NCBI RefSeq assembly: GCF_902459465.1
Contig: NC_047074.1
Coordinates: 12,400,001-12,464,000, forward strand
DNA: 64,000 nt
Origin: Asterias rubens
Taxonomy: Eukaryota
Reading direction: 5' to 3'
The translations under genes were made by a program, and so were the position numbers. Below the pieces are notes generated by a model. That model saw only the letters and a list, made by a program, of their open reading frames with translations. It ran no database searches and was not told the DNA's origin. Positions 1 to 64,000 of this stretch are shown here, one piece after another (position 1 is the stretch's first letter; each line of letters begins with the position of its first letter).

Positions 1-40
1 TTGTGAAATCCACCCCAGGTAAATTGGGTCAAATTCTTAC

Positions 41-1348
41 CTTGTTTGGGTTGATGTGGCTGGTCCTTGCAGTGCCATACTACAGGAAAAATAAAAAGGA
101 AAACAAATAATTGGTATAAGTTACAGGCTTGGAATTTCATCTGCTAAGGGAGTTGAGCCCATAACTTTGTAATTGGGAGTCTCCAGCTTTATACTAGTTG
201 CGATAACGTAAACCTCCTCCCGACGGCCGCCAGGCCGGAGGGTTACGAGATCGGTTTGAGCGGCAACTGACAATCTGGTCCAACACGTACAATTTCGACA
301 GCCAGTCACCAGATTTGCCCTATTTTTACCACGTATTTGACCAGATTGTAACTTGCCGCTCGAACCGATCTCGTAACCCTCCGGCCGTCGGGAGGAGGGT
401 TACGTTATCGCAACTAGCTTTATACATACCTCATCTTGACATGTGGGTAGGTTGTTGAATATGAAACCTTGCTTTACGTTTGTAGCCGTCAGCTCGTCCT
501 ACAAAATAAAAAATAACAAAACAAAACTTTGGAAATCATTGCTACATTTTTACAACAGAAATGCTATAAATAAAACAGTTGAATTTCCTAATACAACTAT
601 TTACAATGAAAATAAATAAGGGTAGATAGGTAGGTCAAAATTGTGTACAAGCTATTTATGAAATGGTGTGTAAAACTTTCTGCATCTTGCCACCACTTTT
701 TCACTCATTTTTATCAACAGGATTATAATTTCATTTGAGTAAATGTTATACTATTTTATTTCATAATGAAGTAACAAGTGGTGGCAGGATCTAATACAAT
801 TGCACCACTACACTCTCCTATCCTGCCTAGTCCTCTAATTCTAACTAAATTCTAAAAAGAAGAAGAAAAAAAGCCACACACAAACACACGTCACAAGAAC
901 TCCGACCGAGTCGGATTGTTTACTTATTATGGTTTAACTTTTAAAAATAGCCCCTTTAAATTAAATCTCTTTTAAATAATGCCTTCTAAACATCTTAAAT
1001 AAGTGGGATCCAATAAGTGACAAAGTAGACTTTAATTTCACACAAGAATGACTAAATATAAACCCAAGTTAAAAAGGCATTGTCATTTGATTGACCAATA
1101 AATATAATACAACAATGCAAAGATGACATTGAAAATCTCAAAAGAGGAAAAATCTTTAAAACCAACCACCGTTTTGTATCCCAAATATCTCCCTATAATA
1201 TCCAAAATGTCAATTTATATGAAACAGGATATATATCTAATATATCAATACTCACTTCCTTCTGTTTTGCTTCCTGTGGGTAGACATCTGGGGCCCCTAA
1301 TCTCGGTCTTTTCAGAGGACGGTTTGCATGATGGACGAAAGCCGCCAT
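41..1348 (-). CDS. MED12: Mediator subunit 12, 5' end (first three coding exons; gene continues beyond coordinate 1)
   Basis: Exons 1256-1348, 430-498, 41-79, all phase 0 with GT/AG ends, give [31 protein letters not shown]|[23 protein letters not shown]|[13 protein letters not shown], matching the MED12 N-terminus ([29 protein letters not shown]). Confidence 0.93.
194..417. mobile_element. Palindromic MITE with long TIRs in MED12 intron 2
   Basis: CTAGTTGCGATAACG...CGTTATCGCAACTAG, arms about 100 bp, flanked by direct repeat CTTTATA. Confidence 0.8.
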
Positions 1349-1480
1349 GTTGACGGATTCCTCGCCCCCTCTGTAAATCAAACAGCCGAGTTGTTTACGA
1401 GATAATGAATTATTCGAAATGCTGCCACCAACCGATCAAATTTTTACAGTCGCGAATGGCGCAGCTGCAGGAAGCAGAAG
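1349..1480. promoter_or_regulatory. Compact bidirectional promoter MED12/MARS2 and putative non-coding first exon of MARS2
   Basis: MED12 ATG at 1348 (minus); plus-strand donor AAG|gtaaaa at 1480/1481 and acceptor tttcacag at 2267 upstream of the MARS2 ATG; YY1-type motif CCGCCATGTT at 1342-1351 overlaps the MED12 start codon. Confidence 0.6.
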
Positions 1481-2326
1481 GTAAAAATTAAAAATTTCGT
1501 CAAGAGTTTATTTTAAATTAACACTGAATTCTCCTGTTTTTTGCTCGAACCCAAAACTGTGTCTATATATTGTTTGTAATGTAATGTTCAGTGCGTGTTT
1601 GCAACTCTGTTGAATAAAGCATTCAGTGCCAATAACCAAATCATTTGAGGCAAACAATTTTGATAAACTGAAATTCTTTAGCAGACGACAAAATCACTAA
1701 TCATATCAGGTGTGTAGACTGTATAGCAGTAGCCCCGGTAGGACGTCAGTCAGTCCAACCTGGGCTAAGATAGTAGTAGTGTAGTGAAGTTCGGTGTTTT
1801 TATGATAATTACTGGAGAGTTAAGTGGGAAGTGTTCACAAACTCAGTACCAATATTATGAAATATGAATTAAAGGAAAGTTTTGATTACACGTTTTTCAC
1901 ATTTTTGCGCAGATTCATTCTGAAATCCGAGTCTTTTTTGTTGAGTTGAGAACTTTCCTGATAAGTGAGTGATATATTTTTTGTATAGACATGCTAGAGT
2001 GATCTTCATAACAACAGTCAACAGTTGTTTCTGAAGGGAAAAGTACATAGAAACAACTTAACTCTTTCTCGTTTAAGTTTTTAAAAGAGCTTGTTATTTT
2101 ATTATTTAGTCATCTTAAATGTCTTAACATTGGCTTCTCTTACATTAATTTAATTAAATAATGACTTACTGTTGAATGAAGACATGTTATTTAGATTAAT
2201 AAATAACAATTGTTATCATTCATCGTAAAATGTCAGCTATTTTAGTTGTACCATTTCTATTTCACAGTATCTTGCATCTCACCAGCTCCCTGGAACAGAC
2301 TTTGCAGTAATTAAAACCTATGTGCA

Positions 2327-5300
2327 ATGTCCATGGGGGCGTTGCGGTTGTTGACGTTGGGGCAAATCTGCACAGCGTCAGTCTCCAGACACGGCAGATT
2401 CAGCGGATGGTCATCACTGAATGTCAGAGCTCTCGGATCAAGCAATGTCCATAGAAACGACTTTCTGACAACTCCCATCTTTTATGTCAATGCAGGTAAA
2501 ATCAGGCCATATCCGAATTGGTGGCTATAGATAGCTATGGCTACGACTGTTGTGAAGGGTTTTGCTAGGGACGACCTATATACTTCAAGAAACGATGACA
2601 CAGAAATCTAGCTGTAGCTGTAGCCACCATTTCAGACAAGGCCTAAATGTAACTGAAGTGTCCAATTTACTAGAAATCCCAGCCCGTCCTCAGAACAACC
2701 CATTCCCCGATACTCCATCCCTAATCCCATTCCCCGATACTCCATCCCTAATCCCATTCCCCGATACCCCATCCCATTCCCCGATACTCCATCCCTAATC
2801 CCATTCCCCGATACCCCATCCCTAATCCCATTCCCCGATACTCCATCCCTAATCCCATTCCCCGATACTCCATCCCTAATCCCATTCCCCGATACTCCAT
2901 CCCTAATCCCATTCCCCGATACTCCATCCCTAATCCCATTCCCCGATACTCCATCCCTAATCCCATTCCCCAATACTCCATCCCTAATCCTTTAAGACTC
3001 TCTTCTTATCACCCAGTTCCTCACATTGGGCATCTCTACTCCGCCTTAATCGCAGACTGCGCTCACAGATGGCAGCGGATATCTGGAGCGGAAGGGACAA
3101 TTTTCTCGACGGGAACGGATGAGCACGGTCTGAAGGTTCAACAGGCTGCTTCCCTCGCCGGGAAAGAACCTTTGGAGTTCTGTGACGAAGTCTCGCAAGA
3201 ATTTAGAGTGAGATTTGTTGTTATTTTGAATTTGATGGGATACATGCTTGCCTGGAATTCCTGGCCTCTGCTGCCGTGGTCTTGGCTTTGGCTTTGGCTT
3301 TCCACGACTATAAGAACGTCTAATGGAAGTGCGCTATGCAAATGGAAAAAACCCTTGCCCTTTTTATCGGAGGGTACATGTAAACCATCAGTAATTACTC
3401 CGAAAAATTAATGACCTTAAAATTATACTTGGTAAAGAGGACTGGAAAGCTGTTGATATTATAAAACATTGTTAGAAACAACACCCATTGAAGTCATACG
3501 ATTTTAGAGAAAGAGGAAATTTTTCCCACACACAAAATTTAATCTGAGAAAAGCTTGGTTTTTATGCTTTTATAATTTAAATTGTTCCCCCTTTTTACCC
3601 AGCGGCTCTTCGATACCAGCAACATACAGTACACAGACTACATCCGAACAACAGAAAAGCGACACCACAATGCTGTGGACACATTCTGGGTAAGAAATTT
3701 CGATTTTGTGAACCTCTGAGCATTAGTTATTTCATCTAGTCGATCCCATAACATAGGATGCGTTCGATTAGCTTTCCTGGGTCGACCCCGGTCTGCCCCT
3801 GGTACGTTAGAATAGCTTTGAAGTCATTCCAGGGGCTCACCCCAAGTGCCCTGCTTGTGGAGTGGGTCACTTGGGGCTGGCCCTAGGTGCATGACACCAC
3901 CACTAGAGGGCGAGTGATCGTTCGATTAGCTCTTGTCAGGGGCTCACCCGAATGAGCACCGCGATGCCAACCTAGGGAAGCTTAACGAAAGCACCCTTAA
4001 TAACACTTCGTTTCATCACATCTGACTTTCCTGCAGACCACGCTGCAAGACAATGGCTTCATCTACAAAGGGGAATACGAAGGCTGGTACTCAACGTCAG
4101 ATGAGACATTCCTCAGCTCACAGCAGGTGGAGGATGGTATCGGCAAAGATGGTTCAAAGGTCAAGGTGGGTCTTCATGTTTCCTCCGAGGCAAAGAGAAG
4201 AAATTATTTCACGAAGGAGTTGAGGGATCAGTCTCAATGTTCAGAGAGTGTTTTCTGTTTATCTTTTGCTTGTCTCTCAAAAACAAACAGAACACACTTC
4301 TGGAACGTTATTATTACAATATTTTCTCAAAAGCATTTAGTAATAAAGACCCTGTTTGTGTAGTTTTTGGTTATCATGCCTATAATCAAGGCAAGCCAAA
4401 AAGCAGAGGGACAATGTAGTTTGTTTTTTACCCTAACCTTAACACTGATGTGTAAAGCACTGTATACTTTCCCGAGGGAGTTCTAAAAAATTAATTCACA
4501 GGCAAATCAATCGGATGGGATTCGAACCCCAACCTTTGCATTGCTAGAGCAGATGTCTTAGGACTACACCACAGTGCTGGCCTGGTGGCTAGACACTAGA
4601 GGCAGTTCATATCCAGAGAGCCTATAGAGGACAGCACTTATCGTTATCGATCGCCATATTTGATGAAAAACAATGGAAAGGTGCACACATTATCGTGGCG
4701 CACAAGTCTCAGCCAATGATAGCCTTGCACGTGTGCACATTTCTTCAAGTTTGGCGGTCGATGACGCTTAGTGCAATCCGCCTATAGTCAGAGTCTCTCT
4801 TCTCATTCCTATAAACCTAAACAGGTCTCAGTGGAAACTGGGAATCCAGTGGAATGGACTTCAGAGACCAATTACATGTTCAAACTCAGTGACTTCTCAA
4901 CCAGGCTCCTGGAATGGCTGGACAAGAACCCTAGAGGTAAGAGATTCGATCCTTGCCCTCGATCAAAAAAATATGTGTGAACTATATTAGACATTAATCT
5001 TATTTTAGAAAACAGAAATAGCTGTTGCAAACTGCTAACCAACCAAGAGCTATGGTGCTTAACAAGAGCTATGGTGCTTTGAAATTAAGACTCGATTGCT
5101 TTCCACTAAACTATCAGGGCCCAATTTCGTGGCTCTGCTCATCGCCAAATGCTGCGTTTACGATCACCAATTCCGCTTACTGTGCAAGCGCCGAATTACT
5201 GCGCTAGCATTGTAAACAAAAAATGTGGAGTACGCATGCGCAGACGCAAACATTTCCTGCTAACCTGTGAAATACGCTTGACGTAAGCGTGAAATTCCCT

Positions 5301-8300
5301 GCTTCTGTAAGCGCCGATACTTTGCGTATGGTAAGCAAAGCCATGGAATTGGGGCCTGTACATGTTCCGTTGTGAATGACATTCCGTAATCCTTTACTCT
5401 CTTCCTTAGCGGTGTATCCACCAAAGTTTCACAACATGGTACGTCAGTGGGTACAAGATGGCCTGCAAGATCTTTCTGTCTCAAGACAGCGAGACAGATT
5501 ACAGTGGGGAATCCCCGTCCCTGGTGACTCATCTCAAACAGTAAGACAGTTTTCTTTTTTTATTTCAGAATGCATTTATGAGCAATGGAGAGCTGTTGAT
5601 AGTATAAAACATTGTGAGAAATGGCTACCTCTGAAGTAACAGAGTTTTTGAGAAAGAAGTAATTTCTCACTGAAATATTTGAATTGGGAGGTCTCGAAAT
5701 CAAGCATCTGAAAGCATACCACTTGTGCGACATGGGTGTTTTTTCTTTCATTGTCATAGGTTCGTTATTTTATACATATGTTGAGATACACCAAGTGAGA
5801 ACACTGGTCTTGGATAATTACCAAAGATGTCCAGTGTATTTAAGCAGCTCTATGAAAATTTGCCCTGGTATGTCTGTCGCCACTTAAAGGTCTCCCAGTC
5901 TTACCAGTCAGTGAAAGATGTTTTGCCGATGTTTCCTACTTGACTATAATGTCCACTTTAATGTTTCCAGATTTATGTGTGGCTGGACGCCTTGGTCAAC
6001 TACCTGACCGTGAGTGGATTCCCTGGTCAAACAAAACTATGGCCAGCAACACACATCGTTGGAAAAGACATCCTGAAGTAAGAAACAAGAAATTTGTATA
6101 GAGTTATTGTTTTCTTTGATTTATTGATTGCATCAGCCAGTCAGATACCTCAATTGTATTTACTAAGTTTCTTTTATTTGTCAACAACTCCAACAACGTT
6201 TACTTTTCCAAGTTCCTTCCATGTCTTAAGTTTGGATTGTCAAATGATTTAAAAAACACTGAGTATACAATACATTAATGTCATCCATCTTTCGTTTTTC
6301 AACAACACTTAGGAAACATGTCATAGAATTATTTCTTAGTTAGTTGTATTGGTAAAATGTTTTACCTTGCGATGTTATGACGAACTGTTGAGGGGGGGGA
6401 CTTACTTTTGTTGATGTGTTTAGTAACCAGTTACTTTTATGTGCTTGGCAAAATGTTATGCTTACAGGCTCTATGAAATTAAGCCCAGATACATGGGAGG
6501 GAAAAACAAGCCTTAAAGCCATTGGACCCTTTCGGTAAACAGTGTTGTCCAAGGCCCACACTTTGTGTACCACAACTTCTATATCAAATAACAAACCTGT
6601 GAAAATTTAGGCTCAATCGGTCATCGGAGTCGGGAGAAAACAACGGAAAATCCCACCCTTGTTTCCGCGCGTTTCGCCGTGTCATGACATGTGTTTAAAA
6701 TAAATCCGTAATTCTCGTTGAGAATTTATATTGTTTTGCTGTTTTCACAAAAAGTAAAGCATTTCATGGAATAATATTTCAAGAGAAGTCTTTCACCATT
6801 GCCTTCTGTAAACCCTGTAAGTTATTTGTAAATCTGTGAACTTTTTTTTTTTTTTCTGAACCGAAAGAGTCCAATGGCTTTAAATGCATTTCTTTGATCT
6901 TGTGACAATTTGTTTTATTACTTGTTTCAGGTTCCATGCAATCTACTGGCCTGCGTTTTTAATGGCTGCTGGTTTGTCTCCTCCTAAATCCATAGTCTGC
7001 CATTCTCACTGGACCATGGGAAACTTCAAGGTAATGGGGTGGCATGGTTGGCTTGTGCGTAAAGCGCTCGCTCGCCTCTCACCAAGATGACCCAGGTTCG
7101 ATTCCCGGCCAGGGCCATATGTGAGTTGAGTTGTGCGTTGGTTCTCTGCTGTGCCACAAGGGTTTTCCAGACCATCCGGTTTTCCTCCCTCGGGAAAAAT
7201 CAAACACTTTCGATCTTGGCTGTGCTCCGTGGTCATAATGGGTTGATGTGGCTGGCAGCTAAAGGCGCCCTTGAAGCCTGCTTCTCGAACACGTGGTAGC
7301 CGTGTCTTTCGCAATTCAGCTCTTAGCTGCGAGTAAGGATGATTAGCCCCCAAACTGTTGTAATAAAGTCAGGCATAATATTCATCCTTTGGTGTCCGAA
7401 TTTGTTTTGCCCTTCGAAAAATCAGAAAAAAACTGTGATGAAAAGCCTGAAAAGTGTCTTCCAGCCAACTCATATACAACATTACTTGTTCTACCGCAAT
7501 CATTGTGAAGTCAGCAGTAAGCTTGGCCAGATTGGAACCCACAACCCTGTGATTACAAGTACTGCAGTCTAACCACTCGGCCCAGTGACAACATAGCATA
7601 AAGTTTGATTTTTAGTGGGTTTTTTTTCATTTGAATCATAAAACAACCAAAAAGCTGACACTAACAAATATATTTTGAGTCTTAAAATTAACAAAAACAA
7701 GTTTAAAAACAGTACATCAATACACATTTACTGTGAAAACTATCTGGTGAGTCTGCTGCCCTCAATGTCCCTCACTGTAAAAACCATTCACTTAGCTTAT
7801 AAGTCTTAGTCCGTGTCCAAACCGGCGACTTCAGCTACAGCTAGATCAGCACGTCTGCCAGTGTTAGAGATTATGACACCCCTTACAAATATTCTGCCTG
7901 TTCATTGGTTTAGAGCGCGTCACATAACGTGTCTTAATTTTGCTAGACGACGGCCGTGTGATAGTGCATTGGTTTGCCGTGTGATAGTGCATCGGTTTGC
8001 CGTGCGCTAGTCCGAAGACTATCACACAGCGTGCAGTACCCAGACGTCCGTTACGTGTACGAGGATGATAAATTAATAGTCTGTAAACATTTCTGATTAC
8101 ATGACACTACATGCAGCACAGTGAAAGGATTGTAGCATTCAGGTCTGTAACTTAATAGTACAGTATTTAGACATGTTTGGGGCGTTATAAAACAAATATT
8201 GACTGCTTTTACTCGTGCAATGGTTTAAACTATGACTTCCTCAGTGATCCCCGGAGCATTCCATTTTCCCTCGGCTTCGCCTCGGGAAAATAGAACGCTC

Positions 8301-11099
8301 CGGGGATCGCCTCGGGAGTCATAGTTTTAACCATAGCACTCGAAGCAGTCAATATTTGTATAATAGGCAGACGTGTGCGATCTAGCCATAGCTGTAGCCA
8401 AAGTCACTGTTTCAGATGCGGCCTTAGGGAGTATCTGACCTTTCTGTTTTACCGACTCCTTTGTTCTCAGATGTCAAAGAGTAGAGGTAACGTGGTGGAT
8501 CCCTTTGAACGACTCAAGACCTACACCCCTGATGGTCTTCGGTTCTTCCTCCTTAGGGAAGGAGTCCTACATTCAGATGGGGGTGAGTCGAAGGAGGATG
8601 GTAGATTTACATTCTGTAGAAATTATCACAGTTTATAGTAACCTTTTTGTATCTGAGATACTTTCTCTGAAATGAATACAGAAAATGAAAATGTTATAAC
8701 CCAGTTAAAGGCACTGGACATCGTTGGAAGTTACACAAAATAATTGTTAGCATAAAAACTTACTTGGTATCAAGCAATGGAGAGCTGTTATGTAGTATAC
8801 AACATTGTGAGAAACAGCTTTTTCAAGTTTTTGAGAAAGAAGCATTTTCTTGCTAAAATACTTGACTTGAATAAGAGACCTCAGCTGAGGTCTCAAAATT
8901 TTGGCATCTGAAAGCACACAACTTGTGCGACAAGGGTGTTTTTTCTTCCATTATTCTCTCGCAACTTCGACAACCAATTGAGTTCAAATTGTCACAGGTT
9001 TGTTATTCTATGCATATGTTGAGATACACCAAGTGAGAAGACTGGTCTTTGACAATTACCAATAGTGTCCAGTGCCTCTAAGGATTGGGTTATACTTCTA
9101 GTGACCACTCGCATGCTAGGAGGGCATCACATGAAAGTCAGAAGTGGAGAAACTTGAAATACATTCTTCAAATTTCTGATTGTTTGCATTCAACATTTTA
9201 AAACCACCTTAGGCTGGCGTTTCGACCCAAGCAGAGTCTTTCTTAAAGGTTAGCAATTCATTTTAGCCTTCAAGAAAGAATTTGCCAAGACACACGCCGA
9301 ATGTCACCGAGGACATTATTTTGTTTTGCACTTATACCTTTTGGTTTTGGGTAAGACGTTTGCTGCAGCTTATTCTGTTCTCCCAGGTAGCTTGGAAGTA
9401 ACTTTTATTCTGTTGATTTTCACAGACTACACAGACGAGAAAATTCTGAAACTTCTGAACTCGGAGCTAGCGGATACATTTGGTAATCTGTTGTCAAGGG
9501 TGACAGGCAAAGCCTTAAACCCTTTCCAAGTTTTTCCAAAATGCCATGCTGAGCTATTCCCATGGCAACAGTCAAGCCAGCTTGCATCAGGAAGAGCAAC
9601 TGCGGAGGACTATGCTTTGGTTTCAGCCGTTTCATTATTACCAGGTGAGGGTTTTATGATTCCTGTCCCCCAAAAATTAAAGTTTAATAAGAGAATCAAT
9701 GTGTGGTGAAGAGGTTTTCAACTAGTGGTTTAATCCCAATGAGGCCTGGTTTCTGATAATTTTACCAAGATGAAGTTGAGGTAAATTATCAAGAACCAGG
9801 CCTCGGCGAGTTTAAACCACTAGTTGAAAACCGATTCAACACACTTTGATTCCCATTTATAAATACCTGTTCGGTCTAAAACATCAACACTTTGTGGTCA
9901 AAAAGAAAAATAAATGCAAAAATTATAATTGTTCAATGATTTCTTTCAACACAACACCCCTCCAGCTATGAAATGGTAAAGCCCTCTGCTGCCCTCGGTT
10001 AAACAACTCAAGGCGATATGAATTTTGTCGTCACACATTTGCAACGAATAAGTTGCATCAGTTAACATTCACTGCGAAAAAGCCACGTGACGTCAAAATT
10101 CGATTCGCATTCAAATAAGCAGGAAGTATGAACTGGGCTTTACATTTTGCTTGATAGAGACAAATGGGCACAATTCATCAAGTCATCCTGCTAGAGAAAT
10201 AAATGAATAAAACAAAATTCATATTCTTGGCAACAAAAATCAAACTTACCTTTGACAACGGGATGGGGAGAGCTGTGCAAGTGGGCACACCTGATGACAA
10301 AACAGTTGCTGGCAGTGTGAGCACTTTATGTAATCCACCATATACATAAACTGACAAACCTGTAGAAGTTTGAGATTGATCTGCCATCTGGGTCACGGGA
10401 AAATAGTGAAAAACCGATTACACATTTTGCATGACATCGATGGAAGAAAAAAAATGAATAAAACACTCACTGAGCTATAAACTCCAAACGCGAAATTAGA
10501 TTATTTTATTCTCACCAAATATGACATTTCAGTCATAAATATTTCAAGGGATGTTTCTACTATCATCTTCATTAGACCGTGTAAGTTTGATGTAAATCTG
10601 TGATCTTCACGATTATTATTTTTTACCAACTCTGTAACGTTCCTTTAAGATTAACGAAAGATAATTACTGTCAACGTACTCGATTATGCTCTCATATAGG
10701 CCTTGTTATTATGAATTTCCAGATTCAGTGGATTCTCACTACAACAACTTTGAAGCCTACAAGTCGCTCGACGAGATCATGTCATGCCTGAGGCAAGCCA
10801 ACGCCTTCATTCAACGACACGAACCCTGGTACCTCATCAAGGATAAGGATCAAGAACCCTGGCTGGAAACTGTCCTCTATGTTGCCATGGAAACACTTCG
10901 GATTTGTGGGATACTCATGCAGCCAGTAATACCAGAAATGGCCAAAAGGCTGCTATGCAGACTTGGTGTTGAGGAAAGCGACAGGACTTTGAAGGACTTG
11001 GAATGTTTTCAAGGAATGCAGCGAGTTATTGAAAGTAGACCTCTTGGAGAAGACACAGGGGTGTTATTTTCACGACTTCAGTTTAAAAACCGGAGATGA
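2327..11099 (+). CDS. MARS2: Mitochondrial methionyl-tRNA synthetase, 11 coding exons, 577 aa
   Basis: Exons 2327-2495, 3017-3207, 3603-3689, 4037-4165, 4825-4936, 5410-5540, 5971-6077, 6931-7030, 8471-8582, 9426-9644, 10723-11099 (1734 nt, phases consistent). Motifs [50 protein letters not shown]; Arg/Ser-rich N-terminal presequence. Confidence 0.96.
2505..2643. mobile_element. Tourist/Harbinger-like MITE (GGCCGTGTCCGAA family)
   Basis: Degenerate TIRs with GCTACAGCTA motifs; relatives at 7810-8425, 54095-54354, 59271-59410. Confidence 0.65.
2699..2990. repeat. 27-bp minisatellite, about 11 copies, MARS2 intron 1
   Basis: Unit CCCATTCCCCGATACTCCATCCCTAAT; source of the spurious [18 protein letters not shown] ORFs. 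Confidence 0.95.
3757..3996. mobile_element. MITE with imperfect TIRs
   Basis: GGATGCGTTCGATTAGCTT ... AAGCTTAACGAAAGCACCC. Confidence 0.55.
4430..4615 (-). mobile_element. tRNA-derived SINE, diverged copy of the family arrayed at 44.4-45.1 kb
   Basis: Reverse B-box GGGATTCGAACCC, shared head (ctagaggcagttc) and tail (cactgtatact..tcacaggca). Confidence 0.75.
5118..5356. mobile_element. PIF/Harbinger-like MITE (GGCCCAATTTCAT TIR family)
   Basis: TIR GGCCCAATTTC; family members at 34939-35139, 39848-40096, 47086-47692, 53144-53424. Confidence 0.7.
6517..6879. mobile_element. TTAA-flanked non-autonomous DNA transposon (Kolobok-like), family C
   Basis: TTAA|AGCCATTGGAC...GTCCAATGGCT|TTAA. Confidence 0.8.
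7038..7370 (+). mobile_element. tRNA-derived SINE with conserved central domain (Meta/V-like)
   Basis: B-box GGTTCGATTCCC followed by GAGTTGAGTT..GGTTCTCT...GGGTTTT...CCGGTTTTCCTCCC; domain assignment from memory. Confidence 0.6.
8187..8365. mobile_element. Foldback/palindromic element centred on GGCTTCGCC
   Basis: ACAAATATTGACTGCTT...AAGCAGTCAATATTTGT with nested inverted arms. Confidence 0.75.
8709..9077 (+). mobile_element. TTAA-flanked Kolobok-like MITE, family A (about 375 bp)
   Basis: TIR AGGCA(G/C)TGGACAC(TATTGGTAAT); internal palindrome GATTTCGAGACCTC...GAGGTCTCGAAATC in the family consensus. Confidence 0.8.
9700..9843. mobile_element. Foldback/palindromic element
   Basis: GGTTTTCAACTAGTGGTTTAA...TTAAACCACTAGTTGAAAACC. 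Confidence 0.7.
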
Positions 11100-14000
11100 T
11101 GACAACACTGTCATATGAATGTATGAAAAAACTATAGAGCTTTATTGAGATTTTGTTATGCAAGATTATGCTATGTGGTAATTGCAACTTTTGGATGACA
11201 ATTTGAAGCTGTGATGGATGAACAATTTAACTTCATTTTGTGAAAGAAAGTTGTCATAGATTCTGCCATAATAAAGTAATTTAGGAAAGTCTGAAGCTTT
11301 TTGCTAGACCAGTATACAATTTGTCGTTATTAAAATGCTACAATAGGCTTCTGTGGTCATCAAGGCCCACAATAAAAATAACAAAGAGAAGCGGTTTTAT
11401 TGTTTTAAAATACAAGTCACAGAAAATAATTATAAAGTTTATACAGGCCTTCAATTCATTTAAATGTCATGCGAATTGGTACACAAAGGCTTGTTCTACA
11501 ATTATCTATTTGAAACGAACATAGTTCTGAAAACATATAGATTCAGAAAATTTTAATGTGGCTGCTGAAACCATGGAGGTATAGAATACCCCCATGCTGA
11601 AACCTTGTACTTCATCACACGAAATCCAACCCGAATTTTTGAATAGCGCCCTCTGTTGACTAATAATGGAAAGTGCATTAACTGGTTACCAACATTCACC
11701 CGACATAATGAATAAAATGCACAGAGCACCAGCCAAATCACATTGGGTGGTCTTTCCAAAACAAGTTAGTTGTTGATGAGGAAACCTACCACGTGCAGTC
11801 GATGCAATTTAAATACCAACATAAACAAATAGTTTATTTGATAAACATCAGTGTTTTTAATCATTTGTGAAGAAATTGCTCACGTCAGAAATTAATGAAT
11901 AAAAAGGGTATCTAAAATGTGTTTTCTGAGTAGTTTATTGAAAGAGGGTCCAAGAAAAGTTTCAACCAATGGACCACCCACGTGAAAGTTCAGTAAATGG
12001 CTAGGGAATTAGAAATGCCATTGGAATGTGTGTATGTTCTGGTTGAGCCATAGACATAGAGTTTGTACATGTTTGTGTTGGGCAGAGATTTTGTTTATAA
12101 TTTTGACATTTCTACGGCATTGTCGTTGAGTTTGTTTAAAGAGGAATTTCTATACTGATACCATGTGTTCGTTATGGAGAGTTTAGCCAAGTAAACGACT
12201 GGTAAACTAGTGTTATATCGATGGGAAACGTTGGTGAAGCAACTCGAGTTCAAAAAAGATGGTGAGTAGCCATTTTGTTTTAAAATCTTGTCTAGCCTCT
12301 GACTTCGAGTTCGACCTTCGAAGAAGGGCTTACTCCTCCATGCTACTACCATGGAGGAAAACTACAACTACTACTATAGTCATGCTAGTATAGTATCATA
12401 GGTCCACTCACTTATTTCTCAATAGTTATGTGGACACATTTCATGCACTTTGGGGAAACCGGTCTCGAAATTGAACATTCGTATTTCATGCAAGAGCATA
12501 GATTGCTCGCCGGCTGGCCTGTATGATTGACATCGAGAGCAAAGCTCCAAGATGCATGATTGAACCGAATGTTCAACTTATAACCAGAAGTGTGTGGGCT
12601 GTTCAGTGTTGTTTAAGTCTAGGCGCTCCCTACTTCCTTGAAAGGTAACATTAATATCTGGGCCAATTTCATCAAGCTGTTATTATTAATGTTGGTTATT
12701 AATTTTTAAAGGCTTTAACTTAAGCAGAAAACATTGCTATGAAAATTTATGTCAAACATAAAACACTAGTGCGTGGATAAAAAAACATGCACAATAAAGA
12801 CTTTACAAAAAATATATAAAAAACAAAACAAATGATAAACATAAAATTACTCATAATGTTTACATACAAACAAGCAGAAAATACCACATCACAGTAAAAC
12901 ATTATTATAAACTACTCTATCTAGGATTTACAAAACTAAAAGACCACATGACAACGAATGCTCAAAGATCATTTATTTGCTATAAATTATAATAATAAAT
13001 TGTTTACAGGAAAAATTATATACTGCCACCACGCAGTAAAAGTTACTGTCTATCTTTTACCATGGTTTTTTGATAGTTGTGATGTCCATGATGGTAGTTT
13101 GTTTGGTACAATAAAACATTATTGCTCCGTTTTATGAAAGTTTTTGTCTGTTACAGTATTTAATAATCCCGAATTGGATTTTTTTAAAATGTGTCCTCCG
13201 AGCTCATTATATATTCATAGCGGCGACGGTCATGAATATTTGTGTAAGGGGGGCAATAATGTTGTACACGTATGGCAAGACAACATCCTGAAATTTAATG
13301 TCATATTGGTTTGTGTGCTCTATTGAGAATAATATTGTTTTAAACGTTGACCTTTGTAACACCATTGACCTTCACATCGGGTCAGGCTGAAGTATCAAAA
13401 CAGCTGGAATTGGGTTCCCCTGCATGCTGTGGGACATTCTGCCATATCTATGGCAAAGTTCAGTAATTTTTTCTTCAATACTTAATTTATCAGGATAAAC
13501 AAATATACATTCCTTGAATAGAAAATGTAAGTTCAGTAATTTATTTTGTCATCAATACTTTGCTTATTCTGGATAAACATTGAATAGAAAACTTGTTTTA
13601 TGTTCAGAAGTTTGCCTTCCAGCCTTGAGGAAGGAAAATAGACAGTTAATAGACCAGCCAGGTTCTTATAGTCAAGATTACACATGATGTGACAAAATAA
13701 AAGTCATTCTTTTCCTGGACCTCGGGCCTGGAATACAAAGGACACAGATGCCTCTGCCCATCATGGTCTTGGTGCCAGCTGCCCCTTCAAAAGTGTCAAC
13801 AGTTTTTACAATGGAGTATGTGCCCATTATTGAAAACGGTCGTTCCCTCTCAAACAAAGATTAAGTTGAACCAGGCCTGACAAACATCTTGAATTCACAA
13901 TTTATTTCTTACACTTCTGTTACTCATCTCAATAGTGGGTCAGATAACAAACAATTACAATAAATACATTATTTGTATATTAAGATACTCCGATTTCCTA

Positions 14001-15539
14001 AGTTTGTCCACACGTGTGAAACGCACAGTGTAAGCTTAAAACGTCATCATACTTAAAAGAATGATGACATTTAAAAAAAAAAGAAAAAAATCAGAAAAAT
14101 AAGATTTTCTCCACCCCTATGTGAATGAACTAAAGGTGCTTGCAAGGGGTTGGCATTCCATATGAGGTAACTATATATAAGGGGCCTTGGAGGGGGCGGG
14201 GATGGCAGGTGTGGCCCATAGGGCCCGATCTGCTAAGCAGTACTATTCAGTGTTTTGGGATTTTTTTTGTTACAGGCTTTATGAAATTGGGACCAGGGTT
14301 TATTTGAACCACAATACATGTGATCATCACTCCTCACACCAAAAGCCCATGCCCCATGCTCCAATGAATAATCTTTAGCAAATAGCTATCTATATACATG
14401 GAGCGCACTGCTACGAATTACAATACAAACAAAGGAGCTGGGCTATAGACTGATCCATGCTGAATGAGAAAGTTGTAGGACTGGCATCATCATCCCAGCT
14501 ATAATAGACCTTCTTAACTCCTCCCAAACACCCTAAGGCTGTACTGAGTTGTTTTACAATAGAGAAATAGCTAGAAGATCATTCATAGCTGTAACCATGG
14601 AGGAAAAGTTACGTTATCAAACATTACTTTAAGAAGGATTTGATTAATCTTTGCATGGTGTTTTTTTTTTTGTTTTTTTTGTTTTTTACGCCAAGGCCTT
14701 GTGTTACACCATGTAATGATAATCTCTAATGAGTTGGGGTGGGACTGCTGAAAAGGAACCATTGGTTTTCACTCCACGTTTCGATCTACAACAAAATAAT
14801 AGTCACTTTCGAAGGCTACGTAAAAAATGAAATTCAAGCTATTTCTGAAGAAGAAAAAAAAAAGGAAAAAAAATACTCATTAATACTGTATACTTGCGCT
14901 GCAGCAGCCAACTGAACAAAAATTGGTGTCCATGATCGTTGACAAAAATATGTCAAGATATAAGCAAAATGCATTGTCATTTGGGGTTAATTTTTTTTTA
15001 TAAAATAATAACCACTAAACTGAATAGATAGCGCAGTTTGCATCGAGCATGTTCTGGGGGTCGTTGGTTCTAAATTGCTCTAATAATTTTTTCATTTAAA
15101 AAAAATAATGGGCCGGGGTGGGGACCGTAAACTATGTATTTTATTTGGCCATATTCACGTGGGTTTTATTTATTCTTTATCAGTAGGCCCCAACAATATT
15201 GCCCCAGTATTACAAACATTTTAAACTTTACAGTTCCATCTGAAAATTGATTAAATAATAAATATTTCCTGGAAAAAAAGAAAACAGAAATAAAAATCAG
15301 CTCTCGATGAACATTCTACCCACAAAATATATCACTAGATAGATTTGTCTTGCTCTTTGTAAAGAAAAACATTGAAGACTGTGCAGTGCCGAATGTGCAT
15401 GGGAAACGAACTTTTCAAAGCTCGTCTTTTTATGTTTGCAGCCCATTTATCAAAAAACTGCACACCAAATTGTCCCAAAGTGTGAGTGGACAAACCTGTG
15501 TCGACATTTTCACCAATGACAGCCTAATTTTCCTTTTAA

Positions 15540-15918
15540 AGGCAGTGGACACTATTTGGTAATTACTCAAAATAATTGTTGGCATAAAACCTTTCTTGGT
15601 GACGAGTAATGGGGAGAGGTTGATGGTATAAAACATTGTGAGTCACGGCTTCCTCTAAAGTGCCATAGTTTTCGAGAAAGAAGTAATTTTCAACGAATTT
15701 GATTTCGAGACCTCAAGTTTAGAACTTGAGGTCTCGAAATCAACCATCTAAACGCACACAACTTCGTGTTGCAAGGGTTGTTTTTCTTTCATTATTATCT
15801 CGCAACTTCGATGACCGATTGAGCTCAAATTTTCACAGATTTGTCATTTTATGCATATGTTGAGATACAACAACTGTGCAGGCTAGTCTTTGACAATTAC
15901 CAATAGTGTCCACTGGCT
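15540..15918 (+). mobile_element. Kolobok-like MITE family A
   Basis: TTAA at both ends (15536-39, 15919-22), TIRs as above. Confidence 0.85.
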
Positions 15919-16709
15919 TTAATCGAATATGGAACACTTAATAAATCATGAGAATTTATGGTTTCTGAAGATGAGGTGTTCAAGTTTTGGTGTTTCTTAA
16001 CTTTCTTAAACTATTCTTTAATAGATGTTTTCTAAAATAAACGTTTCTTTAAAAAAAAATTCTTTCTGTACACATCTTGTCATCACTTTAAAGTTGGGGA
16101 AAAAAGTTTAATGGTTGTAACAGTTGTTTTTTGTGATAGGCAAGATTATATCTCAACATTAGTCATTTTAATGTAGAAAGGTTTGCGATATTCCATTGAC
16201 TATCTCTAATTAGTGTTGTCCCGTCCTTCATGAAAAAAAATGGATACAAATATATATTGCCAGTCGATCCCGAAAGTTTTAAGCTTTCATGGTGGTCATT
16301 TTTTTTTTTTGGGGGGGGGGTGTATCATCGTGGACAAAATTTCAGAAGCTTCTCTCCGGCTTTGGTTAAAATAAAGGATTGATAATGTTTATGTGGACAA
16401 GAAGTAATGTGTTCTTTATACCGAAGGACGTAAGAAAAAGTAGAGAATCACTTTAAAATATTAAACTTTTTTCTTCCAAGTAGTATAGTGATTAAATTTG
16501 GTCGTTATTTCAAATGTTGTCATTGAAGTTGAATGCATGGGATACACAGTGTGTAAATAGATGGTATAGTGGTACGTACACATGACATTACACATGGTGT
16601 ATTGTATACGGATGTACGTGTACGTCGGCAACAAAGGACTTTCGGCTTTGCGCCTCCCAAAGATGTGCACACGGCACTACCTCATTATCTATTTCGCTCC
16701 ACCTAGTAG

Positions 16710-17117
<408 letters not shown>

Positions 17118-17149
17118 GCTGTGAAGCTTCAAGCTTCTTAAAACCAACC

Positions 17150-17186
17150 GGCTCTTTTCAGAGCCACCACATCTTCAAAAAAGAGA
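17150..17186 (+). terminator. Histone 3' processing signal (stem-loop plus HDE); same signal after all six histone genes
   Basis: GGCTCTTTTCAGAGCC-ACCA followed about 10 nt later by CAAAAAAGAGA; also at 19502, 26971(-), 28166, 30070(-), 31327. Confidence 0.95.
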
Positions 17187-18861
17187 TCAATACCTTGTTC
17201 TGTTTTTATATAAATGAAAATAAATAATAAAGTTTAAAATTTATACAACGATTTATAAGACTACTACTGGCTTTTAATATTTATTTAGTACACCAGTATT
17301 TACCTATGCAATTTATATTTTTAAATTCAATGAACTGTAGTACCCCTGGCTGGGTACATTCATGGTTATAATATTATGGAAACCATAATAATTATTTAGT
17401 AGAATAATTTGTTAAAACTTGGTAATTACCGTAAACAAATTGACTGTCCAAAAACAAAAAAAGGAGGCAGAACTGGGAGAGTCGTGATTCGCAACGCACA
17501 TGCTTTTTGCCCTTGCTTGCAAGGGAAGAAGTTACAGTGTCGGTATGTGTCACGTAGTACCCGAGTGTGTAAACATCCCCCCATGTACATGTATGTACAG
17601 TACATTGTACATGTACCCAAGAAGGTACTGTTCATTTGTACACGTGTATATAATACAGTCTGCTCGCCAAATTACCACAAGAAGAGGGCAAAAAAGAAAA
17701 AGTGTAATATTGAGATTGGGACTTCAGAATCAATCATACTCTTTTATAGTGAGTGGTGACGTAGGATTGAAATACGACATTTGGGGTAACACCATGACTA
17801 TCTCTAATGAGTTGTGCATGGAGGTATTTCTACCTCCATGGTTAGGGGGGGGGGGGGGTTCTGAAAAGAACCGTTGTAACTCGACGTTTCGATCAGTATG
17901 CTTCCGATCATCTTCTGAACTATTTTTATTGGGATGTGTTACATGTTCAAAGTAGTGGTCGACGAAATAGTTCACAAAAAAGGCAAATATTGAAATGTCC
18001 GCTAAGTGGACATTTTCAACATTTGCCTTTTTTTACTTGTTTAGAAAGAAACAGTAAACCCTTCTGCAATCATCTGTTACCTGACTTTGTTGACAGATTA
18101 AATTCATTTCAAACTCTATAAATGTCTTTCATTAGGTAAATTACATAGTTAAAAGATCATATAGATGAAAACAATTCATCGTTGGAAATTGATTAAAAAA
18201 ACCAACGTCGACTCGAACCTATATTTTCTTGGAGTAGGAACGTTCCGCTAGTCGGATTTACACATGAATCAAAATGTTGTCACAGTCACTTGCAGTTTTA
18301 TTTGTAAACAATGAAGACACGACTTGTGTGTTCTGTGTAAAACGAAGTATGTTAATTTAAAAACAGGATAGGGATAAAGAATAATTCATTTTGGTTCTAA
18401 AACGATGTGTGTCTTCACTGTATACTCAGTAATGTATTTATTTTATTTATTTATTTTAATTCTTCGGACAAAAGCCTACAAACAAACATTATAAAAATAA
18501 GCAGAGGCCGTCCAGGGGATCAAAAGCAAAATTAAAATGTCATCAAAAAAGATGTGCCCTCCCATACCTTACTCGTAAAAAGGGTAAAAATATATGCTAA
18601 AAGTATATACTATACATAACACAGATATCTAAAAATTCCCTGAGTTCTGCGAACAAAATCAGAGGCATTCCATTAGGACTAAATAATGGCAATAGTTTTT
18701 CAAGTAAATTAAATTATGCCAATGCAAATGTACAAAACCGATATTATTATTTTCCCGCAAGAAGAACCAACCTGCATTCGTTCAGTACATGTGCAACATC
18801 ACAGCCCAAAACGTGTACAAACCTATGGGCACACATACAGCGGGAAGGTTTCACGTCCCAA

Positions 18862-19471
<610 letters not shown>

Positions 19472-20500
19472 GAAGGGACTTCCCAAATCCCCAAAACCAC
19501 CGGCTCTTTTCAGAGCCACACAAAGTCAAAAAAGAGAATGATACCAATGTCTGATTTGTAGGATTAAATAATGAAACTAATTCAATGATTTTTAGTACCG
19601 AATATAATTAAAAGTTTAAATAAATAATGTTTATAAATAATCAACCTTTTCCAACTGCCTTGGTTATTTTTCTCAGATTATGCAAATACAGACCTCTCAT
19701 TTAGACAATTATTCTTGAATAACGGATCTGGGAGGGTTTGCATGTATTTGTATGAACATGTTTTGGGGGTAGTTTCAGTTCATTTACCATGAATTTGTTG
19801 TGTTCAATAAAAGTATTCAATCTGTGGTAAAAGTACATGTAGTGCCTACATGGTATGACTCGAGTCTAAAAGTGTACATGATGTAGGTCAGCCCTTATAA
19901 GTTATACTGTATAGAGAAATTATAAGTTTTTAAAATGCTATTTGGAATAATACAACCTAGCATTTTAACCTCTTCTAGCTGTCGGAATTATTTCTCTCTG
20001 ATGAATCTGAATATTAAACAAGAAGCTAGTTCAAGAAATAGAGACAATTAAATTCTAAAAACATTTCAGTTGTGGAACAGATTTGGGAAGGGGTTTGCTT
20101 GACTTTTATAAAAATGTTTTGGGGTTGCAGTCTTTGTTGGGCTTGTGTTCACATTAATAATATTAATTATCCACAGTCTGCGGACATTGTGTTTTGCGCT
20201 CTCTTGTGCCCTACAAGACAAACATGACATCTTTTCTACAATGTACATGATGTAACTCAGCCCCTTGTATTGTACTTTTCCTTACTCTTTTCTTGATAGA
20301 CCTGTGGACAAGTTGTTAAATTTCTGTTTGCCCTCTAACAACGGCTCTCTAAAAACTATCTTGCATAAAACCCTTTTTTTTCGCACCAGACTACTGCTTT
20401 CACCACTACGGACCAATGAGGGAGGGCAGGGTACATGTACAAGTACATGTCATTTTCTTTCGCCTGAAGTTTGTTGTGTTGGAAAAAATGGGTTCAAATC

Positions 20501-20726
20501 AATAGACCCTTCCCATGAAATATGTAAATTGCACGTAGCGCGTGCGCACTAACGTTTTGGTTTGCTAAATGAGGGAACATCGCGCTGTTTTGTACACGGC
20601 TAATGGGTGCGTGACGCAGACGCGATTGCGCGTCTGCTTAGTGCACAACTCTATGGCGTTTGCCAACCAACAGGGTCTGTACGCATGCATGAATGTAATT
20701 AGCATATTTCATGGGAAGGGTCCATT
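20501..20726. mobile_element. MITE with ATAGACCCTTCCCATG TIRs; relative at about 50470-50661
   Basis: Inverted termini; internal sequence recurs reversed near 50.5 kb. Confidence 0.65.
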
Positions 20727-21914
20727 GCCATCCGTACCAGTAAAAAAAGAGTAGAGCTGTTTTGTCATGTACATGTAGTGTACATGTAAATCTACATGTA
20801 AACACCCCCCCCCCCCAAACGTATAAGACCTGCTGGGTACATGTATACATAAATACCTCTGCAATCTGCACCTTTGCAGCAGCCGATTAAAAAAACTTAA
20901 CAACATAGCGCAAGTTTGCGCACTAGTTGTGAAAAAAACTGAAGACCGTTGTCAACTTGTTCGCAAAAGGATACTTTTTGCATTCCTTGTTTTTATTTAG
21001 CCAAGATACTACACTGGTCCATGGAGGTAGAATTAGTTTACATTTTGTTTCATATTACTACAGTGCATAAAAACAAGAATTATGCTCATTGCAAATTCCA
21101 TAACTAAACTGTGGGTACACACGAAGACCAATTCCGTGGCATTTCCGGGCAGGCAATACACGTCATAGACGTCAGTGGTCATATGAAACATTTTACATTT
21201 TGTATCATAGTTAGTTCATAAAAACAGAAATATGCCTTTAAAGTTTGGTTTTACCCACATACACTGGTGTGTGATGTGATAGCACTGTATACTCGATACT
21301 TTCCCAAGCTCCAAAAAAATAGAGTTCTTTTTCTTCAAATAGACCGTATACAAAATAATGTCTGTAAAAATTCTAGGCTATGTGGATCTTGTATTTGTCA
21401 GACCCATGCTCCGAATAAAGCTCCGATAAATATTCTCTCAACAGATAGTGAATGTACCTTTAAAAAACAACTGTAAGGTTTTCTTTTGACGCGTGAAGTT
21501 CTTGTCCCTATGCGCCTTGAGTTTAAGACTTAAGCATTTTAAACGAGTCAAGTTCAGGCATTATAGTTTTGCTCTCCAGATTCCATTATTTTTACGCAGT
21601 TGTTGAATAGTTTAAAGCAGTTTTAGTCATTTTATTGCAACAATATGGTAGAACTACCTACAAAGTATGTATAATCTCGTGGCAACTTTTGCCAGATAAG
21701 TATTGACACCAGTATCACACGCACTAATGTCTGCCACACTCGCCATTTTGGTAGTCAATGGTAGGCATGTAAACTCTGCATCGCCTAAATGAGCACTACA
21801 CTTTAATAATATTTTTTTGTAATTTTTAAGTATTTTTTAGTACTATAATAACATATGGGGACATCTAATCAAAAAATGGCGCAACTAAAAATTTTATGAG
21901 GATGACATAAAAAA

Positions 21915-22070
21915 TACGCCTCTCTTAATATTTATGCATGACGTCAAATTTCTTACCCAAAATGAGGTTATGGGCGCACGTCCACCACCACTTGCAGTGG
22001 CTGCGCCTATGGCCTCGTTTCGGGTAAGCATTGTGACGTACCTCATGCATAATAATTAAGAGAGGCGTAT
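21915..22070. repeat. Inverted-repeat element upstream of the GPR161 5' exon
   Basis: ATACGCCTCTCTTAAT...ATTAAGAGAGGCGTAT. Confidence 0.65.
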
Positions 22071-22268
22071 AAGTCAATAAGGCGTGCTGTAAAAACTCTG
22101 TAAAATAGATATATAGTGAACAATAACATTTTCCTCTTTTTACTCTTTTCAGGTGCCAGCATAACTAGATTTCAGAGTGATGGATAAATCAGCAAGATGA
22201 GCAGTTGAAATCTATTAGCAATCCATATTGGTGTTAATAAACCCCGAAACAGTGCTCGCCAACTCACC

Positions 22269-25200
22269 ATGGCATCCAACATGGATCACCATACCAATAG
22301 CTCTACCTCCTTGGATGAGCCAGACAACCAAGACATAGCAACCACTGTCGTCCAGGCAACCACTCTCAGTCTCATCTTCCTAATCGTCTGCTTCCTTAAC
22401 TTTCTCGTCACGTTCACATTCTATAAGAAGGCTTACCTTATGACGCCGAGCAACAGGTTCGTCTTCAGTCTGACGCTGTCTAATTTTGTCGGTGGCGTTG
22501 TGGTTCTTCCGTTTAACCTGATCAGCTGCTTGTGTCACGAGTGGATCTTTGGGGTTATGTGGTGCAATCTGACAGGGTTCGTCACGGTGTCTGTCACGGC
22601 TGGTAGCCTCCTCACCTTGACCATAATCACTGTTGACAGGTAAGATTAGAGCTTTATTAGTTTGATTTGGGGTTGAACAAAGAATCAATTTATAGAGTGG
22701 GACTCGAACCAATGACCTACGGAAAAATTCACTCGCTGAATTGTTTGGATTTGAACCAACAATCCTTGCAGTCAAGACCCGAGTCAAATTTTGTAGAGCT
22801 ACTTTAGCAGCAATATTACCATATTATGGAACATGTGACATGGTAATATTGCTGCTAAGGTAGCTTAACTTGTATCCTACTATTATTGCTTTTTAGCAGA
22901 AAATTGTCCAGCAATATTTTTGGCTTAAGTAACTTCTTGTGAGTGCTTCGTGTTCGTACAAAGCAAATTTGACATCACAGCTCTGTATTTGCTGCGAATG
23001 TTTCACAAGAGTAAAGCACAGCTCACAGCTTTAGTTTTTCATTTGGGGACTTCTCATTTGGTCCAGACAGTTTACCCACAAACAGATGATGTTACCGAGA
23101 GTTTTGAGAGACATTTGAGCTGCAAAACAATTATGTTGACAAAATGTTCTGACATAGAAGTGGTGACTGGGCTTATAAAAATTGAATTGTTTAATTATTT
23201 TTCAAATCCAAGACTTTTCAGATACACAAAATAGCCTCAGTGTCAACAAATCTGAAGTGTGTTTGAAGGGGCGGGGGGGGGGGGCGGTGCCTAAGTCATT
23301 GTTAGCAGTGACACATACTGCATAAAGTAGAGTGTTTTATTTTATTTTATTCTATACCATGAAGTGTTTTTGCAGTGTCAACAAATCTGTGTACATGTAA
23401 TGTGTGCGTGGGGTGCCCAAAGTAGTGAACAGTGACACATACTTCTGAAAGTACAATGTATTTTTTAACTTTAGTCTATGCCATGAAGTGTGTTTTAATA
23501 CTTTTATTCTTTTTCTTTACAGATATTTCGCAATATCACAGCCGATGATGTACCCAATAAAAGTGACATGCACAAGGACTGTAGAGTTAATCGTTCTCGT
23601 GTGGATTCTTGCCCTAGTATGTAGTCTTCCTCCGGTCTTCGGTTGGTCTCAGTATCGCTACAACCAATCAAGATCCAGTTGCTTCATCAACTGGAGTCAT
23701 CACCCATCTTACGCAGTTTTCTTCTCAGTTGCTTACGTCTGCACCCCGCTACTAATCATGTCTTGGTGCTATGTGAAGATTTTACAAGTAGCCCATGTGC
23801 ACAAGAGGAGAGTAAGTAATGGGAGTGTCGTTGCCACGGGAACCCTTCGGAATCGCAGAGGCTCTCGTCGGACTTCTCTACTGGTGAATATACGAATGAG
23901 TTCGCCTTTTAAGGCGATGAGAACTGTTGTGCTAACGATGGGAGCTTTTTGTATAATATGGGGACCAGTGACAGTGGAACTTCTGTACGAGGCATTTAAC
24001 GGCATTCTTAATATACCTCACTGGGTGTTGACCTCCGTGACCTCTCTGTGGTACGCAAGTTTTATCATGCACCCTCTTGTGTATGCCGTTTGGAACAGGA
24101 GTATTCGAAGGGAGCTTCTCTCTTGGTTTTGTTCTCGAGGACGATGGCTGGATGATGAGATGCCGTTATTTGCTCCGAGGAATAAAGAGACGCGGGCCGT
24201 GAGCATAAGTGGGAGTATTGGAGATCTTAGTTTTGCAACATCAGTACAGAATAAAGCATCTTCTTTGGGTGTCACTACTGGTGCAACTCTTCCATACAAC
24301 TCAAGCAACGACTCAGGTAAGTTTGTTTTAAACCGAGGGTCGGATTTGAGTTATCTCTTCAGACTCATCTTTTTAAGAGTGTGGATCGGAAATTATCAAG
24401 AAAGAAATTGTATTACTTTCAAAATAAGTTTTGATCAATTGCAAAAAAATTCATAAATTTCAATTGCTGCAATGGAGGTAAACCCGATATGAACAGGGGC
24501 AAAATCAAAAGCTAAGCACAACAAAATTATGCTTGGCATAATAAAGTTAAACCAACCATACCATTTCACATATTATTTGTTACTAGAGTGCTCATTTTTT
24601 CTCATTAGGAAATTGTTAAGCAATATTTTGGGGTCATGGATGATCCCTGAAAAACCATTTTGTGCTCACAGCATGTTCATAGGTTTTGATATTATTATTG
24701 AATGTGTCTATGCTTTCAAAATACAATGCATGCAAATGATTGACTGCAAGCCCACCCCCCCCCCCCCACCCCAACCGCAATATCATACACATCATATTGT
24801 ACACACGTCACAATTTTTAGAGGGACTTCTTTACACAAGGTATAATCTTGGTATACAGGTATTCCTTCATCTCCCTTTAAAAGCAATGGACACTATTGGT
24901 AATTACTCAAAATAATGATTAGCACAAAACCTTACTTGGTAACGAGTAATGGGGAGAGGTTGGTAGTATAAAACATTGTGAGAAACAGAAGTAACGTAGT
25001 TTTCGAGAAAGAAGTAATTTTCCACAAATTTGGTTTCGAGACCTCAGATTTAGAACTTGAGGTCTCGAAATCAACCATCTGAAAAGCACACAACTTTGTG
25101 TGACAAGGGTGTATTTTCTTTCATTATTATCTCGCAACCTCGACGACCGATTGAGCTCCAATTTTCACAGGTTTGTTTTTTTATGTATATAATGAGATAC

Positions 25201-28200
25201 ACCAAGTGGGAAGACTGGTCTTTGACAATTGCCAATAGTGTCCAGTGTCTTTTACCATTTTTATCTAAAATATGTTTTTCTTGTAGCCCCTTCTAATTTT
25301 TGCATAGTTGGGGTCTTTGCCATAAAATGTTTATTTACAATGCCAAATGTTTTGAAAAATGTGTCCTTCTGAAATACTACAGTACTTTTTTTGCATAGCA
25401 AAACTGCTATACAAAATGCTTTTTTTGTATAGCAAAATCATAGCACTGTAGCAGTCCATAAACTTTGCATACATTTTTTGGGGTAAGCAAAATCATACTT
25501 TTACCATAGCAGTCCATAAATTTTGCATAGCAAATTTAAAAGTGGTTAAAAAATCATGATTCTTGAAATGATGTATACTTACTATAAAAGTCATTTTCGA
25601 GGCAGAAGTGATACGAATGAGAAAGAATTAACTGTACAAGTACATGTAGGCCTACAGTGTGTTTATACAATATCCCATGAAACCGGTTTGATGTATTATT
25701 GTGGTCATTGAAAATAAGGAAATATTAAAATTAAGTGTACTTGCACCCCCCCCCCCCATATTAAACAAGCAGATCACAAATATATTATATAAATTGTCAT
25801 TTAGGAGAAAAATATGTACCCCCCCCCCCTGTGTAATTTGTGTTGTACCTTGCATGGGCTAGAATGTTGTCTTTTATTTTTAAGACAATAAAAAGAAGTC
25901 CCACCCAAAACCATGTACTTTCAATGATCACTACTGCAGTTTTTCAGCCAAAGTAACACTACATGTACATTGTGACCTTCTAGGAATTTTATATACATTT
26001 TTTACTTTGCAAAAGCTTTGAAATTACATCTTTTTTGAGATTAATTAAGTAAATGTCTGTTGTTGTGAGATTCGTTAATGATAGTTGAACCGTTGTCATA
26101 GTTCCTTGAGTACATGATGTGACACTATCATTTTTTTTTAAAGTAAAACCTTGATTTTGAATGAAATTGTTCTTGTATATTCATGTTCAAAATATTTTTG
26201 TGCATGGGTATGCAAACAAAACTTGTCACTCGAAGTTTTGAGGCAAACTTGCTACTAAGGCCTGCTTTTCATCAATTATTTTAAATTAATACAATTTGTG
26301 TTCATCTGATTGTCTTTTCATTCTTTAGGTATTTAACTGAAGTGATACCGCTTCTATTTAATGATTGATTGGCTATTTCTCTCATTAATACGAAAGTTAT
26401 TGTAAACTGAAGGCATAACTTACTTACTGTAGTTCAGGGCAACTATTAAATTCGGTGCAGATTTTGTTTATGGCATCTACCTGACAGGCTTATCATGGTT
26501 GTCTCTTTCCAAGCCTAATAAGAATATTTTGTGGAGGAACAGCACATTTCGAAGCTCCATGGTAATTACTTAAAATGGGACACTACATTCCAATTCTTGC
26601 ACATACGTGTGTACAGTACAATGAATGTACATGTATATGGGATTGGATGGGTGGCAAGTCTTTCTTTTAATCTTTGCATCCCTATTCCTGTCAATAATAA
26701 TAATAATAACCCGTTTTTATATTGTATCAACCTGCAATTTTGACATATCTGAATTGAACCCTAACATATTTATTGCTCCCATGGATTTTTATTTTAAATG
26801 CTTTAGGGTAATAAATATAATTGCGATGGACCCCTATAGGCCTACAACAAAAGAAACTCTATTTAGAATAAAATAATATGATATTAATATTTAATATTCA
26901 ACTGAAACTAAGAAGCTTTATTTAAAATAAAATCAGACAAAAGTTTAAATCTCTTTTTTGAAGGTGTGGTGGCTCTGAAAAGAGCCGGTTGGTTTTAGAG
27001 CTGGTAATTCAGCGCTTATTTGGCAGCCTTGGCGGTCTTCTTGGGCAGAAGAACAGCCTGGATGTTGGGCAGTACACCTCCCTGGGCGATGGTGACTCCA
27101 CTGAGAAGCTTGTTCAACTCTTCGTCGTTGCGGATGGCGAGTTGCAAGTGACGGGGGTTGATTCTCGTCTTCTTGTTGTCACGGGCGGCGTTACCGGCCA
27201 ACTCGAGGATCTCAGCGGCCAAGTACTCCATGACGGCAGCCAAGTAGACCGGGGCACCAGCTCCGACTCTCTGGGCATAGTTTCCCTTGCGAAGGAAACG
27301 GTGGACACGGCCCACGGGGAACTGAAGTCCGGCTCTTGAAGAGCGGCTCTTTGCCTTGGAGCGGGCTTTTCCTCCTTTTCCTCGTCCAGACATGATGTTT
27401 ATTTTTGGTGGTTTGGCGTATTAGATACGAATGATGAATATGATGTTCGTCAGCCTTTTTATACGGTTTCAGGGGTTTCACGTACTGTCCAATCACGAAC
27501 GAGATCTCTTAAAGTCCCGCCTATTTTTACCGCAGCAGTTGTGCGCCTGAAGAAAGTGTGTGTAATGTACATAACATTGTGCACACAAACGATTCGGCGC
27601 GACCGCGTTAGCGATCCCATCACCAACCAATCACATATCGCGATTCTAGGATCCTCGCTACAATCCGTTCCTGGATCCTTCATTTGCATACTGGATGGTA
27701 TAAATAGCGCTGAAACGCTAATGGTCTTCATTCTTGCAATTTTTGCGAAACAACCGAATAACAATCATGCCACCCAAGCCAAGCGGAAAGGGACAGAAGA
27801 AGGCCGGTAAGGCTAAGGGAGCTCCCCGTACCGACAAGAAGAGACGCAGAAAGAGAAAGGAGAGCTATGGAATCTACATCTACAAGGTGATGAAGCAAGT
27901 GCACCCAGACACCGGCATCTCCAGCCGTGCCATGAGCATCATGAACAGCTTCGTCAACGACATCTTCGAGCGTATTGCCGCCGAGGCTTCCCGCCTGGCC
28001 CACTACAACAAGAAGTCCACCATCACCAGCCGTGAAGTCCAGACCGCAGTCCGACTCCTTCTGCCCGGTGAGCTGGCCAAGCACGCTGTCAGCGAGGGAA
28101 CCAAGGCTGTCACCAAGTACACCACCTCCAAATAGACGGTGTATTTGTACGCCTCAAAACCAACCGGCTCTTTTCAGAGCCACCATATTTTCAAAAAAGA

Positions 28201-31200
28201 GAAATAACCATTCTGTCTGATTTTGTGTCCCAATAACATTAAACAAATAGAGCTTTAAAAAAATTATTTGCATGAATGATGTAGGCACTAAGCCTAGTCC
28301 ATCAATGAAGAGGAATTTGAAGAGTTTAAAATTTTCACAGGTTTGTTAATTTTTGCATATTATTAATGTTAAGATACACCAATTGTAAAAAGTGGTCTTT
28401 GACCATTGCATTACAAATAGTGTCTTTAAAATAGGGTTAAACAAAAATCAAACTTTAAAAAGTTAGTGCAATGATTTTGCCCGGTTTTTTTAGTGGATTA
28501 GGGGAAATGCCACCTGGGACTAAATATGAAAAACAATAAGACCATTATTTATTGTATACGGAAAAGAAAATTGCTGTATTTCCCCCAAAATGACAGTCGT
28601 GTACAAGTATTAGTAATGTACAATGTAGACATTATGTAAACTCCTTCAAATTTTAAAAAGGCGCTTTTATTGATTTTTGTTGGTGTGGGGTCGTTATTAT
28701 TTATGGACAAAAGTACAATATTTTCAAATCCTTTCAGACCCATAAAATAATTAAAAAGATGAAAGCTGACAAACCCAAACAATGGAGGGCATGCAGTAAA
28801 TGCCCCTATCTTAATTCACAGGAAAGTTTAAAATAGTACCTTAGATCAATCAAAGTCGAGGTTTAAAAATTATCTACTCTTTTTAGGTCGAATAATACAT
28901 GTACATGTACATGTATAGGTTTTTTTTCACCAAGCTATTCTTTTTCGCGCGAAATCGAATGCTACTAAAAAGGGTCATTTGATTTTGTTTTATGAATATG
29001 ATTACTCAAATGTAATGCTGCGTCGTTCGATTTAACAAAATATAATCATTCATTACAGCAGAATTCAAATTCGCAGACGCTTCTTGAGGCGTGTGTGTCA
29101 CGAAAACGAATGACGATAAGCTAAATTGAACAGAGCGCTAAAGGAATTTGACTTGACTCAAAACGAAATTGAATGGCCGAATTCCGAATTTAAAACGCAG
29201 TAACAACTGAAGAGGCAAAACAGCTTTAATTCGAACGCATGCAAAATAAGTGCAACGATTTTGCTTGTGGATGGGGAAAGTTGCGCCTGGACGCCTACTC
29301 ACAAAAATGATTGTTCATGTACATGTACATATGTATAAAGAAATTTGCTGTAAAAAAACAGGTAGGCCCCCTGCTCACGTTGGTAATTACTAATTATGTG
29401 CATTAGCATAAAAAGTTACTTGGGATTGAGCAACTGAGTGACAGCTGTTGATAGCGATAGTATAAAACATTGTGAGAAGCGACTCCCTCTGAACATAGAG
29501 CAAGGCTCTGAAGTAGCGTAGTAGTTGAGAAAAAGGTGGAGGGAGGATTTGCAAATAATATTTTATAATTTGTCTTCTTCCATCAACAATAACCCCCCCC
29601 CCCCACAAAAAAAAAAAAAAAACGCGGCTTTTTTAAATTCTGAATAATATCAAACGGCTTCCAAAGGAAGTTTACATTATTATCTACCATGAGAAACACA
29701 CCTGTTTTGGGGCTAAAAACTATCTTTGCATTTTTATATATTTAAAAATACCTGACGTTAACTTCAGCTTGTTAAAACTGAAAATAATGAACATGGCATG
29801 CATGAAATTAATTTTGGATTCTGAAGCTCACTCAAAAAAAAAAAAATATTGATAAAGTGGTAAAAAAAAGAAATCTTTAGAGTTACGATTAAAATTAAGT
29901 ACAAACAATCAAGGTTTTTAGTTCAAATTCCTCTCCATCGATGGACTCCAGAAAAAAACTAGCCAATGAAGTAATAATATAAAGAAGTTATTTTTTAATA
30001 GCTCTATTTATTTAATATTGGGACACAAAATCAGGCAGATTGGTTACTTCTCTTTTTTGAAAATGTGGTGGCTCTGAAAAGAGCCGGTTGGTTTTGAGGC
30101 GTACAAATACACCGTCTATTTGGAGGTGGTGTACTTGGTGACAGCCTTGGTTCCCTCGCTGACAGCGTGCTTGGCCAGCTCACCGGGCAGAAGGAGTCGG
30201 ACTGCGGTCTGGACTTCACGGCTGGTGATGGTGGACTTCTTGTTGTAGTGGGCCAGGCGGGAAGCCTCGGCAGCAATACGCTCGAAGATGTCGTTGACGA
30301 AGCTGTTCATGATGCTCATGGCACGGCTGGAGATGCCGGTGTCTGGGTGCACTTGCTTCATCACCTTGTAGATGTAGATTCCATAGCTCTCCTTTCTCTT
30401 TCTGCGTCTCTTCTTGTCGGTACGGGGAGCTCCCTTAGCCTTACCGGCCTTCTTCTGTCCCTTTCCGCTTGGCTTGGGTGGCATGATTGTATTCGGTTGT
30501 TCGCAAAATTTGCAGAATGACGGTTACCCAAAATACTCGGCTTTAAATACTTTTTCTATATGCAAATTAGGATCCAGTGCAGATTTTTCGTGAATACTTA
30601 TCCCAATCGCCCGCTGAAATTTCCCACTGAATTTTACGAAACTTGATTGGTTGTTGTGCGACCGTGAGCCCACAAAGGCTGTGTGGATGTGTATGCGGGA
30701 CGTGTGCAAACACCTGCCAAGGCACTCGCTCTACACCGTGTACCCATATTGTAAACAGGTGCACAAAGGGGGTTCGTCGTAGGCGGGTTTTCGGTACTTC
30801 GTGTTATGATTGGTCAATGCATGGATCCTCCGTTGGATGCCAGGAAACCCTATAAAAAGGCTGACTTGGAATTTATTAGGCATTCGTTCTCGTTCAAGTA
30901 ACTACACGAAATAATCATCATGTCTGGACGTGGTAAAGGAGGAAAGGCACGCGCCAAGGCAAAGAGCCGATCTGCAAGAGCTGGGCTTCAGTTCCCCGTG
31001 GGCCGTGTCCACCGTTTCCTTCGCAAGGGAAACTATGCCCAGAGAGTCGGAGCTGGTGCCCCGGTCTACTTGGCTGCCGTCATGGAGTACTTGGCCGCTG
31101 AGATCCTCGAGTTGGCCGGTAACGCCGCCCGTGACAACAAGAAGACGAGAATCAACCCCCGTCACTTGCAACTCGCCATCCGCAACGACGAAGAGTTGAA

Positions 31201-32977
31201 CAAGCTTCTCAGTGGAGTCACCATCGCCCAGGGAGGTGTACTGCCCAACATCCAGGCTGTTCTTCTGCCCAAGAAGACCGCCAAGGCTGCCAAATAAGCG
31301 CTGAATTCTCGGCTCTAAAACCAACCGGCTCTTTTCAGAGCCACCACACTTTCAAAAAAGAGATTTAAACTTTTGTCTGATCGTTTTTAAATAAAGTTTT
31401 CTTAGTTAAACAATAAATTAATTTTTATTTACTAGAGTTTCCTTATTTATATTCCACGCTATAAAAAAAAAAAGTTGTTACCCTTTTTAAACATTAAACA
31501 TTTTTATGGGCAATAAAAAGTTTAGGGTTCAAAAGTGTCCCCAGCCTTTGCAGGTTGTTAAACGGAATGCTTAATGTAGAACTCTCAACCCAACTTCAAA
31601 AACTCTTTCACACATGTGGGATGTCGTGTGCATGAATTTGTGTGCATCTCGTAGTTTAAAGGTGGTGTCTTGTCTGCTCCCCAAAATATTATTATATTAT
31701 TCTTCTATGAGAATGATTAAGAAAGAGACGATCATGTACAGATGCCATTAAATAAAAAATTCTGTCTGTTGCCCTGAAGTTACAAATTCAGTTAAGTTCG
31801 ATAACTTTCTAACTGATGATGACTGGAGCAAGCTAGTCGAAATGTTGAGACCAATTTAAGAACTGACTCTGCGGTAGTGCAGTTAACTACGATCCTATAA
31901 GCTAAAATAGTACAATGTAGTCCCAGCTAGTAGTCCCAGTCAATTTTTCTACACCTTCCGGCTAGTAGTTAAAAAGCAGGTCAGTTCTTTTCAGAACTGC
32001 GAAGTCTCCCGAACAACCAATAAATGTACTCCGCAATAGTAGAATAAAGAAAGATAGTTCTCTAAGAACAAACTCTACCTGACAAGTAGATACAAACACT
32101 GTGTCACCGCAAACCAAATTATACTGTATATTGATACCTCACCATGCAATGCCTCAAATCCTTTAAAGTTTCTAATTAGCGAGAGAAATAGGCAGACATT
32201 TATAGAAGTGAAAGTACAATCAGATGGACACAAATATAATTCAAACAATTGGCATTTGACAAGAACAAATCATTACGGGTCTCAAGACTCGATGGAAGAC
32301 AGCGACAAGATAGCTTTGACACTGCTCTAGAATTGCAAAGGTCGTGGGTTCGAATCCCACCCGAGTAAAATGCCTGTGATTTTTTTCACAGGACTCGGGA
32401 AAGTACTGAGTATACAGTGCTACACACATCGGTGTATATGGGTAAAAACCAAAAATTAATATTAAGATAGCTTTGATACGAGAGGACTGTTTTTAAAAGA
32501 TGAAGGTATTTTTGAAGATGCACAAATACATTGGACGTAATAACAACTATTTCAAACAAATTAAAGGTTTTACTTTCAGAAATTTAGTGAATGGTCACAT
32601 GTACTCATGGAACTATGATATCAATTCCGCTATCGATAACAAATCTCACAACAGAAGACGCCCTCCGGGTGTGAAAAGCGCTATTATTATTATTATTGTT
32701 TTTATTATTATTTCTTGTTCTAGGTACGGTACTTACTTGCATTGAAGAGAGCGACGACGTTGGAGATAGTGGCGATCTCATCTTGAGGATGCAGCCCAAC
32801 TCCCTAGCAAGGAGAAGACCCGCAACCAAGGGGAACCCCCTTCAGACTGTGGTGGATGTTCATACTCCTATCGGGTTTATTCAGGGGTCTCAAGACTCGC
32901 TGGAAGACGGCGATAAGATATCTGTGATAGGAGAGGAGGAGGACTGTAAAGATGAAGGTATTCTTGAAGATGCTTAG
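22269..32977 (+). CDS. GPR161: GPR161-like class A GPCR, 3 coding exons, 472 aa
   Basis: Exons 22269-22639, 23523-24316, 32724-32977 (phase 2 then 1). [34 protein letters not shown]|[18 protein letters not shown] and NDSG|T resemble vertebrate GPR161; terminal exon inferred from acceptor ttgttctag, phase match and acidic tail. 5' UTR acceptor at 22152. Confidence 0.85.
24881..25250 (+). mobile_element. Kolobok-like MITE family A
   Basis: Family A body and TIRs. Confidence 0.85.
27016..27393 (-). CDS. H2A: Histone H2A, copy 1
   Basis: 125-aa H2A; stem-loop 26971-26986 and downstream element 26950-26960 on minus strand; TATA 27456-27463. Confidence 0.99.
27394..27766. promoter_or_regulatory. 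Divergent H2A/H2B promoter 1
   Basis: TATA on each side, CCAAT boxes, H2B octamer element. Confidence 0.85.
27767..28135 (+). CDS. H2B: Histone H2B, copy 1
   Basis: 122-aa H2B from ATG 27767; octamer ATTTGCAT 27682-27689, TATAAATA 27699-27706; stem-loop 28166-28181; downstream element 28192-28202. Confidence 0.99.
30116..30484 (-). CDS. H2B: Histone H2B, copy 2
   Basis: Protein identical to copy 1; octamer (ATGCAAAT on plus) 30560-30567; stem-loop 30070-30085. Confidence 0.99.
30485..30919. promoter_or_regulatory. Divergent H2B/H2A promoter 2
   Basis: TATA on each side, CCAAT/ATTGG boxes, octamer; GAAACC.TATAAAAAGGCTGAC shared with promoter 1. Confidence 0.85.
30920..31297 (+). CDS. H2A: Histone H2A, copy 2
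   Basis: 125-aa H2A differing from copy 1 at two N-terminal residues; TATAAAA 30851-30857; stem-loop 31327-31342; downstream element 31353-31363. Confidence 0.99.
31760..32160 (+). mobile_element. Penelope-like terminal-repeat fragment with degenerate hammerhead motif
   Basis: CTGATGA..GACTGG/CTAGTC..GAAATGTTGAGAC at 31813-31851; body homologous to 61920-62330. Confidence 0.6.
32320..32463 (+). mobile_element. 5'-truncated tRNA-SINE with 13-bp TSD
   Basis: TSD AAGATAGCTTTGA at 32307-32319 and 32464-32476. Confidence 0.85.
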
Positions 32978-34039
32978 GTTTCATAGCAAAACTTAAATTG
33001 ATGATAAATCAAATTTGATTATGGTCAAAGAAAAATGCCTAGTTGTAAGGAACTGGGCCCAATTCCCTTTAGATGCTTAAACACTTTGCCTTGCATCAGA
33101 CGAGATGGTCTATAAAAAGTGTTTATAACCATTTGTTATACAATGCTTAAGGTTGGAAAGATGTTGTAAAAGTAGAATACAATGATCCACACAAATTTGC
33201 CTCGAAATTGCACGGTTTTCCTTTTACTTTGCGATCAAAAATTTGACTCCCATAAATGGCCAACCGTGTTAGTGGACGAGGTAAAAGGAAAACCGTGCAA
33301 TTTCGAGGCATGTTTGTGTTGATCATTGTATTCTACTTTTACAACATCTTTCTAACCATATGCTTTTTTAAAAACGGTTACAAATGCTTTTCAAAGACCA
33401 ACTCGACCGATCCAAGGAAAAGTGTTCCTTTAAAGAAATGGTTTGGGTACTTTTTGTAATACAAAAAATAGTGTCCACAGATTTCAATTAAACTTACATT
33501 AAACTTGCACGGTTTGAAGATATTAGTATACCAGTACTGGTAAATACGTACATTGTACATGCCAAACAAAAATGTGTCAACCAAAAGCACCCAAACCCTT
33601 TAAGCTGTGGAATAGCGACTGTTTGCACAGAATTTGGTGAATCTGGGATTTGGTTCTCCTCCAACTATTTTTTTATGATTTACCTCCCGCTTGTGGTCTA
33701 TAAAATTTTAATAGAGAATAGCTTTAAGTGTTAGTGTACTCAATGCAATTATAAATGTCAAAAAAACTCTCAGTGCACTGAGAATTTGTTTGCATTTATA
33801 AATGCAATTTAGACAATATTCCTTTTTGGGGACGTAGATAGATCATAGTTTATTTAAAGTAAGACATATCTTTAAAAGTGTATTTTTACAGATTTGTATT
33901 TTACATTGAACATCTCAGGAGCATGTTGCTTAGTACTAGAAGGCTGCATAATTTTTTTCTGTTTTATAGGCTTCTGCCTAATATTATTTAAATTTTCTCC
34001 TGCTGAAGAGAGAGAGAGAGAGGGATTCGAGAGAGTAAA

Positions 34040-34320
34040 CAATAATAATAATAACCGTATTTATAACGCGCCTTTTGCCAAAGGATACAAAGCGCCAGGT
34101 AGTATTACTGCAAGGGACGAAGTTTGAGATATAAGACCTAATCCTAAAGCACCATGTAATGGTTTACAAGGTGCTGTGGCGCAATATGCTGCCAATCCAG
34201 CCAGGAACACCGGGGCGAACCCCTTCTCTTTTCGATAAGTGCACTGGGTTCTTTTTCCATGCGTTTTACACAACACATGGGACCAACGGCTTTACGTCCC
34301 ATCCGAAGGACGAAAAAAAT
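34040..34320 (-). mobile_element. SINE-like fragment with (ATT)n tail
   Basis: AATAATAATAAT tail and SINE-like body GGGACCAACGGCTTTACGTCCCATCCGAAGGAC. Confidence 0.5.
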
Positions 34321-36189
34321 GTGTCCGTCCAAAGTAAAATTCAACTTCCATGTGATTATAACTAAAGATGACAAGTGTCAAATGAAGTGTAGGGCAATTT
34401 TTTTAGAGTGTAATACAGTTTTCACTAAGATTTTTTATATTAAATGAAAAGGTTATGCAGTTTCGAAATGCTACCAACCAAGTGCCTAAAGCCCAGTTCA
34501 TACTTCCTGCGTATATGAATGTGATACGACTTTTGATGTCACAAATTTGGAACAAATAATTTGGAAGAGTAGAGATGTGCTCAACTTAACTGCAAATCAT
34601 TCGCAGTGAAAAGAGCCATATGGCTTCGTGTTCGCAGCAAGTATGAACTATGCTTTTATTGTTCGGTTTGAATTTAAGAAACCCAAATAAGTACAATGCC
34701 TTGTCCTTACCTTCTCTACATATTGTCCAGCAATCATCATTTCTTCCAAGACGCCTTCTTTTAAGTAACGAGTCTGCTTTACGGTAGTACTCTGTTTGGA
34801 TGTGAAACATCACCACTTTGAAACACCTGTATCGATCAAAACCAACCAAACTTTTAGTAAAACTTTATAAACCTCTTGGAAAGTATTTTTTATTCACTGG
34901 CCCCTTTAAGAAACTGAAGTTTGGGCTACAGTCGCATGGGCCCAATTTCATAAAGCCTGTAAGCACAAAAAATTTGCTAAGCACAGAAAAATATTGCTTA
35001 ACAGATTACCAGATTACCAGCCAAAGTACTTTAAGTTTACATTGTGGTGACTGGTGCTCCACTCATTTTGTTTTTGCTATTAAAGCAAAGAAATTCCTCA
35101 AGCGGTGTTTTCTGCTTAACAGCTTTATGAAATTGAGCCCAGTTTTCAACAAAGCACTTTTTCAAAAGAACTGACTGGGGCCTGAAGCCCGGTTCGTACT
35201 TCACGCAAAAGTGAAGCGAATTTTTGTGCATTACACTTGGAAGAACGGCGCGTATCGATTATTGCGCTCGCCAGTAAGAACAGGGCTTAGCCCAGAGCCC
35301 AAGCCAAACAGTTTTTTAAAGGGCAAGTGCAATAAATGTTGCAAAATTTACTTAAATTTAGAGAAAAATTCACAAATCTGTAGAGTTGGTTTCTGATTGA
35401 ATCTCTTGCAAGCCCCATTATATGATGTCAGTAAAATTTGTCATCGTATTTACCGTTGTTGTAGCATACTTAATTTAGAGTAGGCATAAACTTAAGAATT
35501 CTTAAAGACATGAGAATGTGAGTTGATTTTTTAAATTGTCTTTATTTGACAAAACAACAACTTCAACAATAAAGAACTCAATAAATAGATGAACAACTTA
35601 ATGAAAAGATGAAATAAATTGTGTACATTTTTGATAAATTTAAGGGTCTCAGATAAGAATCAAAGCCAAGAATTCAAGCAATTAGTCACTTTGAGTCATT
35701 GTTTTACTAGTTTTACCAAATCTTTCCATAGTATTTTACTACGACGTCTCCTTCAGGAACTTAATCAACAAGTAGAAAATTTAAAAATTTCAAACACTTA
35801 ACTTGCAAAAAGAGGAAATAATAAGAAACAGTGTTTTTTTGTTTGTAAAATGTAACAATGTAAACACAACTTTTTATAAGAAAATGAACTTCACTCTAAA
35901 TTCACATTAGTTAGCTTGATAACCAGTTCACTGTTTTCAGAAATCATTGTTCAGGAATCTAACATAGGCTATCCCCTTTATCAATCTTTGTCGTTCTTTT
36001 CATATCAACGGACGTCGGTTCTAAATTGAAGTAGCTCCCAGAAGCCTCGCTTTACGCATCTGTGTTCAAATCATCCAGCACATTACAGCATTTGCCGTTG
36101 TAACTTATAGCTGTGAAGCAAGAACATTTTTTTTTTTTTTCCAAAAGGTCATGGCGGTTCTCCTCTTCACATGGAGTCATTTTGTGACT

Positions 36190-36530
36190 AATTCTCACTG
36201 GTTGAGTGTTTTTGTAGTTCTGCTTGAATCTACTTTTTCCATCGATCCATTTCACCTCCAATGCAAAACTTGTCGGTTTGGACGAGAAACTCTTGTGGAG
36301 ACTCTCACAGGCTGAGGGACTGAGTACTATGGTTTTGTAGATTCACTTGAATATTTTCCATCGATTCATTTCACCTTCACTTTTGCAACCAATACAAAAC
36401 TTTATGTCGGATTGGGCGAGAAATTCTTGTGGAAACTCTCACAGGTTGAGTGTTGTGTTTTGCAGAACCTCTCAAATTGTTTTCCACATTTGCATCCAAT
36501 ACAAAACTTCAGTGTGAGACTCGATAGTTA
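36190..36530. repeat. Degenerate tandem repeat, about 125-130 bp x2.5, downstream of the RFX stop
   Basis: Recurrent TTTTCCATCGAT.CATTTCACC...AAAACTT..GTCGG.TTGG.CGAGAAA.TCTTGTGGA.ACTCTCACAGG. Confidence 0.75.
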
Positions 36531-36560
36531 TCACAAATTCCAAACCATGGTTGTTTCTTT

Positions 36561-39500
36561 TTACTTCCCCTGTTGACCTCCATCCACACTTTTGTCCTGT
36601 GCTGCACCGTCCCCTTCATATGTAGACGATGTGACTTCATTGATCAGGTAGCGTTCGCCAGTTGTCGTCGTTAACATCTATAGGCAAAAGTGAAACCAAA
36701 AGTGAAAATGCTTTTCAAAGTTCCTTCAAAGTTACTTAAAGTGAAAATGCTTTTCAAAGTTCCTTCAAAGTTACTTAAAGGGACACGTTGCCTTGGATCG
36801 GTCGAGTTGGTCTTTGAAAAGCGTTTGAAACCATTTGTTATTAAATGCATATGGTTAGATAGATAATTTGAGGATAGAATGATCCACACAAACATCCCTC
36901 TAAACTGCATGGTTTTCTTTTTTTGTCGCGAACAATCTAATACATACCTGTCCCTTTGCTAGGTTGAGTTTCTGGTTTGTCGTTATAGAGAACTGGAAAG
37001 AAAGTGGCTTCTGCTTTGACTCTGCCGTTGCTTTTGGAGTACCGCCCGGAATTGGAACAGCCTGCACCAAGTAAAACACAGTTGTTTATTATTAAGCATT
37101 GAACGTCATTCTTGAAGGGGCGTGGTAGTTTTCCCCAGGAAGGTACTTGTATGAGAAAAATTAAAATTTGTCTTGGATCTGACTCCACAAGTGCTGTGTG
37201 TCCCTATAACAGGTCAAGGATGAGACGGCCACAGACGCAAGTCTTTGCCTGAATGATTATGATGATGATGCAGGGCCCATAAGCACACAAATTTGCTTAG
37301 CATGAAATTTCTTCCTTAATGAAAACAGGATTACCAACCAAATTTCCACGTGATTTTCAGGATAAGCAAACAACAGCTGAATGCCGGTAACAAGCATTAT
37401 GCAACAAATAAATATTTGGTTGGTAATCTTGTTTTTATCAAGGAAGAAATTTCATGCTAAGCAAATTGTTGTGCTTACATGCTACATGAAATTGTGCACA
37501 TGTAAGTTTGAAGCCTGACAGGTCTATGCAGAGCCTAATTTCATGGCTCTGCTCACCGCCAAATTTGTTGCTTTCAATCGCCATTCTCAGCTTACTGTGC
37601 AAGCACCGAATTTCTGCGATAGCTGTATAAGTGAAGAATTCCTAGTAATGTGGAGTGTGTACGCGCACGAGCAAATATTTCCTGCTAGCCAGTGAAATAG
37701 GGAGACCGCCACCAAAGGGCTTGATAGCTCAGTCGTTAGTTCGGAGGTCCTTGGTTCAAATTCCACTCCAGTCAATTTGTCTTTGTTCAAATTCAACCGA
37801 AATATATTTTATGAACATTTACCTTAATTATCTTTGTGGCAAGCAATTTATGTTGTGGCCCAGTCAACAGGTTCTTCTTGCCCGATACATCTTGAAGGTG
37901 GGTTTGTTTGATCGGCTGGAGAGGGGGGGGTTCATTCCTGGTTTGGTATTTGGTAATAACGTCATGTACGGCAGTAGGGTGCTGTGGTTGCGTTACCACT
38001 TGCTGCTGGTAGCCTAGGAGTGTGACAGGACCATGAGGTACGGCTGCGATGCTTGGGCTGCGACACTGGAGGCTGCTACTGAGGAACTCCGTGTCCCTCT
38101 TGTGTGGCATCTTTGGAGTGGTCTGTGTCTGGCTCAGAAACATTGAGGATGTTGTTGCACTGTACCCAGTGTGGGTTCCCGGAGGGGTAGCAGGGGCAAG
38201 AGCTGTGGGTGACGGTCCGGACGTGATGGATACTCTTTTCTCGATAACTGGGCTACTAGGAGTTGGGCATTTCGCTGTTGATGCACACGGTTTGATGTAT
38301 AGTCCCCCGGAGGAGGTTGTCGCAAATGGTTGGTACAAATACTGGGTCTCTCTTGGACCAGTGGCGTACTCATGGGACACTCGGCAGGGCTGAGCGGGGG
38401 GCAGGAGGGATGTGGGAGCCAAGTGGTACAGACGATCAGGCGCGTCGGGAAGACCTTTTGGAGTCTCAAAGTCGCTGGTGTTGGATGAGGTTAGGAAATA
38501 GCTGGGAACTGTTAAGACGGAAGACAAGGGTAAGTATTAATTCAATCAATTAATTAAGTCCATATTACATTTAATTAATAAGTTACATATAAGTACAGAA
38601 ACTATTGAATCATTCTTTAAAATTAGTGTTTAATTAAGTGTATTTAAAGGAACATTCCAGAATTGGTAAGAAAACAAATTGTCTAAGATCACGGATCACA
38701 TAAAACTGTCTTATTAGATGAGAAATAAATTAAAACTACTTTCCCGTTTGGAGTTTATTGCTCAGTGAGCGTTTTAATATATTTGTTTTAATTGATGTCA
38801 TGCAAAATGTGTAATCGTTTTTTCACTTCTTTCTCGTGATCCAGATGGTCGATCGATCTAAAAATTTACAGGTTTGTCAGTTTATGTATAGAAGTGCTTA
38901 CACTGCCAGGAACTGTTTATTTAGCAAAACCCAATTCTGTAATGTTCCTTTAATCAAGTCGACAATACAAAACTACTCAGTTACATAACTACTCAAAACT
39001 ATTGAATCATTCTCTAAAATTAGTTATTTTTTTTTAAATTAATAAAGTGGACTATATAATAACAAATAACATAAAAGACTGTTGGGTGATGTTTTTGGGG
39101 CAACCACCAGAAACTTATTCAAACCAGCTTATGTTTGTTAATTTAATTTTAAATTTAATTTTTTGTTTATTAATTAACTTATAATCAGAGCAACTTACAA
39201 CAGTGTAGCAACGGCGCGTCAAATGATTAGCAGCTTCATATACACCTCTGTAATCCAAATGTTGGCTTCGATAAAAATTGCGCGAACAAATGAAAAGCTT
39301 TATTAGAAGAGGAACAAACAGCATTGTTAGAGTAAACGTGGTTACAAAACGCTTTAAAATTATTACAAAATGACAACAATTTTTGTAAAGGGACACGTTG
39401 CCTTGGATCGGGCGAGTTGGTCTATGAAAAGCATCTTTGTAACCGTATGCATTTCATAACAAACGGTTTCAAATGCTTTTCGTTGACCAACTCGCCCAAT

Positions 39501-42500
39501 CTAAGGCAACATGTCCCTTTAATGCAGGGGTTACATTTGTCAGGTCTTGATTATTTAGGAGTCAGTTAAAAACAATGTGTTATTTGTTGCATTATTCAAC
39601 ATTTGATTAAATTGTAAGTAAGGTCAATTATATGCCAAACTTTTCAGTATGTGACTGGCTCTGGCAAAACCTAAACTTACCCCCAATTTTCAAAAGTGAG
39701 ATTTCGGTATTTATCAGGAAAATTTACAATGTTTCCAAAAATGTTTGTTTTTTCTTCAGCAAAAATCTCAAATTGGTCTCTTTTCATGGCTGTTCATGGA
39801 TGGTAATTTGTGAAATGCCGAAAAGTTGTTGAGGTTTACCAGAGTGGGGCCCATTTTCATTGCTCTACTTACTGCCAAATTCTACGCTTACGATCACCAT
39901 TTTCTGCTTGAAGGGCAAGTGCCAAATTTCTGCGCTAGCTGTGTAAGCTTAGAATGCCTAGATACGTGGAGTTCGCACGCACACAAGCCAAAATTCCCTG
40001 TTAACCTGTGAAATACTCTTGACATAAGCGCAGAATTCCCTGCTTCCACAAGCGCTGATTCATTGCTTACTGCAAGAAGAGCCATGAAATTGGGCACTGG
40101 TCTCTTGTGAGGATTAAAAAACAGGCGGGAAATCTGGACAAACAAGACAGCTTCAGATTCGGCCAGGAAATAGCAGAAAATTTTCATAAAATACAAGCAT
40201 GTAAAAGTGAAGGTACAAAAATGTTTAAACTTGTCTGTTTCTTGAGCTTACCGTCTGTATCTGTATCAAACAGCTTCTTCCAGAGAGCTCTCTCTTTCTT
40301 CTGATTCTGCTGGACATCAACCATGTAGAGTAGATACTCCTCGTATAACAGGTGCAGAAGGTGGAAGGAGCCTAATTAACAAGAAAGTATTATACAGGAT
40401 TGGTAAGGATGAAAACTTCATTGTTTAATTTTAGTCTGAAAGCGTACTGATTATGAAAATTACACTCAAACCATTTTTTTAAAGTCATATTCTAGAAAAC
40501 GGGAGCTGAAAACCTATAAAAAAATACAACAGCTGATTTCAGTTGTTACAACCAAAATTAAAGGCAGTGGACACTATTGGTAATTACTCAAAGTAATTTT
40601 TAGCATAAAACCTTACTTGGTGGCGAGTAATAGGGAGAGTATGATAGTATAAAACATTGTGAGAAACGGCTCCCTCTGAAGTGACATAGTTTTCGAGAAA
40701 GAAGGGATTTCGTTTCGTAGGTGGGGACCGCTATAACCATAAGGCGCCCTGACCAACCACTTTTGTGTCTTGCAGTTTACTTACCAAAGCTCGTTGCACT
40801 CCTCAGAGTTTGATCTCGAATAAGAAGATTACAGACGTAAGACCACTGCAGCAGGAAGTTTCTTTCTGCAGTTTCCTTCGCAGTTTCCTCATCACCAACC
40901 TACAAAATGAAAACAAATCTCTCATCAAAACACAACTACCTCTCGAGAAATAATCTGCAGTTCACATTATAGCATTTTATCTTCACTCGACTAGCGCTAG
41001 CGCTAAATTTTTTTTTCCAATAGGTATCCAGTGCTCTGTTTTCATTTAGAGACAATGTTTAGCGTCTGGTTTTTATGCAAAACAATAGTTAATGGCCTGA
41101 TGTTTTGACCCTAGCAGAGCGGCTTTCTCGAAGGCTAAAAGGTAAAGATATGATATTTGGGTCTTGGAAAAAATTAGGAAAGTTTTATTAAGGAAAAGGG
41201 CTGATCTACATTATATAAACATGGTGTAGGTTTTCAGAAATTTGTCAGGCTATTTGAGACCAATTTCACTTATTTTTCTGAGGGCAATTAAAAAATCGGA
41301 AATCAAATGTTGCATCAAGTCATAAATCAAGTAACCCCCTCTCATTCTTGTTTTCGATCGTGTGATACATCTAACTGTATGCAGTTTAGGTTGATTACAT
41401 AACAACCTGATTCATTTTGAAATGTATTCTGTTGAAATACATGCTGTTTAACACAGGCGTACTAAGCGCTCGATTATAAGCGCCTTACAAGTGTAGAAAG
41501 TTTTTAACAAATGTGCATGCAAAGCAGTCACCTTTTGTTAGCCAGTCAGTGTTGATTTTCAGTGTTTCAGGGCACTACCCATTGTAGGGAGGCTGCTCCA
41601 TCACATCCATGATGAAGAGCTGCTTCATAATAATTACGATAAAAATAATAATAATGGCTTCTTATACAGCACTCAGGTCCGTCACGCAGTGACGCTCATG
41701 GCGCTCCAACATTATTACCCCTGGTCACTGGGCCTAAAATCATTCCTTAAACCATCTCAGCTCCCTGGGGAGTATACAGCCTTGTGCAACAAATGCGCTA
41801 CTTGTCTAAACCAATCACAAGAACCATCTCTGCCCTCACAGGTACCCATTTACCCCTGGGTGGAGAAAAACAATTATAGTAAAGTGTCTTGCTCAGGGAC
41901 ACAAGTGTCACAGCCGGGATTCGAACCCTCACTATGCTGAACAGAACCACCAGAACTTGAATTCGGTTCTCTTATCCGCTCGGCCACGACCCTTAAGGTA
42001 TACCTTACATTAATGTGTACACCGGTTACAAAAGTGTGTTTCTGTTCAACAAGAAATACATACCATCTTCAGGCATTTACTTCTTACTGAGTGCAGCCAT
42101 CTGATGTGGTCCTCAACACTGGCATGCTTTTCCAAAAGCCGCGCCAACTCAGAAAAACCTGGGCAAGATACAGAACAATTAATCATGACCCCAGATTACG
42201 ATTTTGGGTTGAACAAATAAATATTTACTAGAGCGGGATTTGAACCAACGACTTCTGGATAATGTGCCGGCACTCCACCAACTGAGCTTTCTAGCCCTAT
42301 GTTGGCGGACTCCCTTTTTTTCCCAATATCTTTGCAGGGGGTTGCCAGTCAGAAGGCATATACAACAGTTAACCGCTGGGTAGCCAGGAATCCATCCCAA
42401 GTTTACCATACCACCCTAAAAGAGGCAGCCAGGGGATCACCTCAAGGGGATGCAATTATTTCTTTGCCCATCCCAAATTATTCAAAACTCACCCAGTCAG

Positions 42501-45500
42501 TTTCTTGTGGTTTAGTACTTCAAATAACTTAGATAAGACTTTTAAGGCAATGCATGGTGGAAAATACTCAGTAAAGGCCGAGTCACACTGCAGCGATAAC
42601 AAAAACGATAACGATCACGACGCAAAGAAAACGCATTCTATTGGTTGAATTGCTCCACGCAGAATACGCACACGCTCATTCAACCAATAGAATGCGTTCC
42701 CTTTGCATAACAATCGTTATCGTTTTCGTTATCGCTGCAGTGTGACTCAGCCTTTAGTAAGGTTGGCGGCGACACCATGTAAGAATCTCTTTTGTGAGTA
42801 GTGGTGGCGCTGAGAAGAACCGGTTTGTACTGCTCATCATTTCGGTCAGTGTGCTCTGACCGTCTTCTGGTCAGAGCAAACTGACCGAAACATTGACCTG
42901 TTCAAATCATTATACAAAATATTGAGGAGACATTTTGAGACATACATTTCTTGACCGTTGTCTTGACATTTGGTGAGCTTCCCGGTATTGTCCACATGAG
43001 CTGGGAGCACACAGTGTTCTGCTCCGTCCTCTTCCGCCAGTCATGGCACATCTGGGTCACGGTCACTTTGGTATTCAGCACAGTACGAGTTGCCTGATAA
43101 CAGGAAAATTTAAGACATTTGTTTTATTGGTATTTAGCATAATTTTATTACCACGCATCATCGAGTTCACTTCCCGCCTCTATTTCCCGCCTTCATGCAT
43201 CACCGCTGATCCGCCGCCCAGTACTTAAGCAGCATGCAGCATCAGAGTCCAGCATTCTCCAGAAGACGATCAGAGCATACTGATCGAAACGTCGAGTTAA
43301 TCCAACGGTTCTTTTCAGAACCACCCCAACTCATTTAGAGATTGTTATTACATGGTGTTACCGCAAACTTTTCTATAATTTTATTTTTTTTTTTTGATTT
43401 TTGATTTTTTTTTTTTTTTTTTGGGGGGTACCCTTTAATGTTTGTGTTAGCCCTATTTACTCAGTACTTTCCAGAGTTCTGTGAAAAAAAAATCACAGGC
43501 ATATTACTCATATTCGAGCCCAGCGTGTGTGTTTTTCTTGAGCGCATGCGTGGTAGCTCCAGCTAAACCAGGGTCCTTGGTTTACGTGTGCGGTGTTCAT
43601 TCACACAGTAGTGTCATTTTCACAAAATTATATTTTTTGGTCGTTGGTCCCGATCATGGTCATAAAAAGACTAGAGACTCGTGCTTGTTTAGAGAAGAGG
43701 TGCATTGTACTCTATTTGGACTTGACAATGTTGTGTTCTAAGGACTGTGGACCCCCTGCTTATTTCCCTTCAGCCTTAGCTGTAGCGGCCAATTTGGCCA
43801 CACCCTAAAACTCCTTACCTGAGCAGGATGAGACGGAGATGTTTTATTATTATTTATTTTTTTTATTTTTTATTTTTTTGGGGGGGTGGGTGGGGGGGTA
43901 CCCTTTAATGCTTGTGTTAGCACTGTATACTCAACTCCGCTCAGAGTTCTGTGGAAAAAAAATCACAGGCATATTAGTCAGATTCAAACACGATCTAAAA
44001 CTCCTCACCTGAGCAAGATGAGACAAAGATGTTTTCCTCTTCAGAAGATGACAAAATCTCTTTGCGACTGAAATTACAAAAATTATGAGAGTTATACAAT
44101 CACCCATAACCCTATTTCATCGAGCTGCTTGAAGAGCAAGAAAAATGTAAAATTAAAAATTGAGTTCCATGGGGAGGCAAACGAGTCCCCTGCCTCTGTT
44201 GCTTTGGTATTTACCTTGATGCTTCCTCAAAATGTTCTTAAAGAGGAAGGAAAGTCAAATTAAATTTTGTGGTGTTTTTCATTTTCCCAATAATAGATAA
44301 AATTCTCACGTGAGTGGGGAAAAAGTACAAGTCTCTAACCTCACAATTATGTGGTGTAAATAGCCATTTCTTCGTGGGTCGTGGGTTCGAATCCCGTGGG
44401 TTTGAATCGTTGCGGTGCCCGCTGCCAAAACATAGGATTCGAACGGCCTCTAGCTACCGGGCAACCTCGGTAGTCTAGTTGGTAAGACACTGCTCTAGAA
44501 TTGCAAGGGTCGTGGGTTCGAATCCCACCCGAGTAACATGCCTGTGATATTTTTCACAGGACTCGGAAAAAGTACTGAGTATACAGTGCTAACACACATC
44601 GGTGTATGGGTAAAAACCAAAATTAATATTCTTTATCCCCGATGCAAATTTAACATCTATTATATCGTTGCGGTACCCGCTGCCAAAACATAGGATTCGA
44701 ACTGCCTCTAGCTACCAGGCAACCTCGGTAGTCTAGTTGGTAAGACACTGCTCTAGAATTGCAAGGGTCGTGGGTTCGAATCCCACCCGAGTAACATGCC
44801 TGTGATATTTTTCACAGGACTCGGGAAAGTACTGAGTATACAGTGCTAACACACATCGGTGTATGGGTAAAAACCAAAATTAATATTCTTTATCTCCGAT
44901 GCAAATCTAACATCTATTATATCGTTGCGGTACCCGCTGCCAAAACATAGGATTCGAACTGCCTCTAGCTACCGGGCAACCTCGGTAGTCTAGTTGGTAA
45001 GACACTGCTCTAGAATTGCAAGGGTCGTGGGTTCGAATTCCACCCCAGGAACATGCCTGTGATATTTTTTCACAGGACTCGGGAAAGTACTGAGTATACA
45101 GTGCTAACACACATCGGTGTATGGGTAAAAACCAAAATTAATAGCCATTTCTTCATTTCTGTGGATGACAAATCACTGCAAGAATTGACTCATCGCTCAT
45201 GAGCGAGCCTGTGCCAGAACTCACTCTGTTTGATGAGCTATCTACCTTCTTTTGATCCACCGAGTTGTGCCTGCATCAGTTGTTTTTATCTTGTTTGCTC
45301 TACATAGTGGATATCGCTAAGCGATAGACAGCCTATATACAATATCCTTCCTGGGCAATATTTGTCAATATCATAAACATTCGATGATCACTCTAAGAAA
45401 AATGAGTCTGATAAACCATTTTGTCACTGCACATGGCATGGATGGTGGACTTTTTCCGTAATACATTTCTCACCTTCCATTCGTCTGAGATGCAAAGACT

Positions 45501-48500
45501 CGAAAAAGGCGGGGGAGGATTCCTCAACAACTTTTTGGAATGTGCAGGAGAAGTGGCGAACAGTTTGAAGCAAGCTGAATAAAATAAAGAAATACATACA
45601 ATTTAATAACCTTACATTACATTGACCTCATACATTGTAAAGTTATTTGTATTATTATTTCTATAATTTTTAAGGAAGTTGTTGCACTGTGCCCTGTATA
45701 AGAACGTTGCCGATTGTCTGATATAGGATGTTGTCACATACACCAATCAGGTCAGAAAGTTTCTTTAGAGTCTGGGATTCGAAACCCACATTCTATAAAT
45801 TGTTCCGTTCTTACCTTGGAGGAAGTTGATGCACGGTGCCCTGTATAAGAACATTGACGATTATCTGATACAGGATGTTGTCACACACAGCAATCAGGTC
45901 AGAAAGTTTCTTACAGTCGCTCCGTAGGATAGCTTGGGTCGACTCTGGCAAATCCTTCCAGAATCGATGCACTGCATTGGGAACCTGAAATTAGGAGACA
46001 CCAGGGTTGCTTCGCTTTCAATAATAATCAATCAAAAACGGTCTTGAATTTTACTTTTCTGACAAAAATATTCCTGCTTGAAATCATAAAGATCCATTAG
46101 TATAAAGTGAAATGCAATGATGTAAGTTTCAAATTTCGCTCTGAAAAAGTCAGGAATGAACAAAAACACCTTCGTACAAAAATGTGCAGACACGTTTTTT
46201 GTCAGAAAGATGTCATCAGATATTTTGTGATGTTGACAAATTTTGCACTGGAAGGGTATTGAATGCAATGGCAATGCGCCTTATTTTTGACCACGCGAGG
46301 GCGCTATAAATAGTATTTTTCTCACTTCCGGGGATATACACGATTCGCCCTGCACAGATTAATAGGCGTTCTCTGTCACTTTTGTTGCGCCGTAGTTTCA
46401 ATTTGCTTTTGAGGTGAATTATAACGGCTCCTTTAAAAGTCTTATTGTCAGTGATGGATTAGATGTCTGTGGTGGTAATGTGTTCCAATCTTTAATAACT
46501 GCTTTGGGTATAAATGAATATACCCACCGGAAATGATTGAGAGCGCCCTCGCGCGGTCATTGAAGACTCTATGTCTACTGCAAAATGAGTGCATCTCAAA
46601 ATTTATTTGACATTGCCCTTCCTCTTTAAGAACATTCCTTGGGAGAAGCATCAAATTATAAGACCACGACAAAAGAGCCTCTTTTGCCTCCATAGAATTT
46701 AGCTCTTGATAAAACTTACCTCTTCCAGTTTTCCTCTTACAATGTGCTCAATGAGAACCTGGCAGTGGTTTCTGTACTCGGATATAACAGAATCGACCTA
46801 CAAGTTACAAAAATAATGTCAATGCTTTTAATGATCACGCATTGTAGTGAAAAGCACGGTTCTCGACAGGATTTTTTAAAAACTGCGAGGCTGCATTCTG
46901 GACTTAATATTTGTTGGATGCTTGGCTGGAGCACACTGAATTGAAACAAGGTCTGTTTTAAAGTCCTACAATTATCTGGAGCATTCTATGTGGTTTTCTT
47001 TTGATTATTTTTGTGGAAAAAAATTAAAAATACACATGTAATTATTTGTTTTGCATATCGACCAAAATTCACACGCAAAGGCCTGGGCCCAATTTCGTAG
47101 AGCTGCTTAAGCACAAAATTTTCCTTTAAAAATATTAGTGCTTAGTAAAATCAGATTATCGGCCAAAGACTCCACTCAATTGTTATGCTAAGTAAACGAT
47201 AGCTAAATACCAGTCACAAGCAATGTAAATGGCATGAAATTTTGGCCAGTAACATGTGTAAAATAAGCGAGACACTGGACACTATTGGTAATTGTCAAAG
47301 ACTAGCCTTCACAGTTGGTGTATCTCAACATATGCATAAAATAACAAACCTGTGAACATTTGAACTCAAGCGGTCGTCAAAGTTGCGATATAACAATGAA
47401 ATAAAAAAAAAACATCCTCGTCACACGAAGTTGTGTGCTTTCAGATGCTTGATTTCGAGACCTCTAATTCTAAATCTGAAGTCTCAAAATCAAATTTGTG
47501 AAAAATTACTTCTTTCTCGAAAAACTACATCACTTAGAGGGAGCCGTTTCTCACAATGTTTTATACTATCAACCTCTCTCCATTACTCATTACCAAGAAA
47601 GGTTTTATGGCAATAATTATTTTGAGTAATTACCAATAGTGTCCACTGCCTTTAAGCAAAACATTTTTTAAGCAGCTCTATGAAATTGGCCCCTGGTATG
47701 CTAGCTTGTGCAACGAGAGAACCCTGGCAAAAAGTTATTATTGTTTCCAGTTCAGGAGAATTAGAAGAAAACCACTACAGGAGACCACTTCTTTGTGCAT
47801 TGAGTTTTTGCAACCGTCTTTATTTTAAGAGAAACAAGTCAGTCATTCCTGAAAGAATACATTCCAACTTCTGTTTCTTTTGTTGAATTATTAAAGAAGA
47901 CCACACAAATACTTGATTATACTTTCCAAAATAAAAAGGGATCCTGGAGTTGTTACCTACCCTCCCTTTAGCAGAAAACACTGCTGTCATCCTCAAATTT
48001 GTTTTTTATTCAGCAAGTTGTTTGATAGTAATACCTGTTCAAAAGAGAGGTTACCCCATGGCTGAGTTTGTGCTGCCGTCGGGAACTCTGGCAGCAGTGT
48101 TGAAATAGAAGTCATTGCTGAGTTTGGGTTATCGGACTGTTCTGTAATCTAAAAATCAAAATTAACCACATGTAGGTTATACAAAAATATTATCGGACAG
48201 GATGAAGGTATTACCACTGTGCAAAATTAAGTGAATGTTTTTTTTATTTGGGTGATTACCACTGTGCAAAATTAATTTAATATTTATTTATTTGGGTGAT
48301 TACCACTGTGCAAAATTAATTGAATATTTATTTATTTGGGTGATTACCACTGTGCAAAATTAATTGAATATTCATTGATTTGGGTTTTAACACTGTGCAA
48401 AATTAATTGAATATTTATTTATTTGGGTGATTACCACTGTGCAAAATTAATTGAATATTTATTTATTTGGGTGATTACCACTGTGCAAAATTAATTGAAT

Positions 48501-51500
48501 ATTTATTCATTTGGGTTTTACCACTGTGCAAAATTAATTGAATGTTTATTGATTTGGGTGATTACCACTGTGCAAAATTAAGTGAATATTCATTTATTTT
48601 GGTATTACCCTGAGGACAAGTTTATGGGCCCAATTCAAAAATCCTGAAATTGGGCTAAGAAATGTTTGCTCAGTGATTTTAAAGTACAGCCGATCCTCTT
48701 TTTAAAACCAGCAGTGTTGATTCAAGCTTTTAATTGTGCTTTTGGGTTGTTCTTGCAATTAACTTTAAAATAATTACATATTTTATATATGTATTTATAT
48801 TTTTTTTTATACCAACTATTTTTACTTGTAAATGTACTTTTTCAGCCTGCTTGGTCGCCAGTGCAGTTAATAAATAAACCATAATAATAATAAAAAGCAC
48901 AGTGATAAAAGAGTACATTCATTCTGAATTTGTGTTTCTTTGTTTTGCTGTTCTCTTATAACAACTTCAAGCCTGGAATTACACGCAGACCAAGCTCTTG
49001 GCCTTGGTGCCCCTTCAAAAGTTTTCCAATGGAAGTGCCCTTTGCAAAATGAAAATGGCCTCGCACTTTTAAAGATGAAATTCTAGGCCTGTAGCGTATA
49101 TAAAAGGGTAATTTGGCCAGTAATTTGGCCAGTCCCAGGGATCTTGTTACAACGATTAGGGTACAAATCCAAAAAACCCTGCATTAAAAAGTGGATGTAT
49201 TTTAAGACCCCTGGAAAACTCCTCTTTCGAAGTTACATATCCAGGTTTGTGATTTCCAGTGACATCAAGTTTTAAATTTCTCTCTGTATGAGTATCAAAT
49301 CAAATAACATTTAAAAACCGTTATCACATTGGATTGGAGAATTTTACCTTGGAGACCCTTGTTTTAGATTATCTGGGGATACGGTAAAATTAAACAAGAT
49401 TTGTCTCAAACCCAGGTAAATGTGACTCAACTTGGACTCAAGTTGAAGTCCAGAGCATCTCTAAAATTGTTTGAATTCATACCATGGAGTGATGTTCCCA
49501 CTGAGCGTGCGATGGCAGATGAGGAGTCCGTGAGGAGGATCTGTAGATTGCTGGCGACACTCTCTGAGACTCCAAGAAGACCCCAAAGTAAGGTGAAGAT
49601 TCCTTGACACGGATGCCGTAATAGTGATACTTAGACTGCCCTCGTGTGCCTAGACGGCGTGTTTGTAGCTCTGGAAATACCTGACGGATCACCTGGTAGG
49701 GGACAGAATTGGTTTTTTTTTTTTTTTTCACAATTCAATCGTGGGAGTGGGCTTATATTGGGACAAAAGTAACTTGTGACTTGACTTGACTTGAGCAAAG
49801 ATGACTTGTGACCATAGAACTATTCATTCATTCATTCATTCATAATTGTTTTATTATTTTAAAAACAAATTCCCATGGCGACCGGAGGTCGAATTACAGG
49901 AAAATATACAGAGATTAAAAAAAAAGAAAAAATCACACACTATATATATTGACTAGAGCGCTAACACCCTGTTATACACGCACTACGGTTTTGAAGCCGT
50001 GTGGGCGCATCCATGTTTATGTACAAACCAATACAAAAGCTTGAAATTTTGTACGCCAATTGTACGGCTATTTGCATGACAGTGCGTTTGTTCTTTTCTA
50101 TGTGTCATCAAACAAAAAAATGCAGCAAATGTGAACGCACAATCTGTTGATGAGCGTACAAACTGCGAGCATGCATGTGCGTCATGTTTAAAAGGCGCAT
50201 TAACTTTTTTAGTACGTCAATCAAGTCGGACTTACGGTTTTCGTAGCCTGGACGTACGTGAATGCGCAGTAGCGTAAGTAAGCGCACTTGCCGAATGTAA
50301 AAAAAATCGCGTCAATGTGTGTTCTCTTAAAATTGAAATCATTCCGTAGTCCACGCAACACATCAAACATGTCTGCGCCCAGGGTGGCTTCAAAACGCGG
50401 AGCAAGTTAGCGCTCTAGTCAATATATATAGCTCTATGCCTGTGACTTGACTTGAGCAAAAATACGTACAGACCCTATTGATTGGCAAATGCAATAGAGA
50501 TGTGCACTAAGCAGATGCACAATCGCGTCTGCATTACGCAGCCATTTAGCCGCATACATAACAGCGCAATGTTCCCTCATTTTGCCAACCAAATAAATGT
50601 TAGTTACTTAGTGCACATGCACTATGTGCAATTTACATATTACATGGGAAAGGTCTATTAGTTTCAGACCTGTTCTAAACCATGAAGACAAGTTTACAAA
50701 CCTTTCCAAAGCTAGCACTGTTCACTGGGGGAAACTGGTTCTTGAAGCAGAAATCAGAATAATGCGCGTATATCAGACAGCGTGGCAGCGACACTCCTGC
50801 GATTGCTTCGTAATGCTGAGACAACCTGTAATCAATAACAGGCCAAACATACTGTCAATCATATCATATCGTGTTAAACCCGGTTCATACTTCATGCGAA
50901 CACAAAACGAATTTTGACGCTTCAAAGCTGTTTTCGCAGCGAATGTTTCTCAGGAGTTAAACACAGTTCAACTGTTGCAAATTTGCAATGTCAAAATTGG
51001 TATTGCATTCGCAGGAAGTTTGAAGCAGGCGTTAGGCAGAATTGATGCCTAGGGCTGGGTCCGATTTTACAAGGAGCAAAGAGCACTTAATTGTGAACCA
51101 ATCATGATTGCTTAGCAAAGTGTGGTATCACTTGTAACACTCACTGACAATTCAACTTTAGATGAATCTTATACTTTTTCAATTCGCGCCAGGGCGACAA
51201 CTGGGCATATTCGAATGTTGGGTCCCGTTAAAATGAGTGTTTGTGTGTTGTCTCATTCTCCACTTCAAAATCCAACTTGACAAGGCCCCCTTTCCACCTC
51301 TTGTTTAGCACTGTACGGGAACAATCTACATGGCAAAGTAATCACATGGTGTTGTCATCACAGACCAAACAAACACCCCACCTTACAATGCTTCAAATCA
51401 CACTCTAGTGTAAAGTTTATACAAAAAGGGCAAAGAAAATATGCCTACCACTGTAAAGTCAGAAGAGCTTGCAACCTGTTTGGCTCAAACGGAAATGGTT

Positions 51501-52854
51501 CTCTAGCTTTGGAGTCAAGGACGGCAAAATTCTCCTGGTTTGACTCAACTCTGTCATCAGCTGGAATCACTAATTGAGGAATTTGTAGGTAAAATTAAAA
51601 TTATTTTCCACCGTGAAAAACAACTTAGTTTTACCCCCAAGTTTAAAAAACTGATGATGATGATCATACGCCTCATGTCCAAAGATCTTGTGCATGAAAT
51701 TAGACTAATTCTGTCTTCTTTTTAATATAGGACTGTAGAAATGATAGCGTCGTGATCTAAGCAGGCTTGTGGCTGTACAAGGAATTATGAAATCTCACCC
51801 AGTTATTGCATGTGCGCACCCTCCCCCTTCATATCACGACATTATATGGAGGGTGCGTGCATGCATACAGTGCCAAAATTCCACGTAAGCGATGATGATA
51901 AACTAACAATCATTTTTCATTGGACATAGCAGGACTTAAAGGAACATGTTGCCTTGGATCGGACGAGTTGGTCTGTAAAAAGCGTTTGAAACCGTTTGTT
52001 ATAAAATGCATATTGGTAGAAAGATGTTGTAAAAGTAGACTACAATGATCCACACAAACATGTCTCGAAATTGCGTGGTTTTCCTTTTACTTTGCAAACT
52101 AACACTGTCGGTCATTTATGGGAGTCAAAAATTTGACTCCCATAAATGGTCAACTGTGTTAGTTGACGAGGTAAAAGAAAAACCGTGCAATTTCGAGACA
52201 TGTTTGTGTGGATCATTGTATTCTACTTTTACAACATCTTTCTACCAATATGCATTTTATAATAAACGGTTGCAAACGCTTTTCAAAGACCAACTCGACC
52301 GATCCAAGGCACAACGTGTTCCTTTTAACCTCGTTCTTGAAGTAGAAAAGCAATTTCCCTCTAGTAGGGGCACTTCTATGACTATAAGGACATTGTAAAT
52401 ATCTATATTGGAAAGGGCACCGCAGCACCATCTGAACTTCAACCTAAGAGATCCCACAGTTGTCATCACTAGAAATCATAACCCACTCACCCTTAGAATC
52501 CCTTCCTCTAGAACCAACGCCTTTCATAAATCTTACTTCCCCAATTACTGCTAAAGACTGGAATTCACTCCCCTACTTAACAACCTCGTCACTAGCCCCA
52601 CTAAGTTTCGGCGTACACTCATAGGTGTGCATAACATCGACTTGGACTGAGGAGTTCCTCCCTCCTGACCTAACCTCGTTGAGTGTTGTTCCTAGTAAGG
52701 AGCTGTTCAATTATTATATCAAGTCAAGTCAAGCACATGTAGGTCAGGCCTGCACCTTGTCATGAAAGTGTTAATAATTGATTGAGGTACCTTGTTTGAT
52801 TATTTTGGGAGCTTCTTCTGAATCCATGTGATCTCCAGCAGCATCAGCCAACAT
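36561..52854 (-). CDS. RFX-family winged-helix transcription factor, RFX4/6/8 subfamily, 16 coding exons, about 808 aa
   Basis: Exons 5'->3': 52791-52854, 51449-51560, 50702-50825, 49483-49692, 48035-48148, 46720-46797, 45815-45984, 45474-45574, 44009-44067, 42946-43093, 42064-42158, 40785-40899, 40252-40371, 37823-38508, 36948-37061, 36561-36677 (2427 nt, phases consistent). DBD TLQWL..HY...[13 protein letters not shown]....VNSASFGK|[26 protein letters not shown]; TLLPEFP; VCDNILY; [12 protein letters not shown]; FLLQWS; [10 protein letters not shown]. First exon and last three exons are less certain. Confidence 0.88.
38648..38949. mobile_element. TTAA-flanked Kolobok-like MITE, family D
   Basis: TTAA|AGGAACATTCCAGAATTGG...CCAATTCTGTAATGTTCCT|TTAA. 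Confidence 0.8.
39389..39518. mobile_element. Internally deleted Kolobok-like MITE, family B
   Basis: AGGGACACGTTGCCTTGGATCGGGCGAGTTGGTC...GACCAACTCGCCCAATCTAAGGCAACATGTCCCT|TTAA. Confidence 0.8.
41641..41990 (-). mobile_element. tRNA-derived SINE with Deu/Nin-like core
   Basis: Reverse B-box GGGATTCGAACCC, core GGTACCCATTTACCCCTGGGTGGAG...AAGTGTCTTGCTCAGGGACAC, (ATT)n tail; domain assignment from memory. Confidence 0.65.
42576..42752. mobile_element. Near-perfect palindromic MITE
   Basis: GGCCGAGTCACACTGCAGCGATAAC...GTTATCGCTGCAGTGTGACTCAGCC. Confidence 0.85.
44374..45139 (+). mobile_element. Tandem trimer (about 257-bp unit) of tRNA-derived SINE flanked by a single 15-bp TSD
   Basis: Units start 44406, 44664, 44921; A-box TAGTCTAGTTGG, B-box GGTTCGAATCCC; TSD AATAGCCATTTCTTC at 44359-44373 and 45140-45154. 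Confidence 0.9.
47086..47692. mobile_element. Harbinger-like MITE (CTG TSD) with nested Kolobok-like family A element (47270-47651, reverse)
   Basis: CTG|GGCCCAATTTCG...ATGAAATTGGCCC|CTG enclosing a family A copy ending GCCT|TTAA. Confidence 0.8.
48211..48610. repeat. 44-bp minisatellite, about 9 copies, RFX intron
   Basis: Unit TTACCACTGTGCAAAATTAATTGAATATTTATTTATTTGGGTGA. Confidence 0.95.
49949..50422. mobile_element. Non-autonomous DNA element inserted in (TA)n
   Basis: TATA-TTGACTAGAGCGCTAAC...GTTAGCGCTCTAGTCAA-TATA. Confidence 0.8.
51940..52324. mobile_element. Kolobok-like MITE family B (relatives near 33040-33432 and 36775-36930)
   Basis: TTAA|AGGAACATGTTGCCTTGGATCGG...CCGATCCAAGGCACAACGTGTTCCT..TTAA. 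Confidence 0.85.
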
Positions 52855-53143
52855 TTAGTTGTCCGCCGTTACACATCGGTAGGAATTATGGCTGGCACTT
52901 TACGTCATTGTGTGGCCTGAGTGTGTTTTAAAAAGTTAAGTAGGCCAAATCCAATACTTTTTAAACAATTTTCATCACATCAAATGATAAGAAAACAAAT
53001 TTAGGAACTGTTTCAATTGTCTTCCTTTACTCATCGGTGGGGAACCCATGGCTGGCACTCTGCACTGCAACAGTTATTAATTATTGATTAATTGTGCAAA
53101 GTAAAAATAGGCCTAACTCAATCTTTCTTAATCTTAACAACAG

Positions 53144-53424
53144 GGCCCAATTTCATAGCGCTGCTTAGCGGCCGATTTTATGCTTACTGTGCAATTTCTA
53201 TTTCATAGTGCTGCTAACTGTAAGCACACGAAAAGGCATGCTAACCTTCCGGTGCTTACCGCACAAAAATAAATGACATTACAATTCAACTCCACGGTAA
53301 ACACGCAATATGGCCGCCCAATTTTTCTGCTAAACTGTGAAATATGCTAAGGCTTAAGCAAATTTTTCTGCTACAGTAAGCACGCAAATTTGCTTACCGT
53401 TAAGCAGCGCTATGAAATTGGGCC
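53144..53424. mobile_element. Harbinger-like MITE with CAG TSD
   Basis: CAG|GGCCCAATTTCATAGCGCTGCTTA...TAAGCAGCGCTATGAAATTGGGCC|CAG. Confidence 0.88.
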
Positions 53425-54094
53425 CAGATCATGATCATCACATCGAAAGCAGAATAAGAAAACAAATAAAAGACGTCATGGAAAAGTTTCCGTATGGCGC
53501 CACCACTTTTTCATTCGAAATGAAATAATATAGTATCTAATTTACCTGATTGATATATCCCTTTTTGTAAAAATGAGTGAAAAAGTGGTGGCGCCATACG
53601 GAAAGTTATCCCTTTGCATGTATTGGTATTGTATTGTATGGGGACTGGTGTATTTTCCAGTAGGTGCCTACATCCCTCCAGAGGAATATTGTCGCACATG
53701 GAACAGTGCACTCAATCGTCAAAAACAAGAGTGCCAACTAAAGCGCCACTCCCTTTTAATAGTTAAATTCAAGTTCGACACTTCAATATATGCTGCAGTA
53801 GTTGTACCGCATACACGTCACTGCACTGGCTGCAGTTATGGGTGTGCGAGTGCCGTAACAAAGGACGGACCAGTCAAATTTTACCAGACCAAAAACACTA
53901 GTTGTAACTAGACTTTACAAATAAAAACAGAGACATTTAGCAGAACCAGTTTTGTCTATGAACATACCTCTTTTAACTTGAGCCTTGTGACGTTCCAGGT
54001 TTCCTCCGAAATTGGTTGTACTTTATTTCTTAAAATTCGTTGAAAAAAACACGAAGCACAAACAAGAGAAACAGACGTCAAGGAACAAACCTTA

Positions 54095-54354
54095 GGCCGT
54101 GTCCGAATTGGCGACTTCGGCTACAGCTACGGCTAGTTCAGCACGCCTGTCAGTGTTGAAGAATAGCAGACGCGCGCGCCCTAGCCGTAGCTGTAGCCGA
54201 AGTCGCAAATTCGGACACGGCCTGAGGCCGTGTCCGAAACGGCGACTTCGGCTACAGCTACGGCTAGATCGCGCGCGTCTGCCTATTTTTTAACACTGGT
54301 AGAAGCGCTGATCTAGACGTAGCTGTAGCCGAAGTCGTCGTTTCGGACACGGCC
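54095..54354. mobile_element. Two adjacent Tourist-like MITEs (54095-54222, 54226-54354)
   Basis: GGCCGTGTCCGAA...TTCGGACACGGCC twice, separated by TGA. Confidence 0.85.
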
Positions 54355-55116
54355 TAGCTTTGCTACAACGCAACGTACAGCTAGTTTGATTTGCTGAAAG
54401 AACCCATTCGTGAAACCATTGCTGTGATTGGTCCAAAGTTAAAGCGTAGTTTGTCACACACACACCGCGGCCGTGGGTGTGAAAGCTAGGGACGGGAGCA
54501 TAATTATAGCATGCATGGCAGGCAGTCAATCCGACTCAATTAATTTTAAAACAACTACAACTTGCTTTTATTAGCAAAACATGTGAGCATTTCATGTGAG
54601 CTTTTATCAGCCTGCCAGTCTACCTAGTGTTGAATTGAATGACATTTTGGAACGGGAGGAAGTGGGAAATGCATCTGGCAATAATGCAAGCAGTGGTCTA
54701 ATCTTCATTTAGTCATTATAGACACTTAATTTCAAGCCTGAGATTACGGTTATTTATCCGCGCATCAGCCACGCAAAACTCTCCCACATAAATTAATTAG
54801 CTATCACTACGCCCCAACTCGTGATCATAGGGTAAGCGACAGAGGTTTATCCACAAGAGGGCGCTGTTTATCCGCTGGTGTACGTAGACTAAAATCCACG
54901 ATCACAGACTTGGAACCGAGTCTAGTAGTCACGCAGCAGAATCAAACAAGATTTGCAATAGTTGATACTTTTAATCATACGACGATATGGATTCAACAAA
55001 TAAAATTAAAAAAAGACTTCTAACACATCCGAAAGTTAAACCAAAATTAAGACTGGTTTGAACAACACACAATTGACAGTTGTGTATCAAAGTTCGTATA
55101 TTAAATAGAAGAACAT

Positions 55117-55343
55117 AGCTGCACGTACGCGAGCAAAAACGTGAACGTGAACGTCAGACAATTTTGTTTTAAAAAGCTCACGTTAGCATACGTGTGAAGT
55201 TAGCAATTCTCACGTCATATGTACGTCCGTCGTGCAGACGTCATACTTGCGCCGATGAAATAATCCCGAAGTAGACGTCACCCCGAAACGACACATTTCT
55301 CTGACGTTCACGTTCACGTTTTTGCTCGCGTAACGTACAGCTA
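55117..55343. mobile_element. Inverted-repeat element
   Basis: CGCGAGCAAAAACGTGAACGTGAACGTCAGA...TCTGACGTTCACGTTCACGTTTTTGCTCGCG. Confidence 0.75.
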
Positions 55344-56231
55344 AACCTCGCTATTAGAATCGGCCAGTGCCCCCCCCCCCCCCCCCCCCCCCCCCCTTAC
55401 CCCGATTTATGACATCGAAACCGCACACCCCGTATGGGAATTGATTAAAAAGAGGGCGCTACCAGATCTACAGAATCTCCTGCCACATATCGCAGTTTTT
55501 CAACAACAAAAAATCAATACAGTTACACTTGTTTTGTTGGTGTTTTAAATGGGATTTAGTGCAACGCGCTATAGGCTACATCAGTTTCATTATCTGAAAA
55601 TACTCTGAAAATTCTTTTTATAGATGTATATTATTGTGAGTGATTAATAGAACTGCCGTTGTGGCATAATATGGTCTATACACACGGAGGGCAAAACTGT
55701 CACCCTCTTCTGATAGCGCACTCTTTTGAACCCTTCTCCGGCCTATGTTTATTTCCCATGGGGGAAATAATTTCACGGGGCAGATTTTCCTAAGACAACC
55801 GGCCCGTGACAACCAAACTCCAGACACTTTCAAAGAAACATTGACATTTTTTTTTTTTCATTGGTAAAGAAAAATAATACAACCGATAGAAATACAACCG
55901 ATAGGCCCCCACATCGCAACATTTCAAGGTTGGTATGGACTTACACTACAAAAACACTTTGGGGTTTTTCTATGAGTAATGTGTGGCAGTAGATTTTGCC
56001 CCCCCCCCCCCCCCCCCGAGAGATTATGTCCCCCCACACGGCAAACTGTGTACAAACTTCTTCTGATAGCGCCCTCTTTTGAATCATCCTCTCCATTCAG
56101 CCCACGCACGTTAATTTCTTGTATGGGCAGCCAAGACAAGTTTCCCTTACACACCGCCATTACAACGTAATGTGGTCCAACCGAACAATAATAAAACAGT
56201 GCACATTAAAAACAGTGATAGGCTTAAACAA

Positions 56232-59200
56232 TTAAAGGCTAATGGATTTTACATGAAAAATGTACACGAAGACAGCACCAAACGCCATTCCTATTCGGGA
56301 GATTTCATGACGCAGTGCCTTTTTTGAAGACTGGGAGGCGGCAAATGCACAATCCTTTGCCGTCGGGTTGTCAGCACAAAACATATGGAGCACGTCTCTG
56401 AAATCAGACCAAAATAATTTACACCATCAGTAATATGGTTTGCACATTTTGTTTTATCTTTTTACACATGCCTTTTATTTGTGTATGTCTGTCACTGCCA
56501 TTGGTCATAAAAACAGCTTCAGCTGCGTGAATAAACAAACAAAATGGCCGATTGAAGATACTTACTCGGGCTGCAGCGTGCATGTAGACGAAATGCCTCT
56601 GTCATCGAGCATTGACCGTAGTGTCTCTATGGACTGAGATTCGCAAGTTTCACTGCAGAAAAAAAAACAGTTACAAACATTTGGTTCTGGATAGGTGGCA
56701 TGCCCCTCTTATACTGTGTCTCCATTGTGTTGTATGAATCTCGGGAATTTATGACCGAAGACAAAACAGAAAAGGGGAAACAAAGGGTCTCCATAAAAAA
56801 TATAGGGGAATTCTTAAGACCGGGTTGCTCCTTAAAGGCAGTGGACACTATTGGTAATTACTCAAAATAATTATTATCACAAAACCTTACTTGGAAATGA
56901 GTAATGAAGAGCTGTTGGTAGTATAAAACATTGTGAGAAACGGCTCCCTCTGAAGTAAAGTAGTTTTTGAGAAAGAAGTAATTTTCCAGGAATTTGATTT
57001 CAAGACCTCAGATTTAGAATTTGAGGTCTCAAAATCAAATATCTGAAAGCACACAATTTCGTGTGACAAGGGTGTTTTTCTTTCATTATTTACTCGCAAC
57101 TTCGACGACCAATTGATCTCAAACTTTCGCAGGCTTGTTATTTTATGCATATGTTGAGATACATCAAGTGAGAAGACTGGTGTTTGACAATTACCAATAG
57201 TGTCCAGTGTCTTTAAGGAATTTTGTGTACAAAGTATATTATGGGAGGTTCTTTGCTACAGGGACAAGGAAAGAACAAAGATGTCTCAAAAGGGATGTAA
57301 CAAATAGAATGTGTGTACAAGAAATATAAGTGAGTGTGTTATGGTTCAATGGGAACAGGGGGGGGGGCATCCTCTGGCACATATCGGGCATGGTATGGAA
57401 ACAAGTTGTACTTGAACTAAAACAATGCTAATGGTTATAACAATTGCAACATAGTTCACGCCATTAAAGTCGAGAGCATTGTAGAAATCAGCCGGCTATA
57501 GTTCTTTTATTGTGTTAACAATTCTTTACAGGATTTAAGGGGGTGGATAATGTATGCCACTCTCTCAACGTTTTAGATTTAAATTCACTCTGATCGATTG
57601 ATGAGTGACAAACTGCAGACGATTTTGTCCCTAAACTTCAAATCGATTACAAAGGGTGAATTTCAGTCTAAAACTTTTAGAAAGCACATTGTCGGGCATT
57701 TTATAAACTGTTGTGTATATGAAATAAAACAATGTTTTAAAGACGTTAAATACAATATTGGTTTACGTAATTAAAGAGATTGAAGGAAACTGGAAGTGGA
57801 ACCACTGAATCTTACCCTGGTGTTTCCTCAAGGAACGTTATTATGTAGATTTCCATAAGACTGATTTTCGATGAATCCATGTTTACCACTTCGTACTGCG
57901 CAAAAAAACTGAACAATAAAACAAAACTTTTAGTGTTGTGATTATATTAGTTATTTAAAAGCATATTCAATCGAAAAACAAAATGAAAGGTCGGTTAAAT
58001 GACGAAGCGTGGATATTTTTTGGAATTTTGATTCAACCCTATTCGTAAAAAAGAAATATTGCACCAGTACACGCATAAAGGTGTCCACAAAAAAGGTATC
58101 GACTGAAAACTCCAAAACATCACAGCAAAAAGGTGTAAAATAAAAAACACAAAAAAGGGAAAATTTACTATTTGGCATTTATTAGTTTGTTTGAAATCGT
58201 CGATCAATTATTGGTAACAGAGCAGCGTATAAAACTGACCAGAGATATATGTATCGAGAGAGTAGCGACATGCTGGAGAGACGATTTGTTGATAATCACG
58301 TGGTTGCTGGACGCTATTTTGATTTAATCCAAATGTAGCACAGACCAAATAAACCGTCCGTCGGTGTGGCACACGGGAGCAAGTTCGGGTGGCGACTAGA
58401 CTTGAATGCAACGACTAGACTAACCAGAAATCACACAGAGCACAGGGACTGTGTCGAACCATGGAGGAAACTCTTTCCTCCATGGTTGAACCACTGGACA
58501 ATGGTCGATATGGTCAACTCGAGAGCTACGTCACAGTTTCGAGTGGTCTTTCTGGTCAGTCTAGTCGCTCACCCGTACTTGCCCCAGTATGATGCGTAAG
58601 TGCAGTATTTTCTAACCGAAAATGACTTCTATATCGCAAGTATCGCAAGCCAGCGCCGGAGAGGAAGCCAAATGACATTTTGAAGGCCTTTTTACCTGTC
58701 GTTTGTGTGGAATGCACCTCCAGGTCTGTTGCTGTTGACAATGAACTTCACTTTACCGGCGCCGTACTTTCCAAACTGAAAAATAAAAGGTGTATTTTCT
58801 TGGATATGGGAAAGCTTGTTACTTGGCCCCTGCTTGAAACGCGGCTAGGCAAAAACGTGAACGTTTCCATGCATTGTTTTAATGGTGGTCAAAGACATCA
58901 TGTGCAATCCATCTATCTCCATAGTCGGTATTGAACTTACGTATACAGAAGCAGCAGCCCAGAAAGCATCGATAGAACCTTCAGGGAAGTCGCCGCCACA
59001 ATCGCCCTTCTGTGGGCACGAGTCATACTTTATGCCTGGATATTCGGTCTGGCCACAGAAGTACAGATAGCCGTTCATAATGTAGCCAACCAGTGTGAAC
59101 TCAAGAGTCAAACCACGGTGGCCGTCATTGACGTAAGATCTGACGTCAGAGTATACGTCAAAACCATCCCAGTATACCGCCTAAAATAAATCAAAACAAC

Positions 59201-60385
59201 ATAACATTATTATTCAATCTATACGGAGCTCTGCTCGATCTTTGATGAAACGTGCACGCATGAAGGGCTAGGCCGTGTCCAAAATAGCGGCTAAAGCTAC
59301 GGCTACGGCTAGATTTACGCGTGATCATGCGTTGAGGTATAGGACGTCCTTAGCAACACCCTTAGCAACAGCCGTAGCTTATAGCCATAGCCGCCAACTC
59401 GGATTCGGCCTATCATTGGCTGAGAGTGTACATCAAAGATGTTGGTCAATGACGTCATGTGCGATCCATCTATTTTGCATCTTCTTCGTTCCCTGCATCG
59501 GTCGTTCGCCAGACCTCACATAATTATTAAAAACAATCACAAACCAAAATGTGCAAGGTTTACATCCATCAGTATAATCGTAGGTCGAGGGTTACTGGGG
59601 CTGTAAAGGGATTAAAGTACCAAGTACTTACTTGGTTAGCTGGTATACTTGTTGCGGCTTCATTGACGAAGTCTGCGTACATGTCCAGCGTGACATTACA
59701 TGGGTCGCGGTACACGAAAGCTTCGAGAAATAACTCCCATAACAACGTGCAATTTTTCGTTCTAGTTTGAAAAAGGGGAAAAATTTACGTTTAGAAAAAA
59801 TAAAACACAAAGAAAACACAGTCAATATTCACCTGTTAACGAATTTCAAACTTCGACCTTTATGTCATTTTGAGAATAATGATTATGGCGGACACATGAC
59901 TTTTGGATTTGGGTAAATCTGTCTGTATACACCCAAACCAAACCAAACCAAACCAAACCAAACCAAACCAGTGCACTATCAAATGTCCACCATATTATCT
60001 GAAAAAAGGTTATGTCTCATCTGTACATGCCTCACTGCGTCATTAGGTTTGTTTTGGTCAATAATATTTTGAGCAATGACCTTCATAAAGTTTTTGTGAA
60101 AAACACAAACTGAACGTCTTGAACCAAGTCTAAAAGATCGCAACGGTGATCGGGAACGGGGGGAAATTCAAGGCTAATAGTCCTCCTGATTGAGTCGCCT
60201 TACCTGAGTTCTTCAGAATCCACATGTGGATAAACATGACCTCCTATGTATTCTGCACATCTTCCTTTGAATATGACCTCCAGGTCAGGGGTCGTACCCG
60301 GACCAGTAAAGGTCAAACATCTGCACAGAACCGCACTGCTGGCGAGGAGTAGAATACTCCGTGCTACATCTATGGGACCAAACAT
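56232..60385 (-). CDS. ADP-ribosyl cyclase (CD38/BST1 family), 7 coding exons, 325 aa, signal peptide and hydrophobic C-tail
   Basis: Exons 60204-60385, 59632-59761, 58941-59180, 58696-58775, 57816-57908, 56566-56652, 56232-56397 (978 nt). GPGTT...IFKGRC, NCTLLW..F..AF..RDPCNVT, TLEFTL, FWAAAS, SFFAQYEV (catalytic Glu position), conserved Cys spacing. Probable non-coding upstream exon with donor at 60718. Confidence 0.92.
56836..57212 (+). mobile_element. Kolobok-like MITE family A
   Basis: TTAA at 56832-35 and 57213-16. Confidence 0.88.
59271..59410. mobile_element. Tourist-like MITE
   Basis: GGCCGTGTCC...GGATTCGGCC. Confidence 0.65.
59933..59970. repeat. (CCAAA)n microsatellite
   Basis: About 7 copies. 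Confidence 0.9.
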
Positions 60386-61168
60386 TATTCGGTCTGGGGT
60401 TTGTTGTACCTGCAAACAGCAATTTCAAGGATAAAGGTGATACGGCGTAACAGTAACTCAACAACTGGTGATACAGAGCGGTACCAACTCAAGATTTCCC
60501 AGCTTTAAAGTTTTGCCTGAATGAATAAATTTGCATAGAAATTAAAGTTCCTTTATTGCATCACTAATTCACTTAAATCCTACAAAAACTGTGTGGAAGG
60601 AAATGCATAAAAGAGGCTTGTCCTCGCTGGGTTTGTCAATTAATAGACAAACTGTACAATGATGTCCTGGTTTACTGAAACCTCAAAAGGTTGGTCCAAA
60701 CACAATGGCGAGACTTACCTCGTAAATATTTCCAAACGAATCGCGAAGAAAACTTCAGCAACTGTTGTGTCTCTCCTCGGAGTCAAAATGCTATTAATGC
60801 CAAGCTCAATAAATTCCCCCAACCTTGGCAAAGCTAATTATGAGCCATTAGATTTTACCGTATAGTGCTATACTACTAATGCCATATTTGAGCATGTGGA
60901 AAGAAATACCTTTGTCAATTTGTTACGCCATTACACCCCGATAAAAGGACAAAGTATGCCGCTGAGTGCTTCTGGTGAATCGCGGGTGCAAGATAATGAG
61001 AGTAAATTACGCTGGTTCACAAATTAGTGGGGCATGGGGTTGTCGGGCACTTAGTACTCGGTCTTTGATATCTATAGTGTGGCTTATTGGTGGTGATAAT
61101 GCTGACCTAAATTAATATTGGAATCAATCTGAGCACATTTAAAGCTGTTTCTTGTTTTTCATTGTTAA

Positions 61169-61549
61169 AGACCGTGGACACTATTGGTAATTGTCAAGGA
61201 CTAGCCTCCACAGTTGGTGTATCTTCAACATATGCATAAAATAACAAACCTGTGAAAATTTTAGCTAAATCGGTCATCGAAGTTGCGAGATAATAATGAA
61301 ACAAAAACAACCCTTGCAACACGAAGTTGTGTGCGTTTAGATGGTTGATTTCGAGACCTCAAGTTCTAAATCTGAGGTCTCGAAATCAGATTTGTGGAAA
61401 ATTACTTCTTTCTCGAAAACTATGGCACTTCAGAGGGAGCCGTTTCTCACAATGTTTTATACCATCAACCTCTCCCCATTACTCGTCACCGTGAAAGGTT
61501 TAATGCTTAAAATTATTTTGAGTAATTATACCAATAGTGTCCACTGCCT
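61169..61549 (-). mobile_element. Kolobok-like MITE family A (reverse)
   Basis: TTAA at 61165-68 and 61550-53. Confidence 0.88.
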
Positions 61550-61919
61550 TTAAACTGTACAATATTACAAGGTGATGTTTAAAGGCACTGGACACGTTTG
61601 GATAGTAGCAAAGACCAGTGGTTGGTATTTTCACTTGGTGTATCCCAACATACCAGAACAAATCAGTGAACATATTTTGGCTCAATATTCGTCGGCGAGG
61701 TTTTGCAAGTAAATAAAAGAATGAAAGAAAAAACACACTGAATGTGTGCTTTCAGATGCCTAATAAAATTGGGCTTCAGGCCTGAAGTCTCATTAATATT
61801 AAAGTGAGAAATTACCTCTCTATTTCTCTCTCTCAAAAAAACTATGTTATTTCAGAGGGAGCCGTTTCTCACAATGTTACTGCTCTCCACTGCTCTTTAC
61901 CAAGTATGTTTTTATGTAG

Positions 61920-62330
61920 GATTTGAGGCATTGCATGGTGAGGTATCAATGTATATTTGGTTTGCGGTAACACCATGTGTGTATCTACTTGCCAGGTAGA
62001 GTTGTTCTTAGGGAACTGTCTTGCTTTATTCTATAGGATCGTAATTAACTGTACTGCCGCGGAGTCAGTTCTGAAATTGGTCTCAACGTTTCGACTAGCT
62101 TGCTCTAGTCATCGTCAGGAGACTGTAAGCTAAAGTAGTAGTCCAGTCTAATTTCTATACCATCCGCCCTGGTAATAGTTAAAAAGCAGGACAGTTCTTT
62201 GTAGAACTGAGAAGTCTCCCGAACCTCCGATTATCTACTCCACGGCAGTAAAATAAAGCAAGACAATTCCCTAAGAACAACTCTACCTAGCAAGTAGATA
62301 CACACATGGTGTTACCGCAAACCAAATATA
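61920..62330. mobile_element. Penelope-like fragment with about 78-bp inverted repeats enclosing a hammerhead motif
   Basis: Inverted arms about 61953-62030 / 62252-62330; hammerhead core inside. Confidence 0.65.
62080..62123 (-). ncRNA. Minimal type I hammerhead ribozyme motif
   Basis: Minus strand GTCTC-CTGACGA-T-GACTAG-AGCAAG-CTAGTC-GAAAC-GTT-GAGAC: stem I 5 bp, stem II 6 bp, palindromic loopless stem III, NUH = GUU. Confidence 0.65.
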
Positions 62331-63520
62331 CATATGTTTTTATGCTAACGATTATTTATTTTTTATTCTTAATATATATTTATCATATTCTATTGGTTTT
62401 TAATTTTCTGCTTTTATTATTGCTTTGTGTACTATATATTATGTTAAATCTATATTAATTTTATTGTGTACCCCAGATGTGGGGCAACAGATCTACGGAT
62501 CATAGTATGTATTTGCTTTTGTTGTCCCTTGCCCATCTTGGGGTATAATGTTGTCAATGTATTTTGTTTTGTACTGTTATGGCGAATAAAATAATAATAA
62601 TAATAATAATAATAATAATTATGCATATAGGTCGGGATATACACTAAGTGAGAATAGGCCCTACTGGTCTTTGACAACAACCAAAGATGTCCATAGTGCC
62701 TTTAAGCCAGTTTTAGAACATGCAAAACAGAAGTATTTTATTACCAATCAATATAACCGATTGTGGGTAAATTTCAGCGGGACCAGCCGTCGATTTCACC
62801 AAACTCTTCCTACCTTAGGATTAATCTTAGGACTAAGGACGGGTTCAGTTCCGTATCCAAATACGTAGGACGAAATGAACCCATTCTAAGTTAGGACGGG
62901 TTACCCGTCCTAACTCGAGTTAGGATTAATCCTATAGCGTTTCGTGAAATCGGCCGCAGTACCACTATACATACTGACCAAGAGTATTTTGGTTGGCAAT
63001 CTTTTCCTTATCGATGATTTGTTAAAGATATCATAAATATGGTTGTTGTTTTCCATATCAATGCAACTACAACAGTTGTTTTTCCAGTTCATTACAATTG
63101 CCAAAGTTCATGGGCCACCGCAAAGATAAACAAGTCAAACAGTAACATAAACAAGTAATCAATACTGTGAAATGTGTTAAAAAATAATGCACACTTGACT
63201 TTTTAAAAGGGTAGGCCTAATAATTTTCGCAAAACGGTGAGCACAAAAACACACATAATCACTAAAATTAATAAAACTTTCCTTTTAAGTCCATTGGCAT
63301 TCAGGCTAACAATTACTGTTTAATATTAATTTAATACCTTTCCCCTATTGCTTATAGTGGGGCTACCTTTTCTTTTAATCAATGTGGGAATGCAAAGTTT
63401 AAACACTTTTTTTCACAGGATTTCATCAAAGGGTTATCACTGCGGTTTTATTTTATTTACATAGTAGGCCTATGATAAGTACTAACCACTTACAAGCTAT
63501 AGGCCCGTGTTTACAATTAA

Positions 63521-63899
63521 AGGCAGTGGACACTATTGGTAATTACTCAAAATAATTATTATCATAAAACCTGACTTGGTAACGAGTAATGGGGAGAGGT
63601 TGATATGTATAAAACACTGTGAGAAACGGCTCCCTCTGAAGTGACGTAGTTTTCGAGAAAGAAGTAATTTTCCACGTATTTGATTTCGAGACCTCAAGTT
63701 TAGAATTTGAGGTCTCGAAATCAACCATCTGAAAGCACACAACTTCGTGAGACAAAGGTGTTTTTTTCTTTCATAGGTATCTCGCAACTCCGACGACCAA
63801 TCGAGCTAAAATTTTCACAGGTTTGTTATTTTATGCATATGTTGAGATACACAAAGTGAGAAGACTGGTCTTTGACAATTACCAATAGTGTCCAGGGTC
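63521..63899 (+). mobile_element. Kolobok-like MITE family A
   Basis: TTAA|AGGCAGTGGACACTATTGG; family A body. Confidence 0.85.
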
Positions 63900-64000
63900 C
63901 GACAGTTTAAATATTATTTTCACAGAATTTCATCAAAGGGTTATCACTGCGGTTTTTACTATATGCCTATAATATAATAAGTATAAACCACTTACAAGCT

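What the first reader, a model, noticed from the sequence alone, without database searches (positions are those of the whole stretch)
24317..32723. Four histone genes appear nested in the last intron of GPR161
GPR161 exon 2 ends GAC TCA G|gtaag (phase 1) at 24316. The phase-matching acceptor with a GPR161-like acidic tail (G|GT ACG = DSGTV..IEE, compare human DSGTDMMLLED) is at 32724. Between them lie H2A(-), H2B(+), H2B(-), H2A(+), each with its own TATA/octamer promoter and stem-loop/HDE. Host pre-mRNA would cross two sense-strand U7/SLBP cleavage signals (28166, 31327), so S-phase histone processing could truncate the transcript of a ciliary Hedgehog-pathway receptor, coupling GPR161 isoform output to the cell cycle (inference).
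Basis: partly seen in the sequence, partly recalled or inferred. Interest (0 to 1): 0.8.

Follow-up and report, generated by a model that had tools for sequence, protein, structure and literature searches.

The report
Histone genes nested inside starfish GPR161
In this sea star four ordinary histone genes really do sit inside the last intron of the GPR161 receptor gene, an arrangement shared by at least three sea star genera and already present in public annotation, but nothing yet shows that it ties the receptor to the cell cycle.

Summary
Joining 22269-22639, 23523-24316 and 32724-32977 gives a 472-aa protein identical to the NCBI model "GPR161-like [Asterias rubens]". The public annotation already places H2A(-), H2B(+), H2B(-) and H2A(+) inside that gene.

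- **Exon 3 is real.** Its tail (GTVLTCIEE...DEGILEDA) is conserved in four sea star assemblies, with dN/dS 0.08-0.15. The same start, GTVLTC, occurs in an acorn worm, and the tail aligns with the human GPR161 tail.
- **The intron is old, the histones are not.** The intron (phase 1, GAY TCA G|gt) is present in seven species of sea stars, sea urchins, a sea cucumber and an acorn worm, and in a crinoid by exon mapping. It is 0.5-3 kb and histone-free in two urchins, a crinoid and an acorn worm. It is 6-10 kb with H2A/H2B pairs in Asterias, Patiria and Acanthaster.
- **The receptor is interleaved with a histone cluster.** H4 and H3 lie just upstream of exon 1 in all three sea stars.
- **The processing signals are complete.** Every histone gene has a perfect stem-loop plus purine-rich downstream element, and two of them face the host's sense strand.

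The proposed S-phase truncation of the receptor transcript is untested. Read-through tails after exon 2 are not conserved, and I found no transcript data. I read this as a conserved host/nested gene pair: an annotated but apparently undescribed curiosity. An overlapping note from this scan (s1-151343) covers the H2A/H2B palindrome.

The parts
16806..17117 (+). Histone H4 gene, upstream of the receptor; its stem-loop is at 17145-17191
   Evidence: ORF, tblastn, Rfam, 3' signal
19061..19471 (+). Histone H3 gene, about 2.8 kb upstream of the receptor ATG; its stem-loop is at 19497-19542
22269..22639 (+). GPR161-like coding exon 1 (ATG to GAC AG|gtaaga; the DRY motif is split by intron 1)
23523..24316 (+). 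GPR161-like coding exon 2 (TM3-TM7, helix 8 and proximal tail; ends GAC TCA G|gtaagt, phase 1)
24317..32723 (+). Intron 2 (8407 nt), host of the four histone genes
   Evidence: the intron position is conserved in seven species
26329..26337 (+).
   Evidence: sequence only; no conservation detectable
26946..27393 (-). Histone H2A gene (CDS 27016-27393) with stem-loop/HDE at 26946-26991; antisense to the host
27394..27766 (.). Divergent H2A/H2B promoter 1 (TATA boxes, CCAAT, octamer ATTTGCAT)
27767..28205 (+). Histone H2B gene (CDS 27767-28135) with stem-loop 28166-28181 and HDE; sense to the host
30045..30484 (-). Histone H2B gene (CDS 30116-30484) with stem-loop/HDE at 30045-30090; antisense to the host
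30485..30919 (.). Divergent H2B/H2A promoter 2
30920..31367 (+). Histone H2A gene (CDS 30920-31297) with stem-loop 31327-31342 and HDE; sense to the host
32724..32977 (+). GPR161-like coding exon 3 (completes the Gly codon, then TVLTCIEE...KDEGILEDA and the stop)

Best explanation
The window is the Asterias rubens GPR161 ortholog, a gene of three coding exons. Its second coding intron is ancestral to echinoderms and hemichordates. In sea stars this intron has become home to one or two divergently transcribed H2A-H2B pairs, while H4 and H3 sit just upstream of exon 1. The receptor gene is therefore interleaved with a replication-dependent histone quartet.

Shown: the exon structure; the identity of the product with the public model; orthology to GPR161; purifying selection on the distal exon; complete promoters and stem-loop/HDE signals on all histone genes; and the presence of the nesting in three sea star genera but not in sea urchins, a crinoid or an acorn worm.

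Inferred: the histone genes act as autonomous S-phase transcription units, and the receptor pre-mRNA is transcribed through them and spliced 24316->32724. The arrangement is tolerated because the two are mostly active in different cell states. SLBP-dependent processing and histone promoter firing are confined to S phase. Any truncation or interference during S phase would be a by-product, not a demonstrated regulatory device. The block has probably persisted since before the split of the forcipulatid and valvatid sea stars simply because neither partner can be removed without damage.
For: - The spliced CDS equals P0001 exactly, and P0001 is named GPR161-like [Asterias rubens].
- The public annotation of LR699104.1 gives the same gene range with four histone genes inside.
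- The best solved-structure match is GPR161 (8smv, E 9e-74) against 1.8e-29 for the next receptor, and that alignment runs across the exon 2/3 junction.
- A profile search retrieves hemichordate and vertebrate GPR161.
- The exon 3 tail is conserved in Patiria, Acanthaster and a fourth asteroid assembly, with dN/dS 0.08-0.15 and an AG acceptor in every one.
- The donor GAY TCA G|gt sits at the same position and phase in seven species, and the acorn worm exon 3 starts GTVLTC.
- Intron 2 holds H2A-/H2B+/H2B-/H2A+ in Patiria and H2A-/H2B+ plus an assembly gap in Acanthaster.
- It is 0.5-3 kb without histones in Lytechinus, Diadema, Saccoglossus and Anneissia.
- All histone 3' ends carry a stem-loop plus HDE; the stem-loop is perfect in all but Patiria's H2A(-), which has one stem mismatch, and Acanthaster's H2B(+) end is hidden in an assembly gap.
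Against: - No transcript data were reachable, so the 24316->32724 junction rests on conservation and on a public gene model whose support I could not see.
- A search for spliced transcript fragments across the junction found only a genomic exon 3 contig.
- The claim of temporal separation of host and histone expression is inference from general knowledge of SLBP and histone regulation.
- Two complete sense-strand processing signals have been kept in the intron, so some effect on the host cannot be excluded.
Confidence: 0.75

Rival explanations
1. In S phase, U7 snRNP/SLBP cleave the receptor pre-mRNA at the sense-strand H2B (about 28186) or H2A (about 31347) signals, or firing of the nested promoters blocks host elongation. 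Dividing cells then make a tail-less or unstable GPR161 message and only non-S-phase cells make the full receptor. This would be a selected coupling of a ciliary Hedgehog-pathway receptor to the cell cycle.
For: - Two complete sense-strand stem-loop/HDE signals lie in the intron in Asterias and in Patiria.
- The arrangement is conserved across three genera.
- There is a mechanistic precedent: active transcription of the nested gene Mcts2 drives premature termination of its host H13 (PMC13309782).
- In vertebrates the distal tail of GPR161 holds the PKA-binding helix that is critical for its ciliary function (bioRxiv 10.1101/2023.05.23.540554).
Against: - There are no expression data.
- The read-through coding tails after exon 2 differ among species: a 46-aa extension in Asterias, E-stop in Patiria, a different tail in Acanthaster and KR-stop in Apostichopus. 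No truncated isoform looks selected.
- No conserved non-histone block, including the region around 26329, exists in the intron.
- A divergent pair necessarily places one gene in sense, so the orientation carries no signal.
- Conservation is equally explained by slow rearrangement.
- From my own knowledge, not checked here: histone 3' signals work poorly when far from a promoter or in spliced transcripts (Pandey et al. 1990, Nucleic Acids Res).
- The PKA-binding helix is not clearly identified in echinoderm GPR161.
Confidence: 0.12
2. Annotation artefact. The receptor ends before the histone genes, at intron read-through or at the 26329 mini-exon, and the 32724 ORF is a separate or non-functional piece wrongly joined by a homology-driven gene model.
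For: The Apostichopus model ends by reading into the intron (DSGKR-stop), which shows that such models exist. I saw no direct junction reads.
Against: - Exon 3 has no initiator ATG of its own at the conserved start, and its first in-frame start is TTG inside the polypyrimidine tract.
- Its dN/dS is 0.08-0.15 over four species, always with an acceptor in the matching phase.
- The same GTVLTC/AVLAC start follows the same donor in the acorn worm and the crinoid, where the intron is short.
- The tail aligns with the human GPR161 tail.
Confidence: 0.03
3. The nesting arose independently in different sea star lineages, or reflects assembly error around a palindrome, and is not a single ancient event.
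For: Within a species the two H2A/H2B pairs are 95-99% identical, against 84-91% between species. The Acanthaster assembly has a 655-nt gap exactly after the H2B stop.
Against: The order and orientation are the same in three independent assemblies: tRNA-synthetase gene, H4+, H3+, receptor exons 1-2, H2A-, H2B+..., exon 3, RFX-. The promoters of the two pairs are only about 70% alike within a species. That fits an old duplication with gene conversion confined to the genes.
Confidence: 0.07

Closest known systems
Host/nested gene pairs in animals (catalogued for mouse and human in PMC11694760)
   Same: Independent protein-coding transcription units lie wholly inside a long intron of a host gene. 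Both orientations occur, as reported there ('no strong orientation bias').
   Different: Here the nested genes are replication-dependent histone genes with U7/SLBP-type rather than poly(A) ends. They form an inverted duplicate of a divergent pair, and the host is flanked by the rest of the histone quartet.
H13/Mcts2 locus (PMC13309782)
   Different: That case is imprinted, uses intronic polyadenylation, and is shown experimentally. Here no host truncation has been observed, and the candidate signal is a histone stem-loop/HDE.
Vertebrate GPR161 (structures 8smv and 8kh4)
   Same: It is the best match by far (E 9e-74). The 7TM core, the W and R of the reported sterol site, and the DSGT...LE(E/D)..SDD tail motif are shared.
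   Different: The sea star tail is shorter. The PKA-binding helix is reported as not clearly identifiable in echinoderms. I did not test for it.
Echinoderm histone gene clusters (sea urchin quintets; sea star clusters of Cool et al. 1988, as cited in PMC13525598)
   Same: Canonical core histone genes with stem-loop and HDE, and H2A/H2B as a divergent pair.
   Different: This cluster is interrupted by the coding exons of a non-histone gene. A 2026 review of histone gene organisation in over 250 species uses neither 'nested' nor 'intron of'.

Membership tests
GPR161 orthologs | Rhodopsin-family seven-transmembrane domain | tested here: met
   Pfam 7tm_1 on exon 1 (E 4e-12) and exon 2 (E 6e-23), together covering profile positions 2-260
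GPR161 orthologs | Closer to GPR161 than to any other receptor | tested here: met
   PDB search: GPR161 at E 9e-74 and 1.4e-67, next best 1.8e-29. The profile search returns named GPR161 of hemichordate, amphibians and mammals, and representatives include amphioxus and mammalian GPR161.
GPR161 orthologs | Sterol-site residues I7.52, W7.56 and R8.51 (bioRxiv 10.1101/2023.05.23.540554) | tested here: inconclusive
   My reading of the alignment: W and R are kept ([15 protein letters not shown] against pliyglWnktvRkel) and I7.52 is V. The residue numbering was not checked.
GPR161 orthologs | C-terminal amphipathic helix that binds PKA type I regulatory subunits | not tested
   [quoted passage not shown] I ran no helix or binding analysis.
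Replication-dependent histone genes | Intronless ORF encoding a canonical core histone | tested here: met
   ORFs of 125 aa (H2A) and 122 aa (H2B), 96.7-98.4% identical to the Patiria and Acanthaster copies. The public annotation lists Pfam Histone and Histone_H2A_C.
Replication-dependent histone genes | 3' stem-loop followed by a purine-rich downstream element at fixed spacing | tested here: met
   Rfam RF00032 at 40-42 bits against a threshold of 34. The signal is GGCTCTTTTCAGAGCC-ACCA-N7-CAAAAAAGAGA on all four genes.
Replication-dependent histone genes | S-phase-restricted, non-polyadenylated mRNA | not testable with these tools
   Needs expression data
Host/nested gene pair | Nested gene lies entirely within an intron of the host | tested here: met
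   The histone units span 26946-31367, inside intron 24317-32723. Exon 3 is validated by conservation and by the public model.
Host/nested pair with transcriptional interference (H13/Mcts2 type) | Host transcripts terminate prematurely when the nested gene is active | not testable with these tools
   No transcript or 3'-end data. There is no conserved truncated-isoform coding tail.

The most novel reading that the evidence does not exclude
In sea stars, histone 3'-end processing (U7 snRNP/SLBP) or firing of the nested histone promoters cuts short GPR161 pre-mRNA specifically in S phase. Production of the full-length receptor with its distal tail would then be gated to non-replicating cells. 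This would be a cell-cycle switch built from a nested histone cluster and kept since the origin of crown sea stars.
Probability: 0.1. Interest if true: 0.7.

Novelty: new member of a known kind. Interest (0 to 1): 0.33.

Why it matters
If the arrangement is only structural, it is a tidy, datable example of a histone cluster colonising and surrounding a conserved receptor gene. It would be useful as a synteny marker for sea stars and as a caution for gene annotation: the same region also yields fused H4-H3 models and a truncated sea cucumber model. If the host transcript is indeed cut at the sense-strand histone signals, it would be the first case I know of in which U7/SLBP processing regulates a non-histone host gene. 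It could be tested directly in Patiria embryos.

Tried and rejected
1. **Spliced transcript fragments.** I searched 5.8 billion proteins with the last 143 residues. Only a 683-nt genomic contig holding exon 3 of another sea star came back, so there is no junction evidence.
2. **Conserved non-coding or alternative-exon sequence in the intron.** blastn against Patiria and Acanthaster found only the histone units.
3. **Orthology of individual H2A/H2B pairs from their promoters.** All pairs are 66-75% alike. Only Patiria pair 2 with the Acanthaster pair stands out, so the result is inconclusive.
4. **The stem-loop at 43302-43348 as a fifth histone gene (H1).** Rejected: no histone ORF lies upstream and the stem is the variant GGTTCTTTTCAGAACC. 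It may be a copy of the dispersed hammerhead-plus-stem-loop repeat noted elsewhere in this genome, which I did not test.
5. **The stem at 31982-31999 in the intron.** It shares only a 16-base core (GGTTCTTTTCAGAACC) with that stem-loop and is below any Rfam score.
6. **Two ENA contigs with exon 2-like ORFs (P0006, P0023).** They gave no DNA. Their called genes have no histone domains, but the taxa are unknown.
7. **The bacterial-type promoter/terminator scan** is not informative for this genome.
8. **Literature searches for histone genes nested in introns** found no such description.
Full report
**1. What is in the sequence**

The region holds two ORFs with rhodopsin-type 7TM matches, at 22269-22639 and 23523-24316. 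They are joined by an intron that splits the DRY motif (GAC AG|gtaaga ... cag|A TAT). Exon 2 ends GAC TCA G|gtaagt at 24316, in phase 1.

Downstream lie four histone ORFs:

| Gene | Coordinates | Strand |
|---|---|---|
| H2A | 27016-27393 | - |
| H2B | 27767-28135 | + |
| H2B | 30116-30484 | - |
| H2A | 30920-31297 | + |

Rfam finds a histone 3' stem-loop above threshold behind each of them, and also behind an H4 gene (16806-17117) and an H3 gene (19061-19471) upstream of the receptor. All six 3' ends read GGCTCTTTTCAGAGCC, ACCA, seven bases, then CAAAAAAGAGA. That is a complete stem-loop plus purine-rich downstream element.

The two divergent promoters carry TATA boxes, CCAAT boxes and the H2B octamer. 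At 32722-32723 an AG follows a long pyrimidine tract. The frame that completes the split Gly codon stays open to a stop at 32975-32977.

**2. Is 32724-32977 really the last exon?**

- The three pieces joined in silico translate to 472 residues. These are identical to P0001, the NCBI/UniRef protein "G-protein coupled receptor 161-like [Asterias rubens]".
- The public annotation of assembly GCA_902459465.3 (record LR699104.1) gives this gene exactly that range and lists the four histone genes inside it. The arrangement is therefore already in a database, although I could not see what evidence supports the model.
- Independent support comes from conservation. The tail GTVLTCIEE...DEGILEDA is present in the Patiria miniata and Acanthaster planci proteins. 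It is also present in a 683-nt genomic contig of a fourth sea star assembly.
- Codon-level comparison of exon 3 gives dN/dS of 0.08-0.15. Every species has a pyrimidine tract and an AG in the matching phase.
- The donor GAY TCA G|gt is at the same codon position in the three sea stars, two sea urchins, a sea cucumber and the acorn worm Saccoglossus. The Saccoglossus exon 3 begins with the same GTVLTC, and the crinoid exon 3 begins AVLACIQE.
- The alignment to the solved human GPR161 chain runs straight across the junction: [13 protein letters not shown]..sdd against sqdsgtdmmlled..sdd.

A stand-alone gene or an annotation artefact is therefore very unlikely.

**3. Is it GPR161?**

- Against all PDB chains, the two GPR161 entries score E 9e-74 and 1.4e-67. 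The next receptor scores 1.8e-29.
- A profile of the echinoderm proteins retrieves Saccoglossus "GPR161-like" and then amphibian and mammalian GPR161.
- An exhaustive search of cluster representatives gives Saccoglossus first, then amphioxus GPR161-like and two mammalian GPR161 representatives.
- A structural paper on GPR161 states that the receptor and its sterol-site residues are conserved to sea urchin. [quoted passage not shown]

Orthology is well supported. The function of the sea star tail is not known.

**4. History of the arrangement**

| Species | Group | Intron 2 | Histone genes inside |
|---|---|---|---|
| Asterias rubens | sea star | 8407 nt | H2A-, H2B+, H2B-, H2A+ |
| Patiria miniata | sea star | about 9.8 kb | H2A-, H2B+, H2B-, H2A+ |
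| Acanthaster planci | sea star | about 6.0 kb | H2A-, H2B+, then a 655-nt gap |
| Lytechinus pictus | sea urchin | about 0.6 kb | none |
| Diadema antillarum | sea urchin | about 1.5 kb | none |
| Anneissia japonica | crinoid | about 0.5 kb | none |
| Saccoglossus kowalevskii | acorn worm | about 3.1 kb | none |

- In Acanthaster the assembly gap starts right after the H2B stop, so a second pair cannot be judged.
- In all three sea stars the neighbours are the same: a tRNA-synthetase gene, H4+, H3+, the receptor, then an RFX gene on the other strand.
- Diadema keeps the tRNA-synthetase gene next to the receptor without histones between them.
- The Apostichopus model simply reads into the intron and stops (DSGKR). 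A 2.4-kb gap lies downstream, so that class is unresolved.

The simplest reading is that the intron is ancestral and that a histone quartet came to surround receptor exons 1-2 in the sea star lineage. This happened before the split of Forcipulatida (Asterias) and Valvatida (Patiria, Acanthaster). From general knowledge, that split is on the order of 200 million years old.

Within a species the two pairs are 95-99% identical over genes and 3' ends. Between species they are 84-91% identical, and the two promoters of one species are only about 70% alike. This fits an old inverted duplication homogenised by gene conversion. Another note of this scan describes it as a palindrome.

**5. How it probably works**

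Shown here: the histone genes have everything needed to act as autonomous units, and the full-length receptor mRNA must be made often enough for selection to maintain exon 3.

Inferred: polymerase starting at the receptor promoter crosses both pairs, and the intron is removed by splicing from a consensus donor (CAG|GTAAGT). Histone transcription and SLBP-dependent cleavage are confined to S phase (general knowledge). A receptor expressed mainly in non-replicating cells would therefore meet little conflict.

It is mechanistically conceivable and has a precedent in kind at H13/Mcts2, where nested-gene transcription terminates the host early. Nothing here speaks for selection on it, however:

- The coding tails produced by reading into the intron differ in every species.
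- No non-histone block in the intron is conserved.
- A divergent pair unavoidably puts one gene in sense.

I put this reading at about one in ten.

**6. Novelty**

Nested genes are common: 12-17% of mouse and human genes host one. The gene models are public. I found no paper describing histone genes nested in a host intron or this locus. A 2026 review of histone gene organisation in over 250 species uses neither "nested" nor "intron of". The Plazaster genome paper lists GPR161 as its top positively selected gene but does not mention histones.

I class the finding as a new member of a known kind. It is confirmed, conserved and mildly surprising, and it carries a testable but unsupported functional hypothesis.

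Noticed in passing
window 16806-19471; L001 6223-8475; L002 6410-8836: In all three sea stars the public annotation fuses the H4 and H3 genes into one product (249, 241 and 285 aa) running from the H4 start to the H3 stop. This is either a model artefact or a sign of read-through past the H4 stem-loop with splicing into H3.
   Followed up: no
window 32277-32319 and 32496-32521: A decayed duplicate of the 3' end of exon 3 (88% and 96% identical to 32885-32927 and 32948-32973) lies inside the intron. It is split by about 175 nt that include a tRNA-like segment (ggtcgtgggttcgaatccc), probably a SINE. The contig of the fourth sea star matches both pieces as well.
   Followed up: partly
window 43302-43348: A histone-type stem-loop (Rfam 35.6 bits, stem GGTTCTTTTCAGAACC) with no histone ORF upstream, inside the RFX gene region. 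It may belong to the dispersed hammerhead-plus-stem-loop repeat noted elsewhere in this genome.
   Followed up: partly
L002 15095-15749: The Acanthaster assembly has a 655-nt gap starting nine bases after the H2B(+) stop codon, exactly where the stem-loop and possibly a second inverted pair would lie. The 'single pair' there may be an assembly effect. The letters were not sought elsewhere.
   Followed up: no
L004 12235-12244 and 13183-15606: The Apostichopus japonicus 'putative GPCR' model (397 aa) ends by reading through the conserved donor (DSG-KR-stop). It is probably truncated, and a 2.4-kb gap follows.
   Followed up: partly
L007 1-1984 and 10001-14131: Diadema antillarum keeps the tRNA-synthetase gene next to GPR161-like, as in sea stars, but on the opposite strand and with no histone genes between them. 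This is a piece of old microsynteny.
   Followed up: no
window 27394-27766 versus 30485-30919: The two H2A/H2B promoters of one species are only about 70% alike, while the genes and their 3' signals are 95-99% alike. Gene conversion seems to stop at the start codons.
   Followed up: partly
window 44464-45051: Three tRNA-like matches at about 258-nt spacing (Rfam RF00005, 44-48 bits). Another note of this scan reads them as a trimeric tRNA-SINE.
   Followed up: no
window 22153: An acceptor-like site (ctcttttcag|GTGCC) lies 116 nt upstream of the receptor ATG, with upstream ATGs between them. This suggests at least one non-coding 5' exon further upstream. If that exon lay beyond H3/H4, those genes would be nested too.
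   Followed up: no

Follow-up and report, generated by a model that had tools for sequence, protein, structure and literature searches.

A single insertion of three tandem units reveals a 258-nt retroposon family with Penelope-like insertion architecture in Asterias rubens

The repeat array at positions 44359-45154 of the analysed window (64,000 nucleotides of the Asterias rubens contig NC_047074.1) represents a single insertion belonging to a family of non-autonomous retroposons with a unit of approximately 258 nt. This family is most likely mobilised by the reverse transcriptase/GIY-YIG endonuclease of Penelope-like elements (PLEs). The attribution stays at probable because its basis is the architecture of the insertions rather than an identified partner element. 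Positions are those of the window, and the features are collected in Table 1; positions within the unit are counted along unit 2, with unit position 1 at 44664.

The array proper (44374-45139) consists of 2.9 head-to-tail copies of a 258-bp unit. Tandem Repeats Finder reported a period of 258, 2.9 copies and 97% matches at 44406-45143, and the pairwise identity of the three units was 96.8-98.2%. The 15-mer AATAGCCATTTCTTC abuts the array directly on both sides as a perfect duplication, just as the first-pass annotation had described for three near-identical units within one 15-bp target-site duplication. The stuttered B-box fragment that it had noted at the 5' end was recovered when the unit was compared with the window by BLAST: unit 102-121 (100% identity) is followed by unit 106-119 (93%), and this patchwork meets unit position 4 via the microhomology ATC. 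It probably arose from template switches as cDNA synthesis came to a close. At the other end the array stops at the same unit position as the 5'-truncated copy at 32318-32463, which is flanked by a separate 13-bp duplication (about 32307-32319 on the left, 32464-32476 on the right). The common 3' end proposed for the two copies was thus correct; it is not the sole 3' end of the family, since a second one lies 35 nt further on (unit ~258).

Both junctions of the trimer were present in DNA read contigs carrying two different organism labels, and no empty-site joint at this locus was seen among the minority of read joints listed, the short contigs of which give no firm indication on polymorphism or unit number. 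Insertion of the trimer as one retrotransposition event, with no later expansion of a monomer, is supported. The earlier suggestion of a single event agrees with the behaviour of the family, in which multi-unit copies within one duplication are routine and private variants are common to the units of an insertion.

Table 1. Positions of the trimeric insertion, its component parts and a truncated relative in the window
Feature	Position	Strand	Basis
Left copy of the perfect 15-bp target-site duplication (= 45140-45154)	44359..44373	+	Read from sequence
Right copy of the 15-bp target-site duplication	45140..45154	+	Read from sequence
5' patchwork, two overlapping T-arm/B-box pieces	44374..44408	+	BLAST of unit vs window; sequence
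Unit 1, complete, 258 bp	44406..44663	+	Tandem Repeats Finder, BLAST
Unit 2, complete, 258 bp	44664..44921	+	Tandem Repeats Finder, BLAST
Unit 3, ends at site A (unit ~218-222), without the 35-nt tail	44922..45139	+	BLAST, family ends
tRNA-like modules of units 1, 2 and 3	44464-44537, 44722-44795, 44979-45052	+	ARAGORN, Rfam RF00005
58-nt linker (unit 1-58)	44664..44721	+	By eye and predicted fold
Hairpin, 17-nt A/C-rich loop containing site A	44597..44644; again 44855-44902	+	Predicted fold; family end positions
35-nt tail (unit 224-258) between sites A and B	44629..44663; again 44887-44921	+	Family copy ends
5'-truncated single copy, unit 81-225, ends at site A	32318..32463	+	BLAST of unit

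In order, the unit of the family comprises the 58-nt linker, followed by the tRNA-like module and a core also found in other local SINEs; next comes the hairpin, whose loop is A/C-rich, and then the 35-nt tail. The three modules scored 48.1, 48.1 and 43.9 bits against Rfam RF00005 (cut-off 29), and all were labelled 'Ser AGA' by ARAGORN. Because the acceptor and anticodon stems are mispaired and the long variable arm is missing, the module is a tRNA derivative and no working tRNA-Ser gene. It begins at unit position 59, i.e. 58-93 nt from the typical 5' ends of copies, and in the unit consensus a T6 run follows about 15 nt 3' of it. The core is common to another local SINE family (window 43443-43509 and 43913-43979), and neither the window sequence nor the family copies show a poly(A) or simple-repeat tail on the unit. 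By eye the linker looks like an inverted tRNA module with an internal deletion, and according to the predicted fold its pairing partner is the T-arm region of the module; the fold predicted for the whole unit RNA has a z value of -5.1.

In the 418-Mb Asterias rubens genome the family body was matched 4,587 times and the unit junction 1,067 times (controls 0), and the junction search revealed arrays of 8 or more units. Insertion architecture was determined in a census of 80 sampled loci (L001-L080). The 3' ends of copies are fixed at either unit ~223 (site A) or unit ~258 (site B), site B ends being at least as common as site A ends, and the 5' ends are spread over the unit. Arms of at least one unit have their 5' ends in two clusters, one at unit 202-245 and one at ~1; these positions correspond to the start sites of the upstream unit. 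The multimers and single duplications that the first-pass annotation had proposed to look for genome-wide were present, the former as the 1,067 junctions and the latter in the sampled loci, whereas its shared 3' end turned out to be two ends and its permuted 5' ends to be clustered in these longer arms.

Head-to-head composites make up about one third of the family insertions: in the unbiased sample drawn with a body word (n = 45), 30 insertions were simple, 14 head-to-head and 1 tail-to-tail. The composites sit within single duplications of 8-15 bp. In every classifiable head-to-head composite (18/18) the arms differ in their ends, with one at A and one at B, so that the tail is found on one arm only; with independent ends at the frequencies of simple copies, our own arithmetic gives an expectation of ~2.5e-6 for this outcome. 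Because the arms of a composite terminate at different sites, snap-back synthesis was rejected as the origin of the inverted arms. Single duplications enclose dimers and trimers, but also copies slightly longer than one unit (1.1-1.2 units) and arms as long as 4.7 units (L045), and about one fifth of the sampled insertions hold an arm of more than one unit inside one duplication. In young insertions the units are 99-100% identical within the insertion and have private variants in common; the median identity between insertions is 96.4%.

The commonest length of the target-site duplications is 12 bp, and they are 74% AT. Of 34 duplications, 8 are followed directly by GTT (P 2.5e-7) and 5 are preceded directly by AAC (P 5e-4); on both strands, cuts are thus made preferentially 5' of GTT, in a symmetric manner. 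This symmetry fits an enzyme that cleaves both strands alike.

The described insertions of PLEs are 5'-truncated, form partial tandems, have an inverted 5'-truncated copy adjacent to them and carry a tail of 30-40 bp at one end (PMC8557442, PMC8969392). All four hallmarks, i.e. 5' truncation, tandems in one insertion, head-to-head arms in which the inverted truncated copy adjoins the 5' end, and a tail at one end only (here 35 nt), were found across the 80 loci. Tandems inside one duplication together with a one-end tail have been described as PLE-specific (PMC8557442, PMC11167929). In vitro, both DNA strands are cut and extended by a PLE protein, which initiates inside the RNA at two adjacent sites of an AC-rich stem-loop; what lies between these two start sites is the tail, and a multi-copy transcript has been proposed as the template (PMC11167929). 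The family studied here likewise has two adjacent internal start sites, one of them in an A/C-rich stem-loop, as well as AT-rich targets at which both strands were apparently cut and extended. Unlike PLEs, its unit measures only 258 nt and has no reading frame, no hammerhead and, in addition, a tRNA-like module. An ATT cut motif has been reported for the anole PLE, whereas the preference here is for GTT. Canonical PLE pseudo-LTRs typically bear a hammerhead, which this family does not; Naiad and Chlamys PLEs are also without one (PMC8557442).

PLEs are present in the Asterias rubens genome with at least 149 GIY-YIG matches, many of them in uninterrupted frames of 921 or 931 aa. Judging from these frames, the host holds potentially active PLEs. 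When the unit was compared by BLAST with 12 GIY-YIG loci, no match was found beyond a short terminal ...ATTATA. Eleven of these loci (L082-L092) form one PLE family, whose 3' end and target sites are unlike those of the tRNA-bearing units: it has a hammerhead box and TA-rich sites without a GTT preference. The comparison, and with it the missing sequence link between unit and resident PLE, covers this one family of 11 loci; the family with the 931-aa frame lies outside it. Two pattern searches of the genome were aimed at multi-copy elements in which the linker or hairpin has other surroundings; all that they retrieved were junctions occurring once and copies bearing small deletions.

In the mechanism that we propose, staggered cuts about 12 bp apart would be made in AT-rich DNA, preferentially 5' of GTT on each strand, and reverse transcription would start inside the RNA, either at site A in the hairpin loop (unit ~223) or at site B (~258, 35 nt downstream). 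Extension from both cut strands would yield the head-to-head composites with A at one end and B at the other, and copying of templates longer than one unit would yield partial or multiple tandems, corresponding to PLE pseudo-LTRs on a small scale. At the trimer locus, synthesis would have proceeded from site A of the third unit through the two upstream units to the unit boundary and would have been finished by two short microhomology switches into the B-box region. We infer a PLE enzyme as the agent. The multi-unit template was presumably transcribed from a tandem copy already in place and did not result from re-initiation. In such RNA the linker lies directly 3' of site B, and this downstream segment may be a protein-binding region.

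The tRNA-like module with its perfect B box, the core shared with SINEs, the thousands of dispersed copies and the target-site duplications are all features of tRNA-SINEs mobilised by LINEs. Together with the heavy 5' truncation and the microhomology at junctions they would allow for an ordinary LINE-dependent SINE, the multimers of which arise by end-to-end template jumping and the inverted arms by twin priming as in human L1. 5' inversions are common in L1 insertions, and a non-canonical junction (unit ~227 to unit 11), present twice at locus L063, indicates that new junctions can be made. Twin priming, however, uses variable internal sites, whereas all 18 composites have the second arm's outer end at the other of the two fixed sites 35 nt apart. 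Moreover, a SINE is expected to have its tRNA promoter at the 5' end, whereas copies of at least one unit begin at position 202-245 of the preceding unit or at ~1, and the module is internal and followed by the T6 run. A poly(A) or microsatellite tail is missing and a LINE-type tail is not apparent, and two fixed ends, tandem copies and inverted composites are found instead. The one-sided tail combined with tandems in one duplication, described as specific for PLEs, and the symmetric cut preference argue against a LINE as well. The designation as a tRNA-SINE, given in the first-pass annotation, with the LINE-like 3' end that it implies, does not agree with the position of the module, the T6 run 15 nt downstream, the two fixed ends and the head-to-head third of the insertions, and we consider mobilisation by a LINE unlikely. 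The schistosome Sm-alpha element is, like the present family, SINE-like, tandem and retroposed and has polymerase III-type boxes; it contains an active hammerhead ribozyme, whereas the family described here has none.

Ribozymes bear on another explanation, raised in the first-pass annotation, according to which rolling-circle reverse transcription would copy a 258-nt circular RNA. The circle would be closed without a ribozyme, e.g. by a ligase together with tRNA-processing enzymes, and the process could coexist with mobilisation by PLEs. Animal retrozymes are tandem, related to PLEs and known to form circles (PMC7229834; bioRxiv 10.64898/2026.07.22.740005). Similar to the present family, the animal non-LTR retrozymes are non-coding and have short units (170-400 nt), tandem genomic copies and duplications of more than 4 bp; they are probably PLE-dependent and have been proposed to be non-autonomous PLE derivatives (PMC7229834; bioRxiv 10.64898/2026.07.22.740005). 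The identical units, or units with common private variants, in young insertions and the permuted positions at which copies start and end would also be compatible with a circle. The type I hammerhead that defines these retrozymes is missing here on both strands, its place being taken by the tRNA-like module. When 44000-45500 was searched against Rfam with E up to 10, tRNA was the only match and no self-cleaving motif was found, and the hammerhead box CUGANGA was found in neither strict nor relaxed form on either strand of a consensus unit dimer, in line with the earlier remark that the unit lacks a hammerhead core. Elsewhere in the window (62080-62123, minus strand) hammerhead core boxes are visible by eye, for which Rfam gives no hammerhead match; no long PLE reading frame is present in 59000-64000.

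Ends made by tRNA processing were rejected as well, as the predicted RNase P and RNase Z cuts (unit 59 and ~132) differ from the observed ends. A circle predicts 5' ends spread around the unit, whereas those observed cluster at defined sites. In one random-primed RNA run, 83% of the family reads continue into unrelated flanks and thus mostly represent read-through transcripts. A pile-up of molecule ends was not found in this run, which would be compatible with the presence as well as the absence of circles, and the template RNA was not seen directly in it. In addition, the approximately 1,070 junctions and the arrays of 8 or more units already supply multi-unit transcripts. A circular RNA is not required, because the PLE model includes both a multi-copy transcript as template and internal initiation, and we regard a circular template as improbable. 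Non-coding derivatives of Chlamys elements such as MRC1 of Chlamydomonas resemble the family in their pseudo-LTRs, their insertions of several copies in head-to-tail order and their membership of a clade without canonical hammerhead (PMC8557442). Unlike it, they have 3' ends in common with identified autonomous families, belong to the green lineage and contain no tRNA module.

That a single unit was inserted and later tripled by unequal crossing-over or replication slippage is highly improbable: the difference of 2-3% among the three units does mean that the array is not brand new, tandem arrays can change their length after insertion, and short-read contigs cannot reveal the unit number in other individuals, but a lone unit has no internal repeat from which unequal exchange could start, the outer ends, one a site A end of the standard type and the other a 5' patchwork, resemble those of other one-event copies, and the one fifth of insertions with a longer arm in one duplication includes composites beyond the reach of local expansion.

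The first in vitro work on the still poorly understood integration of PLEs (2024) reported two internal start sites and extension of both strands, and it left the one-end tail and the origin of the tandems unexplained. A passenger of 258 nt, of which there are thousands of recent insertions with clear limits, offers clean statistics on the use of one start site of each kind, on the stop sites and on the symmetry of the cuts. On balance we lean towards viewing the family as a distinct, ribozyme-free Penelope parasite of ~258 nt with a tRNA-like module, whose thousands of young insertions would expose rules of PLE integration that are concealed in the large autonomous elements: each of the two start sites serves one of the cut strands, synthesis tends to stop at upstream start sites, and cuts are symmetric, 12 bp apart and 5' of GTT. 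Such a division of the start sites between the strands would point to a dimeric complex that is asymmetric. In repeat annotation pipelines the family would probably be classed as a SINE or a satellite. If it depends on PLEs, it is a passenger without a hammerhead, and surveys for ribozyme-based 'retrozymes' would miss such elements. The unit is also a short RNA that can be used in in vitro PLE assays and, if the proposed reading is true, would represent a natural minimal substrate for reconstituting PLE integration.

At the trimer locus in the window, a 258-bp unit is repeated head to tail 2.9 times inside one perfect 15-bp direct repeat (see the table; unit position 1 corresponds to window 44664). 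The first-pass annotation had described near-identical units within one 15-bp duplication, a stuttered B-box at the 5' end, a 3' end matching a nearby monomer and no hammerhead core, and this observation is correct in every checkable detail. At its 5' end the insert is patched together from two T-arm/B-box pieces that overlap and are joined to unit position 4 through shared letters; this end falls into the position-~1 class of family 5' ends. The trimer stops at unit ~222, as does the 5'-truncated copy at 32318-32463. Rfam gave no ribozyme family match at the trimer locus at E up to 10, and hammerhead boxes were found on neither strand of the unit.

Coordinates of the repeat features (window positions, or genome contig positions with prefix G000)
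Position	Strand	Feature	Details
44359-44373 / 45140-45154		Direct repeat flanking the array	15 bp, perfect
44374-45139		Trimer	258-bp unit x2.9; period 258, 97% matches (Tandem Repeats Finder)
44597-44644		Hairpin (predicted fold)	17-nt A/C-rich loop containing site A
32318-32463		5'-truncated family copy	flanked by its own duplication
4442-4593, 18373-18431, 21241-21308	minus	Old diverged pieces, same or related family	73-78% identity
43443-43509	minus	3' fragment of another SINE-like family	87% identity to unit 126-190
43913-43979	minus	3' fragment of another SINE-like family	79% identity to unit 126-190
62080-62123	minus	Candidate minimal hammerhead: 7-bp helix between CUGANGA and GAAA boxes (visual inspection)	no Rfam hammerhead match at E up to 1
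G000:C1:6797063-6800063		L063, composite with 217-bp-period arm	locus 1490-2076
G000:C1:934427, 939782		L033/L035, identical composite insertion twice	~5.3 kb apart
G000:C2:22614246-22616991	minus, then plus	Large head-to-head array	8 minus-strand unit junctions, then directly 4 plus-strand
G000:C3:18498315-18501566		Example of the L082-L092 PLE

In every unit a tRNA-like module scored 44-48 bits against the Rfam tRNA model (cut-off 29) and was labelled Ser(AGA) by ARAGORN. With mispaired acceptor and anticodon stems and no long variable arm, the module is a tRNA derivative, not a gene. The three window units are 2-3% apart, mostly at private sites, so the trimer is an older insertion than the young family copies; an intact 15-bp duplication is still to be expected at such divergence. 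Both trimer junctions were recovered with 0-1 mismatches in DNA-run contigs from two organism labels, the trimer flanks were ~4% diverged in a third, and the family was present at comparable depth in all three. Just upstream of the trimer, the two fragments of the other SINE-like family, 470 bp apart within a local direct repeat, have a ~65-nt core in common with the unit; where the unit goes on to its hairpin and tail, they have a G/C run followed by an A-rich tail. Since they continue differently, the core is a module common to families with different 3' ends.

Genome-wide (417.6-Mb assembly, with the window on contig 14), a 30-nt body word had 4,587 exact matches and a 26-nt unit-to-unit junction word 1,067, with 0 matches for the reversed control patterns. 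Arrays of at least 8 units are present, and the large head-to-head array on contig C2 may be a strong supplier of multi-unit transcripts. Of the 80 family loci read, L001-L030 were picked for a complete unit and are therefore biased to long copies, whereas L031-L080, sampled along contig 1 by means of the body word, form an unbiased sample; the census amounts to ~65 independent loci, old pieces being lost to identity filters. The old pieces in the window indicate that the lineage has long been resident in the genome. The L033/L035 pair is a local segmental duplication carrying the element.

Family copies stop at site A (unit ~223) or at site B (unit ~258), spaced 35 nt. The 3' end of the first-pass annotation corresponds to site A; the second end had been missed. 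Simple insertions of the unbiased sample comprised 11 A and 15 B ends, with classes assigned in ±10 nt windows and exact cut positions uncertain by a few bases due to microhomology. The intervening 35 nt act like a tail that a copy may have or lack. Many copies exceed one unit but are enclosed by just one duplication: those of 1.1-1.2 units consist of the final 30-55 nt of one unit and then a whole unit, dimers and trimers occur likewise, and the longest arm reached 4.7 units. In young insertions the own units were 99-100% identical and had private variants in common, compared with a median identity of 96.4% between insertions. When arms of at least one unit were analyzed, the 5' ends were not randomly placed: in the upstream unit, about half lay at position 202-245 and several at ~1, which are that unit's two start sites. 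In L063, a head-to-head composite, a non-canonical junction from unit ~227 to unit 11 is present twice, indicating that new periods can arise; synthesis may have re-initiated, or the junction may have been duplicated later.

For the multimeric template proposed earlier, read-through of a tandem source is the simplest origin, in agreement with the multi-copy transcript of a tandem locus proposed as template for Penelope-like elements (PLEs; PMC11167929). Rolling-circle copying of a circular RNA, the other route suggested at that time, is not needed: no ribozyme was found here, 5' ends gather at particular positions, and there are plenty of tandem sources. It would nonetheless be a possible, if unlikely, route, as circles are formed by animal retrozymes, whose lifestyle is the most closely related (PMC7229834). 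Raw RNA reads of the third organism label covered the unit on both strands; 83% of them ran on into unrelated sequence, many exiting exactly after unit 258, and molecule starts or ends did not pile up. The family RNA of this library therefore derives mostly from read-through of genomic copies. Furthermore, polymerase III transcripts from the tRNA-like module would be expected to terminate at a T6 run that lies 15 nt beyond it, ahead of the start sites.

Of the 45 insertions in the unbiased sample, 14 had two arms in opposite orientation. Every composite was surrounded by one 8-15 bp duplication, and the inner joints lay at variable points with few bases of overlap or filler. The classifiable outer ends of both samples were one A and one B in 18/18 composites (A/A 0, B/B 0), an outcome with a chance of ~2.5e-6 if ends were independent at simple-copy frequencies. 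Neither snap-back synthesis, which would predict identical ends, nor L1-type twin priming, which would predict variable internal sites, fits this pattern.

Target statistics were based on 34 insertions whose duplication is exact and at least 9 bp long (commonest length 12 bp; 74% AT). GTT followed the duplication in 8/34 versus 2% background (P 2.5e-7), and its complement AAC preceded it in 5/34 (P 5e-4). The preference is symmetric, as expected if one nuclease specificity cuts both strands 5' of GTT. With the cuts staggered by 12 bp, each strand would be left with a 3' end able to prime synthesis. The predicted fold of the whole unit was far better than that of shuffles (z = -5.1), partly because the 58-nt linker, resembling an inverted, internally deleted tRNA module, pairs with the tRNA-like module.

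Published PLE insertions are truncated at the 5' end, form partial tandems, adjoin an inverted copy that is itself 5'-truncated, and have a tail of 30-40 bp at just one of their ends (Craig et al. 2021, PMC8557442; Goubert et al. 2022, PMC8969392); the 258-bp family shows the same combination. In vitro, a PLE protein cleaved and extended both DNA strands. It began reverse transcription inside the RNA, at two neighbouring sites of an AC-rich stem-loop, needing no homology to the cut DNA but requiring RNA downstream of the start sites; the genomic tail was identified as the stretch between the two start sites, a signature called unique to PLEs (Frangieh et al. 2024, PMC11167929). By analogy, the linker just downstream of site B would have a role, which would account for tandem copies being the competent sources. 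Altogether, the insertion architecture makes mobilisation of the family by a PLE the probable explanation.

PLE enzymes are plausibly available, since the genome holds at least 149 GIY-YIG matches, many in open frames of 921 or 931 aa. Among the 12 GIY-YIG loci read, the partner PLE was not found. Eleven of them (L082-L092) represent one abundant PLE family; it has GIY-YIG domains, has many intact 921-aa frames at other genomic positions and showed no BLAST similarity to the unit. Unlike the 258-bp family, it has a hammerhead box ~45 nt before a different, fixed ...CATTATA 3' end and resides in TA-rich, microsatellite-like sites. L085 and L090 contain inverted 3'-end pieces of this PLE. Pattern searches for a multi-copy element with the linker or hairpin in another context returned only one-off junctions.

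Known non-autonomous PLE passengers include the hammerhead retrozymes of animals (bioRxiv 10.64898/2026.07.22.740005) and derivatives of Chlamys, for instance MRC1 (PMC8557442). Full-text literature searches revealed no described passenger combining a tRNA-like module and a local-SINE core without a ribozyme. The present data add the one-of-each rule with numbers, the location of site A in a predicted hairpin loop, the tendency of synthesis to stop at the start sites of the preceding unit, and a GTT target preference that is symmetric.
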